From contig MQRK01215992.1 in assembly GCA_001938485.1 (NCBI GenBank), forward strand, positions 1-64,000: DNA of 64,000 bases. The letters run 5' to 3'. Every line of letters begins with the position of its first letter. Position 1 is the first letter of the stretch. Positions 1 to 64,000 of the stretch are shown here, piece by piece. Position numbers and translations under genes: made by a program. The notes under the pieces were generated by a model, which saw only the letters and a list, made by a program, of their open reading frames with translations, was not told the DNA's origin and ran no database searches. Source of the DNA: Girardia tigrina. Its lineage: Eukaryota.

Positions 1-1471
1 TTCACAGTATGTAAACACTCAAAGAATATCACGTGATTAAAAGATATTGAGGTAAAATATAGTTGATTCAAATATGAATCACGGCGCATTGTAGGGTTAA
101 TATTATTATTTATGATATTTGGGACTAACTGTTTGAGGAAAGGTCACCAAAAAATTACTGGTCTCATATATGCACTAGGTTCAAGAGGTAGATACAGTTT
201 TGTTAAACAATTATATATTGTATACACATATTTGATTAATTATTTATTTATTTGATACAAAGAAATAAGATTGTTAAAGATGTTTCCTTAACGCTTCCCG
301 TTGGGGGAAATAAACCTTAGTAAACACTTAATTACCAAACATTGCAACATTGAATGTTCTTAAACGATGTACTTATGACGGACTGAGTACCCAATCGTTT
401 ACTGCGCTGTATACGTTGTTGTTTTTAATAATCGTCTATCTGAGTATGACGGTCAACCCGTTCCATTCAATAAACATGAAAATTAAAAATTAATTGACCT
501 AATTCTTTTGATTTTAGTGATCTGTCAATTTGCAAAAAATGTAAAATAGATTGAAAAACCCCATATCAATTTTAAATTGTGACTTCATGATTATTTATCT
601 TCATCTTAAATGACATTTTAAAGTTTTCGAATTCGAATAATCCATAAATTTAAATAATATGAGACACAATTTTTGTTACCGAATTGTTGGGAGAAGATTA
701 TAGAATGTTGATGAATTATACTTTGATGAATGAAATTATTTTTACATAAAATATTNNNNNNNNNNNNNNNNNNNNNNNNNNNNNNNNNNNNNNNNNNNNN
801 NNNNNTTCACAGTATGTAAACACTCAAAGAATATCACGTGATTAAAAGATATTGAGGTAAAATATAGTTGATTCAAATATGAATCACGGCGCATTGTAGG
901 GTTAATATTATTATTTATGATATTTGGGACTAACTGTTTGAGGAAAGGTCACCAAAAAATTACTGGTCTCATATATGCACTAGGTTCAAGAGGTAGATAC
1001 AGTTTTGTTAAACAATTATATATTGTATACACATATTTGATTAATTATTTATTTATTTGATACAAAGAAATAAGATTGTTAAAGATGTTTCCTTAACGCT
1101 TCCCGTTGGGGGAAATAAACCTTAGTAAACACTTAATTACCAAACATTGCAACATTGAATGTTCTTAAACGATGTACTTATGACGGACTGAGTACCCAAT
1201 CGTTTACTGCGCTGTATACGTTGTTGTTTTTAATAATCGTCTATCTGAGTATGACGGTCAACCCGTTGCATTCAATAAACATGAAAATTAAAAATTAATT
1301 GGCCTAATTCTTTTAATTTTAGTGATCTGTCAATTTTCTAAAAGATTGATTTATAATCCATAAATTTAAATAATATGAGACACAATTTTTGTTACCGAAT
1401 TGTTGGGAGAAGATTATAGAATGTTGATGAATTATACTTTGATGAATGAAATTATTTTTACATAAAATATT
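1..1471. repeat. Direct duplication either side of a 50-N gap (1-755 vs 806-1471); probably two haplotypes or overlapping contig ends
   Basis: Near-identical sequence on both sides of gap 756-805. The second copy lacks about 90 bp and has a few SNPs. Confidence 0.9.
320..480 (+). mobile_element. Penelope-like element 3' remnant with degenerate hammerhead (second copy ~1125-1285)
   Basis: TTAAACGATGTACTTATGACG and CTGAGTATGACGGTCAACCCGTT align to the 3' end of the minus-strand Penelope at 58.5 kb (TTAAATGATGTACTGATTACG ... CTGACGATGACGGTTAAACCGTC). Confidence 0.55.
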
Positions 1472-2866
1472 GCCTTTTTATTTCATTTTTGTGAAACGGA
1501 AAGAACTTATTTCGATACCCAATATATCGAGTTAAGAAAAGTTTGCTTCTATACGAGATCAAACATATTTTATATATAATTTTTTTATTCACTTCTTTTA
1601 TTTTTTTATCGTTAATTTTACATTAATCTAATTATTTGTGTTTATAGTTTTATAAAAATATACTTTTTTTATAACATTCTTATTTAAGCAAATTGTAAAA
1701 ACTTAAAGAAAATATTTAATCACAAATAAATAAAACAAAAAAGAAACAAAAATTAATTAATTTTACAAACAAAATATAATAGAAAAGAAATTATTCAGAC
1801 ATAAAAAAATCAAAATGAATTTAGAAATTTTTTATTTTTAAAAAAAAACATAAAATCGTTAATTTTCTTCAAATTCAGATAAAACAGAAATAAATATCTA
1901 CAAATATTTATATTGTTTCAAATGGCAAATTAATCAGTAATAAATAAATTAGAAAATTCAGACCCGAAAGTGGGAAAGGTCAAATTGGTAAAGTGACAGA
2001 AGCAGCGAATTTCCTGATGAAATTTGTCACATTCTCCCGCAACATTGACACGAGTTAATGACATTATTTAACCGATAATTTGACCCACACGGACTCGATT
2101 GTTTTTGAAAATATTTCGTAAGGAAAACAAGTACACTTGACCAAATCGTCTTGAAATTAAATTAAAGTTGGTCAATATTCTCAATAAAGATTCATTCAAA
2201 TTGACGATTGTCTTGACAAGAAAACCACATTTTACTTTAAGTGATTTGTCTCGCAAGTTAGAAATCTGTGTTTTATATTTTTGACGAATGATATATTTTA
2301 ACAAAAGATTTGTGCATGGGTGGTCATTAAAAAGGCCGGAAATTCAAGCAAATTTAATTATGTTCATTAAACCGAAATAGATCGCATATATATATACTCC
2401 AACATACATGTTACAGCTACTGTCGCAGTGTGGTCACTTCGGTCGATGTAGAAATTGATGTTAATGAAATAAAAACAAATTAGGGGCTGTTCATTTAATA
2501 CGTAATGCAAAAAATCGGAATTTTCGACCCCTCACCCCCATGTCACAAATTGTCACAAATCACTAGACCCAACCCCACCCCAAAAATGTTATATAACACC
2601 AAAATTTTTAGTTCTCAAACTTTTATTTAATAATCAAAAAAAATATTAATTGTTTCATTTCCTTCACTCAAACAGCTTTCTACATTATTTGTCCTCCTCC
2701 CAAAGGCAAGCCAAATGAGTTTCCAAAGTTTAATTTAATTTAGTTCTTTTTTGATTTACTAGTTAACTTTACAATTATTTCACCGTATTCTGAGAATTTC
2801 ATTAAAGGAAATTTTGCAACATATTTTTTTACTTATAAATTTCTTGTTTTTTTCTACATTAAATTA

Positions 2867-3670
2867 TAGGCTTTCCACTTTTAAATGTGATTTTTTTCAT
2901 TTTGAAGTGTGAAAACTTTATAAATAAATTTACTACTAATATATTGATAATAATTTAATAAATATAGGCTTGTTTCACGGGCTGAGGGAAACAATTTCAT
3001 CTTTGTAGATGAAGTTGGCTTCAATATAAGCATGCGCTGCCGATATGGAAGAAGTGAGCGTAGTCATGCAGTAATTCAGCGCGTTCAAAATATCAGAAGT
3101 AGAAATATTTCCGTTTGTTGTGGACTGCTTAAGACCAGTGTGCTGTACTATAAAAGACAAAATAGTGCTATCAATATTGAAACCTTTTTAGAATTTATTG
3201 ATGATACCGTAGTTAAACTGGCCGAAATGAATATGAGTAATATGATGTTTATTATGGACAATGTCGCATTCCATAAGACCCACCTTGTTGCAGAAAAAAC
3301 AGCTTCCGGGCATACAAATCATTTTTTGCCACCCTACTCCCCATTTTTGAATCCTATCGAGATCATGTTTTCTGAGGTAAAGCAGCGTCTTAGAGTGGCC
3401 CGCCCTCAAAATGAAGAGCAGTTATTCACCAGTATCGACTCTATGAAAATTACTATCGGCACATGCTATCTTTTATTCCGTAATGCTTGAACAGAGAAAT
3501 AATTGATGATGAAAATTATAATTAAATCATTACATGAAAGTGTTTTTATTGAACAATTTTTTATATGTTTTTATATAACTTTTTTCATCTTTTTAATTTT
3601 CACACTTCAAAGTGGAAATATTCACACTTAAAAATGAAAAAAATTCACATTTAAAAGTGGAAATAAACTG
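2867..3670 (+). mobile_element. Internally deleted Tc1/IS630-type transposon
   Basis: About 50-bp inverted repeats (TTTCCACTTTTAAATGTGA...AAGTGTGAA). The right end is ...AAACTG followed by TA. It encloses a DDE domain. Confidence 0.8.
2999..3490 (+). pseudogene. Tc1/IS630-family transposase, DDE domain only
   Basis: In-frame IFVDEVGFN ... IMDNVAFHK ... FLPPYSPFLNPIE. There are 33 residues between the second D and E; the N-terminal HTH is missing. Confidence 0.9.
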
Positions 3671-4384
3671 TAAGTAAACTTTCGCTAATTTAAATATAAT
3701 TGATACATACCACAAATTTTCTATGCGACAAATCACCAAAATTTAATTAATTCTTTTTAAGATGTGTCTTGCTTGCTTCTTTATTCGCAGAAGGTTAACA
3801 AAGAAATGAAGCTTTTAATTTTCTTAGTAGATGAATTTGAAGTATTAGTATGTGAATTCGAAAATGACTCATTGACCGAAATAAATATTTTGAGCTCAGT
3901 ATCAATGATAATTTTTTAATGTTATATTTTTTCACAATTTTTTTTAGATTCCCGATTTTTGTGCAAAGTGTTGCATAACAAATTCCTGAACCCCCACCTC
4001 CCATGTCACAAATCTTCAGACCCTCATATCCCCCTTAAGCGTTACGTATTAAATGAACAGTTCCTTATGTAAAAAAAATTGTGGGTATTTTTGTTAGATT
4101 TATTAACTTGATATTATCCAATTAAATAGTATTTGTCAGTCTTTGAGGCGAACAAGTAACCGGTCTCGGGTAAATTACTTTTCCATTAGGAAATTATACA
4201 ATCTCTACTGCATTCAGTGAACATTCTTCTATCCGTTTATCTCTTATTTATATCTATAAATAATCATATGAGTAATAAAAAAATTAATAATGCTAACGAT
4301 ATAAAATAGAAAGTATCGAACTTTTTTCAAGCTGAAACCCTTGACTTTAAAAAAATGGAATTGTAGTATTATTGCAATTATTGG

Positions 4385-5520
4385 ATATTTGGGGTGGGCT
4401 GTATCCTTCTCTACTGTTCGGGTGTATTATATGTCACTGAGTTTTTCAGAATTATCAGCTTTACACTGATGAGTTCTAAATTTCATCCCATATGCAATTT
4501 ATCTTTTTTCTCTAACAGTCGTCCGTCGAATCTATTTCTGAGCTTTGTTGTCACACAACGGAAGAACGTATTTGAATCCAAAAGTTTTATTTGAAGATAT
4601 GTCAAATGCAAAATGTTCCAATCGAAAATTATTTGATGAAAATCGGTTACCTCGACTTATCTCAAACAAGCATTGATTGTCGGATCTGTAAAAATAACTC
4701 CAAAATTTATTTGAAAGGCAAAAAGGAATGTCAAAAAACCATATGGTATACCAACGTATACCATATAGCATATGCTATCTTTTAGATTTTTTTTTAGATT
4801 TTTTTGAAAGATAGAATAACGTTTCCATCAAAGACAAAGAAGGAAAGGTTTTTTACATCAGATTGTTATCAGAATAGAAAAATGGATTCATTATGACAAG
4901 CCCAAGAAAGCAAATAATTGGAAACGTAAAGGGAAACCAGATCTTTCTTCACTGAAGTAGAATATCCATAGTAGTAAGGTTATGATGTACATCTTTTGGG
5001 ATCAGAAAGGAGTAATTTAATACAAATTATTGAAACTAGATCAAACAATCACCGGTGAAGTTTACCAGAAACAACTGATCTAGTTGAGCCGTGCTTTGAA
5101 GAAAAGCGTCCACAGATACCTAAAGATATGAAAAAGTCATTGCTTAAAATTGTAACGCTAGTCTCAATGTTTCTAAATCAGTTGATGAAACTCTGAAAGC
5201 ACTTCGCAGGGAAGTATTATTTCCCTCGCCATATTCGCCAGATGTTGATCCTTTAGATTTCCATCTGTTATTCCACACAAACTCCCTCTCTAAGCAAAAG
5301 TTTTTTCTCACTCAGAAATCCTAAATTCGCGTGACAAATAAATTATTTCAAAGGAACTGGATTTCTTCCATTGTGGATTCACTTCATTGCCTGAAAGGTT
5401 TCTAAAGGTTTTAACATTTGATAGAAACTATTTTGAATAAAATATGCTTTACTTTTAATAATATACTAATGTTTTATTTTTACACAAAACAGCGTGGAAT
5501 CATACTTATACACCCAATAT
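4385..5520 (+). mobile_element. Degenerate mariner transposon
   Basis: Frame fragments FLHQIV..EKWIHYDKP and YSPDVDPLDFHL, terminal NYFE*, and a right TIR ...CATACTTATACACCCAATA. Confidence 0.85.
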
Positions 5521-6844
5521 AATAGAATTGAAGACCTGATGTTCATATGATGATGTCTTCAATCGAAGTACTGAATCGTATAAAGATTCGTATTAAAAAT
5601 CAGGTTTATTTTGACATATACCATAGTCAAACTTTGATTGTGTTTGACTTTGATCAGTGGTATAGTGGAATCTCTCTATAACTAGATTCAGGGGACCTTC
5701 AAAATTATTTGTTTATAGACTGATTTTGTTATAAAGAAATTTAATAAATTTGTTGACCCCGGATACTAAATATGATCAAAAAAATTCAAGTATAATTACA
5801 ATTAATAAAGTTCTTTATTTAGTATTTTTTATTAATCGCATTAGATAGGATCCAAAAAATTCTGATACATTCTATATATTGAAATATATCAATTTAAAAG
5901 TTCATAGTGTGTGAAATAGGTTATCAATGTTTGTCTTTGGTTGTTCATTACTTGTCCTGCTCAATAATATCCAAACTGGTTGTTGATAAACTTTTTCCTA
6001 CAAAGAATTATCGCAATATTGAAAGAACAATATAATTTTAGTAATAAAAAATCTTGAAAATTAATAAAAAATACCGAAATGAACCAATGAGTATGATAAT
6101 AAATCGTTTGAATTCCTTTTGCTACTTTCAAATATATATGTAAATAATAATAAAATCTCCAGAATATTGTCAAATAAGTTAATAATATAATAAATGGAAA
6201 TATATAACAAATATATAGAAGAGCCGAAAGAATAGATCACACATAAAAGAGTAATTGTCAATAATAATAAAGTCAAAAACTTCTAACGTAAATCTTCAAA
6301 ATAGTTGACGAATAGCCGGAAATGAGATTGACTTGCTCGTAAAGAATGTTTATATAAATATTCAAATTAACAACTGATTTGTTTGTCAACAAGTATTGAG
6401 GGTTTTCCTTTTTTCGGGAAGATTTGTGGAAAGATTTGTCATTTAAATGGCGACCAAATTGAACATTCTTCTGGTATCAGCCAATTTTAAAATAATTATT
6501 TTATTCATCAATTTCTTCACACTTTGTGTATAATTTAATCTTCCTGTTATATCCATTTCATTACATTCTCTGGTTAAATGACAATGATTCATCGAGTTAA
6601 ATCTTTCATTCTTTGGACTAACGCAACCACAACGTTAGATTTCCCATATTTTGGCATTTTGTACTGAAAGTAACTTATTTATTTTTAATTTTATAGATAT
6701 CCTGTCCTCTTGTCAGTGATTGATCATATTTCGTTTTACCATTTCCGTTATTTAGTTAATTATTTAATTCATTTATTAAACATCGTAATTTATATTTGTT
6801 ATTTTTACTCTTTATTCATATAATCAGTCGACTCCCTTATCAAC

Positions 6845-7306
6845 CGTAGCACGTTAAAACGTCGACAAAAAAACATCGAAAAAAAACATCGAAAAAAAAA
6901 TGTCGAAAAAGTGCACAAATTAACACATTTAAATTATAAAATTTTTTGTTCTTAAATGGAAATTATAAAATCAAACAAAGGAAAAAAAATACATAATATT
7001 TAATGAAAGACTAGTTGATTTTTTAATTGAAAGGGAAAACAGAGATCCAACAACATATATATTGAAATTGGCCGAATTTATTTATTATTAAATAAAAGTA
7101 TAACATCAAAAATTTTTATATAATTTTTACATTTTTTATTTTATGTCTTTTTTCAATGTTTTTCAATTTTTTTCGATGTTTTTTTAAGAGGTTTTTAGGG
7201 GGTTTTTCGATATTTTTATTCAGTAATTTTTATTCAATGTTTTTTTTAGGATTTTTTTTCGATGTTTTTTTTCGACGTTTTTTTTTCGACGTTTTAACGC
7301 GGTACC
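6845..7306. mobile_element. Foldback/Mutator-like MITE with subterminal tandem repeats
   Basis: Inverted ends CGTTAAAACGTCGA / TCGACGTTTTAACG with arrays of AAAA(C/T)(A/G)TCGAAAA on the left and their complements on the right. No clear TSD. Confidence 0.7.
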
Positions 7307-7537
7307 ATGATACAAATTTAGAATTATTCTAAATTTGTTGATTGTGTAATATTTTATTTAATTAATTTTAATTTAATTCTATAATATCTCACATTTACTA
7401 TTCTTTTTTTATTCACCTATTTATTGATTCCATGTGACAATTGCACCTACATCTACTCACATTCTTATACTCACGTCCTAACACATACCATAATTTTAAA
7501 GCTTAAACTGTTAAACTGCATAAATAAGTAATTTAAA

Positions 7538-7568
<31 letters not shown>

Positions 7569-9019
7569 ATTGCTATATTTTATTCACTATAATCAATTTC
7601 TTAAATATGTATTTTATAGAGTACATTTGATTTAAATTTTTGACTTAAATATAATTGATTTTATCATGGGATTAAATTATTTTTATTAATAGATATCCAG
7701 GTAAACAACATCGTATAATGCAATAATAAGTACTTTTGTCGTGTTTTCTTGCAATATTTCTGAAAAAGAATATTATTTAAAAAAATTAATATAATTATAA
7801 AATGCCTCTTAATCGTTAAGGACAAGATGGCACATCAGCATTGTACAGTGCATGCAGGAAATCTCGCAAAAGAACTGTTCTCTTTCTGATAATACGAAAT
7901 TTCAAAAGATTTTATGGAAATTTTCCCTAAACAGTGAACGTTACGAAAAGGCCGCGGATTACATATGTGACGAATATAACCTGAAAAGTATGTTATTCTT
8001 TTGCTTTTAAAAATATGTTTAAATTGAAACAATAAATCATGAATTAAATATCAAGTATTTATATTGTTAGAATCGTCAGACATTTTAGACATTTTTAATG
8101 GTACAATATGAGATTTATCACTTTTCCTGTCTCAATAAAACTGTTCCTTTTATCCCAACATGAAAATAAATAACATAATTTATTTATTTCATTTCCCTGG
8201 AGTTTGGTTTTTTAAAGAGCCAAAATTTTTTGTTATTTGAAAATCTATTTGAGAAGTTTTATTTTATTATATATAACTTATTTTAATTATTTAGAAGAAA
8301 TTAATTATATAAAATATTAAATAAAATATGTAAAAATATCATAAGACTCAAAATGTTTCTTTTTTAATGGGTAAAATTGAGTAAAAAAGCAATTTAAATA
8401 TGCCGTTGTTTATATATTAATAGTTTATAAATATTATTAAATAAAGTATTTTCAAAATTTATTGTTGAAATTTATAAAAAGAGATTTAATTAATTATTCC
8501 ATCTATTAGTAATTATTAATAAAATCGGATATATCTTTGCCTTTGACAAAATTTGTTTGAAAATTATTTTTATTATTTATTCTCCATTACACGTTATGTA
8601 TTTCATTTATACTGATGTTTTCATGTATTTATATTTATTTATTTTATTTTCTGTATACTTCGGTTTATAAAATACAACCATTTATCCTTAAAAGAATGTC
8701 TCGAAAATTTGGGGTCGTGAAAATCCCATCATTAAAGTTTCAATTTTATGCTACTGTTAGATAACATGATCAATTATTTTTTGGAAAATTTTGAGGTTTA
8801 AAAGATTTTTATGACTTAAATTTGTATATCATTTATTGTTTGAAGGCTAAAATATAAATATATTTTTCTAAAAAAACGGAGGCTTAACCTATAGAATTGT
8901 AAGATTAACATAAATTAAGTTAAAAACTATATTGTAATCTAATTTCATTTGAATATATAAATTTTAAGGATTAATATAACTTAAAATCAGATTATTAATT
9001 TAATATTATTGAATTAATA

Positions 9020-9360
9020 ATCTTCGCAAGTATTCCCTGGGCCTTCTTGTATCTCAGAATCGCATCTGGAGTCAAGTAGGGTGTTACCAATAGGATTTTC
9101 CTCTCTTCTGATAATCCCATAATCTTTGAATACCTGTTAAAACTTATCAGGAATTCTTCTAATTTGTGTTCAGATCCATCAAATGTTTCTGGACCTTTTA
9201 TGTTCGGAGTACCGTGGTGTGAAGTCACCATTTATTATATTCACAATTTCGATCATCTTTATGGCAATCAATATACTTTCAATCAATCAATACTTTCACT
9301 TAATTCCATCACTCAATGTTTTAATACTCCTCCTTACAGTCTGAACTAACTTGAAGAACG
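9020..9360 (-). mobile_element. Ty3/Gypsy 5' fragment: LTR remnant, PBS-like TGGTGAC and gag N-terminus
   Basis: ORF 8995..9231 GPETFDGSEHKLEEFLISFNRYSKIMG..RKILL resembles the P..F.G..F.RY pattern of gag N-termini. Confidence 0.6.
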
Positions 9361-9581
9361 TTATTTTATTTTAAATATTTAATTTAAATTTTAATGGATA
9401 AAATAAAATTACTTTTTATAATCATTTTTAAACATTAATTTGATTTTAATTATTTAAAAATTTAAAAAAATAAAATCAATAAAATTATTTAAAAGCTACA
9501 ATAATAAAAATTAAATAATTGAGTATTAAATCTAAATTTAAATAAATTAGTATCAGACAATAAGAATTAAAATATTGATAA

Positions 9582-9674
9582 GGGGGCATTGCATAATTAC
9601 ATAACGCCAAAAATAGCCATTTTTCAACCACCCACCCACCCTGTAACGCCTGGTAACGTTTCCATAGACCCACC
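9582..9674 (+). mobile_element. Left end of a Harbinger-like MITE related to 2483-4064, cut by a gap
   Basis: TAA|GGGGGCATTGCATAATTACATAACGC followed by the C-rich CCACCCACCC subterminal block also seen in the 2483 element. Confidence 0.5.
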
Positions 9675-11719
9675 NNNNNNNNNNNNNNNNNNNNNNNNNN
9701 NNNNNNNNNNNNNNNNNNNNNNNNNNNNNNNNNNNNNNNNNNNNNNNNNNNNNNNNNNNNNNNATTTTTAACAAAGTTGAAAAAGTTGAAAATATTATTT
9801 GAAATTGACATAAAATTAATGTCAATTATTTATAATAACATTTGACATTGTCTAAAATAAATTTTAATATTTCATTAATGCAGAAATAATGACAGTACAT
9901 AAATGTATTAAAACAAAATTTTTAAAATCAACACACAACATTTAAGCATGCAAACACTACACAAAAACATCCACATCAAATATTCCTCACAATAACTGCA
10001 TAAATTGAGTAAAAAAATGATTTTTTTAAATTGATGTTACCTCTCACAAACACAATCTTTACTTTCCAAGTACTTTACGATACCTAAATAATAAAAAATT
10101 ATAAATAATAAATATTTTATAATTTCCATTAATATCATAAAACATTAAACAATGAAAGGATTATTTTTTCAAAGCGGAATAAAAATAACATCGATCGAAT
10201 AATTAATCATTAAATCAGTATAAAGAAGCTAAAATATAAAGTTTTCCATGAAAAAAATAATCTTTTTATCTTTTAAATAAAATATATATTTTCACGGATA
10301 AAATGATTAATAATGATAATTTTTTCTAATTTCTCTTTGTAATAAATTATCTTAAGAAAAAAACAACTGTTATATTTTTTTTATTATTTTATTAAATTTG
10401 ATAAATGAAAATAAAAATGAAAAAAATATTTTCTTTGTGTAAAATATATTGATCTTTTTTTTCGTTTTTTTCCAAAATATTTTCCTTTGTTCTTTGATAA
10501 GATTTTATTTGCCTTTTATATACATTAAAGAGGAATTTTAGAATGCCCAAGGTATTTATTTGGCAGTTGAATTAGGAATCACACCAATGGGGTATTGAAA
10601 ATCATAAATTATCAAAATCAAATTAGTGATTTATCTCAATAATTTTGAAGGCTTATGTGACATTCTTTCCTTTGGGAATACCATTTACAAACTTGATTAA
10701 TAGGAAAAATCAATTGAAAACGTCCATGGACTTATCAAATTATAAGTGACAAATGCTGATTTGTTCACCATTTGCTTCTTTATATCATTTCTGGATTACC
10801 CAGATTCTGCTTTCCTATCTTCTTGAGAAAAATAAATAATTCTCATTTAAAATCTAAATTTTTTCCAAGGAAAAGTTAATATAATTTTGTTTTAATCGAA
10901 TGAATATGTGAAATTTTGTACGTTTTAAAGAATGTTTTTGTTGTTATTTTCAGGTTTTCAATAAAGGGCCCATAGGGGACCTCTTAACCTCGTAGATTAT
11001 TATTGTCATTTTTGACATTCCCTACCTTTCATCTTTCATTGTCAAAGGGTAAATTTTTTAACTTTGTTTAAATGAAATCGTGTCCACTTTATGTTTGACT
11101 TCCTCAATATTTGTAAAAATTGCTTATTTTCATTTGCAATTGATGCGACAATCGCTTCTTTGACGCGAGACTCTGTACTGTCAATTACTATGAATATCCG
11201 GGCAAACGGAACTAATTCCCTCGTCATTGTCCTGTTCCACAAATTGCAATTTTAAACTTTTTTATTTAAAAATCAATAATCTCCTTGACAATATCGGTTG
11301 AATATTCCGGACGATTTCTTTACGATTTTGATTGGAATTCGTTGTTAAGGCGAAGCGAGAAATCTTCCATTTAAATCGATATTGTGTTACAAAATTCAAA
11401 AATGAACAACGATTAAATAAAAAAAAGATTCGATCGCAATTGAAATTTTATTTTGACTAAACAAACGTTGCTAAGAAACGATGTCAGTTTAGATTTCAAA
11501 TCTACAAAAAAAGATAGTTGTAAAGAATTTATTCGGATTTATTTGTATCATTTTATCTTTTTTTGCCATATATTCAAATCCCAATCTTATCCTCAATTTT
11601 CCCATCAAACGGATCAATTATCTTTTACATCAACTACAGCAATCAAATTAACATTAATTCAGAACATTGTTTTAAAGACTTTCTTTCTTGTTTTAGTAAT
11701 CCTAATATATATATATATA

Positions 11720-12239
11720 TGTTGGGATCGAGAAATTTCCTGATCGACACCAGGCCAATCCATTAAGAGGGCACTGAGTCTGATGGAAAATTTCTCGGGA
11801 TCTGAAATAAAATAAAATTATTAAAAAAATATAATATTAATTAATTAAAACTAACCTTAATTGATTTTGGACTTTGATCTGAAATAAAAAATATGATTAT
11901 TAAAATTAATTGTATAAAAAGCTTAGCTAATTAATTTCACCTTTGATCCTGAAATTAACAAAAATAATTATTATCTATGTAATTAGAAAACTTACTTGAT
12001 CCATCTGACTTTTGATCGTTGTTCATCTAAATGAAAATTTTGTTATTTTTATTTCATTAAAACAAAAACTTACTTGATTGATTTGGACTTTGTTGTCGAT
12101 AGATAACGGCAGGGGCTTATAGTTCCTGACGAAACTGTTGACATAAATTCCAGCGATCTCGAAATTTATGTGAAAATTTCGAAAAAAGGAATTACTATAA
12201 ATTCGTTTGAATCTATTATTTGTTCAGGAAGTTTTTTGT
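11720..12239 (-). other. Spliced micro-exon transcription unit (lncRNA or small-peptide gene), antisense within the putative LTR
   Basis: Four consecutive GT-AG introns at 12073-12027, 11995-11949, 11940-11879 and 11855-11802. Donors are GTAAGT, GTAAGT, GTGAAA and GTTAGT; acceptors are TTTAG and TTTCAG x3. Internal exons are 31, 8 and 23 nt. Confidence 0.7.
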
Positions 12240-12663
12240 CTAGTTGTTAATTACAAATTAATAAATTTTTCAATCTTCAGTTTTTGTGAGTCTTTAATTT
12301 TAATTTTTTAGAGGTTGATGAAGTATAGATAATAATTGGACATATGTTAAAATATATTGAAGACAGATAGATGATCAGTTGATAGTTACCGGCGGGTGCT
12401 CACAGTGCCTGCTGAGTATATTGATGATCTGGTAGTCGAAAGAAATTGTTCTCTATAGAACATCTTAAATGTCACCGTAGATGAGATAGTCTAATAATCA
12501 AACCTCCATCAACCTCAACCTTTTTTGTTGTCATTGTTAAACCTTTAATATCAATGATGGATAATTGATGAACATTTATGTTTTTAAGTTTATTTATATT
12601 CTTTTAAAATATTTAAAAATTATCCAGTGGAAATATAAGAAATCAACAGAATATAAAGCAACA
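11720..12663 (+). mobile_element. Putative LTR (~944 bp) inserted beside a (TA)n tract
   Basis: Starts TGTTG directly after (TA)n and ends CAACA. It is followed by PBS-like TGATATCA (one mismatch to TGGTATCA) and a decayed frame MDEYL*KKGLRGTQKVIGFVHW*. No second copy in the window. Confidence 0.5.
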
Positions 12664-12949
12664 TGATATCAATAGAGATTTGTTCCTCTAGACAGGAGAT
12701 GGATGAATATTTATAAAAAAAAGGTTTACGAGGAACCCAAAAGGTAATTGGTTTTGTTCACTGGTAAATCATTGGGCCAGATGAACCTTATCGGGTACAA
12801 TACGAACCATTTGCCTGTGTTAGAAGATGAAAGGTAGATGATGTTTGTATCAAAATAATGTGTTGGGTTTATAATAAAAAATAAATTATGCATAATAAAA
12901 AGATAATAAAAACCCAAAATATTATTTTGGGGGCCTCAGCCTGGATAGT

Positions 12950-15003
12950 TTCTCAGAGGCGCCGAAGATAATGTCTGCTGTGACTAAGTTTGTGTTGTCG
13001 AGTGACCCCACCGTTAAAGAGGCTACCGATTCATACGTGGACGACATTATCATGCACTTAAACAAAGTCAATAGTCAAGAGGTTCTAAATATTCTCGTGA
13101 AAATCGGATTGAAGGACAAATTAGCTAAACCGTTGTGCAGGGGTCGCGTTTTAGAACTCCGAGTTTTTAAGGAAGATGGAATGAGGAAATGGAAACGCGA
13201 CAATTGAATTGAAGAATAGAATTGACGAAAAGACAAGTTTTCTCGTGTTTGTGGGCAAGCAACAGGGCACGTCCCTATCGCTGGATGGTTACGACCGACA
13301 TGTAGTTCTTAGAATCGGATGACAAGTGAGAGATAAGTGGGATGAGAAGATAGACCGAGTAAGTGCTGGGATGTTGATGGAAATTAGGATGCGCTTAGAT
13401 GCATGTGATCCAGTGTGTGGAGTGTGGGACATTCCAAAATTGAAAAGGGTCAGGTATGGTGTGATGCGAATAGTCTGGCAATTGGGGTATGTCTGGGAAT
13501 AGATAACATCATTGTGTAAGATAACTGCTGGCTGCAGAAGAAAGATGACGTTTGTCACATCAATTTGGCAGAAATAGAAGCAGTATTAAAAGGCGTGGGG
13601 CTTGATGGAAATATACTTAATGTGCGACTCTGCAACGGTATGCCCATGTATAAACTCAATCATTTCAAAGGAGAAACGAGTAAAAGTGCACGGATTGTCT
13701 GAGGTGTTAGTCAGGAGACGATTATTCTTGTTGGAACAATTGATGAAGGAATACAATGCGTCTTTGATGATTTCGTTCGGGAAAGCCATTGAAAATAAAT
13801 CTGACGTTTTAACAAGGGTTCCTGCGTGTGGGTTCAAACAATCGAAATGTTTAATGACATTCAGTTCTGGAAGTGTGTCATCAGTCAAAGATGTCAAAGC
13901 AGTCCATTCAGTGCACAATTGTAATGTTGATAGAACTCCTATTTCAGTTTGAAAGATTTTTGGAACTGCGGATAAGACTACGGTCGCTAAGGTGGTGGCG
14001 GAATGTGACCGTTGTTTGTCGATCGGTCAAAGCGCAGTGCAGTGGAGCAAGGGCGAACTGGTAGTACCGAAAAATTGGCGACGTCTTGCTTGTGATATCA
14101 CTCACTATGGTGGTGCGATATTCTTTACGTGCATGGATTGTGGGCCGAGTCGTTTTGCGATTTGGAGACGGGTGAGCAATGAGAGCGCCGAGATAGTTAT
14201 GGAGATTCTAGTGGAAATTTTTCGAGAAAGGGGACCTTTGAATGATTTACTCTGTGATACTGGAAAATGCTTCTGATCAGAAACATCGCAAAGATCGTGT
14301 GAATTGTGGAATGTGTAGCTCAGATATCGTTGCTCATATCGCCAGTCAGGGAATGGCATTGCCGATAGAAATCGTCCTATAATAAAAGGAATGGTTGCCA
14401 GATCCAGAGGGGATGTGCTAGACATGGCATTTTATTATAATTTTACTCCAAAAACAGGAAATAGCAGGGAATCGGTTCCCATTAATGTAATCTTCTCATA
14501 TGAATGGCGGTTTCCGATGATGAGACACAAGGATAAACAGTACTGTGGAGTAGAGTTTACGCCATGGGACCAAGTTTACGTGAAACCAGGTGGAGCTCGA
14601 TGCACATTGTGTTGTAGCAGAGGGTTGGTTTCGCGAGTTAACTCTGTGACATCGATCGACATCGACGGTATTCCCAGGCACGTTGCCGATTTGAGACGCG
14701 TACCATACGTATCGGAACCTGTGACATCAGATGTCACTGTGGACGTGAGAAATGAATTGCCTCCTGCCATCAAAGAATCATCAGATGTTAACAAGACGAG
14801 TGAGTCTGGCCCTGATCCGATGCTAGACAGACCTAAGAGAGTTCATCGGGTACCTAACTGGTTCAACGATTATGACATGAATGATGATGACATCACGGGG
14901 GTGTGAGATGGAGAAAATAATTAATTGTTTGGCGCGTGATTTGAAGAGAATTAATTTGTCGGTAAAAGTAAATTTTTGCTAAATTTTCATTCGTGTTGTT
15001 ACA
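12950..15003 (+). mobile_element. Decayed Ty3/Gypsy pol (RT-RNaseH-integrase) with PPT-like tract and short 3' LTR (14902-15003)
   Basis: APKIMSAV..SYVDDII (RT), HINLAE (RNase H region), C..C and WRRLACDITHY..DCGPSRFAIW (integrase). The G-rich CACGGGGG is followed by a TG...CA block of about 100 bp. Stops and frameshifts are present. Confidence 0.9.
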
Positions 15004-17326
15004 AAAATAAAAAAATTAAATGAGATGTGAATTAATCGAATTAAAATTGTAATGTAATTTTATTGAAGACAAAATTTAAATGAGAATTAAAAATAAATTA
15101 AAATTGGAATGTTATTTTATTTAAATACAAAATTTTAATGAAATAGAATAACTGAAGAAAATTTTAGATGATTGACCGCATTTACGCTATAAATTTAATT
15201 AATTAATTTTATCTTTCTTTAGAAACATTTTTAAAAAAATGATTAAATTATTTATACGTAAATTAATATTTCATATGTCAAAAACCGTTTCGAGATGACA
15301 TTAGAGAAAGTCAATGCTGCTGGCCAAAAAAAATAATAATTGTAAATTGTAAAAAAAACTATTAACTTGTTTTTTGTTATAATTAAATATTGTAAATAAG
15401 CGATTTTATGAAAATAAATTCAATTCAAATGATTTACTTTGAATGTTAAGAAATTCTTGTCGAATTTACATTAAAAGCTATTAAACGTTAAAAAAGATTA
15501 TAAATACGATTTTCAAAAGCTATTGAAATTTCATTTGGTCGAATTACAAAGAAAGTCTTCATTGGACATGAATCTCGAAACGTGGCTCGAAAAGAACAAA
15601 TTGAGCGCCGATAATAGGGATGAGGCGGAAACCGACCACCAAAAATTCAGTCGTAGATTGGCAATATCGGCAAAATTTGGAATCCGCACGACATCGTTTT
15701 ACAACAGTTGGAAGACGTTATTCAAGCGCCCGGAAAATCTGAAAACGAAAGTGAAAGAGAAGCAGTCCTCATGAGGACTAAAAATAATGATTGGAAGCGA
15801 AACGAAGTTCCAATAACAAATCGATTATAAATTAATATTTCAATTAGGATGAACAACAGAAGTGTAATTTTACAAATGGTAAAAAACGTTAAAATAAGAG
15901 ATGTAAGAAAATATGTGTGGCAAAAAAAATAATAAAATTCATTTTTAAAATTTTAATAAAATACAATCATAAAAGTAAATTTTTAGTAAATGATATTTTA
16001 ATATCTGTATTTATATTTATTTTTGTTTATAATGTTTTGTGTAAAAAGAAAGTAACTAGGTTCTCCGACATATTTGTTAAAAAAATAATTATTGTTATAT
16101 TGATAACATTTTGGTGTTATGACCTTAATTTCTGAATTCAACTTAATATAGTGTATACATTCAACTTTAATGGATTATGAAAGGGGTGGTCCAATCTTAA
16201 ATTACCTTTTTTACTTTTTCAAAAAGGTACCCATTAAACCAAAAATTGCAAATATAAATTTTAACTCCAAAAATACAGGAGGCTATTCGAAATGAAAAAT
16301 AAAAACCACTGAAAATAAAAACATATAAAGTTATAACATTTTTCTTAAATGTATATATTTTGTATAAATGTCTCTAGTTTTATCAAATTATCAAAAACAT
16401 TTAAGATGTTCAAATTATAATATTATTATTATGGATTTTATTAAAAATTTTATTTTTAATAATGATGATATATTTTTAATTAAATCGAAAGAACATTAGA
16501 AAATTATATTTTAAAAATAATAAGTTTAATTAGAAAAAAACGGCAATATAATCTGAAATTAATTGCAGCAATTAATGCTATTATTTATTTTTTGATTATA
16601 AAATTCATTATTTGATAATTTTAACAATAAATTTGAAATGAATCCTGTTTTGTGAGGTTTTTTTTTCATTTGGATAAATGGTTTTAAATATAAAATAAAA
16701 AAAATTGTCAAAACAGTTTTCAACAAAAAAATAAATATTATTTATGTACAGAACCCAGATTACTAAACATAAGCATAAAGTTAGTTTTAAGGGAATAATT
16801 TTTTATTTCCTTAAATTGTTAAGATATTAGGGGATATTGATACAAAATGTAATTTAATTAATTTAATTTAATTTTAATTTAATTTTAATTTAATTAAAAT
16901 TTTGAATATTTGAAACGGCTTTATTTTGTCTATTTCGAATGCTTATTTATGATATGTCGTGTCTCATTAATAATGATTCATAAAACTGCCTCTCGTAATT
17001 CAATAATTAAATTTCTAAATATATCTAAATCAATTATCGATTTCATATAAAATTAATTTTTCAGTTTAGCAACGAGCTTTTTAACTGCAGCAACTTTAAT
17101 ACAAGCTTTTGAAGTTGAAATCATCATGCTTTTTCCCACTAGATGTGGAATTTATTCTTGACTCTATTGTCTTTAAAATATTTTTGATTTGGATTAAAAT
17201 ATTATTGTTATTTAAATATTATTTTTATCATTATGTATATTGAATCCCGTACCTCTCCTTGTCGCAATCTTGAATCAATCGAAGACATTGACCAACCTCA
17301 ATTTGAATGACAGTCTGTGAAATTTG

Positions 17327-17406
17327 TATTCATACTTATCTTTAAACCAAAGTTATGAGAGTAGACTCTAGTATCATAACTTTGGTGTAAAGATAAGTAT
17401 TGAATA
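17327..17406. repeat. Long inverted repeat/hairpin (27-bp arms, one mismatch)
   Basis: ATACTTATCTTTAAACCAAAGTTATGA, 15-nt loop, TCATAACTTTGGTGTAAAGATAAGTAT. Confidence 0.85.
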
Positions 17407-18050
17407 ATATCACCAGCCTCTTCATCTATTATTTACTCCATTTAAATAAAACTAGTAACTTGATACAAAAGACGAAAGAATAATATTATTTTACCTACAT
17501 TTCAGATTTTATATTAGATCAATTAATAAATTTAAATATTGTCTATCAACTCAAACTAATGACCGAGTTTAAATTTACAGAGGACCGATTTCAGTTTTCC
17601 AAGACTTCTTTTGAATAATTGATAATTAGAGTTGCAATCAACTGACCAGTTTTGCTATTTTTATTAGCTTAATGTTATAAATCTTCACCAAATGATTGGT
17701 GAATTGATAGATTCCAAATTTAAGCTGTCGTGAGGAAAACCTAGGTAAGTTAGAAAACATTAGATGCTTCATTTATTTTTTTTCAATACTCATGCCCAAT
17801 GATCGATTTGCATGTCAAAACGACAATTATCTGGATTCACAGTTTTCTGAAACTTCTACTTACACTTATTGTTTGTTGAAGTTCCTAGGTTAACCAAGAT
17901 AGTGACCGGTGGTAGAAAAGTCATGGCGCATTTGGAGTTGCTGCTATTCTTGCTATACCCCTTTTGAATTTATTTAATTGTTATTTTCTCTTGTTTAGTT
18001 TATTATGATTTTTTAAAAAATAATCAATTAATAGATTAATTAAGTAAAAA

Positions 18051-18380
18051 TCGGGAAACTGTCAATGTGGAAAGTGAATTCAAAATATTGAACTTGAATT
18101 TTGATAATTGTAGTGAAAGGATCATGACAGAAGCACTTCTAATAAAGAATTTCGTACCATGCTTGAATGTGCAGAGTGAAACATCCAATCACATCAATAT
18201 ATTTTAAATGGTATCAATAAATTAATCCACGAGTTACGTAATGTCACTTGAATAACAACCAGGCAAGTATAAAAGAAGATCGCTTTACAAACCTCAAAGA
18301 GAAGACCTGAAGGTGCCTGTGAAAGCGAAACATGTTGTCAAAAATAAATCTTATACCGATAAATGACGTTTTTGTTATTT
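18051..18380 (+). mobile_element. Penelope-like element 3' end: GIY-YIG C-terminus and pLTR
   Basis: FKILNLNFDNCSERIMTEALLIKNFVPCLNVQSETSNHINIF* (the R...EAL.I....P.LN.Q motif), followed by a hammerhead-like motif. Confidence 0.8.
18304..18339 (+). ncRNA. Minimal PLE-type hammerhead ribozyme, variant core
   Basis: gac-CUGAAGG-U-gc[cugugaaa]gc-GAAA-CAUG-UU-guc. Stem III is the palindromic A-CAUG-U; conserved A9 is replaced by G. Confidence 0.6.
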
Positions 18381-19221
18381 ATTTCTTTCATTGCCATTAG
18401 AAATTATTGAAAATAAACTGGAATTAATAAATTGGTTTTTGTTCGAAAAAAGTTTGAGAAGCGATAATAACAAAAACAATTCAATGCAATCAAAATGTAT
18501 TATTTTCAAAAATTAAATTAACAAATTCGTTTAATAATTTATTGATTAGATAAATAGAATCGTTCACTCAAAAATGGTTCGATAAATTACAATTGTTCAG
18601 CAAAACAATTTCGTTTAATGAAACCTAAATTGTTTAGCAAAGTTCTTCCTAAGAAATTACAATCGTTCAGCAAAATAATCTTAACCGATCAAAAATTGTA
18701 TTAAAATAATCAGTTCGTAATGAAAAAAAATATTGGTTCGTTAAAAATTTCTAAATAGTAATTCAAAATCGTACAAAATTTTTTACACTCACTGATTGGC
18801 TAGCCAATCAGACCAAGTTAAACAATTGAACAAATTTCGTTTCGGCAAACATACACGACCTGATAAGTAACAATAATTAACTCCATGAATCATAGAGTAA
18901 TTAAACTGTCAACAACAAAGACACTTTTGTTCGGGTTTTCAAAATGACCACAGTTCAATTATTCAGAAAAATCAATTATTTTTTTATTTTTATTAATTTT
19001 AAATTGCATTATTTAATTTAATTCTTTAATTTTTTTAACTTTAATTATTTAATTATTTTTATTAATTTTTATATATATATAAAAGGCAAATAAATCAGCA
19101 AATGTCATTCAAGCAATCCATATTTCAACATCAAATACAAAAATGAAGTCTGACAAACTTAAAAAAAACTTGATTGAATAGAAAATTGTCTCTTTGTCAA
19201 GGAGGAGATTTTTTTTAAAGC

Positions 19222-19491
19222 TTTTATTACGTTTCATTTGTTTGTTTGTCTGTCTGGATGCATCAAATCTTGCGATCGAAAATTCACCCACTTCCCGTTC
19301 ACCTAGCGACATGAAACTTTCAGGACTGATGTATTATAAGTGACAATACACTTTTTCACTGTTACTGCTCATCTACCGCCTTTAGTTTGGCGGCAAAAAG
19401 TAATTAAAATGTCGTTCTCATGTTTTCCTCAGTAGTAGGTTTTGAAATTTGCTACATCTAAATGCAAATAGAAAGCGGGTTTTCGCCTAGT
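19222..19491 (+). mobile_element. Helitron/Helentron-associated (DINE-1-like) non-autonomous element
   Basis: T-rich start, (GTTT/GTCT)n microsatellite and AAATCTTGCGAT core shared with 54170; the 3' end has GCG..CGC hairpin potential followed by CTAGT. Confidence 0.6.
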
Positions 19492-20127
19492 AGGCTTTGA
19501 TAATTTAGTCAAAAAATGTGGGAAGTTGGTGAAATAGATACAGAGCTGCAAACATATGACAAATTATAAAAGCTTGTACACCAAAAATTTTTTTAATATA
19601 ATTTAATATAAATGAAATTAACGAAAATATGTATAAATACAAATAAGAATTTTAACTTAAATTCCAAAACAACAATCATAGTTTTTCATCTCTCAGTTGT
19701 CCTAAAAATAACTTACATATGTATAGATGCGTACGGACGATTGATTGAAGTTTGATTGTAGTTTCTGAATTTTCTAAACAAGACCTCAAAAAGTTTTTAA
19801 ATTTTAATAGTTACTTCATGAATAATTAAAAGGCGTTGCTTCTAGCTGTTAAATAATTGCTCCACCATTCTATTTCGACACAAAAGATTAGATTTTATCT
19901 CATCCGTTTTCTTTGAAATACAAAACATGAATCCTACTATAATAGTTGACACCTAAAATAAGGTAATAAACTGATACACAAACTATGACTGACTAAGCGC
20001 ACTATTATAGGAAGTAAAAAAAATTGAGAAAATGGTGATAACAATGTCATTATAATGTAAAAAATAGTGATACTGTAATTATTAGCGTCTTGTTACTAAG
20101 GTAGATTATTTCCCCTAATATTTGATA

Positions 20128-20297
20128 CTAGAAAAAAAACCGTCTTATATGACGGAAGAGCTGAATTTTCTTTTTTAAAAGTTAATATTTTAATTTTAAA
20201 ATCATAATTATTCTAAAATAAATATATTTTATATGCATGTGTTAGATACTATTTTAAAAGTCTGCAATCATTCTATAATATTATTCATATATATATA
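20128..20297 (-). mobile_element. Non-autonomous Helitron-like element (3' hairpin + CTAG)
   Basis: Minus strand ends CCGTCATATAAGACGG-T8-CTAG|T. Related ends occur at 32465, 40433 and 40786. The far boundary is approximate. Confidence 0.6.
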
Positions 20298-21329
20298 ATA
20301 TTTCCTGCTTATTTTTGGCTTGTAATTCCAGATTAGCGGGAGTTATTATGCATTGATTAAAAAATTAAAAAGTTAAGCCATGCAAAAACAAGAAAATAAT
20401 TGATCACAGCAAATGTTGAGCGTTACACAGATGAAACTCTAGGCTTATATATATATATTCAATGATTTAATGCCTTGAATTAATTCTTATTTTACTAACT
20501 TTTAATATTTTACAATAATTACTACTATAGCCAATAAAAGTTTTATTGGTGGGATTACCTTTACGATGATTTACACACGTATTCTTTTGTCTCCATAAAA
20601 CATAATTAATTATAGATATCCATCAGTTTATGAAAGCCTGCGGTAAACATCTGTGAAAATATATTTTATTCATTTCGGGAATTATTTTTATTTATTGGTT
20701 TTGTAACCAACATAAATAATAATAATTTTTAAGACATTCCTTGAAAATAAACAGGATTCTTTTATTATATGTGTTCCAGTAGTATTCAGGTTGTCCAGGA
20801 GACTTACCGGTGTTAGTATAATCGTGGAATTCATGTTGCTAGGTCCAAGTTTTATTTATCATTAATTTTTTTCCGCTTATCTATGTTTTTTATTTTAACA
20901 AAGCTTTCTCACAAAAATATTTACTTTTAAATTCTTTCACAAAAAAATGTAAATTTTTTTTCACCATTTCTTCAAAATTTCAGATTCTCAATGAACATCA
21001 AAATCGTCAGCAATAATTCAGATCGTCAACAATTATCAAAATTCATATTTAAGAAAATAATTATGACACATTTTTCGAAATAAAAAAAATTCTGACTCAG
21101 CACTTGCTCTGATTGGCTAATCAATCACAGCGAGCCGATCGACTGAAACATTTTCCGAGGAGACACAAATGTCCTGTACACATAATCGGTCAATCACCAA
21201 ATCCAGATGAAGATATCTTTGTATAGATTTCAATCATACTCAAAATTTAAATTGTTTTTAATTTTGCTATTTAATTTAAATTCTTAAAATTATTTGTCTT
21301 TTTGGAAAATCAACAACTTGGAATTTTAG

Positions 21330-21530
21330 TAGAGATTTGTTAAAGTCTTGGACTAAAATTGAGTCGGTTAAGAATCGAACTGAAGCATGTATCAACGCTG
21401 AGGACGGACACTGAAAAGTTGTTATAAAAATTATTTCTTACAGTTGATTTATTAATTAAAAAACATTTTCTAACTGTTTTATTACAAAACTCTAGTTTGA
21501 CTACATTAATACTTATCGCGAAACGTATTG
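21330..21530 (+). mobile_element. Tc1/mariner-superfamily 3' fragment
   Basis: NRTEACINAEDGH, matching the R...CI...GGH transposase C-terminus. Confidence 0.55.
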
Positions 21531-22136
21531 TTTTATTTGTATTCTTTGTATATAGATTTGTATATAGATTTTACTTTTCGATTTGTATAATTATTTGTTT
21601 ATCTGCGTCACAAATATCTCATTCTTTCTAATATACATAACAAATTATTAAATTATTTTCAGATGCATTATCGACAAATAATTTTTACAAATCTTGTAAT
21701 TATACAAACTTTCTCCTAAATTCTTTCTCCCGAGCAATGCTAAAGCGGATCATAAGTCTTATTTACTAAGATTCTTCAATCAAATAGACGACAGAATTTA
21801 ATGTATTTGTTAGCATAAATATTTTTTTCAATATTTGTTTAATATTTTTAATTAAATTCAATATTACTTCAAATTCTGATAAATAATTCAATCTGGTAGA
21901 TATTTTATTAAATGTAAATAAAATAAATCTCTTCCTTGTATATTCATAAATTAATTAATTTTTATAAAAATTAAAATTTTAAGAAATTTATCGTTGAATA
22001 TTACTCCTGAATTTCTTGAATATGTTATATTTTTAAGAACTTATAAAAAACTTCGATATGTTTTAATAAGAAAGTTTCGAGTGAAATATAACTGATCATA
22101 AGAAAAGATTCTTTAAGACTTTTGAACCGAGAAATT

Positions 22137-22187
22137 ATATTATATTATATTATATTATATTATATTATATATTACATTATATTATAT
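22137..22187. repeat. (ATATT)n pentanucleotide microsatellite
   Basis: Directly visible tandem array. Confidence 0.9.
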
Positions 22188-23829
22188 TTTAATATATATA
22201 ATACTTGTATAGAATAAGATTACATTTAACTTTCTCAAGTTAGGGAAGACTTCAAAATTGTGTTTCTTTTTAATTATAAATCGAAATATGGTATTCAAAA
22301 CAGAATCCACTGATATTTAGTAAATGAAAACAATATCACTTATTATTTCCATATTTACATAAAATATTTAACTTTGCAGTATAAAAAGATTATTAGGTTT
22401 GCAGACGTCTGCTTGAACATTATGAAAGATGGATACCAACCCTGGAGGAAGTAGAGGATATGAGGGGTTACAAAATCTCGTTTAAATAAAAGTTCCTATT
22501 TCTTAATCTTCAAGATTTTATTACCAAAGGTTTAGATTAATGTCAGGATCAAAGTTTTAATGTCTTAAAATTATAATGATTTTAAATAATAAGTGTTTTT
22601 ACAGAACTCTTTTTCTAACTTATAGTTATAATGCTTGGTGGGAATGTTTATTTATTATAAATTAATTTATATACTCATTTATATAATGAAATATTAGGAA
22701 TTATTAATGTTCTTATTATTTTTTTATATAAAATATCAATATAAAAAAGTATTAGTATATAAAAAACAATTTTTTGTTTGACTAGTTGTTTGTTTCCTTA
22801 TTAATATGCCTGAGGATTACAAAAATACAAATATTATTTATGTTAAAAAATATAAAACTGATGTTTTACAAAATAATAAATAATAAACAGTGTATATTCT
22901 GCTGTACAGTATTATATTCTGCTTCCTTTTTATAAATACTCTGGTGCTAAATAAAAATATTCATGGCTCGAAGACATTTAGAAAAAAATATATGTTTATT
23001 TTGAATTTAAATTCGTAAAATTTAAATCGAAAGATTTTTTTGAAAACCGAATTTAATTTTCGATAGAAATTGTAATTTTGAGTGATGTTGAAAGAGATTC
23101 TTACCTGTTTATACATTAAAAGATTCCGATATTCACTGCCACCACTGACTTCAATTGAAGCTGAAATTGAAGCGTTCAATAAAAACCGAGAATTCGAAAA
23201 GTCAGTGATGTCTGATTTTGAATTAAAAAAAGCTAAAGAAGATATACTCAAGAAGATAAACTCAAAAAGAATTTATGGAATCGGCTCAAAAAGGCATAGA
23301 CAAATTAAAATCAAAATCAGAAATAATAAACGTCAAAAAATTCAATCAATAGGAAAATCTTTAACAATGAGACACGGCTTCCGCTCCAATCCGTTTTGGC
23401 GCCACAAATTCGAATTTTTTTTTAAAAAATTTTAATTCAATTATGAAATTGATATTAATATTTAATATGAAAAAAATATGTATTTAAAATGAAAAACTAT
23501 CAATTTCATTGGAAAAAATGTAACATTCAAAATATTCCGTACAATGTATTTTAAGACATATTTCGATGCTCTCTAAGAGTTCTCTATCTCACATTGGTAC
23601 AATAAAATACATAGCCAATGCTCGGAATTCGCATTTTTGTTTTCCCAGCCGAAAGCTACGGAAAGCGAAAATCATATTTTCAAAGTAACGTTTTATTGTC
23701 ACCTCTTGGTAGTTTTCCTTTCAACCGTTTCATCCTCTCCGTGGAGATGTATTTCAAAGGAAAAATGACCATGCTTCCGGAGAAGAGTGGTTCACGAAGT
23801 TGCTGCAGTTAGGCTGTGATATCGAGAAA

Positions 23830-24260
23830 GATTCAGTGACATATTTTACGTGCGCAGGGGCTGTGCAGAAGAAGTTAATGTCTGCTGAACAAGAAAAAGC
23901 ATTTAAAGAATAATGATTTTTCAATTGGAAGAAGGGTCCAGATAAGTTTAACCAGCACGAGAAAAACGAAAGTCATAAATTATCGGTAATGAAAGTGTGC
24001 GACTAACAAAGAAAGGAAATCGATGCGTTGCTTTCCGTTGAGACAAAGTAAAATCTAGCACAAGCTAAGCGAGCCCTCTCAATTATGTTGTCAAGTATTT
24101 GTGATCTTAGCACTCAGGGATATACTTGTCAAGGCCATGAATACATATATGGGTTTTTTATAACCTGGCAAAGGAAAGGTTCTCTGTTGATGCTCCAGAT
24201 TTTTTAACAAGGCTGGAAAAAATCATCCTTAAATTCTGAAATGAAAAAAATGATCGAAAT
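23830..24260 (+). pseudogene. hAT transposase fragment (TTF zinc-finger / ZMYM1-like)
   Basis: FNWKKGPDKFNQHEKNESHK and LSTQGYTCQGHE (L..QG...RGH.E motif); frameshifted. Confidence 0.75.
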
Positions 24261-27200
24261 AATCAACAATACCTTCAGCTCTACCCTTAATGCTTTGAGT
24301 TTAGCTCCATAAAAACAACAAATGACGACTACAACCCTAGCAAGGATCAGGCATGACAATGTGGCATTCATTGTTGAACAAATTGATATAAAGACGCGCC
24401 TTGGTACAAACGCTTTTGGAGCTTTAGATATTATTTTTAGGTTATCATATAGATATATTCTCAATTACACTAATAATTTCTGTGGTCATTTTTTTCTAAC
24501 AGGAACTCAGCATTCTTTTTAAAAGTGATGGTTTTTTTAAAGACTGCATCAGGGAAAAGCTTTTGATAGAAACATCATAACAAAAGTCACCTGCAAAAAA
24601 ACCTGAGTGAGGTCTTTTCTTATTCAGTTGTGTCACCTCTCGATTATAATGAAAGAAGAGTAATTAGGAGAACCAATAGAAAGTTTCATTCAAATGACAT
24701 AGGTTTTTTTTTCCAATTTACCACGCAAATGACGACTGCTCTTGAGGGAAATTATATATATCATATCCATAATTTTTAGTCAACCTATTTCCGAAGAAAG
24801 AACATTTTTCAGAAAGAATATTTTCGTGTCTTCGGTGCATCAAGAAAAAGGCATGACGTCGAAGCACTAGGACTCAGGAACGGTTGTCACATTTGGCTGT
24901 ACAAAATATGCACTCGGATAGAGTTTAAAGACTGATGTTGAAAGAAGTTATAGAGAAATTCATTTTACGAACATCAGAGAGACGATCTGTGTTTGAGAGT
25001 AAATAGAAACAGTTTTCCTGTTTTAAAACAAATGAATTTCTGAGTGTCGGTCATCATAAGATGGGAAAATGTTAATAGTGAGTTTTTCACATTTATTTTA
25101 AACCGTTATTATCTTTGAAATAAGGTAAAAATTAGTCTTATAAGGGCATTTCAGGAATAACAGTTTAGAAAGTCCATCTGACCGAAATTCCGTCTGTCAT
25201 TTTCATCCTTACGCAGAATGTCCCCTTTGAGACAGAAGTGGCCTTTAATCTGGAGATTGTTCATCATACGGTATTTCTGTCTTGAGAAGAAAGAGCAAGA
25301 GACCTTTATGAAGGGAGCGTTTTCTCTCGTTACATCAGGTCACTTGCCCCTCTGTCGCAAAAACGTTTCCAGGCCCCTATGATGTGGAATACCGGTCAGA
25401 ATCCGGATTTTACAGACACTTTCAAGTTTTTAACACGTACAGTAGTTAAAATCCCGACTTTACTTCACTGTTTATTTCACAAATTTTGAAAAATCGGTTT
25501 ACCCTGAAGTAGAAATTAAACGTTATATACAAAATTTTTCATTTCAGTCATACCTTACAATGCATATTTAATATTTATATAATATATGCATCTATGACAA
25601 AACACATTCATCAATATTGATAAATCATCAATTGTATAAAATTTTTTAATCTCTATTTATTGCATTTTTTATTTTATTTATTATTAAAAAAATGTTTTTA
25701 CTACTATGATAGATTAAAATAAGTATTAAATATTGCTTCTAGATTAAGAAAATAATAATGTAAAAATACAGTCTTATGTTTCAAGAGAATTAACTTTTTT
25801 AAAAAATCTTTTAACTTTACATTAAATTATAATTTCGATGATAGTAGTAAAAATGAAAATAAATATCAAATAATAATATTTAAAATAATATTTAAAGATG
25901 AAAAAAGTAAAGTGAAACAAAATTACAATATATAATATTAAAATTATAAATATAAGTTTTGTAAAATTTATGTATTATAAAGTTTGTGATTATAAAAAAA
26001 ATATTATTTTATTAAAATAAAATATTTTTATTTATAACTGAGACAAATATTATCATTTAATATAATTATAAAAAAAATTTTATCAATTTTTCCTTATTTT
26101 CCAAATTAAAATATTGTATTTGCGTTTCCGATCAATATCAGGGAAACGTAAAATTATTCTTCGTAAAATATATTCTTTATCCTTATCATTAAAGCATTGA
26201 AATAATAAAACCGCATAAATTATTGAAAAATAAAATATAATTAAATGTAAGTTGCAAACAAATAAAATTAGATTTTATTCTTAAAATTCATTGAAACATC
26301 AGATAAAAAATGAGACAAAATCGAAATATTTTTTCTTTTTGATAAGTGTTTTTAATTTTGCAAAAAAAATAATTTTAAAACGTAAATTATTTTTTTAGAA
26401 AAAAAAATTTACGAAAGAAAATGTATATTTTTGATTTTTATATGATTTAATTATTTTTAAATTTATTTTTATTAATTTAATTAAAATTTAAATTCTTATT
26501 TTCGTAAAAAATAGATTTTTTATAATTTATAAAGAAATTTTGAAATTTATTGTTAACGAAATTTATTTAATAAAGTAATATTTAAACTTAATAATATATT
26601 TTATATTTATTACTAAACGTAATTTGAAACGCTCTTTAATAAAATACGAATGAAATGAGAATTTTATGATTATTTATTTATTGTGAAATTTATTACTCAA
26701 CTATTTGAGATATTTAATATTGTTTGTTTTAATAAATACTTAAATATTTATTTAACCTATTATTTTAAATTCATTTACATTAAAATAATTTTAATAATTT
26801 TAAAATATTTCTTTTGAAATTGTAATTAAAATTCATAATTTAATTAAATAAATTAAAAAGTTATTTTTTCTTAAATTTTAAATTATTTATTACTTCGTCT
26901 TTTGATTATTAAAATAATAAAAACTACATTTATTTTTAAATTTTTTTTGTTAATATTTGTTTGCGTCAAATAAATTTAATTTTCATGAAAGAAAAATAAT
27001 TATATTTCAAAAAAAATATTATTTTTGGTTTTTTTTTAAAAAAGATTTTATGCAAATTAATTTTTTTAATTGAGATCTCTTTTTTAAAAATTAAATTCTA
27101 ATTGCCCTGTAAAATGTGTTGTTAGGGATAAATGGGATTCATTATAGTATCAATTGTGAACAGATTTGCCAGAATTATTCCAACAGGAAATATAATTCGA

Positions 27201-27482
27201 TCAGCTGAAATAAATTTCTTTTTTCTGTTGACTTTTTTGGAGAGTTTTATTCCCGAGAAAACTGAAATAATTTTAATATTTATTTTTATAGTTTATTTTA
27301 TAAAAAATATTATTTTTCATTCAATTATTAATTAATTAGTTTATAATTGACTGAAAAATTTATTTTTAAACCTTAAACTGTTTTAACTATAATAATTATT
27401 GCTATTAAAAATAGTAAATAATAATATAAAGAACATATATTTCTGGTTTTCTATCGTTTATTTTTTAATTAAAAAATCTTAA

Positions 27483-27519
<37 letters not shown>

Positions 27520-27524
<5 letters not shown>

Positions 27525-28664
27525 AAGTTCCTTTTTACCGCCAAAAATGGGAATTTACGAAAATTTGGCGATTAATAAAAACTTAAAAATAAAATAAAGA
27601 CGTCGGAAAGCCGACAAAATCGACCGAAAACCATGTAGGCCATTATTAATTGTCCTCTATCAACCGGAAAAAATTTGATTTTTCTCCATTTCCCATAGAA
27701 AGAAATAGAAATCAACCTTCAATTTTGTGAAACATCTTTTTTTTAAAAACTGGTGGTTAAAAGGAACTTTTCTGTAATTAAAAAATTAACAAATCTTTAA
27801 AATCTGAATGCTTCGGAGATGTCTCGATCCTGGATCATTGTTTTCATCAATCTTCATCACACCAATCTCACACATACCAGAATCATTTAACGAGCTCTGG
27901 TTGACAAGTGTCAAACCTGTACTGAGCCCTATTTTAAAATTCTTTTTAAAAAATGGCGACTGGTGTCGCGCTGCGCATCCAATCAATAATTTTAGTCCTC
28001 AAGAGGACTTTTTCTCGTTCTCTTTCTTTGGCATACATAAGGGAATTCTGTACTGAGGACAGCGAACATAAATTCTTGAAAATCCGNNNNNNNNNNNNNN
28101 NNNNNNNNNNNNNNNNNNNNNNNNNNNNNNNNNNNACAACGGAATTAATCAAGTTTAAATGCTTTCGCCAGTCTTTTGGTGATATAAAACTGATAAATAG
28201 TTTTTCTTTGGAGATTGATTGAAAATTATCCGATTTAACGGATTCATTGTTCATTAATTCGGTTTTACCCAAAATCATTGAAATCCAACAAAATCGGAAA
28301 CTATATATTTAAAAAACTGTGCGGTGATTCCGCTATTATTTAAACAAAAACAACCTTTTTCATTATATAAATTATATATACACGTACATTTATATATATT
28401 TATATATTTTTTCTTCATACTTAAAAATAGTGTTTTATTGGAAGTATTTACAATAGAAATTTAAATTTTGATTTTACTCAATTTTTATTAACTAAAATTT
28501 GTAATTAATTAATTTATTTAATTTATTTTTAAAGCATATTTCTTTAATTAATTTTGCTTAAGTTCGATCAAGATGTCAATTATTTCAACCAGCGACTGAT
28601 AGGAACTTTTTATGTAACATTGAGAAAAATCAGATTTTTTTGGCAGTGAAGAGGAACTTTACTG
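27520..28664. mobile_element. Non-autonomous Tc1/mariner-superfamily (pogo-like) TIR element inserted in (TA)n
   Basis: TIRs (T/C)AGTAAAGTTCCT(T/C)TT(T/C)AC(C/T)GCCAAAAA at both ends, with (TA)n tracts on both flanks. Confidence 0.8.
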
Positions 28665-29059
28665 TATATATATATATATGACCGTCAAAATCTATTTCTT
28701 AAATCCTTGATCCTAGGATTTTAATTTTTTCTTGATGAAACATGAACTCAGATTCATTTTTTTGGATATTTAATAAAAATTAGATTATTCTTTTTAAAAT
28801 CTTAAAAATTCCAAAGACATCTGATAAATTATTTTTGTGAGAAAAATATTGAAATAATATTTCGAGGTATTTCATTAATAAATATATGAATTTAAAATTA
28901 TATTTCAATAAATACATTTAGTCTAATGTACATTTTGGATTGAAGATCGATTCAAAACTGCACCTTATTTTGCAACATAAATCAATATATCGCTACTGGA
29001 GCATATGATTATAATATATATTTAATTAAGCACTTTTTAAAAGTTTATCGTTGAACATG

Positions 29060-30345
29060 TTTCAATCAGGATATTTGGCATGAATTAATGAACCATCAAG
29101 TAGCATTAGATGAAAGTTCTAAAGAAAAAAATGCGTTTTGCACAAGAACACAACAGTATTGTTTTAACCGTGTACCATTTGGACTTTCAACAGCACCAGG
29201 AACGTTTCAAAGAATAATGAATTCATTATCTGAAGATTTGCTATTCTCTGGAGTAGTAATTTACCTAGATGATGCCTTAATTTACTCAAAATCAATGATG
29301 GATCATATAAGACTATAAGAAGAAGTACTGAATAGACTGAAGAAAGCAGGTTTAAATGTCAATTCAGGGAAATGCAAGTTCGGAGTGGGGGAACTGGTAT
29401 TTCTGGGGCATACAATTTACGAAGAAGGTATCTCAACAAATAAATTGAAATTGACAGAAATTCAAAATTTTCCGATTCCAAAGCGTATTCGAAATTTACG
29501 AGCATTTTTATGTCTGTGTAACTACTATCGACGGTTTATCAAGAATTACGCAGAATTAGCAGCACCTATGCACAGTGCATGTAGCGGAAAATGTAAAGAA
29601 ATATTTAGGTCAGACGAGTGCGACAGAAGTTTTAACGAGTTGAAGTAAAGGCTATGTGGTGCACCAATATTGACATATGTGAACCCGAATAATAATTCCA
29701 TCTTAGCTACAGAGATGCATTATTCGGATCGATAGGAGCAGTTCTAAGTCATATCAAAAGAGAAAGAAGTATTAATCGAGTATGCATCGAGGACTTTAAC
29801 CACACATGAAAAAGGGTACTGTGTGACAAGAAAGGAATTATTAACTCTACAAGAGCTCTTGTTAAATTTTAAGCAAGTTACAATTTATATGGAAAGCGAT
29901 TTAAAGCAAGAACTGATCATAAAGCACTGGTATGTATGAAGAGCACTTCCAAACCAATAACTCCTCAATTCCAGACATCGTTAGCAAACATGGTAGATTT
30001 GGACTTTGATTTGAAGTAAATATAAGGTGACGAACATGGAAATGCAGATGAATTATCACATCTGTGCACAATGTGAAACAGAACACGAAGAACCAAAATC
30101 AACAAAAGCAATGACGAAACATATCAATACAGTGGTGATTCAGTCTACAATTCAATGGATAAAAGACGAACAAGAAAAGTGCTCAAAGTTAAACCAGTTG
30201 AAACAAATACAGGATATGACAGAGGGTAAAAAGAATAAAATCACCAAGGAGTTATTGCAACTAAAGGACCAATTAGTGTATCAGAATAAGTTATGGGGTA
30301 GGCAAGAAGGAAAATGTTTGTTACCATTGGTTCCGAAGCAAATGC
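29060..30345 (+). mobile_element. Decayed Ty3/Gypsy pol (RT-RNaseH)
   Basis: RVPFGLSTAPGTFQRIM, IYLDD, FLGH, LCNYYRRFIKNYA, IGAVLS, EKGYCVTRKELL and RTDHKAL. Confidence 0.92.
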
Positions 30346-30910
30346 TAATGCTTTTGACAGATGTGTCAAAATTTAAAATTTTCGGAAATAAGCGAAGACA
30401 ATTTATTCGTAGAAAACCAGGTTATCGTTAAACATCTAACTGTTTTTCACAAACAGCGAAACCAAGTGGATGTATTGGAAATGATTTAGCTATCATGGTG
30501 TTGGTACATTAGTCAAAGTGAATGGAATAATGAAAAAATAAAAATATCATTAAATACTTGTACGTGGTGCTTTTCCCCAAGGTATCGATTTAATTGGTTA
30601 CAGTTTCTTTTTTCCGCCAGATAATGATCCAAAAAATTTAAGTTATGTCAAAGATATTTGAAGTCAAAAGTGTATGATGCAGTGGTAAGAATAATGAAGT
30701 TACCACCTCAATCACCCAATGTCAATGTCATTGAATTACTATAGGATGAGTTCGGTCGTCCAGTCAAAATGATAAGACCATTAAGTGAATTTCATTCGTG
30801 ACAATGTTTACAAAACGTATGGAACTATCTTTAAACAGAAAAACTTCAAAAACTTGTTTAAAGAATGTAAAAAAAATATGTAAGGTCATCATTAAAGCAA
30901 AGTGGTTATT
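30346..30910 (+). mobile_element. Decayed Tc1 transposase fragment abutting the Gypsy
   Basis: TDVSKFKIFGNKRRQFIRRKPG, DNDPK and PPQSPNVNVIE. Confidence 0.85.
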
Positions 30911-31681
30911 AAATCACATTTTAATGTTTTTTAAATCAAAACAAATGTTTTAAATATTTAACTAAATTTATTTTTAAAAATATTAATTTAATTTATACTT
31001 TTAAAAATTTATTGTAAAATTATACATAACATATCAAATTTTTTAATGAAATTCAATTTATGATCAATTTCAAAATAAAATCTAAAATTAAAATTAGAGA
31101 CCCAATTGCAAATGAGCACGCAATATTCAAACACAAAACATCAAACATTATAAACATTCCTCACTAAGACCAAGACACTTATTTATGAAATGGTCCTTCT
31201 GTCCTGGAATTGTGCTATGCAAATACTCTTTTCTGAGTTGTCAAGTTTCCAAATAAAATTTTCAGATTTATTATTTTTTTATTTTTAAGGTTGTAAAATG
31301 TCTAACATCTCAAAAAAGCCTTAAAAGTGATCGAAAACTCTCAAATGCAAATCAGATACCGAGAAACTAATTATTTTATTACTTGAATTCATCTTTTAAA
31401 ATATTAAATAATTAAATTTTAAGAAACAAAATTAAAATTTAGTAAAACTTTAAATATATAAAATTAAAATTAGAAAATTAACAAAAAATATTTATAATGT
31501 TATTAAGAATTTTTTGTAAGGTTATTTTAATTTAAAATTATGGAAACGAATTTTTATTTTTGTGTTATATTATATAAACATGAGAAGTTAATTAATTTAA
31601 ATTAGTTATAAAAATGAAATTATTAAATATTTTTAAAGTAATTAAATAGGTCTAAATTTCAAAATTAAAATGGTTAAATTC

Positions 31682-31712
<31 letters not shown>

Positions 31713-32464
31713 TCAAAAAGATGTACCTTAGTTTATTGCTTGCGATGGAAATTACTTTGATGATTAAGTGACTTCTTGTTTTATTTTTATTTTTAAAAAT
31801 CATTCAAAACTTTCTTATCAACCTAATATTTATTTATCTTTTGTTTTTATAAGTTGAAGAGTTAATGAGACTCATTTAAAATCTAATTTTATAATCTTGA
31901 TTTATCTGATTTTTTTGTTTAAATTGATTGGAGTATGGTATGAAATGAATAATATTCATTCAGTAATTCTTCTTTCAATTAAATTAATTATATAAGAAGA
32001 TTAAATTTCAATTAAAGTAAGAAAAACATTTTCATTAATTATCACTAACAGATAGATAAAACATAATCCCAACAAAACTTTTTGAGTTCTTTCATGTTGT
32101 TTTAATGAATTTTTGTAAAAAAAAACGTTTTTGTTTTAATCTGAATAAAAAGATAATAAAATAAAAATATGTTTTCATAAATTTGTTTTAAAAATGTAAA
32201 TATTTTCTGACAACGATGAAAAAAATAATAATTATTAAAAATTTTATTGTTTTGTGTATATTGATTTGAAAAATTAAAAATTAATATTTGAGACAATAAA
32301 TAAAATAAACTTCTCAAAGTAAAATTTTATTTATTAATTCTTATTTACATTTCCAAAATATTTAATGAGATGAAACAATTAATTTATGTAGTTCAAATTG
32401 TGTTTTTTTTAAAAATAAATAATTATAATTAAGAAATTTTAAAAATAATGAAAATATTTTACAA

Positions 32465-32700
32465 CTAGAAAAGACACGTCTTTGAAAGTTTCTGTTTTAA
32501 TTTTTAAATTTTAATTATAATAATTTATTATTTATTGTTTCGAATTCTGTGTTTATTTAACAGTCACTCATTTAAGTCGGCTCCCCGTGTCTTTCGACAA
32601 AGGCGCTGCACAGACAGTACCGATTTGATGTGGGCTATGCAGACTAACCTCAACATTACGCGGATTTACTACCTGTTCCTACACCATTTCGTATTTTATC

Positions 32701-32735
<35 letters not shown>
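32465..32735 (-). mobile_element. Non-autonomous Helitron-like element (same family as 40433)
   Basis: CTAG end plus shared GTCTTTGAAAGTTTCTGTTTTAATTTTTAAAT; the hairpin segment is deleted. It terminates in (TA)n. Confidence 0.55.
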
Positions 32736-32740
<5 letters not shown>

Positions 32741-35700
32741 ATGAGAGTAAAATTTGAGCTTGACCGACAAATCACGATTCAGATGAAAACAAATTTTATA
32801 CTAAATTGATTTTTAACAATATAATTAGTAAATAAATGATAGAAATCATCATTTATCAATTGAATTAATATGTTATTTGTACCGTTTAATCCACTCTTTG
32901 GGAGAACGCACAGATAATTCAAATTGGGTTGTCAGTGGCCGTCATGCAAATATTTTGCTAAAGTTTTTTCTAGAAAGGTTGCTGCACTCGCCAACTAATT
33001 CCTCAATTTAACGCTCCGACTCAAAGCATGAGCCAATAACAGTTCATATGCTTCAAATGCAGTTGCAACGACTCTGTACTTACATCAGTGACAAACCAAT
33101 CGTTAAATAATGTAAATTGTACTTGCAACACTTGTCAAAAAAATAATCCTTTTTTATCTTTTCCCAAGCAACTTTCGTCAACTATAACATCGATTATCAA
33201 TTCTACATAACATATGATCTTATTTATTTTATCAATTTATCTTTCAACTGACGCGGAATTGCCGTTAAAAAAGTTAATACGTTGATATTCCTGATTTATA
33301 TACTGAATTTATTATGTGCTTTTTGTCGTAGAACATTAATTAATCCGTATCTTTACGTTCTAACTTTCTGATGTATGATACCGAATCGTTTAATTTTTAT
33401 AAGTGTTTCATATATCATTGTATTTTTGATAAATTGTAAATGTAAAAAGAAATTATCACAAAAAATTAATTAATAAAATTAAAAAATTAAAAAAAAATCT
33501 ATATAGTAAAGAAACAGTCTTAAAACACTATAAATGTAAAAAATTGTGACATGATTCTTTTCGTGTAAAGTGGTGAAATTTGGAAACTGGGATTTTGCGT
33601 ACGTGATTTGACGGTGTAAATTTTGATAAAAGCCTATGAGTTATGTTAATAAAAGCCAGTGTAAAACTTGATAATAAAAGCGCGATGAAAATTGTTAATA
33701 AAGAATTTATTCTATTATTGTCTGAAATAATTTCAAACTACCTAAATGACATTGTAATTTTGCCGAAAGATGTTTATTGGTATGCGTCTACAGGGCGCTC
33801 TATCTGAAATTCTGAGTGAGTGTCAAATATCTGAGTATTTATCTGACACTATCATGAATAAATTCGATAAGGAAATCTAGCGAGCTTTATTGATGAAAAT
33901 GAAGTACGACTTTAATATCAATGACAATTTGCTCTCTTATCGAATTCGTGACAATGTTTGGACATTATTGTTTCCCAATTTCAAATTGATCGATGGTAAC
34001 TTGAAAGGTAATCGCTGATAAGGTTAAAATCGCTTTTGTAGCCAATCGATCAAGTAAAATCAGATGTCTGGTTGAGGAAAAGGAAGATTTGATGCGTCAG
34101 GTGAACAAGTGCGCACCCCCTCTCGCAACCAATAAGTATTTCTAAAAATATTCTTACGAAATTCCTTGTAGGAACATCCACATCGGCATTATTAAAATTC
34201 GGTGTTGATTTAACAATTTAACGACCTTCACGGTTTATGGTCGATTTCATCGACTTATCGACGTCTATCGGCAAAGGCTCTACATTGACAGAACCGTCTT
34301 TATACTGGCTATCCGATTTGAACACGTCTTTGCTTGAATTCGCTAGTGTTCCTCCGTAATTTTACATTTTGATCATAGCGTGACAGATAAACAAACAAAG
34401 ACACATTTTAGTTAAATATTATTTTACTATTAAAGTATATTATGTAATAAACCAATTTTAAATATTATATATTCTTTGTAAAATATCTTAGCATTTTTTC
34501 TGCAATCTTCAGACATTCTTTTTATACCTTAAATGTTACAATGATGGTTGTATAATCATTCAATGTTTAAAGATTCCAAACATAATTGAAAATAAACTTG
34601 TTCGAGTTGTTTATACAAAACGTTCATACAAAATTGTTTAATCAATTTTGATTTGATTTGCAAGATTTTACATTTTGAATTTGAAATAGAACTGTTAAAA
34701 TGTTTTGAAATTATGTCTTTTTTCTTTACAATTGGAAGACAAACTTTTTTATACTTTCTTTTGATCTGATTGAAAACAAGTTAATGAGTTCAGTTAGAGA
34801 TTAAAATCTAATGAAAATTGAAAAATGTATTTGATTAAAAAATGTTCTTTTGTTCAAAATCTGTTAAGGTATTAATGATTAATAGAGGCATTGGACCAAT
34901 TGATTACAATCACCGAATGAAGACATCTTACATTTAGATATATACGGTGAAAGACCGCAAATAGATAACAGATAAAGTGAAAGTTAAAAGAACATTTTAT
35001 GTTTTTTCTCAGTTTTAGAAGAAGAGTAGACTCAGCAAAACAACTGTTGAATTTTGGAACTTTAGGTCACAACTGGTCTTTCGTACGTGGTAAACTAAAA
35101 TATGCCGGTTCTTTTCAAAATCAAAACACTTCCTTTATAACAGTACGGAACAATCATAGCTAATTTTGTATCTGATTTAAAAGTTTTACAATGAACACAG
35201 TTTGTTGTTCAATATATCCTTTGCGCTAATGCTGCTAGGACAAATATACCTGCAGTAAGGAAAGCAAAATGTTGCCTAAAAATTATGATATTGTAAGAAT
35301 ATTATTTATAAGATAATATTGTTCTTTTTGATTGAGGTTATTCGAAATTTCAAATAATTCGATAATTAAATAATTGAAGTACTAAGTTGAAAATTTAAGT
35401 AATATTTTTTAAGTAATTTAATATATATATATAGAAAATAAATAAAATGTTTCTGAAAATTTGTGAAGCATAAAACTATTAAACGTGTATGTGAGGAATA
35501 TTTTGAATTGTTTGAATGTGTAAATGTATTGATGCTGTATGTTGATTTAAGTATGTTGAATTTAGAATGGTGATTCTCCCACCCAGATGGAAATTGGTAT
35601 TTTTTTATTAAGTTTAAAGTGATTGACTATTCGAACATAATTAAAATAATCATTTGATAAGTCTTTTAATTCATCTTTAATTTCAGAATTAAAATTAAGT

Positions 35701-35903
35701 TTAATAATTTTTAGTAAAATTTAAATTAAATGCATTTTTAATAATTTTATGTCATTTTTATTATTTTGGGATTTATTGAAAAATGGTAAAAATTAATATT
35801 TTTAATTAATAATTTTTAGAGGATAAATATTTTAAAAAATAACTTAGAAAAATTGTTCGAATAATCATGATTAAAAATAGAAATAAGGAAACCAATTAGA
35901 ACG

Positions 35904-37940
35904 ATGGCAAACGATGAAAGACTTTCTGAGAGTCATAATGACTCTAAATGTGATTGTAATAAAAATTCAAAGGAGACTTGTCTAAATGTTCTTAATAGTG
36001 TAATTTTTAAATTATAAAATATTAATAAAAAATCAAGTTATATAAATTTTTTATTACTAATAAAATCAAAATAGAAATATTTGAGATTGAGTTATTTTTA
36101 AATAACAGCAACAAGTTATCGATTTTCATTACAAGTGCCAGTTCTGTGAATCTCCATTGATAAGACACTTCATTCCGTCAATTAGCGTTCAGGATGAAAA
36201 AAATGAAACATTAAACAGTTCTAAAAAATATATTATTAAAAGAATGTTTAATTATTATGGAAGAAAATTTACTTTATTTAATTTTATTTGTAACAGAATT
36301 TTGAAATAATTTATACTCAAGTTATATTTTTAATGGAGCATAAATGATTTCAAAATTCTGTGCAAGCATTTCATAATTTATGTGAAGCTTTATAAATAAT
36401 ATCTCGCGGTCCTAAAATCAATGTTCAAACGGAATTTTCAACCAATTTGTAAAGAGTTCTAGATTAATGAATAACATAGTAGATTATACAATCGTTCATT
36501 CCACATTTATAAAAGATAGCCAAAAATTAGTAATCTGAAGATGACGATAAAACCGTTGAAATATGTTATTATAAAATGTATTTTGAAATGGCGTTTTTTT
36601 CAGTTTTTTTAATTTAAATTTATTCACAGTTATTAATAAAGTTTTTTATTTGACATGAAGTCAATAAATTGAGGGGATGGAATAAATTTGATAAGTTTTA
36701 TTTCAGAGATTGATTATTTGTCGTCAATTGTAATTATTGTCAAGTATCTCCTTAACCCTTTGTATGGTTCGGAATGATTGAGCGAATAATTCCTTTTATC
36801 AAATGCGAATTAAGTAAAAAGAATGGAATTGATCACAGTAAAATTTTTCACTTAATTTTTAAGATGAAAAATTAACCATTTTATTCAATAGATATTTTTA
36901 CATATATTTATTGTAATTTATTAGTTTGTCGTTTTTATTATTATTATTTTCATTATTTTTTTATTAATATTATTTTATTATTATTAATGTTATCTAATAG
37001 TTTTAACCATTTTATAAAGATTATTATAATGTATTGTTTGTCAACAAATAACTTGTTCCTATGGTCTAAATGCTTGCATAAAAATGTATTACTACAAAAT
37101 CTTTATATTTTCAAAGTCAATTATAATAATTGTTTGGTTTATTATTTAATTTAAAATAAATATTATAATTCAGTATTCGAAAATCACAAAAATAGTTGTT
37201 TTCTGAAAAATGAAAAAGCAGCAGAAGATTGTTCGACGAAGCGTAAAGTAGCATCAGAACTTGGTATACAGTTTTTGAACTCAAATAGCAGTATAAATAA
37301 AAACCAACCCTACCATATCAATGTACAGATGGTTTTAGTCAGTTATGAATGTTGGTAGGTAGTTTATTTTTTCCTTAAATTTATGTTTATTTTTTTGTAT
37401 ATTTGTATCGTAAAAGTTTTAAGTAGGGAACTTCTAAGTGATGGTGCAAAGTTTTAATAACTGTAAGGGTTTCAAAATGTATTTTATACATTTTGATTAA
37501 ATTTATAATAGATTAAGCAGTGTAATAAGATCGCATATATTGTACTAGAAAAGGTTTTAAGATCATTTTAAAATGAAAAACCAATGTATTCGAAAATAAC
37601 AAATGTTTAATATTACGGTAAAAGTGTGCAATGGTGGTAACAATTAATAAAAATATTAATATAAATATAACCTGAAAGCATTTAGTATTTTGTCAAGTAA
37701 CCACAATTTTTTATTACATTTTCAGCTATTATTTATTGAACTAATTTTGAACAATACGACAAAAATTCACGTTTGTTCTAAGCAATTATAAATATGTAAA
37801 ATATTTTAAAATATATTAAGAATTATTGAAAATTCTTGAAAATCTTACTGAAGTTATCATAAAGTTGTGAGTCTCGATGAAGAATCTTTAACCCCATTTA
37901 ACAAGGCTTTTTATGTTCTCTTTAGAAGCATTTCAGATTG
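35904..37940 (+). pseudogene. Multi-exon gene remnant, product unknown
   Basis: ATG exon 35904-35999 splices in phase 0 to 36109 (QQVIDFHYKCQFCESPLIRHF). An open 181-nt AG/GT-bounded block lies at 37174-37354. Other blocks carry stops and a broken donor. Confidence 0.45.
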
Positions 37941-38799
37941 GTTTATATTACTTTTTATCCAAAAAAAATAATATTTATCAAAAAATTCTAATTACAAATG
38001 TCTACAACAGAATTTTAACAATATGACATGGAATAAAAATTAGTACATTAAAAGATATTATTTTTCAACATTAATTGACAAAAACTAAACCAAAAATATG
38101 TTTTTAATAAAAAATAAAATATTTCTTTCTTAAAACTTTTATTCTCTGTTTTATATGTAAAATTTCCATGGCAAGTAAATAAATCTTAGTGAAATTTAGG
38201 AACAATTAATTATGTACTACCCAAATGGAAATGAAACAAACCTTATCCGTTTTATAAATTTTTATTGTTTTTGTAATAACCTCACAGTAACACTCATAAT
38301 TATCAACCAAGATAATTTTATTTTTTTATCTCATGTAAATGTATTTGGTTTTTGGTATGAGTCTGACGACCTTTTGTTTTTATGTAATTGATATTTTTCT
38401 TCTTCTTTTGTGATAAAAAAACATTCAGTTTAATCAAACACAATACATTCAAATATTAAACGCCTTTCTGTTATATAATAGAGTTCGGTCATTTAATGAT
38501 GAAATTTGTAGATTATTTTATTTTATTTTTTTGTATTTTTATTATTTTATTTTTGATTCTGGTGGAAGAAGAAAAAGAAAATATAAAGAAGTAAAGATAA
38601 AGAAAAGAAGATGATTACGATAATTTAATTAAAGAAGGTCAAGAAAGAAGAAGAAGATAAAGAATATAATTATATAAGAATACAATTATATCGTCATAGA
38701 ATCATTATTTTATAATTATGATTTCCATTTGAATATTTAAATTCAAATCGAAATAAATTTAGAATTAATAATTTAATATTTGAAATAACCGAACGACGA

Positions 38800-38980
38800 T
38801 AATCAGAAAGAATAATTTCGCCATTCGCTGACTAACCAGCCAACTCCTTAATTATCCGCGATTTGACAATTTCTGACTATTTCATTGCCTTTCATTTTTG
38901 ACTAATTCCTGTGATATTTTTATTTTTTTTTATTCGTGACAATCACTTAACGTTAGACTAACGTTTTGACTAACCAATAC
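38800..38980. mobile_element. One end of a Mutator/foldback-like element
   Basis: Repeated (T/C)TGACTAA(C/T) units ending ...CAATACC. Confidence 0.4.
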
Positions 38981-39735
38981 CAAAAGTACTAATATCAAAA
39001 GAATCACCAATATTGTGAAAGATATCAAAAATTTGAATCATACACTTGTTTCGAATATCAGACTGTGAGTTAATTGTTGTACTAATTAAAGAGTTGCTGA
39101 AACAAAATATTTTTTTATTTATTTGTTAATTGTCTTTTTCGACAATCTAAACAGGTTCATACAGCAAATACATAGTTCGATTAACCTGTTTAGCTTTTTT
39201 TATACAATAAAAATAAAGTATTCGTTTACGGGTAGATTGGGAAACGAATCCTTTATTTTCTTCACAGTTTTTATCATTATTATCATAAATTTATTTTTCT
39301 TTGTTATCTATGAGGGGTGAATTTAAATTTGCATTTAACCAAAATAATGTATAATTTTTTTAATTTGAAAGTTTAAAAACACAAATTTATACAAAAGTTT
39401 AAAATTAAAATAAAGAAAATCATTAAATCTAAATACAGGGGTGGCCATACGTTGCTTTACCCAGTTTTAATAATAATTTTATTTATTTTTTAATTTTATT
39501 TTTCTTTATTTTCATCGGTATTCATATTGCTAGGGCGCCTACTTCTTTTCTTGTCGGTTACAGAGCCGGTCTCGTAAAACTTATTAAAACAAATTATTAA
39601 AACAAAATTATTTTTTTAGTATTTATGTAGTTTTTAAGCACTTTTAAGGTATTATTTATATGAAATAATTAGCAAGATATTGTAAAAATATTTTGTGTTA
39701 ATCTACTTTAAATAAAATAATTTCATCAAAATATT

Positions 39736-40364
39736 GGTGGCACCCAAAAACCGCGAAAAGAAACTGCGAAGACAAAAATATTTATGGTATAAGATTTAAA
39801 AATTTCATTCCAGCTGTTTATATTTTAACACTTAATCGTCCAGAGATAATATTTAGAGCACTAATAAAAAAATGGAGCGGACATTTCTTTCATCTAACCT
39901 AGTTTACTTGGTGAAAGATTTAACAGAAATTTATAAATTGGATGCGGAATATGCACTTCAAATTCTACAAATTCCGAAATTAGGTTATGCACCTATCAGT
40001 TATATTGTCGCAGCGTTTGAAAAATTATTTTCCAGTTCATTCATTGTATTAAAAGAAGATGTTATTCAAAAACTATTGGATATAATTGAAAGAGACGATA
40101 GAAATAATCACCGTTACAGACCGCATTTTGAACACATAATTTGGAACTGTGGCGATGCTATAAGAAAAGGAATCCCTAAAATGAACAATTCAGTTAAAGG
40201 ATGGCTTCGAAAATTCAGCCAATTACTAGGATCGAGTCATTCAATAAATATAAGTGTTAATATAATTTTGTCTGTTTTTATTTATTTTTGATTATATGCT
40301 ATATTCTGATGATTAATAGGTTTTGGCGTTCACGTTTTTTCATTCGCAGTTTTGACGTGTAACC
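39736..40364 (+). mobile_element. Deleted MULE transposon with transposase C-terminal fragment (ORF 39872-40291)
   Basis: WNC..IRKGIPKMNNSVKGWLRKF..LLG.SH matches the MULE RTNN.VEGWH motif. Degenerate GGT...ACC inverted ends carry AAAACTGCGAA repeats. Confidence 0.8.
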
Positions 40365-40899
40365 TAAAAAATACCTTTTTTCTTGATTTTTAAAAGTTGG
40401 TTCTTAATTCGTTGTAGTGTTTTATTAATAAACTAGTATAAGACCCGTCATATATGATGTGTGAGCCTAATTTTTGTCTTTGAAAGTTTCTGTTTTAATT
40501 TTTAAATCATCAGTACTATAATTGCTTATTTATTGTTTACATATATATATATATANNNNNNNNNNNNNNNNNNNNNNNNNNNNNNNNNNNNNNNNNNNNN
40601 NNNNNAGTGTTAATATAATTTTGTCTGTTTTTATTTATTTTTGATTATATGCTATATTCTGATGATTAATAGGTTTTGGCGTTCACGTTTTTTCATTCGC
40701 AGTTTTGACGTGTAACCTAAAAAAATACCTTTTTTCTTGATTTTTAAAAGTTGGTTCTTAATTCGTTGTAGTGTTTTATTAATAACTAGTATAAGACCCG
40801 TCATATATGATGGGTGAGCCTAATTTTTGTCTTTGAAAGTTTCTGTTTTAATTTTTAAATCATCAGTATTATAATTGCTTATTTATTGTTTATATATAT
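40253..40899. repeat. Gap-flanking direct duplication (40253-40555 vs 40606-40899); likely haplotype or assembly duplication
   Basis: Near-identical copies separated by 50 N, each ending in (TA)n. Confidence 0.85.
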
Positions 40900-40949
40900 N
40901 NNNNNNNNNNNNNNNNNNNNNNNNNNNNNNNNNNNNNNNNNNNNNNNNN

Positions 40950-40984
<35 letters not shown>

Positions 40985-41416
40985 GAAGAAAAATATTTAT
41001 ACAATTCTAAAAGAAAATATCTTCAATCAACACGAAAAATAAATAACTAATCATCCGTATGTTCATTAGTACTGCCTGTGTAGCCCATATAAATTTAAAT
41101 GACTAAAAATAAATAAAAGAATAAATAATAGAATAACATTTTTTCCCAGAAAAATACATTTTTATCATTAACAGGAAATCCCAGAAAACAAATGTGAATA
41201 TACGGAAGTCATAGATATAAAATTGTTGTTGGGGAACAATTATTTTGAATTCAGTTGTTTTACAAAAAGATTATGTTTCAATAAACATATGTAAAGTAAA
41301 CATCCTGCTGGATAAATGTTCCATATTTTGATTAGGGAATTTTCTTTTTATCATGCAAGTATTTTTTCTATTTAAAAAGCAGAAGATCCTTAGATATGAG
41401 AGAAAAAAATATATTT

Positions 41417-42380
41417 ATGTGGTGCGCCCAATAAGTCGGGAAATTAATATAGAAAGACTTAAGAATCAAGACAACACTTTATATTTAGAACAAGCATTTC
41501 CTTGTGCACTGACACAATTTACCTGCAAATATCGAGGTTTTTGAAGGCGTTTTTGAAGAATTCTACAGGCTTTTCTCCCAGAAAATTCTCCACGGCGGTC
41601 TCAAATCATCTTTGTTTGCAAAAAATTGGATCTGTAGATGCTTTTTAAGATAGTTAATAAAAAAATTGGGACTATATGGTGGATAAAGAAGCAAAGTGAG
41701 CCCGCACCGCTCAATTTTGCCATAGAAACGCTGCTGGTGTGGATTGGAGCATTATCGTGTAGAAAATATATATCACACACTCCGCTTTTGAGTCGCGCCT
41801 TCCTTGCTTGCAGCACAATGTTAGAGTAGTAAGAATTATTGATCTTCGCGCCGGATTCATAAAATTCAGTCAGAATAACATCAGCATGAGAACCTTTAGG
41901 TGGCAAGTTGAGGACCCTATTTTCAGTGCGCTGCTTTCTTTTTGCAATTTCTATTTTTGTGACTCTCTTTTCGATTTGGGGACAATGGTGCTTCATTCGC
42001 GGTGATTCCAAGTAGCATTCCAAACGTCGTTGTCGCATTTCCACTGTTAAAAAGCTTGGTAAAAAGGGTACATAGTTTTCGAGTACCACTTTCAGAGAGG
42101 AGAGTATGCACAGTGCTTTTGCTCACTTTTTCTGGCTGGATAAAACTGACTACTATCTCCACTTCTCCGTAAAATTGGCCGAAGAATTACCAATTTTTTG
42201 AAACTAAATTAAACGATGTAAATCTTTGGTGAAATTATCGTTTTTAAATAAATTTTTTTTTGAATTCGTGAATGCGGAGAATATTTTTTTGAAATTAGTC
42301 TTTTATTTGTTATTTTTTAATAAAATAAAAATAAATATAAAATGAGTTATGCTGTGAATAGTTTGAATAACACCTGCATA
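41417..42380 (-). mobile_element. Degenerate mariner transposon
   Basis: SKSTVH (HTH), RKLC, YFLHDNAPIHTS and HPPYSP motifs across frames, with TA-flanked degenerate TIRs. Confidence 0.85.
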
Positions 42381-42582
42381 TTATGGTAACTAAATAAATA
42401 GAAATAATTTGAATCTAATAAAGATTTATTTAGTGGCTTTGCAAGTTTATTAAAATTTCAAATGGATCAGAAACTTAGAAATTCAACAAAATTAGCAAAA
42501 GGACAGTCTTGTCTCAAAAGAATTTTGGGATTTTAGAACACAAATATAGACATTGCAGCAGTTGATGAGAGAGCCTTGCAAC

Positions 42583-42697
42583 CAACGTCCCCTCTAAAGT
42601 TTTTTTAAAGTTGCCGCGCAACAATTTTTGAACGTGGCACAGTAAGCTTTTATGTGACATCTTTGACAAAATGGTGACACATTTCATTCCAATTAGT

Positions 42698-42735
<38 letters not shown>

Positions 42736-43419
42736 ATTTTAATAAATTAATTTGTGAGATTTAATTATTGGCTGTTTATTGATTGCTTCAGAAAACACAG
42801 GCAGCTGCGTGTTTTTCTTAACAAAATTAAATTTAACGTTTGAAATCAACAATGACAAAACAATATTGATTTCAGTCGCAGATTTGGGTTTATTGTCAGC
42901 AATAAACAATACGATTCCAAATATAGTCAAATGCAACTGCATTGTATAACAGTATACAGGCTGTATACTACAGCTGTATGATACAACATAGTAAATGTGA
43001 TTTGAATGTGTAATAAAACTTAATTATTATGAGACTTTTTGATATAAATTAGCTTATTTTTGTTACATGCCTCTTGAGTTTCCCACACTAACATAAATCT
43101 TTTCTATATAAGCTGAATAAACATTTTTCAGAAAAGACATTTTTTATTCAAAAGCATTAGACATGACATTTATATAGATATACAAAGAATTATCGTACCA
43201 ATGGCATACTATAATATCTTTTAATTGTGATAAACCACCTTTATTTCCGATAAACCTGCAACAACTGTCATAATTATTACTTCTATAACGTATTGTGTTG
43301 AATAATGTTAAATAACTGTGCTCTAGTAAGTTTATGAATATATATCTCACATAGTGATTACACGACGCTGCTCACGCATTTAAGAAATCTGCGTACGAAA
43401 AAAAATAGAGGGAACGTTG
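42583..43419. mobile_element. hAT MITE
   Basis: TIRs CAACGT(C/T)CCCTCTA at both ends and an 8-bp TSD CTTGCAAC / CTTGCCAG (6/8 identical). Confidence 0.8.
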
Positions 43420-44868
43420 CTTGCCAGTTAATTTTGAAGACATACTGCACGTACATTCGGAGTATTGTGAGATGGATGAAGTGGTTTCTGTTGTGAGTGA
43501 TTGTTCGATAGAGTAAACCGAGAAACAGAAAGCAATAATAGAACGAGAATCAGTCCTCATTAGCACCATATATGTTGATTGCACAATTGTTGTCAGACAG
43601 GAGAGATGGCAGTCTGAGCACCATAACCCAGAGGTGAAAATATATAGGATTCCACCGACACTAATATATACACTATAAAGAGTATTAATTTGAATACCAT
43701 TGAAAGTGATGGCAGCTCCATATTTGTGAGACAAACCCCCATCTTAAAACACGGATTAGTAAACACCTATCGTAGAGTAGTTTGAGTGAGTTTGTAGAAC
43801 ACTGCAATTGTTTCAAAGATAAAAATTCATCAATTTCAAAAGATAAGTTTCCGATTTATTTAGACGAATTTCTGCTAAAATTTATAAGAGATTGAATTGT
43901 GAATAACAGCAAAACTGGAAAGATAAAGCTACCTCACTATATATATTTTAAATTAATTTATAAAAATTAATAAAAGTAATTAAAATAATCATCAAAAATG
44001 TAATTTTGAATAGAATTAATCATTAAAATCTTTCGTTATGTTTTCATACTTTTGAGCATTGTATTTGAATCCTCGATCAAAATAATTAAAAGCTGATGGT
44101 GATCCATGAGGATTGAAACGTACAACATAAATATTTATTCAAACAATAAATAATTTTAATTCTTTGAAATAAAACCTTTATTTTTATTTATTTATACAGA
44201 GGGAAAGTGTCAATCATTTTTTGGTACTACTTCCAAATTGTTGAGCATTTATGTTCAATTTTGGTTTTACTCGATTAATTTAGATACTTTGTAAAGAAAA
44301 ACAATTATAAATATTAAATAAATTATATTATGTAAAATATATTTATAAATTTATTCAAAAAAATATAATTATGATCAAACATTATATTGCAAGATGTTAA
44401 TATTAAAAAATTTTATTTATTTTATTTTCAAATCACAAAACATTATATTTTTATATACGTATAACATTTTCAAAATTATATAAATTTTTGATGGATTTTA
44501 GTCGTATGAAATTTATTTATATTTTTGGATTATACCGATTTTAGAATATAATTTATTTATTTTGCACAGAATAAAAATATTACTAAAAAATTATTTTTTA
44601 TGTTATCCTAGGATTAATTTTCCAACATTTTATTTACATTTATTTTGTAATTAGTTAATTATGTTTATTGAACTGTATTGAACTAAAATACGTACAAAAT
44701 ATTAATATATTAATACAATATATAATATTATATTCATATATTAGTTTTTTAAGTTTTTATATTACTTAAATGTGACTGAAGCCTAACGGAAAAAATATAA
44801 GTTATTAAAGCAAATAGAAAATACTCTTAAAGTGCTTTAAAAAAGTTCCTTGTATCTTTATAATAATA

Positions 44869-46437
44869 CGCGTGTACCCATTAAATACCCGGAATGAAGG
44901 TCTAATAATTTAAATATTTAATTGATTTTTTGTGCTAATTACTTTTGTATTTTATGTAATTGAAATACAATTTTTTTATTGTGAGATTTGCATATGGTCT
45001 TATTTTTGAGAGCATTGTGAGAGGTGGTTGCAACATCAATATCCGAATTCATTTTTTTAACACCAAATTTTATTTATAAATAAATATTTAATATTTAAAT
45101 GTTTTCTTATCATTTTTAATTTTAAGATATTTAATAGATACATTAAAAAGATATTTTTTTATTTTTAAATAGATATTTAATTTTTCATGATTTTCTTTTA
45201 TTATATCATTTTTAATTTTTTTTCAAAATATTTAAAAAACACATTAAAACATATTTTATTTTTAAATACGTATTTGATTTTTTAATAGTTGTTTTATTAT
45301 ATCATTTTTAATTTTAAAACATTGAATAAGCATATTAACATTAAAATATTTTACCTTTTAAAAAAATAATAAATTATTCTGGCGAGATAAAAATTTAAAT
45401 TAACCCCTCATATGCATAAAGTTGTATAAATATGTATTATCCCGTAAAAATTGTCTTAAGACATCGATGAATGAAATTATTTACGAGTTAAGGAATGAAT
45501 ACCATGATGAAAGCCTATATAAAACTACATTTTATGACTAGAGTGCTCAATTCAGGCATGTTAGCCAAAGTGGTTTTGATAAGAAAAGCATCGGAAGACC
45601 TTTGGAAATTGTTAAAACATTAAAAACAAATTGGATAATATTATTAAATTTCTCAGACGCATCACAACAAAAGCGCTTTGATTCAGTCTGAATGTGAATA
45701 AATGAGGTTTAGATTGCTAAATAGAGTCATAGTTAGTTTCATGCTTCCTAACAGGTGAATTTTGTAAAAAGTGACTTAGTATTTGCCAGATAAATCTCAT
45801 GATATTAGAGCAAATGGAGATATTTTCGTTCAGAACATCATGATAGTTATAATTAGTGGAAATTCTCAAATGAGACAAGCATAAAGAAGCTACGAGCATC
45901 CACTTGCTACCCTATATCGCTCATTCTAACGACTTATTTGAATTTCCGAGGCGTTGTTTCAATAGATTTTGCTGGCAAGGACGTGAAATTAACACTTGTT
46001 ACTATATCGAGCAAGTCTAGAAAGTCAAGAAGTCCAGACCATGATTTCACAAATGCAATCTAGGGATAATGACCAAATACATAGAAGTACATTGTCTAAA
46101 ATCGAAATCAAGAAAGTAGGTTTCCACATCTTATCACACCATATTCATTGGACCTAGCTACGAGTGCTATTTATGTTCCTCTATTTAAATAAAAACTTAC
46201 CTAGTACAAATTTCACCTCAAAAGCAAAATTAAAAGAAGTGGTGTTAGAATTTGTGGAGAATTAACCCGTCCTATTCAACAATAATGCCTTTTTAAAGCT
46301 AGTAAAACCCTGGGAAAGCGTGAACAGAAAAGTGTGAAAAGTAAATACCAGTAAATACCCACCAATGTCAGTTAAAATATGTTTCATATGTCATGTTCTT
46401 TTCTACTTCATTCCGGATATTTAGTATACGCACAAGG
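44869..46437 (+). mobile_element. Degenerate mariner transposon
   Basis: TA-flanked TIRs containing TAAATA(C/T)CCGGAATGAAG; the HTIFIGP/PYSLDLA region matches HPPYSPDLA. Confidence 0.75.
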
Positions 46438-47273
46438 TATATACAGTATTAGATTTCTTGTGTTTCAGTTTGATATAAATCTTCGCTTGTCCCCACGCAA
46501 ACTATATTAAAATATCGAGGCATTCTTTGAAACGTATACCGTATGTGTTTGGTAGAAATAAATAAAATAAAAAAATGCTAAATCTCTCACTGAAATTGTC
46601 AACCAGGATAATAAATGGTAGAAATGAAGAATGTTTAATCATTTTCTGTATTCATAAATCCATTATTTTAAAATAATAATAATTTTTCAAACAACACTCA
46701 AAACAAGTTCCATTAAAAATTGTGGCAAATTTTGTTTTATCTATATTCATAAAAAAATAATTGTTGCACCCGACAATTTGAAGGTTTTGTTACAATGTGG
46801 GTTTCATATGGGGTTTCATATTATATGATATTATTAAAATCATTTAATAATATATACATTTACTTATGTGAGCTATAGAAATTTAATAATTATGTAAAGA
46901 AAATTCATTAGGGGATACTTTATTAGTTCAGTAATAATTTAGATTTATGATTAAATATATAATAGTATTTCTTTATAAAAAAGAAGAAAATTAAATCAAA
47001 GGAAAGACACCTTTTATATTATTTATGATTTTTAAAACAGAACAATAATTTTAAAAAATATTTAAATATATGTTAAAAGGATTTGCATGGTGCAATTGTA
47101 TAATGTCATGAATAAGTTAATAAATAAAAAGTAAAACTATTAAAATGTTAAATATTTCTATATGACACTGACTAATTCATCAAATTTAAATATGTTTGTA
47201 AGGATGAGTGAATTATTATTATTATGGTTGTTAATTATTATTGAAATTATTATTATAAACATATTATTATCAT

Positions 47274-47514
47274 TATTAGATGTATGTGGAAAGTATGCGT
47301 GATTATGAAGTATGAAATTGAGTAACGGGATTGAGAGTTTGATGATATAATGTATGTATGTAATAGTGTGCGGTGTCAATCATGGGGTGCTAACCCAGCA
47401 GATCTCCCTAATCCAGTTATGCAACCGGAGCGAGGTGTGCTTGTATATAAGATAGAATGATTAGTTTATTATTGTATTATTATATATCTTAGCAAATAAT
47501 CTTGTCTTTTAACA
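47274..47514 (+). mobile_element. Possible solo LTR
   Basis: GC-richer block with T(A)TTAGA...TTTAACA ends and an internal TATATAA. No TSD seen. Confidence 0.35.
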
Positions 47515-48539
47515 ATGTTTAAATGTTATATAGACCAAAAGATGCCCCAATAATTATTTTGAAGTAAACATGTTAAATATGATACTAATGCGACTTATAT
47601 TTATTGCATGTTTAATCACTTTAAGTTTATTTTTAGTCAACAATCTGGTTTAATTCATTTAGCAATTAAGACAGTTTTTTATCATTGTTCTTTGTTACTG
47701 GAAATTATTTTTGTTCTGGAAGATTAATGAATGATAGTTACCTTTTAATGGTTCTAAGCAAACTTTGATGATAACCACCTTTTCCTAGTTAGGCTAGGCT
47801 GTACTTTTCCGAATATCTTATTTCACAGAATTTAGAATATAGATTGCAAACAATCGCCAATAGTACATTAAATCTTGTGAAAACTGTAATGTGGATTATC
47901 CATAACCGTTTTATTCATAGAAGCAATGAAATATGTACGTTACTGTAGTATCATCAATCAGTTATATTCTTAACTAGGCGACTGTGAGGGATAATTTGGA
48001 ATGTTGTAAGTTTGTTGTTTGTATGCTGTTTAGATTTGTGACTCTCCTACTCTGATGGGATTGATATGTTATTGATTAATTATTTGAATCTAATGAAATT
48101 AATTTAATGATATTAAATTAAAGTACTAATTAATTAAAGTTTGATAATTATGAATTTTAATAATATTTTCAGTAAATGATTTTAACTTATTAAATGTAAA
48201 ATATTTTAAAAATTAATGTTTATTTAAAAAAAATATGTAATGACTTTTATCCAATAAAAATTATGAGAAATTAAAATTTATTATTAATCTTTCTCATTCG
48301 TTGTTTTTTAGATTTGAATATATTAATCAAAGAAAGATGACCATTGAAAATTGTTGTGAAGAATCTGTTTGTGTTGTAAATAAATGTTTGCATTCAAATT
48401 GGGATGTTGTTAATAGCGACAATGAGAAAATAAACTCACAGCAGTGAGTGACGCACAGTGCATTTTCTATTTTAAGAGCAGCTTTTTTACAAATAAAGTA
48501 TGAAACTTAAAGAGTCACTTATATGTTTCTTCCTGACGT

Positions 48540-48700
48540 TTTAGCTTAAACCATATTTCATTCATACCCATAAATACTTCTATATGCAGCAATATTTGGA
48601 TCCATTTGATCGACAACTCCCATAAAATTATTGAATTTTTTAACTGCATATGGTTGTGTACTAACTTATAAAAACAACAAATATATTTGTTAATTTGTAG
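48540..48700 (-). pseudogene. piggyBac (PGBD-type) transposase fragment
   Basis: QPYAVKKFNNFMGVVDQMDPNIAAYR matches QP..V..YN..MGGVD..DQ....YR. Confidence 0.75.
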
Positions 48701-49060
48701 ATCACTCATATCTATTATTACTGTTTTAATGCACTGTAAAGTAACTGGGTTGGTAATGACCCCGTGGGCATAAATAAGTTAAAACAAAATGAATTGTTTT
48801 AAAATAATCTAAATATGTAACTGAAATAATAATGTACTTTAATTTTGAGGTATAAACTACGGTCTTGAATGACTAAATGACTCAAAATGAATTCTCGATT
48901 GCCTAAGCTTTAATAGAAATTTGATGCATTTGACCTGTAGATAACTTAGAGGGACCTTGGTTAACATTGACGGACATACATCAGCAACAGCGATCCATTA
49001 TTTTATTATACAGATAACTGTCTAGCAATAAAATTCGGGTGGAAATCATCTTCATTGAGT

Positions 49061-49106
<46 letters not shown>

Positions 49107-50945
49107 GTTTTTTTAGTTTCCCAAGAGATAAGTGGCTATCTATGGTATATTGTATATTTATATTTATATTGACCAAAAGAGAAAAAAATAGAGAACTATT
49201 ATTAAAATATTTTTCTTCATTTTAATTTAAATTTACCCCTAGAAACAGAATATTAGAGTGACAAATATGCTGCAAATAAACAACAAATTTTAAATTTTAA
49301 CAAATTTCCAAAAAAAATCTGTTTTAAATTTCAGTTTCCTGTTTGAAAGATTTGATAATGTTTATAATGAAAACATTTTCATTTTCAATGTTAAAACTGT
49401 TTCTATTAATTTTATTTTGTCAATAGGAATTTAATATTGGAGAAACTAAGAGAATTTTTGGGAGTTATTTGGTGAGAGGAAGGAAATAAAATGTTAAATT
49501 TAAATTAAATTTTGAAAATGGATTTTTTTTGCTTTCTTTGAAAAAGTTTCCCTTATTTATTTTCTTTAATATGACAAAAGAAATTTCTATTTTCATTAAT
49601 TTTTAATAGAAGATAAATGATGTCATAAAATGGCAGAAAAAATTAAATTTTCAGTTTTTTTAAAAATTGACAAAATATTGAAACTGTTTATTAAAAAATT
49701 ATTTTAAATAATTATTTATTAAATAATTAAGTATTGTACAAGGACATGGAATAAACACAACACGGGAGAATGGAACCTTATTTCAAATGTGGTGGTTGTT
49801 ACTAACGTGACGACCGTAGCAGATGCACCAGTTTAAGGGTAGAGGGGATGCGAAATATATACTGCAATAAGTGACTCTAGCTCGAAGTATCCGCACGCTA
49901 TATAAAAATAACTTTATTTGTTTCAAACGAAATTTTGTTTTTTTAAAGAAAGTTATTTTCATATAATAGATCAACAAGCTCAATTTTTTGAAATATATTT
50001 TATGAAACTTTAGTAGAATTACATTCTTTATTTTTATCGCATATATATTGATTTAAGTTAACCTTCAATGGTCAGAAAATCCGAAGAAGACAAAAAGGAA
50101 TGAAATGTAAAAAAAGAAAAATTAAGTGAAATGGGAGTCTGGATGAAAAAGTTGAGATTAAGAAAAAGAATAATCAGTATCGCAATCTATATAAGACATA
50201 ATAAACATGATTTTATGTCTTAAGTTAAAATTATTTTAGAAAATTTGAAATTCACTCTTTAGGCGAAAATCTAAAAAGTATGAATATTTTAAGGACCGTC
50301 TGAATTTGAATACATTGATTTTATCATTCGTTGTATGAAGGAAATTCACTACAAACGTTCATAATTCAAGAAGGATGGGACATTGAATGAACTGTACCGG
50401 CCTAATTATTAAGAGAAAATTGGAAGTTTATTCGGGGAGAACAAATGTATGAGACAGTGTTTACGAATTAAGTTTTGCGAACCTATTTTATATTTGCTGT
50501 AATGTAGAAGGTCACTCACAGTTTCAAAATGTATTTCAAGAATTCTTATTTATCGAATATCTGAAAAAGAATACTTTGTGTATAGCTTGGTCGATTGTAA
50601 AATAAATTGTAAATTGCGAAGATTTTCGATGTTTAAAATCCAAAAAGACAAAATTAAGCTATTAAAGTATATTAATTTGAACTTGATAAAAGAGTTTTTT
50701 CAAATTGAAAGTGAAAGTATACAATACTGTAAGAGAGTGTTGTTGTTATTTTTTAATTTTTGAAAATAGAAATTTTTGGTGTTTTTTAAAATTTTGAATT
50801 ATAATCGAAATTAAAAAAGAATATTGAAAAATAAAATTAAAAAAGAAAATAAAAAAATGAAAATTTGTTTAAATAACAAATTTAACCTTTTGTATTTTTG
50901 AATAAATTTTGAAAGTCTTTATTTCCTTTTGATTTAGAATTGAAG

Positions 50946-52830
50946 TGGTGGCAGCGCTAGCAGCTTCAGTCACGAACCGACAGATTCCCGACATGTTCCA
51001 GATCGGTAAAGAAATTTATTTCTCGTTGCAGAAGATATTTTGAAGCAGCGGAAATTAGTCAAAAGAAATAGCAAACATGTATTGACACCATGATACATGA
51101 AGATCTCTTGGAAGCATATGAGAACACAGCTGGTAAAGCTGATAATTTTGAGGATCGGCTAAAACTAGCGTTGGAGAAGTCCAGAGAAGCCACGAAGGAT
51201 TAGAAAAACTGTGGAGTTATCTCAAAGACACTGATAACGCACACACGTTTTTTTTTAAAAAAAGTTACCGGCTGGTGAAAAAGACGTTGTCGCAAAGACT
51301 CAAGGAAGAAGCGTTAAAAGCTCAAATGTTAATTCATTGCATTGATGATGGAGATGTTGTTTATGAAATTAAATCATGAAAACTAAAGACTGCCAAGAAA
51401 ATATAAATATATATCATTGCACTCGTAGACGAAATAAACCATTAAAAGAAAAGCAGGATCAATGCTGTGCAAAGTTATCTAGATGTTGTTCAAAACAGTA
51501 GGGCTACTGAAGAAACTACAAAATGGGTAAATCATTCTTAGATGAGACAAATGCTACACTTGTCATCAAGCGGGACATTTCAACAAAAATTGCCAACAAA
51601 GAAGACCAATGCAGTGTTAAAATTGTCAAGAGATAGGGCTCATCTGTTAGAACTACCCTAATAGACAGCCATTGGTTTGTTTCTTGTGCTGCGAAAATGG
51701 ATATAGACGAACTCAATGTCCAGAGATACGCTGTAAAAATATGGCAGGAAAGACTATCTAGCAGCAGAATGTTTAGTGAATTCTAGCAGTCAGAATAATG
51801 GTTACAACAATGGAAGATCAAGAGTGCAGAACAAGTATTGGAAGTTTAAAATCAATACAATGAACGAGGATGAAGTGCGTACAGTTGATGTTGATTATAA
51901 AGAAAAAGACGATAAGTCGTACCCAAATGACTAGGCTCCGCCAATGGGGAAGTTAGTGAGAGCCAGATGCCTTTGATCTTAAAAGATAATTTCCATGGAT
52001 TTGGATGCAAGCTGGATGTCTGAACGATGAATAAGGTCAATGGATTTTTCAAAAAGAATTTTGAGTGAGAACTCTATGTTAACGCATTGACTGAGGATGT
52101 GAAGTCGGAGATAAGTTATCGTAAAATGCAAGTGCGCTTGAGTGTTACAGTGGAAATTCAGAGGAAACAGGGGAAATGTTTGTTAGATACAGTAGCAGGT
52201 GTTAATGTTATGAGAAGGAAGTTTTATAAGGATTTTAATAATTTGGTGTTAGAAAAATGTGATATCAATTTGAGAGGTACCAAAGACGGATAATTGAAAA
52301 TGTTGGGTAAAATAGAGGTATAAATAGGTATGTCAGACCAGAAAAGTATTATCATTTATTGTCGTGGAGAGTGTGGTTTCAGAACTGATTGGAGGCGTAT
52401 TATTCACGAATATTTTCAAAGGAACGAATCACAAGACAATAATGTATCAAGAGAAGCAAATGGAAGTGTTTGTAACATTGAGGCGAAATTTGGCGAGCTG
52501 ATAAGGCCAGCAGAGAGATTAAAAAGAGCGATATATTACATAGGTAAAGTAGATGTTAAGCTGGTAAAGGTCATTCAGAAACAGGCAGAGGTATTCATGG
52601 CTGATAAATGAGATATCAGAAGATATTAATAGTTTAGTCAAATATAATACTAAGACAAATGGGGAGCCAAATAATTTAAAACCGTTTAAGCAATCAATGC
52701 ACCTAGAAGATAAATCATGGAGACTATTAAAAATGTCTATGATATTTGGAAGTTTAATTCACCTTGGAACACACCAGTTATTTGTTTGTGGAAAAAAGAG
52801 AAGAAGGATATTTATTTTTTGTAGTTTTGA
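50946..52830 (+). mobile_element. Decayed Ty3/Gypsy gag-protease-RT start
   Basis: PBS-like TGGTGGCAGCG, zinc knuckles CYTCHQAGHFNKNC and CFLCCENGYRRTQC, protease CLLDTVAGVNV, and RT start SPWNTPVLFVEK. Confidence 0.85.
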
Positions 52831-52849
52831 ATAAATTTTGAAAGTCTTG

Positions 52850-54060
52850 ATTTCTTTTCGATTTAACAAACAAATGCAAAATACTAAAAAAGTAAAGTAT
52901 ACAATCACGTATCAATTTTCTATTAAATCTCTGTTTCATAACAACAAACTCTTCCTTTAATTTAACAATTCCAAAAAGTAATAAACTATTCTTTTTAGTC
53001 TCGAGGTTAAACGAAATATTTGGATGTAAGGGATCCAAACATTTCAGAAAGGAAGACATTTGATCTTTTCTGAACAGATTAGAAATATATCATCAACAGA
53101 AAGCACACAAGATAACAGTTTTGATCCAGTGAACTAATTGATCGTATCATCAGTATTACGCAGAAACTAGAAGTAATTATTTGTACTAATGGTGATCCCA
53201 TAGTGGGGATTGTTTTACCGGTTTTCGGTTTACAGGTAAACCGGTAAATCTACTAAAAACAGTTACTGAATTTACCGGTAAATATCCCGTCAATTACCGG
53301 TAAATGTAAGAACTAAATTAAAGATATTAAAACCGAGAAATATTTTAAAAAATCTAATAATATTATTAATTTAATTGTAATAAAAAGACAATTAGTTTTA
53401 TTATTTACGTGTGAACACACTTTTTAGTTCATATTCATTTTAAATAATCGCTTTCATTTCAAATCAAGAAAGTAAATTTCTTTTGATTTTTATCAATTGA
53501 GGTAAGTGCAATTGCAATGTATTGCAACGCATTTCATTTTTTGGTCATTTTTTACTTAATATAATTTTTAATAGTGTATGCAATAAAAGGACCCATGAAA
53601 TATAATAACTTTAAAAAAGAAAATCAAACAAAAAAATTATCGAGAAGTTATTTTACAAAGTGTACTGAGGGTAATGTATGAATATGCAATATCGAATGTT
53701 GTGGTAAATCAGTCAAGAGTAAGAGCAGAAGCACAAGTGGCATGCACGTTCATCTCAGAACCCAGCACAACATTAATTGGTTGTATTTAAATTTAATATT
53801 TTTTAAAATAACTTTCTGAAAACCAGTAAATCGGTAATACTACAAACATTAACGAATTACCAGTAATTATATTTTCCGGTAAATTTGCAATCCATATCCC
53901 ATAGCTAGACCATCAACTCTCTTCTACCAACAATCTTTGAAAGGAAAATGAACATTTTATCTAGCAAAAATCAAATCATATTGAAATGCTTTGAATTTAT
54001 GTTCTGGTCTTATCTATAAATTCGTGTTGTATATGTAACTCTTAAAACTTGTTGATAGTT
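52850..54060 (-). mobile_element. Penelope-like RT fragment interrupted by a hAT element
   Basis: DGLAMGSP (restored after removing 53204-53896 and one TSD), VDDIY, and LHPNISFNLE. Confidence 0.85.
53204..53896 (+). mobile_element. Deleted Ac-like hAT element with BED zinc-finger remnant
   Basis: Perfect 8-bp TSD TCCCATAG, TAGGGATTG-like TIRs, subterminal TTACCGGTAA repeats, and YFTK..ICNIECCGKSVKSKSRSTSGMHVHLRTQH. Confidence 0.9.
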
Positions 54061-54167
54061 TTTTAAATGAAACAACAGTTACATATTAGATTATGTAATC
54101 AGAATGATGATGATGGATATTCCGTCAAAATATATTGCCCTAATAAATTTTTTAATACGAAATGACG

Positions 54168-54752
54168 TTTTTTACCACGTTTTTATTAGCTTGGTTTCTT
54201 GTCTGTTTGTCTGTTTGTCTGGAACAAATCTTGCGATTGATTTTTCGACCACTTTCAGTCATCCAATTCAGCTGAATTAATAATTTTTTCTAATTTTTTT
54301 TGCAAAAAACCACTTTCGATTATCTACAAATTTATACACTGTATTAAATAGCAATCTTTTCGTTTATTTTCATGAATGAAGTTTTATACAGGCTTGCTTC
54401 CGATGACAATACAATTTGATAAAAAAAATTTGAAAAAACAATTCCTAAATGATAACTAAAAATAGTTAAATAATATTATTAATAAAAAAATTTTTTTATA
54501 AAAACAACCACGTTTTTCAAGCATTACCAATGCACTAAAAAGAGGAAAATAATTTTTTNNNNNNNNNNNNNNNNNNNNNNNNNNNNNNNNNNNNNNNNNN
54601 NNNNNNNNTCAGAAATCCGCCCCACGTTTTTGGTTAGATATAAAATTTCGCACATGTCTAGAAAAAAAATTATTTTCCTCTTTTTAGTGCATTGGTAATG
54701 CTTGAAAAACGTGATTGTTTTTATAAAAATTTTTTCTTATTAATAATATTAT
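54168..54752. mobile_element. Helentron-associated (DINE-1-like) element plus an inverted partial copy across a gap
   Basis: Recurring CCACGTTTT sub-terminal motif, (GTCT/GTTT)n and a core shared with 19222. Region 54471-54558 is the reverse complement of about 54663-54752. Confidence 0.6.
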
Positions 54753-55520
54753 TTAATTTATAAAAAGCAATTTGCGATTTTTTTTCAATTTTCTAAATTT
54801 CAGAAATATAATACTTATTTATTTTGATATCCTTTAAGTAAAGCATTTTATAAAAATTCAAAACATTTTTGTACAATTTTATTACTTCGTTTTTGTTTTA
54901 TAAATTATTTATTTGACCTTTACCTATTTTTTAATATTTTAACTAAAACTTTGTTGCTTTAAAATCTTATTACATAGAAATGTGAAGTGGATAAACTAAA
55001 GGAAACATTCCACAGAGAAACAACCCTCAAAAGAACAATGTCATCTAATAATGAACATACAATCTCCAACAATCTCTGAAATCATATAATTTAATATTTT
55101 TTATAATATTATTATCATTACTTTTTTATCTAATTTATTAAGTTTTTATTTTCCATTCCATTGAGACTGAATTTATATTTCGAGATTGATTATATTTTCC
55201 AATTACATTAAGGTCTGATTTACAATTCCAAATTATTCCAAAACATTTTCCCCAAATTATATTTGATTCTCCAAATAACCGATGAAACTCATAAATATTT
55301 AATTCATATTTTCCTTTATAGGAAAACTAGAGAAAAAAAGATTAAAAATTTTCCGAAAATTATGTTTCTCTAAATTCTTAATTCTTTTTAAGTAAAATTG
55401 ATTATTAATTTTAAAAAATATATAAATAACGAAATTAGGGATTATTTTTTTGGGTTCATTTAGATAAATTTCTTTGGTTTTTGTAATTTTAATAGAAATT
55501 TTAGCATTTTTAATATTTAG

Positions 55521-55836
55521 GGGTCTCAATATGAAACTCGACTGTTTGAAAAATTTACTAACCAAAGATTGTTCCCCAAATGCGGTTCAGTTACTCATAA
55601 ATTACTTTCGAGAAACTTTGCCCCCGAATTGTGAGTACAAGAATCAAGAATCCAAGTCCGGCTCCTCAAACATGAACCATCAGTCAGACGAGAAGATTAC
55701 GAATTCTCTTAAACAAGTATCACTAGATAATCCATCTCGAACAGGATCCTTAAAACTACAGAGAAATCCCTTTATTTTATTAATGGCTATTTCACTTTTA
55801 TGTTCCTATCACGCAATCTCTATTGATATATTGTAA
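55521..55836 (+). CDS. Probable terminal exon of a host gene; Cys-spaced helical region, Ser-rich linker and hydrophobic C-terminus (possible GPI or tail anchor)
   Basis: TTTAG acceptor, then 104 open codons to TAA, flanked by AT-rich intron/UTR-like DNA. No TE motifs. Upstream exons were not identified. Confidence 0.55.
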
Positions 55837-56781
55837 AATTTTATTTTATTTTACACCGGTTAATATAAAATGGATGATCTACTTGTATAATTCATACGAC
55901 TTGAAACTATTAAAAGAAGAACAGAATTTGAATTCTTTTGAAAATTTTGACATGTATTTTTTATAAAATATGAAAAAGTGAAATTTTGTTTTGTATTTCG
56001 TTAAAAAAAATAATTATTTAATGTATTATTTTATATTTTGTAAAACTGGATAATTTTCTTTCAAATAAGTTAATTATAAGTGTGAGTTACAGTGGTATTT
56101 ACCATTCTCTATGCACTTATATAAAAGTTCACACAAGTCAAGAAATCCATTTTAGTCAGTGTTTAGATTCATTTTAAGCTCATTAGGATGTTCATGTCTT
56201 TTAAGATACTGAAAGAATGCCTTTCAAGAAATCGATAATTAACTATGGTATATGGATTGATCTTCCATTGTCCTGGCGTGGTCGCCAGCTTAGTCACATT
56301 GACATTATCTTTGATGATGTATGATTCAGGATTAGAAGCCAACAAATTTATTAATGAAAATTACACACAAATTTAAACAAACTTCTCATTAATTACGCCA
56401 AAATTCATTTCTTAATTTTTCTTTATTATCAAATTTATTCTTTCGTATAAATTTATTAAACTTTCATTTATAAAATTTATCTCTGAAATTTACAATTTTT
56501 GTTAAAAAAATATTCCACTTAACTCTAACTTTAATTTCTTTCAAAATAATTTAGTTTAAAAATATTTACTCGAATTATTGTTTTTTTATAAAAAAAATCA
56601 GTTTAACTTATTATTTTTTATTTTAAAATTTTTACCAAATATTTTCTTTTTAAAAATATATTGGTTTGAATTAATCTAAACTTTTTAACTTACGATTTTT
56701 GTTTATTTTAATTATTATACAGTTTTTTTAAATAAAATCCTTCTTTAATCTTTAGATTTTTAAACTCGATGTACTAATTTG

Positions 56782-57397
56782 GGTACGGGGTCAAAACTGC
56801 CCGGTCAAAACTGTCTAGGTCAAAAATGCCTTGTTTACAAATTTTAGTAATTTTTTTGTTTAATTATTTAATTTGTCACAAAATATATTTATATATCACA
56901 AAAATATATAAAAAACACAATCGAAATAATTTACCGATTTTTATTTTATATGACAATCATCAGTAATAAATAAAGAAAATTCTCAAATAACCAAACAAGA
57001 ATGAATAAACTCTTTAACCCTTAATAACCTAGAGTTTCAATTTTGATACCAATCTTTTAAACCGAATGTTCACATTACTATTAGTTTTTTTATAGGTTGG
57101 TTGTACGTATTTTACTGTTGTATAATATTCTTTCCAACGAAATTAAAAATATTAAATTAATATTATTTTATCTATGACATATTGCAAACACAGTAATATT
57201 AAAAATAAATCACTTTCGTAAATCAAGCTACTTAGGGTTAATAAATAATAAACCTTTATTTTATGAGTATGACAAATACGCAATTGCTCGTAGAAATGTA
57301 AGTTGTCAGTCTGGTTGAACTCCAGTAATAACTATTTATAAACAAGGCAGTTTTGACTCAGGCACAATTAGACCTAGGTAGTTTTTATCAAGAATCC
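56782..57397. mobile_element. Mutator/foldback-like MITE with a possible nested piggyBac-like MITE (57018-57237)
   Basis: Triplicated GGTCAAAACTGCC units at left and their complements at right, plus an internal TTAA|CCC...GGG|TTAA. Confidence 0.6.
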
Positions 57398-58439
57398 TTT
57401 TTGTTTTACGTAATTATTTAATTTTTATTAAAATTTTAATTTAAACATTTTTATAAATTATTTGGCGAATTGAAATTTTGACTAACTCCTGATAATATTA
57501 AAATATAATATTATGCTCCAGTACAACTTCTAAAGTTATATTTATTCATTTGAGGATTTTATTAAAAAATATTTATTATTCTTTACTCAAGTATAAATAA
57601 TTATAAAATTTAGTTAGTTTTAAATTGTAACCATTTTCAATTATCACCAATAATTTTAGGTTTAAATCCTAGAGATCCTAATTTAGGTGTAAGTTATAAT
57701 AACTCTTAAATAGACATTTTGTAATAGATTTTATATATAATTCCCAAAAAAATAATATACTCAAAACTTTCGCGCCCACAAATTATTAATTTAGCAGACA
57801 AATGCAGTGCGTTTTATAAATTCCTGACTTCGAAATAATAATTCAGTTATTTATGATTTAAAAGTCTCTACATAAATATAGATCGAAATGCTATCATGCA
57901 AGATTTTACAGATAGAACAAACAACTTCCACTTATGTTTAAGTAAATTCATTCAGACATAATTACACCTTAGTTTTAGATGACCACAAAGAAGGCCTACA
58001 TAAATATGAACATGACATTGCATAACATTGTCCCGGAGGATTGGAGAATTATAATTTGAATACCATACCCAACTTTTAACATCAGCGTGGTAAGTAGCTT
58101 GTCCACGAATACATTAGAGTTGCGAAAATTGTTAATGATTTGTTTCAAGTTTTTTCTGTTGTGAAATGATGAAAAATCTTCATCTATAAAAACCACGTCC
58201 ACATTTAGATTTTCACGTAGGATTACAGAATGAGATAAGGGTAATCGGTTAGTAATAGTTATTACAAAGGACACAATATATGTCTCATTAAAAGAGGCTG
58301 AGGATTTCTGTCCTTAGAGGTAGTACATAGGGCATTTAATAAGTATCCAACCTAAGGTACAAAAATGTAATTGCAAATTATAGTTTTCTTTGTGATTAAA
58401 TAAATTAATATAGGTTTACATTTTAGTAATTGTGAATAA

Positions 58440-59637
58440 ATTTGAATACAATTGGTAAACTGCCGAACAAAAAATTTCCAAGCCAATCAAAATTTATTAA
58501 TTTCGACGGTTTAACCGTCATCGTCAGAATAAATGATTTTTCAAACGAAATTTACTTCTATAGTGCAGTTAATGATTATGCAATTAATACGTAATCAGTA
58601 CATCATTTAAAAACTCCCAACAAAGTTGCAAAGAATGTAGTTTGAACGTTAATTTTAGGATCCCAAGATCTTGTATATAAAGCTTTACAAATTACTCTCT
58701 TCCAAAAATTTTTAAATTGAGTGCACAGAATTTTAAAGCGTTGTGAATTTAAATCTCCTTTACAATGTATTCTATGCCCTGTGATGTTACTTCCACCTTC
58801 CTTACGACTGTGTTCCTGGATTCTCTTACAGTGATGACGTGAAGTCTCTCCAATGTATGTGGTCTTACACCCATTACATGTATATTGGTAAATGAGATCC
58901 GAATACAATCCTAATGGCGTTGGAGATTTATTGCCGAACATGCTTTCAATTTTTTTGGGTACGGGATATTACTCTTAAACTTTTAGCATTCAAAATAGAA
59001 TTTCTTAATATTTTAAACCCCTATAAAACAAATATTCAATTTCTAAACTTTTATCATTAGTGTTCCAAGGTTGCTCTTGATCTTGAACATTTAAAATTTT
59101 ATTATTGTTATTAAATATTCTAACAGTCAATTTTAAAGCAGTATCAAAGTAATCTTTTTCTGAAGCAATAAATCTGTTATATCTTGAGGAAGGTCTATTG
59201 AAAGCTTGTCGAGACGTCACAAAACATTTTGCTTTGGAGAACGTTTTTTATTGGAGATAAAATATTGTATTCAAATTTCAAAAGATCAAGTGAATTAAGC
59301 GTGGAGAATTAATGGAAATGCTATGTTATTAAATTTTTAAGTAGTGCATTGTCAGATAAATATAGGATAAGGGTACATGTTATCTTCATTTATCTGAAGA
59401 AGTTTTTTGGTGGCAATCCGTGTGAAGTCATCTAGTTAAGCCTGAAAATATTTGTTTTTACCAACAAAGTTTTTTGTCGGACTAAAGAATTTTATGAGAA
59501 TAGTGTTGCTTCTTTTGGAGTGGCTACGTTTTCATGGAAAGAAGTGTCAGATCAATATGTGTGATGGTCTCCGAAGGATTCAATAAAACAGCTTTACAGA
59601 AAGGTTTCACAGATTTTGAAGTAAACATAAAAATGAA
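58440..59637 (-). mobile_element. Penelope-like element: decayed RT, GIY-YIG endonuclease (ORF 58603-58941) and pLTR
   Basis: LIYQYTCNGCKTTYIGETSR..RIQEH and FKIL..R...KALY....PKINVQ, with a hammerhead downstream. Confidence 0.9.
58485..58538 (-). ncRNA. Minimal PLE-type hammerhead ribozyme, intact core
   Basis: auu-CUGACGA-U-GACGG[uuaaa]CCGUC-GAAA-UUAA-UA-aau, with a perfect 5-bp stem II and palindromic A-UUAA-U stem III. Confidence 0.75.
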
Positions 59638-59893
59638 AGCGAGTCGTACCGCTCGGATTCAACCGTCCGCTCCACACTCCCCGCTGTCTCACACATCTCA
59701 ATGGAGCTTCGCGACCCCATCAATGCAGCATCCGGGTAGCGGTTTGACGAGTCGACGGGATCATATGCCTCTTCGATGCGGTAATGCGGTACGAGAAGCC
59801 GCGGTGAGTCGGACCGATGAACTGTTGTTCAGTCGGACCCGAACGAGAGCCAGCCGACATTGAACCGGCCGATAATTCCCGCGCGAGAAAGTG

Positions 59894-59925
<32 letters not shown>

Positions 59926-59975
59926 NNNNNNNNNNNNNNNNNNNNNNNNNNNNNNNNNNNNNNNNNNNNNNNNNN

Positions 59976-60013
<38 letters not shown>

Positions 60014-60412
60014 ATATCCCAACATTATAATTATAATAAAGCCCTAACTACCTTATGTAGTTAGGGATATTGAAATTTAAATTAAAAATTAAAATTAAAT
60101 AATATGATTGATTAATCGATCAGAAATAATAAATTAGACATAAAAAATTGAGAAAAAGAATTGGAAGCCATATAATTACTATTTGTCATTTTTAATTTTT
60201 TTATCCTTATGATTTCGATTATTGGCATTTTCGTGAAGAATTGATCATATTCAATAGACATATTCAATATATATATATATATATATATATATATNNNNNN
60301 NNNNNNNNNNNNNNNNNNNNNNNNNNNNNNNNNNNNNNNNNNNNNNNNNNNNNNNNNNNNNNNNNNNNNNNNNNNNNNNNNNNNNNNNNNNNNNNNNNNN
60401 NNNNNNNNNNNN

Positions 60413-61352
60413 ATTATTTTCAATCACTTTCTTCCACCTTTCCGGTAGCTTCATTATTCCTGATTCATAAAAACCTTTGCCTTTGTCAGCAAAAAAACCG
60501 TCTAGGAACGATTTGATGTCATCATCACTGGGGAATGTTTTTCTGTTTAATGAATTCTGCAGTGATCTAAATAAGTGAAAATCCGATGGGGCCAAATCTG
60601 GAGAATACGGTGGGTGCGGTAAAACCTCCCAACCCAGTGATAAGAGTTTCTGGCGAGTGGTCAAACTTGTATGTGGTCTTGCGTTATCTGCTGAATTACA
60701 ACTCATTTTCGATTTACCAATTCAGGACGTTCCTGTTGAATTGAATGAGCCAATTTCTCCAGCTGACCACAATATCTGTCTGTTTCATTCCTCGGAAGGA
60801 GTTCAAAAAACACAATTCCTTTAAAATCCCACCAGACGGAAAGCATAACCGTCTTTTGGTGAATTTCTGCTTTTGCGATCGTTTTGGCAGGCTCACCACG
60901 TTTTGTCCATGATCATCGGCGTTCCACATTGTTGTAAACAATCCATTTTTCGTCGCCCGTAATCAAGCGCTTCAAAAATAGATCACTTTGTTCTCGCTTC
61001 AAAAGGGAATCGCAAATGTCTATACGTTTCACCAAATGAATTTTTTTCAGTTCATATGGCAACCACATATCGAGTTTACTGACGAATCCAAGTTTCTTTA
61101 AATGACATCCATTACTTGATTTTGATATTTCCAGAGTCTCTGCAACTTCTCTTGTCGTCATATGTGGATTAGATTTGATCAATGCTGTTATTTTGTCGCG
61201 AAACAAAATCAATTAATATTTTGTATAAACATAGTCTGAAAATTAAGGTTTCAGAATATATAATTGAATTTAAATTTTATCATATCGTTTTATATTTTCA
61301 AGCTTTTTATTATGACGTACTCAAAAACGCAATGACTTTTTGGTCAACCCAA
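60413..61352 (-). mobile_element. Relatively young mariner (DD34D); 3' end lost in a gap
   Basis: 5' TIR TA|TTGGGTTGACCAAAAAGTCATTGCGTTTT, then WLPYEL, LITGDEKWIVYNN, DNARPH and HPPYSPDLAPSDFHLF. Frameshifts and an internal deletion are present. Confidence 0.95.
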
Positions 61353-62680
61353 TATATATAATTGATCGATTTTTATTAACGATTTATTAATTCCTATCGC
61401 AAAATTTTCATTTGCATACATTTTTGTGTTAGTTTATTCATTTTCCCGTTTATTTCAATTTCCAGAGGATACTATTAAATTTGGCTGTAACAAACCTTAA
61501 TTAATTTCGATTGTAATCCCAATTGCATCCTCAATCGTCATCATCGTCCGTTTTCAATAACAACACCTCCACAATACCCAACAATCGTTCCATACTCAAA
61601 GAATTTTGAGCTTGAATAAAAATTCCAATTGTAATAAAAATTATTTGACCGCTGCGTTTTTTGTCAATCTCGTTTGATGTCAGCACAATTATAAACACAA
61701 TAACAAGTCGAATTGTCAGGATTTGATACCAATATTTTTGCAGTTAGTCTATTATATTGTTATACAATATAGTTTAGTTAAAATTATTTTTGCTATTTAT
61801 ATTTACGTGGTTTGGATTTAAATAAACTTGATATTTAAAAAAATGTCATTTTTGGCATTATCAAACTCAGGAATTGGTAGCGTTTGCATGAATTTCTGGT
61901 ATTTTTTATTTTAAAGTATAGTAATGGTGTCCGGTACTTTCATCGCATAGGTAATTTCTTCGTCCAAATGGCAAGTTAATTTAATCTTTGATAAAAGATA
62001 GTTTTTCAAATTTTTTAATTTAAATTGATTTATTGAAAAATAATTGTGAGGGATATTGGAATGATGTTCGAATAATGTTGAGTGATTTTTGAATGAGTTT
62101 TATAGTATGTTTGAGACTGGTTGGTGTTTAAAGCATGACATTTCTCCCTTAACAATTGAAGTCAATTATTGTCGAATTTAAAAATTTATATTACTAATTG
62201 TATAATAAATTAATTGTTATTTAACAATTAATTAAAAATACAATTGTTTTAATCATTGCATATTTTGGCAATTTTTTGAAGAATCAATTGAAGAAACAAG
62301 TCATGCCCCAGACGCTTATTACTGATCATTTTAGTCTTAATAAATTTGGTAATAAGACTTCGGCTGTTAGTAACCTTAATAATAATAATAAATCAAGGTT
62401 TGAAATTTATAATTTGTTCTAATGATTGAAATTATAAAATACTCAAGAAGATCAACTCGATGCAACACAATACAATAATATACAAAATACAACACATACT
62501 GCATTATTCAAAGTATTCCTCACAACATAAATCATTTTTATTGAAATATAAAGAAGTGAGTGGTACACTTCATTTAACAGAGGTATTTATAAATGAGTGG
62601 TATTTGACTTTTATAAAAAATAATTTCATAAATTTATGCAAAAAAGGTAGTAAATGTTTTATGTTTATTTTGCAAAAATC

Positions 62681-63206
62681 TTCTTCTTCTTCTTCTTTTG
62701 ACCTTAGCCGTTGGCCCGTAGGTGCACCCAATTATAAACAAGCCTTCGCCACTTCTTTCTATTTGTAGCTTCTTTTCTCAGACATTCCATAGTCAGTCCA
62801 GTCCATTCTTTTAAATCGTCCATCCATTGCCTCTTTGGTCTTCCTCTTGGTCTTTCTCCTTCCACTCTTCCCTCAATCATAACCTTTGTTAATACTTGTT
62901 TTCTTATTTGATGACCGTAGAATTTTAGCTTCCTTCTCTTGATGATCTCTTCTATTGATTCCGGTCTTTTACCTAGTATTTCTGTCACTCTCCTCCAAAC
63001 AAAGTCATTTGTCTTCTTTTCTTTCCACGTGATCTTCAGCATTCTCCTGTAGCACTTCATTTCAAACGCTTTAAGCCTATCCATACTCTTCTGATTTATT
63101 GTCCAACTCTCGCATCCATAGAGGAGTGTTGCCCAGACAATAGCCTTAGTGATCTTCAATCTGCTCTTGAGATGGATTTCTTTGAGGAAAAAAAAATCAA
63201 AAAAAA
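62681..63206 (-). mobile_element. 5'-truncated RTE-clade LINE
   Basis: LLYGCESW, FEMKCYRRML, LKFYGH and GERPRGRPKRQW motifs, a (GAA)n tail, and a perfect 9-bp TSD GCAAAAATC (62672-62680 / 63207-63215). Confidence 0.93.
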
Positions 63207-64000
63207 GCAAAAATCCAGACTAGCAAAATGATCAGTCAATCATTCAATTTTCCGCTCCAGTTTATAAGGATGGGAGTGATTTTCTTAATAAATTGTAGCA
63301 TTTCAATTGAGAAAGGTTCCTAATCCGTGTAATATATCGATAGAACGCAGACAACTAGTGAAAGTTTTTCCTTCGATCATCATGGAAAAAATTAATTTTA
63401 AGTTAAAATAAATTATTTGTTAGTTAATGTATTAACAAATGATAAATAAAATTTTAATGAAAATATTTCCCATTTATTTAATAAATAACTGTTAAATGGA
63501 TAATAAAAAACGAATATTGAAAACTAAAATAATTGTGTAAATTTATCATCCGTTGCTACCGCCATGAAAAGAGGATTTATTTGCTTTTTAAAAAAAAATA
63601 ATCTTTTTTGGAAAAATAAATTTATTAAAAATATTTTTTAAAATAAAATAAAATGGTTTTTTTGTATTGAATTTTTTAAAATATATTTTCATTAAACGAA
63701 AAATTTTCCAAGAAAAAAAATTTTTTAATTGATAATTTAAATTTTCTACCGTAATAAATTAATTATATATTTTAATGAATTTAAGTGAATAAAATTTCTA
63801 CTGATTAGTGAATTAATGATAAATTAAGAAATAAATGAGTATTTTTTATTGCAATTTCCATCTATAATTAATAAATGTAGATTTGAAATAAGAAATGTTT
63901 TCCCTAGATTTCGATGTAGTAAATATTTAGTTATATAAGTTTCAGTTATTAGTTTTCAACCCCCTGAGACCGAGATAAATGGAATTTTGGAGATTATTTG

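Follow-up and report, generated by a model that had tools for sequence, protein, structure and literature searches.

An antisense cassette of four short introns inside the LTR of a high-copy retrotransposon in Girardia tigrina

Results

A retrotransposon LTR with an antisense cassette

The window is a stretch of 64,000 nucleotides of Girardia tigrina DNA (contig MQRK01215992.1, assembly GCA_001938485.1, positions 1 to 64,000), and all coordinates without a locus number refer to it. It includes one LTR with an intron cassette on its minus strand and hairpins on its plus strand, followed by a primer-binding site and the start of a leader:

11720..12919, plus strand: LTR, 5' copy; 1200 bp, starting with TGTTGGG and ending with a copy-specific CCCAAAA, followed by the primer site
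12074..12226, minus strand: antisense exon 1; 12226 is the reach of one contig with the intron-1 joint, not a mapped start
12027..12073, minus strand: antisense intron 1; 47 nt, GTAAG..TTTAG, joint in run X11
11996..12026, minus strand: antisense exon 2; 31 nt, with an initial ATG in 28 of 29 copies of subfamily A and 0 of 26 of subfamily B
11949..11995, minus strand: antisense intron 2; 47 nt, mostly 50–53 nt in subfamily B, X11 joint 11880–11995
11927..11948, minus strand: antisense exon 3, family form; 22 nt in A, 23 nt in B
11879..11926, minus strand: antisense intron 3, family form; 48 nt, donor CT in the window copy
11856..11878, minus strand: antisense exon 4; 23 nt
11802..11855, minus strand: antisense intron 4; 54 nt here, 57 nt in 52 of 55 copies, joint in two contigs of run X1
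11720..11801, minus strand: antisense exon 5; a hairpin, z -3.6
12084..12092, minus strand: CAAAGTCCA, the HNF4-specific motif in the available text of PMC3384313; end of exon 1
11868..11876, minus strand: second CAAAGTCCA; exon 4
12085..12151, plus strand: hairpin H2; z -4.0, overlapping antisense exon 1, also in a sister LTR family that has no introns
12360..12440, plus strand: hairpin H3; z -4.1, a homolog of H2, one unit here and up to four in tandem at a spacing of about 100 nt elsewhere
12928..12945, plus strand: primer-binding site, complementary to the 3' end of tRNA-Pro(CGG) of the same genome; 8–9 nt past the LTR, two changes here
12946..12959, plus strand: last bases of the family leader, where the family match stops
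12960..14906, plus strand: decayed pol-like piece joined to the leader, apparently of a different element; rve E 0.0011, under the cut-off

The segment 11720..12919 is the LTR of a high-copy retrotransposon. A 944-base query against the 1.43-Gb genome matched other contigs at 89–93% identity among the 40 scored of 1447 candidates, which sets aside the single-copy host locus named in an earlier note on this DNA as the case that would speak against an LTR. The left end of the LTR is sharp at 11720 and its right end is 12919. The earlier note had placed the right end at 12663, with a PBS-like site after it, but 26 of the 27 copies with an alignment at the right end extend beyond that point, the proposed site lies within the LTR, and the real primer site starts at 12928. 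Elsewhere in the family the LTR measures about 1150–1520 bp, and most copies have the termini TGTTGGG...CCCAACA where the window copy ends in CCCAAAA instead. Among 19 solo copies parsed at both ends, the 4-bp target duplication was perfect in 13, had one mismatch in four and more in two. At 14 distinct 5' junctions the primer site lies 8–9 nt beyond the LTR, and at locus L056 it is a 17-nt complement of the genome's own tRNA-Pro(CGG) plus CCA (27 tRNA loci read). The inverted-repeat TG...CA termini, the 4-bp duplications and the tRNA primer site are those of an LTR retrotransposon, and together with an internal region that has a gag-like frame they bear out the original identification of the segment as an LTR. 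One and the same LTR lies at both ends of a common internal region, the junctions being linked through overlapping copies rather than by a contig with a whole element. The proposed genome search for paired LTRs, target duplications and gag-pol thus yielded duplications, 5' and 3' junctions and gag-like remnants, but no pol.

Layout and origin of the cassette

The minus-strand GT..AG stretches 12073–12027 (47 nt), 11995–11949 (47 nt), 11940–11879 (62 nt) and 11855–11802 (54 nt), and the exons of 31, 8 and 23 nt that they delimit, are present in the window sequence as first described. The third of these introns is peculiar to the window copy. In the family the donor is at 11926; it is GT in 29 of 33 copies and CT in the window copy alone, and gives a 22-nt exon and a 48-nt intron that match the contigs described below; the alternative donor at 11940 has no contig support. 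The 8-nt exon is confined to the model of the window copy, in which the family donor is mutated. At 3' LTRs, exon 5 can extend into the internal region up to an AATAAA about 45 nt beyond the LTR (17 distinct junctions).

Chance does not account for a chain of four short introns with exons shorter than 35 nt, as even a chain of at least three was absent from all 2000 dinucleotide shuffles and from all 566 other tiles of the window. The four units, each consisting of an exon end plus an intron, are 61–77% alike, a similarity reached by 0 of 200 shuffles for each (copies L022 and L177). As had been suggested from the window copy, the cassette arose by serial duplication of one exon-end-plus-intron unit.

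Antisense joints in public contigs

Four of 17 listed public runs (X1, X2, X3 and X11) were examined as contigs, which are unstranded and have no recorded RNA type; X1 was taken as RNA by guess, the type of X11 is unrecorded, and these two runs come from two studies. X11 contigs skip 12027–12073 with CT..AC ends (joint 12026–12074), skip 11879–11926 (joint 11878–11927), and join 11880 to 11995 with 19 letters of exon 3 between them, introns 2 and 3 having been removed together. Two contigs of X1 skip 11802–11855 (joint 11801–11856), again with CT..AC ends. One X11 contig has 97 letters before 12074, which by our arithmetic fits 31+22+23+21. The joints are supported by 20–32 letters on their short side and by a depth of 3–14, below the unspliced depth. 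No canonical joint was found among the matches listed for X2 and X3, and several non-canonical skips were also listed among the contigs. The third donor is broken at the window locus, and the joints come from contigs of the family that are not tied to this locus. Joined forms were seen at 0 of 219 genomic loci examined, with 40–43 copies spanning each intron in a set biased to full-length copies.

The four antisense introns thus appear to be precisely removed in contigs that are probably RNA. The spliced antisense RNA that had been proposed for the LTR agrees with these contigs, in which all four joints occur, the runs having no recorded RNA type or strand.

Separately, an X1 contig of depth 15.5 skips 11782–12189, the whole cassette together with H2, with non-canonical ends; it is perhaps an LTR variant that lacks the cassette.

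Splice signals are kept between two subfamilies

The 55 parsed copies fall into 29 of type A (exons of 31, 22 and 23 nt) and 26 of type B (31, 23 and 23 nt). Exons 1, 4 and 5 and intron 4 are alike in the two types. The divergence between A and B is 0.29 and 0.26 for the bodies of introns 1 and 2, compared with 0.04–0.06 within subfamilies, and 0.17 and 0.24 for exons 2 and 3, compared with 0.03–0.06 within. The donor 5-mers differ no more between A and B than within either subfamily, the acceptor AG is retained between them, and the base before the AG of intron 1 changes only between T and C. By our arithmetic for this single subfamily split, the absence of a fixed change from 14 positions, given a net rate of about 0.23, corresponds to a P of about 0.03. 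Splice signals are therefore retained between the subfamilies while intron bodies, exons and reading frame drift.

Comparison of 33 mostly young copies (83–94% identical to the window copy) gave no signal of splice-site conservation, the GT/AG letters varying by 0.049 and the flanks by 0.014–0.062. That splice letters vary like the flanks in young copies is to be expected of changes that arise after insertion. The suggestion that intact splice signals mark a young or selected unit, and the comparison of splice sites with intron bodies proposed to examine it, are thus upheld between A and B but not among the young copies, and the intact signals of the window copy mostly reflect its youth.

Coding potential

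The earlier note had also read an antisense peptide from two frames open across all junctions. Both frames are indeed open in the window copy under the exon model of that note, but this is the only one of 29 A copies in which they are; one frame is open in 14 copies and none in 14. No frame crosses all junctions in 27 of the 29 A copies. An antisense micro-exon protein gene could take one of two forms: a basic, RS-rich peptide of 24 residues from the exon-2 ATG in A, or an ATG-less frame of 52 residues in B. Of 29 A copies, 28 have the ATG at the start of exon 2 and 17 keep the whole 24-codon frame; two of the four changes between A and B in exon 2 are silent in the A frame. In B, 25 of 26 copies keep their frame open through every junction, where a simulation with pooled rates expects 5.2 closed (P 0.02).

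These observations have to be weighed against the absence of a frame common to A and B, since exon 3 differs by one base (22 and 23 nt), and against the lack of the exon-2 ATG in B. Of 34 copies, a single one has an ATG in the upstream part of the A frame. When distinct changes are counted by type, B has three stops with 2.8 expected over the junctions and three with 6.1 expected over the whole frame (P 0.13), without an excess of synonymous changes or a deficit of stops in this conditional test; the corresponding count in A is five with 4.9 expected, which matches neutrality. The test is weak, because changes after insertion are mostly neutral. No selection at the protein level was found in either candidate frame, nor was a start-codon frame kept across copies under purifying selection, and the synonymous and stop counts match the neutral expectation. 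The peptide claimed from the window copy does not hold up, as its frames depend on changes of that copy, on an exon 3 that is off by one base, and on counts that are neutral. A protein gene in either form is an unlikely explanation, and from its sequence the RNA is likely to be non-coding.

Sense-strand hairpins and duplicated motifs

The sense strand of the LTR carries a tandem array of 2–5 homologous hairpins of about 70 nt with a geometry like that of microRNA precursors (in the window and at L020:1193–1570), which is common to the sister LTR family. The sense strand folds better than the antisense strand in 155 of 156 hairpin instances. Across 16 instances, 89.8% of cells are paired and five pairs are changed on both sides, four of them from one event; the predicted loops measure 3–9 nt. 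A search of Rfam at E up to 1 gave no match in four loci, and a ribozyme or known RNA family was rejected accordingly. The TATAAG at about 12120 was considered as an antisense TATA box and also rejected, as it forms the variable loop of H2 and a spliced contig extends above it.

The motif repeated in the exons corresponds to the outer stem of H2, and this bears on whether the cassette derives from part of a host gene, captured as a passenger whose introns persist only because they are antisense to the genomic RNA. LTR elements are described as picking up gene pieces in the portion of PMC7264820 available to us, the sister LTR has other cargo in its U3, and the decay of splice letters at the rate of the flanks among young copies would suit a passenger. 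Against capture, besides the motif shared with H2, exon 5 is the terminal hairpin of the LTR, the units are duplicates of one another, and the parsed B copies have the LTR's own exon 1 and exon 5 around the cassette (30 loci from the best 40 of 438 candidates). From the copies parsed, host capture seems an improbable origin.

The main rival is an enhancer array acting at the DNA level, made of duplicated modules of HNF4-like CAAAGTCCA/CAAAGGTCA and TCF-like ATCAAAG with AT-rich spacers, in which splicing of antisense read-through transcripts is incidental. Each cassette has two or three HNF4-like 9-mers, a number equalled in 0 of 1000 shuffles, and the LTR has none elsewhere. The available text of PMC3384313 gives the motif as the HNF4-specific site, CAAAG is retained in all four units, and the accessible part of PMC8532177 gives BURRO1 as intestinally enriched and hnf4 as a major intestinal factor. 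The HNF4 motif was, however, picked after the sequence had been viewed, and its copies are duplicates and thus not independent. In one subfamily each, exons 2 and 3 have lost the 9-mer, the sister family has no 9-mer in its first 420 bases, and an enhancer leaves the retained acceptors and the intron lengths of 42–57 nt unexplained. A search for Onecut-like motifs gave no enrichment in the window or the A copy. We regard the enhancer array as rather doubtful.

Internal region and 3' junctions

Overlapping copies give an internal region with a leader of about 2 kb, a gag-like frame, a decayed long ORF and about 1.9 kb up to the 3' LTR, and an element of roughly 10 kb. The gag-like frame matches Retrotrans_gag with E 0.0007–0.002, under the Pfam cut-off, and zinc knuckles are above the cut-off in relatives. 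No RT, RH or IN was found inside the 22 family and sister loci tested, the only matches lying in the flank of locus L145, and no env was seen within the internal region of the family. From these 22 loci we infer non-autonomy, and the family is probably a non-autonomous gypsy-type retrotransposon. The pol-like piece at 12960–14906 was rejected as its internal region, having no match in the family loci. A fusion-protein ORF downstream of L002 (PF24664) was likewise rejected as an env of the family, as it belongs to a nested element, and 20 stretches around fusion-protein ORFs gave a single match to the LTR, decayed and at 69%.

Relatives with about 74% DNA identity in gag have CCHC knuckles in it, followed by a long unknown ORF and a fusion glycoprotein of mononegavirus type; the sole match of that long ORF in an atlas search (0.76) was uninformative. 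The sister elements L134/L152 and L141/L151 show gag, long ORF and fusion glycoprotein with no pol seen before the 3' LTR, and are possibly gag-env-only elements. Nested in one family copy is a younger, very abundant element with a fusion glycoprotein (L082–L083; L031:6246–6899), 96–97% identical among the 40 scored of 1380 candidates and with repeats spaced by about 7 kb.

At 17 distinct 3' junctions the 3' LTR is preceded by a C-rich mirror of the primer site in place of a polypurine tract; the sister family has a similar 3' end at one junction. A purine-tract pattern used to find 3' LTRs was abandoned, its one match not being a shared 3' junction. The C-rich mirror pairs with the 5' region at -27.4 kcal/mol with the LTR termini excluded (1 of 500 shuffles), and second-strand priming in the family may be unusual.

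A small hairpin (5 bp/7 nt) and CTGAACCCCCA lie 6 nt from the LTR at L118:4830–4861 and also in L151 before 5470. CTGAACCCCCA is like the tRNA-Pro 3' end at 10 of 11 positions and mirrors the primer site, with one change in L118; the sister family retains the small 3' hairpin and CCCCCA. On the antisense strand, the leader has a frame of 122–124 codons (L094:191–556, minus strand; also L031, L091, L093, L095, L096 and L102) that is open in at least seven copies, with a homologous open frame in the sister family (L135:6006–6611) and no Pfam match. One short gapped contig (L177 with L101) has an internal 3' end, an LTR and, further on, a primer site with leader, as a tandem element would.

Other features of the window

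At 12960–12995 the leader joins the pol-like element about 30 bases from the site at which the solo LTR L019 sits in an element of the same kind, and the solo LTR L189 of the sister family lies in a similar RT region; L019, L189 and the window junction perhaps reflect a common target preference. An inverted repeat of 34 nt with a 1-nt loop (91% complementary) lies at 17332–17400. Other decayed mobile elements were recognised by eye in the ORF list at 2954–3490, 29055–30431, 41601–42122, 58603–58968, 60251–61212 and 62704–63219, and comprise DDE transposases, a gypsy RT piece, mariner pieces, a GIY-YIG piece and a LINE end.

Discussion

The reading we prefer, and to which we give about an even chance, is that the LTR carries a spliced antisense non-coding RNA whose splicing, more than its sequence, is likely to support the element's own expression. 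RNA polymerase II would read U3 in reverse, starting at about 12230 or above, and the four introns within the first 400 bases of the LTR would be taken out by the spliceosome. The antisense RNA of a 3' LTR would stop at the AATAAA that lies a short way into the internal region, and that of solo and 5' LTRs would continue into host DNA. Being antisense, the introns would be retained by the sense genomic RNA through every round of copying. Recruitment of the spliceosome beside the U3 promoter might then raise or license sense transcription, which is the least certain step. As signals and lengths are kept while exons and frame have changed, the act of splicing is the likelier selected trait. The sister family does without the cassette.

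A more ambitious version, which we think decidedly unlikely, would make U3 a device of two strands: a microRNA-like cluster in sense and, in antisense, a four-intron non-coding unit kept for splicing that licenses or boosts the LTR, possibly in the gut through the HNF4 sites of the micro-exons, with the second strand primed without a polypurine tract by means of the tRNA-Pro primer-site mirror pairing the RNA ends.

The cassette allows one to ask, in a natural setting, whether a mobile element gains from splicing as such. Every solo LTR has strong donors and acceptors that face outward (1447 candidates at first look, 40 scored); spliced to host genes nearby, these could mislead annotation. Two separate leads are the array of hairpins and the lack of a polypurine tract.

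Comparison with known systems

Antisense transcription units kept by families of LTR retrotransposons are a general parallel. They include the antisense RNAs of Drosophila micropia and the antisense ORFs of maize Grande, rice RIRE2 and Silene Retand, the plant ORFs lying between pol and the 3' LTR (PMC7264820, in the available part), and the antisense RNA of mussel MchSLE-1 with its ORF of 67 aa (PMC10974842, likewise). The sections of these two papers available to us describe no multi-intron cassette within an LTR, and the available sections of PMC11410931, PMC6884822 and bioRxiv 10.64898/2026.01.28.702291 contain nothing on such cassettes. None with four introns inside an LTR was found in the literature searched, most subscription papers lying outside that search.

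Among planarian elements, the giant gypsy-like Burro/GYPSM1 invite comparison, as the order seen in the relatives (gag with CCHC knuckles, long ORF, fusion glycoprotein) is that described for Burro in the available text of PMC6431247. The present LTR is 1.2–1.5 kb and the element roughly 10 kb, whereas Burro exceeds 30 kb and has a single giant polyprotein (gag, accessory domains, env, PR, RT, RH, IN); here no env or pol was seen, and the relatives have only gag, ORF and env. On account of env, pol and size, the family was not filed as Burro. Grohme et al. reportedly found in 2018 that the LTRs of Burro-1 are AT-rich and give spliced antisense transcripts, and that these Burro transcripts have protein motifs. 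The antisense transcript here differs from those reported for Burro-1 in that it looks non-coding.

Foamy viruses carry microRNA cassettes in U3. The tandem sense-strand hairpins of about 70 nt in the present U3 resemble these in arrangement, but have no Rfam match and predicted loops of only 3–9 nt.

A functional parallel is retroviral. BLV AS1/AS2 and HTLV-1 hbz are spliced antisense RNAs that run from the 3' LTR into the internal region and have partly non-coding roles, as set out in the available part of PMC10186651. By analogy, the present antisense unit would work like such a retroviral antisense RNA, and from a 3' LTR it too would run, spliced, into the internal region. The host here is an invertebrate and the element a retrotransposon, and the four introns lie wholly inside U3, with exons of 22–31 nt from serial duplication, so that every solo LTR carries the unit. 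Spliced antisense LTR RNAs are thus already known from retroviruses and, reportedly, from planarian Burro elements; what sets the present unit apart is a multi-intron cassette formed by duplication inside U3, with splice signals that are kept while exon sequence and frame drift.
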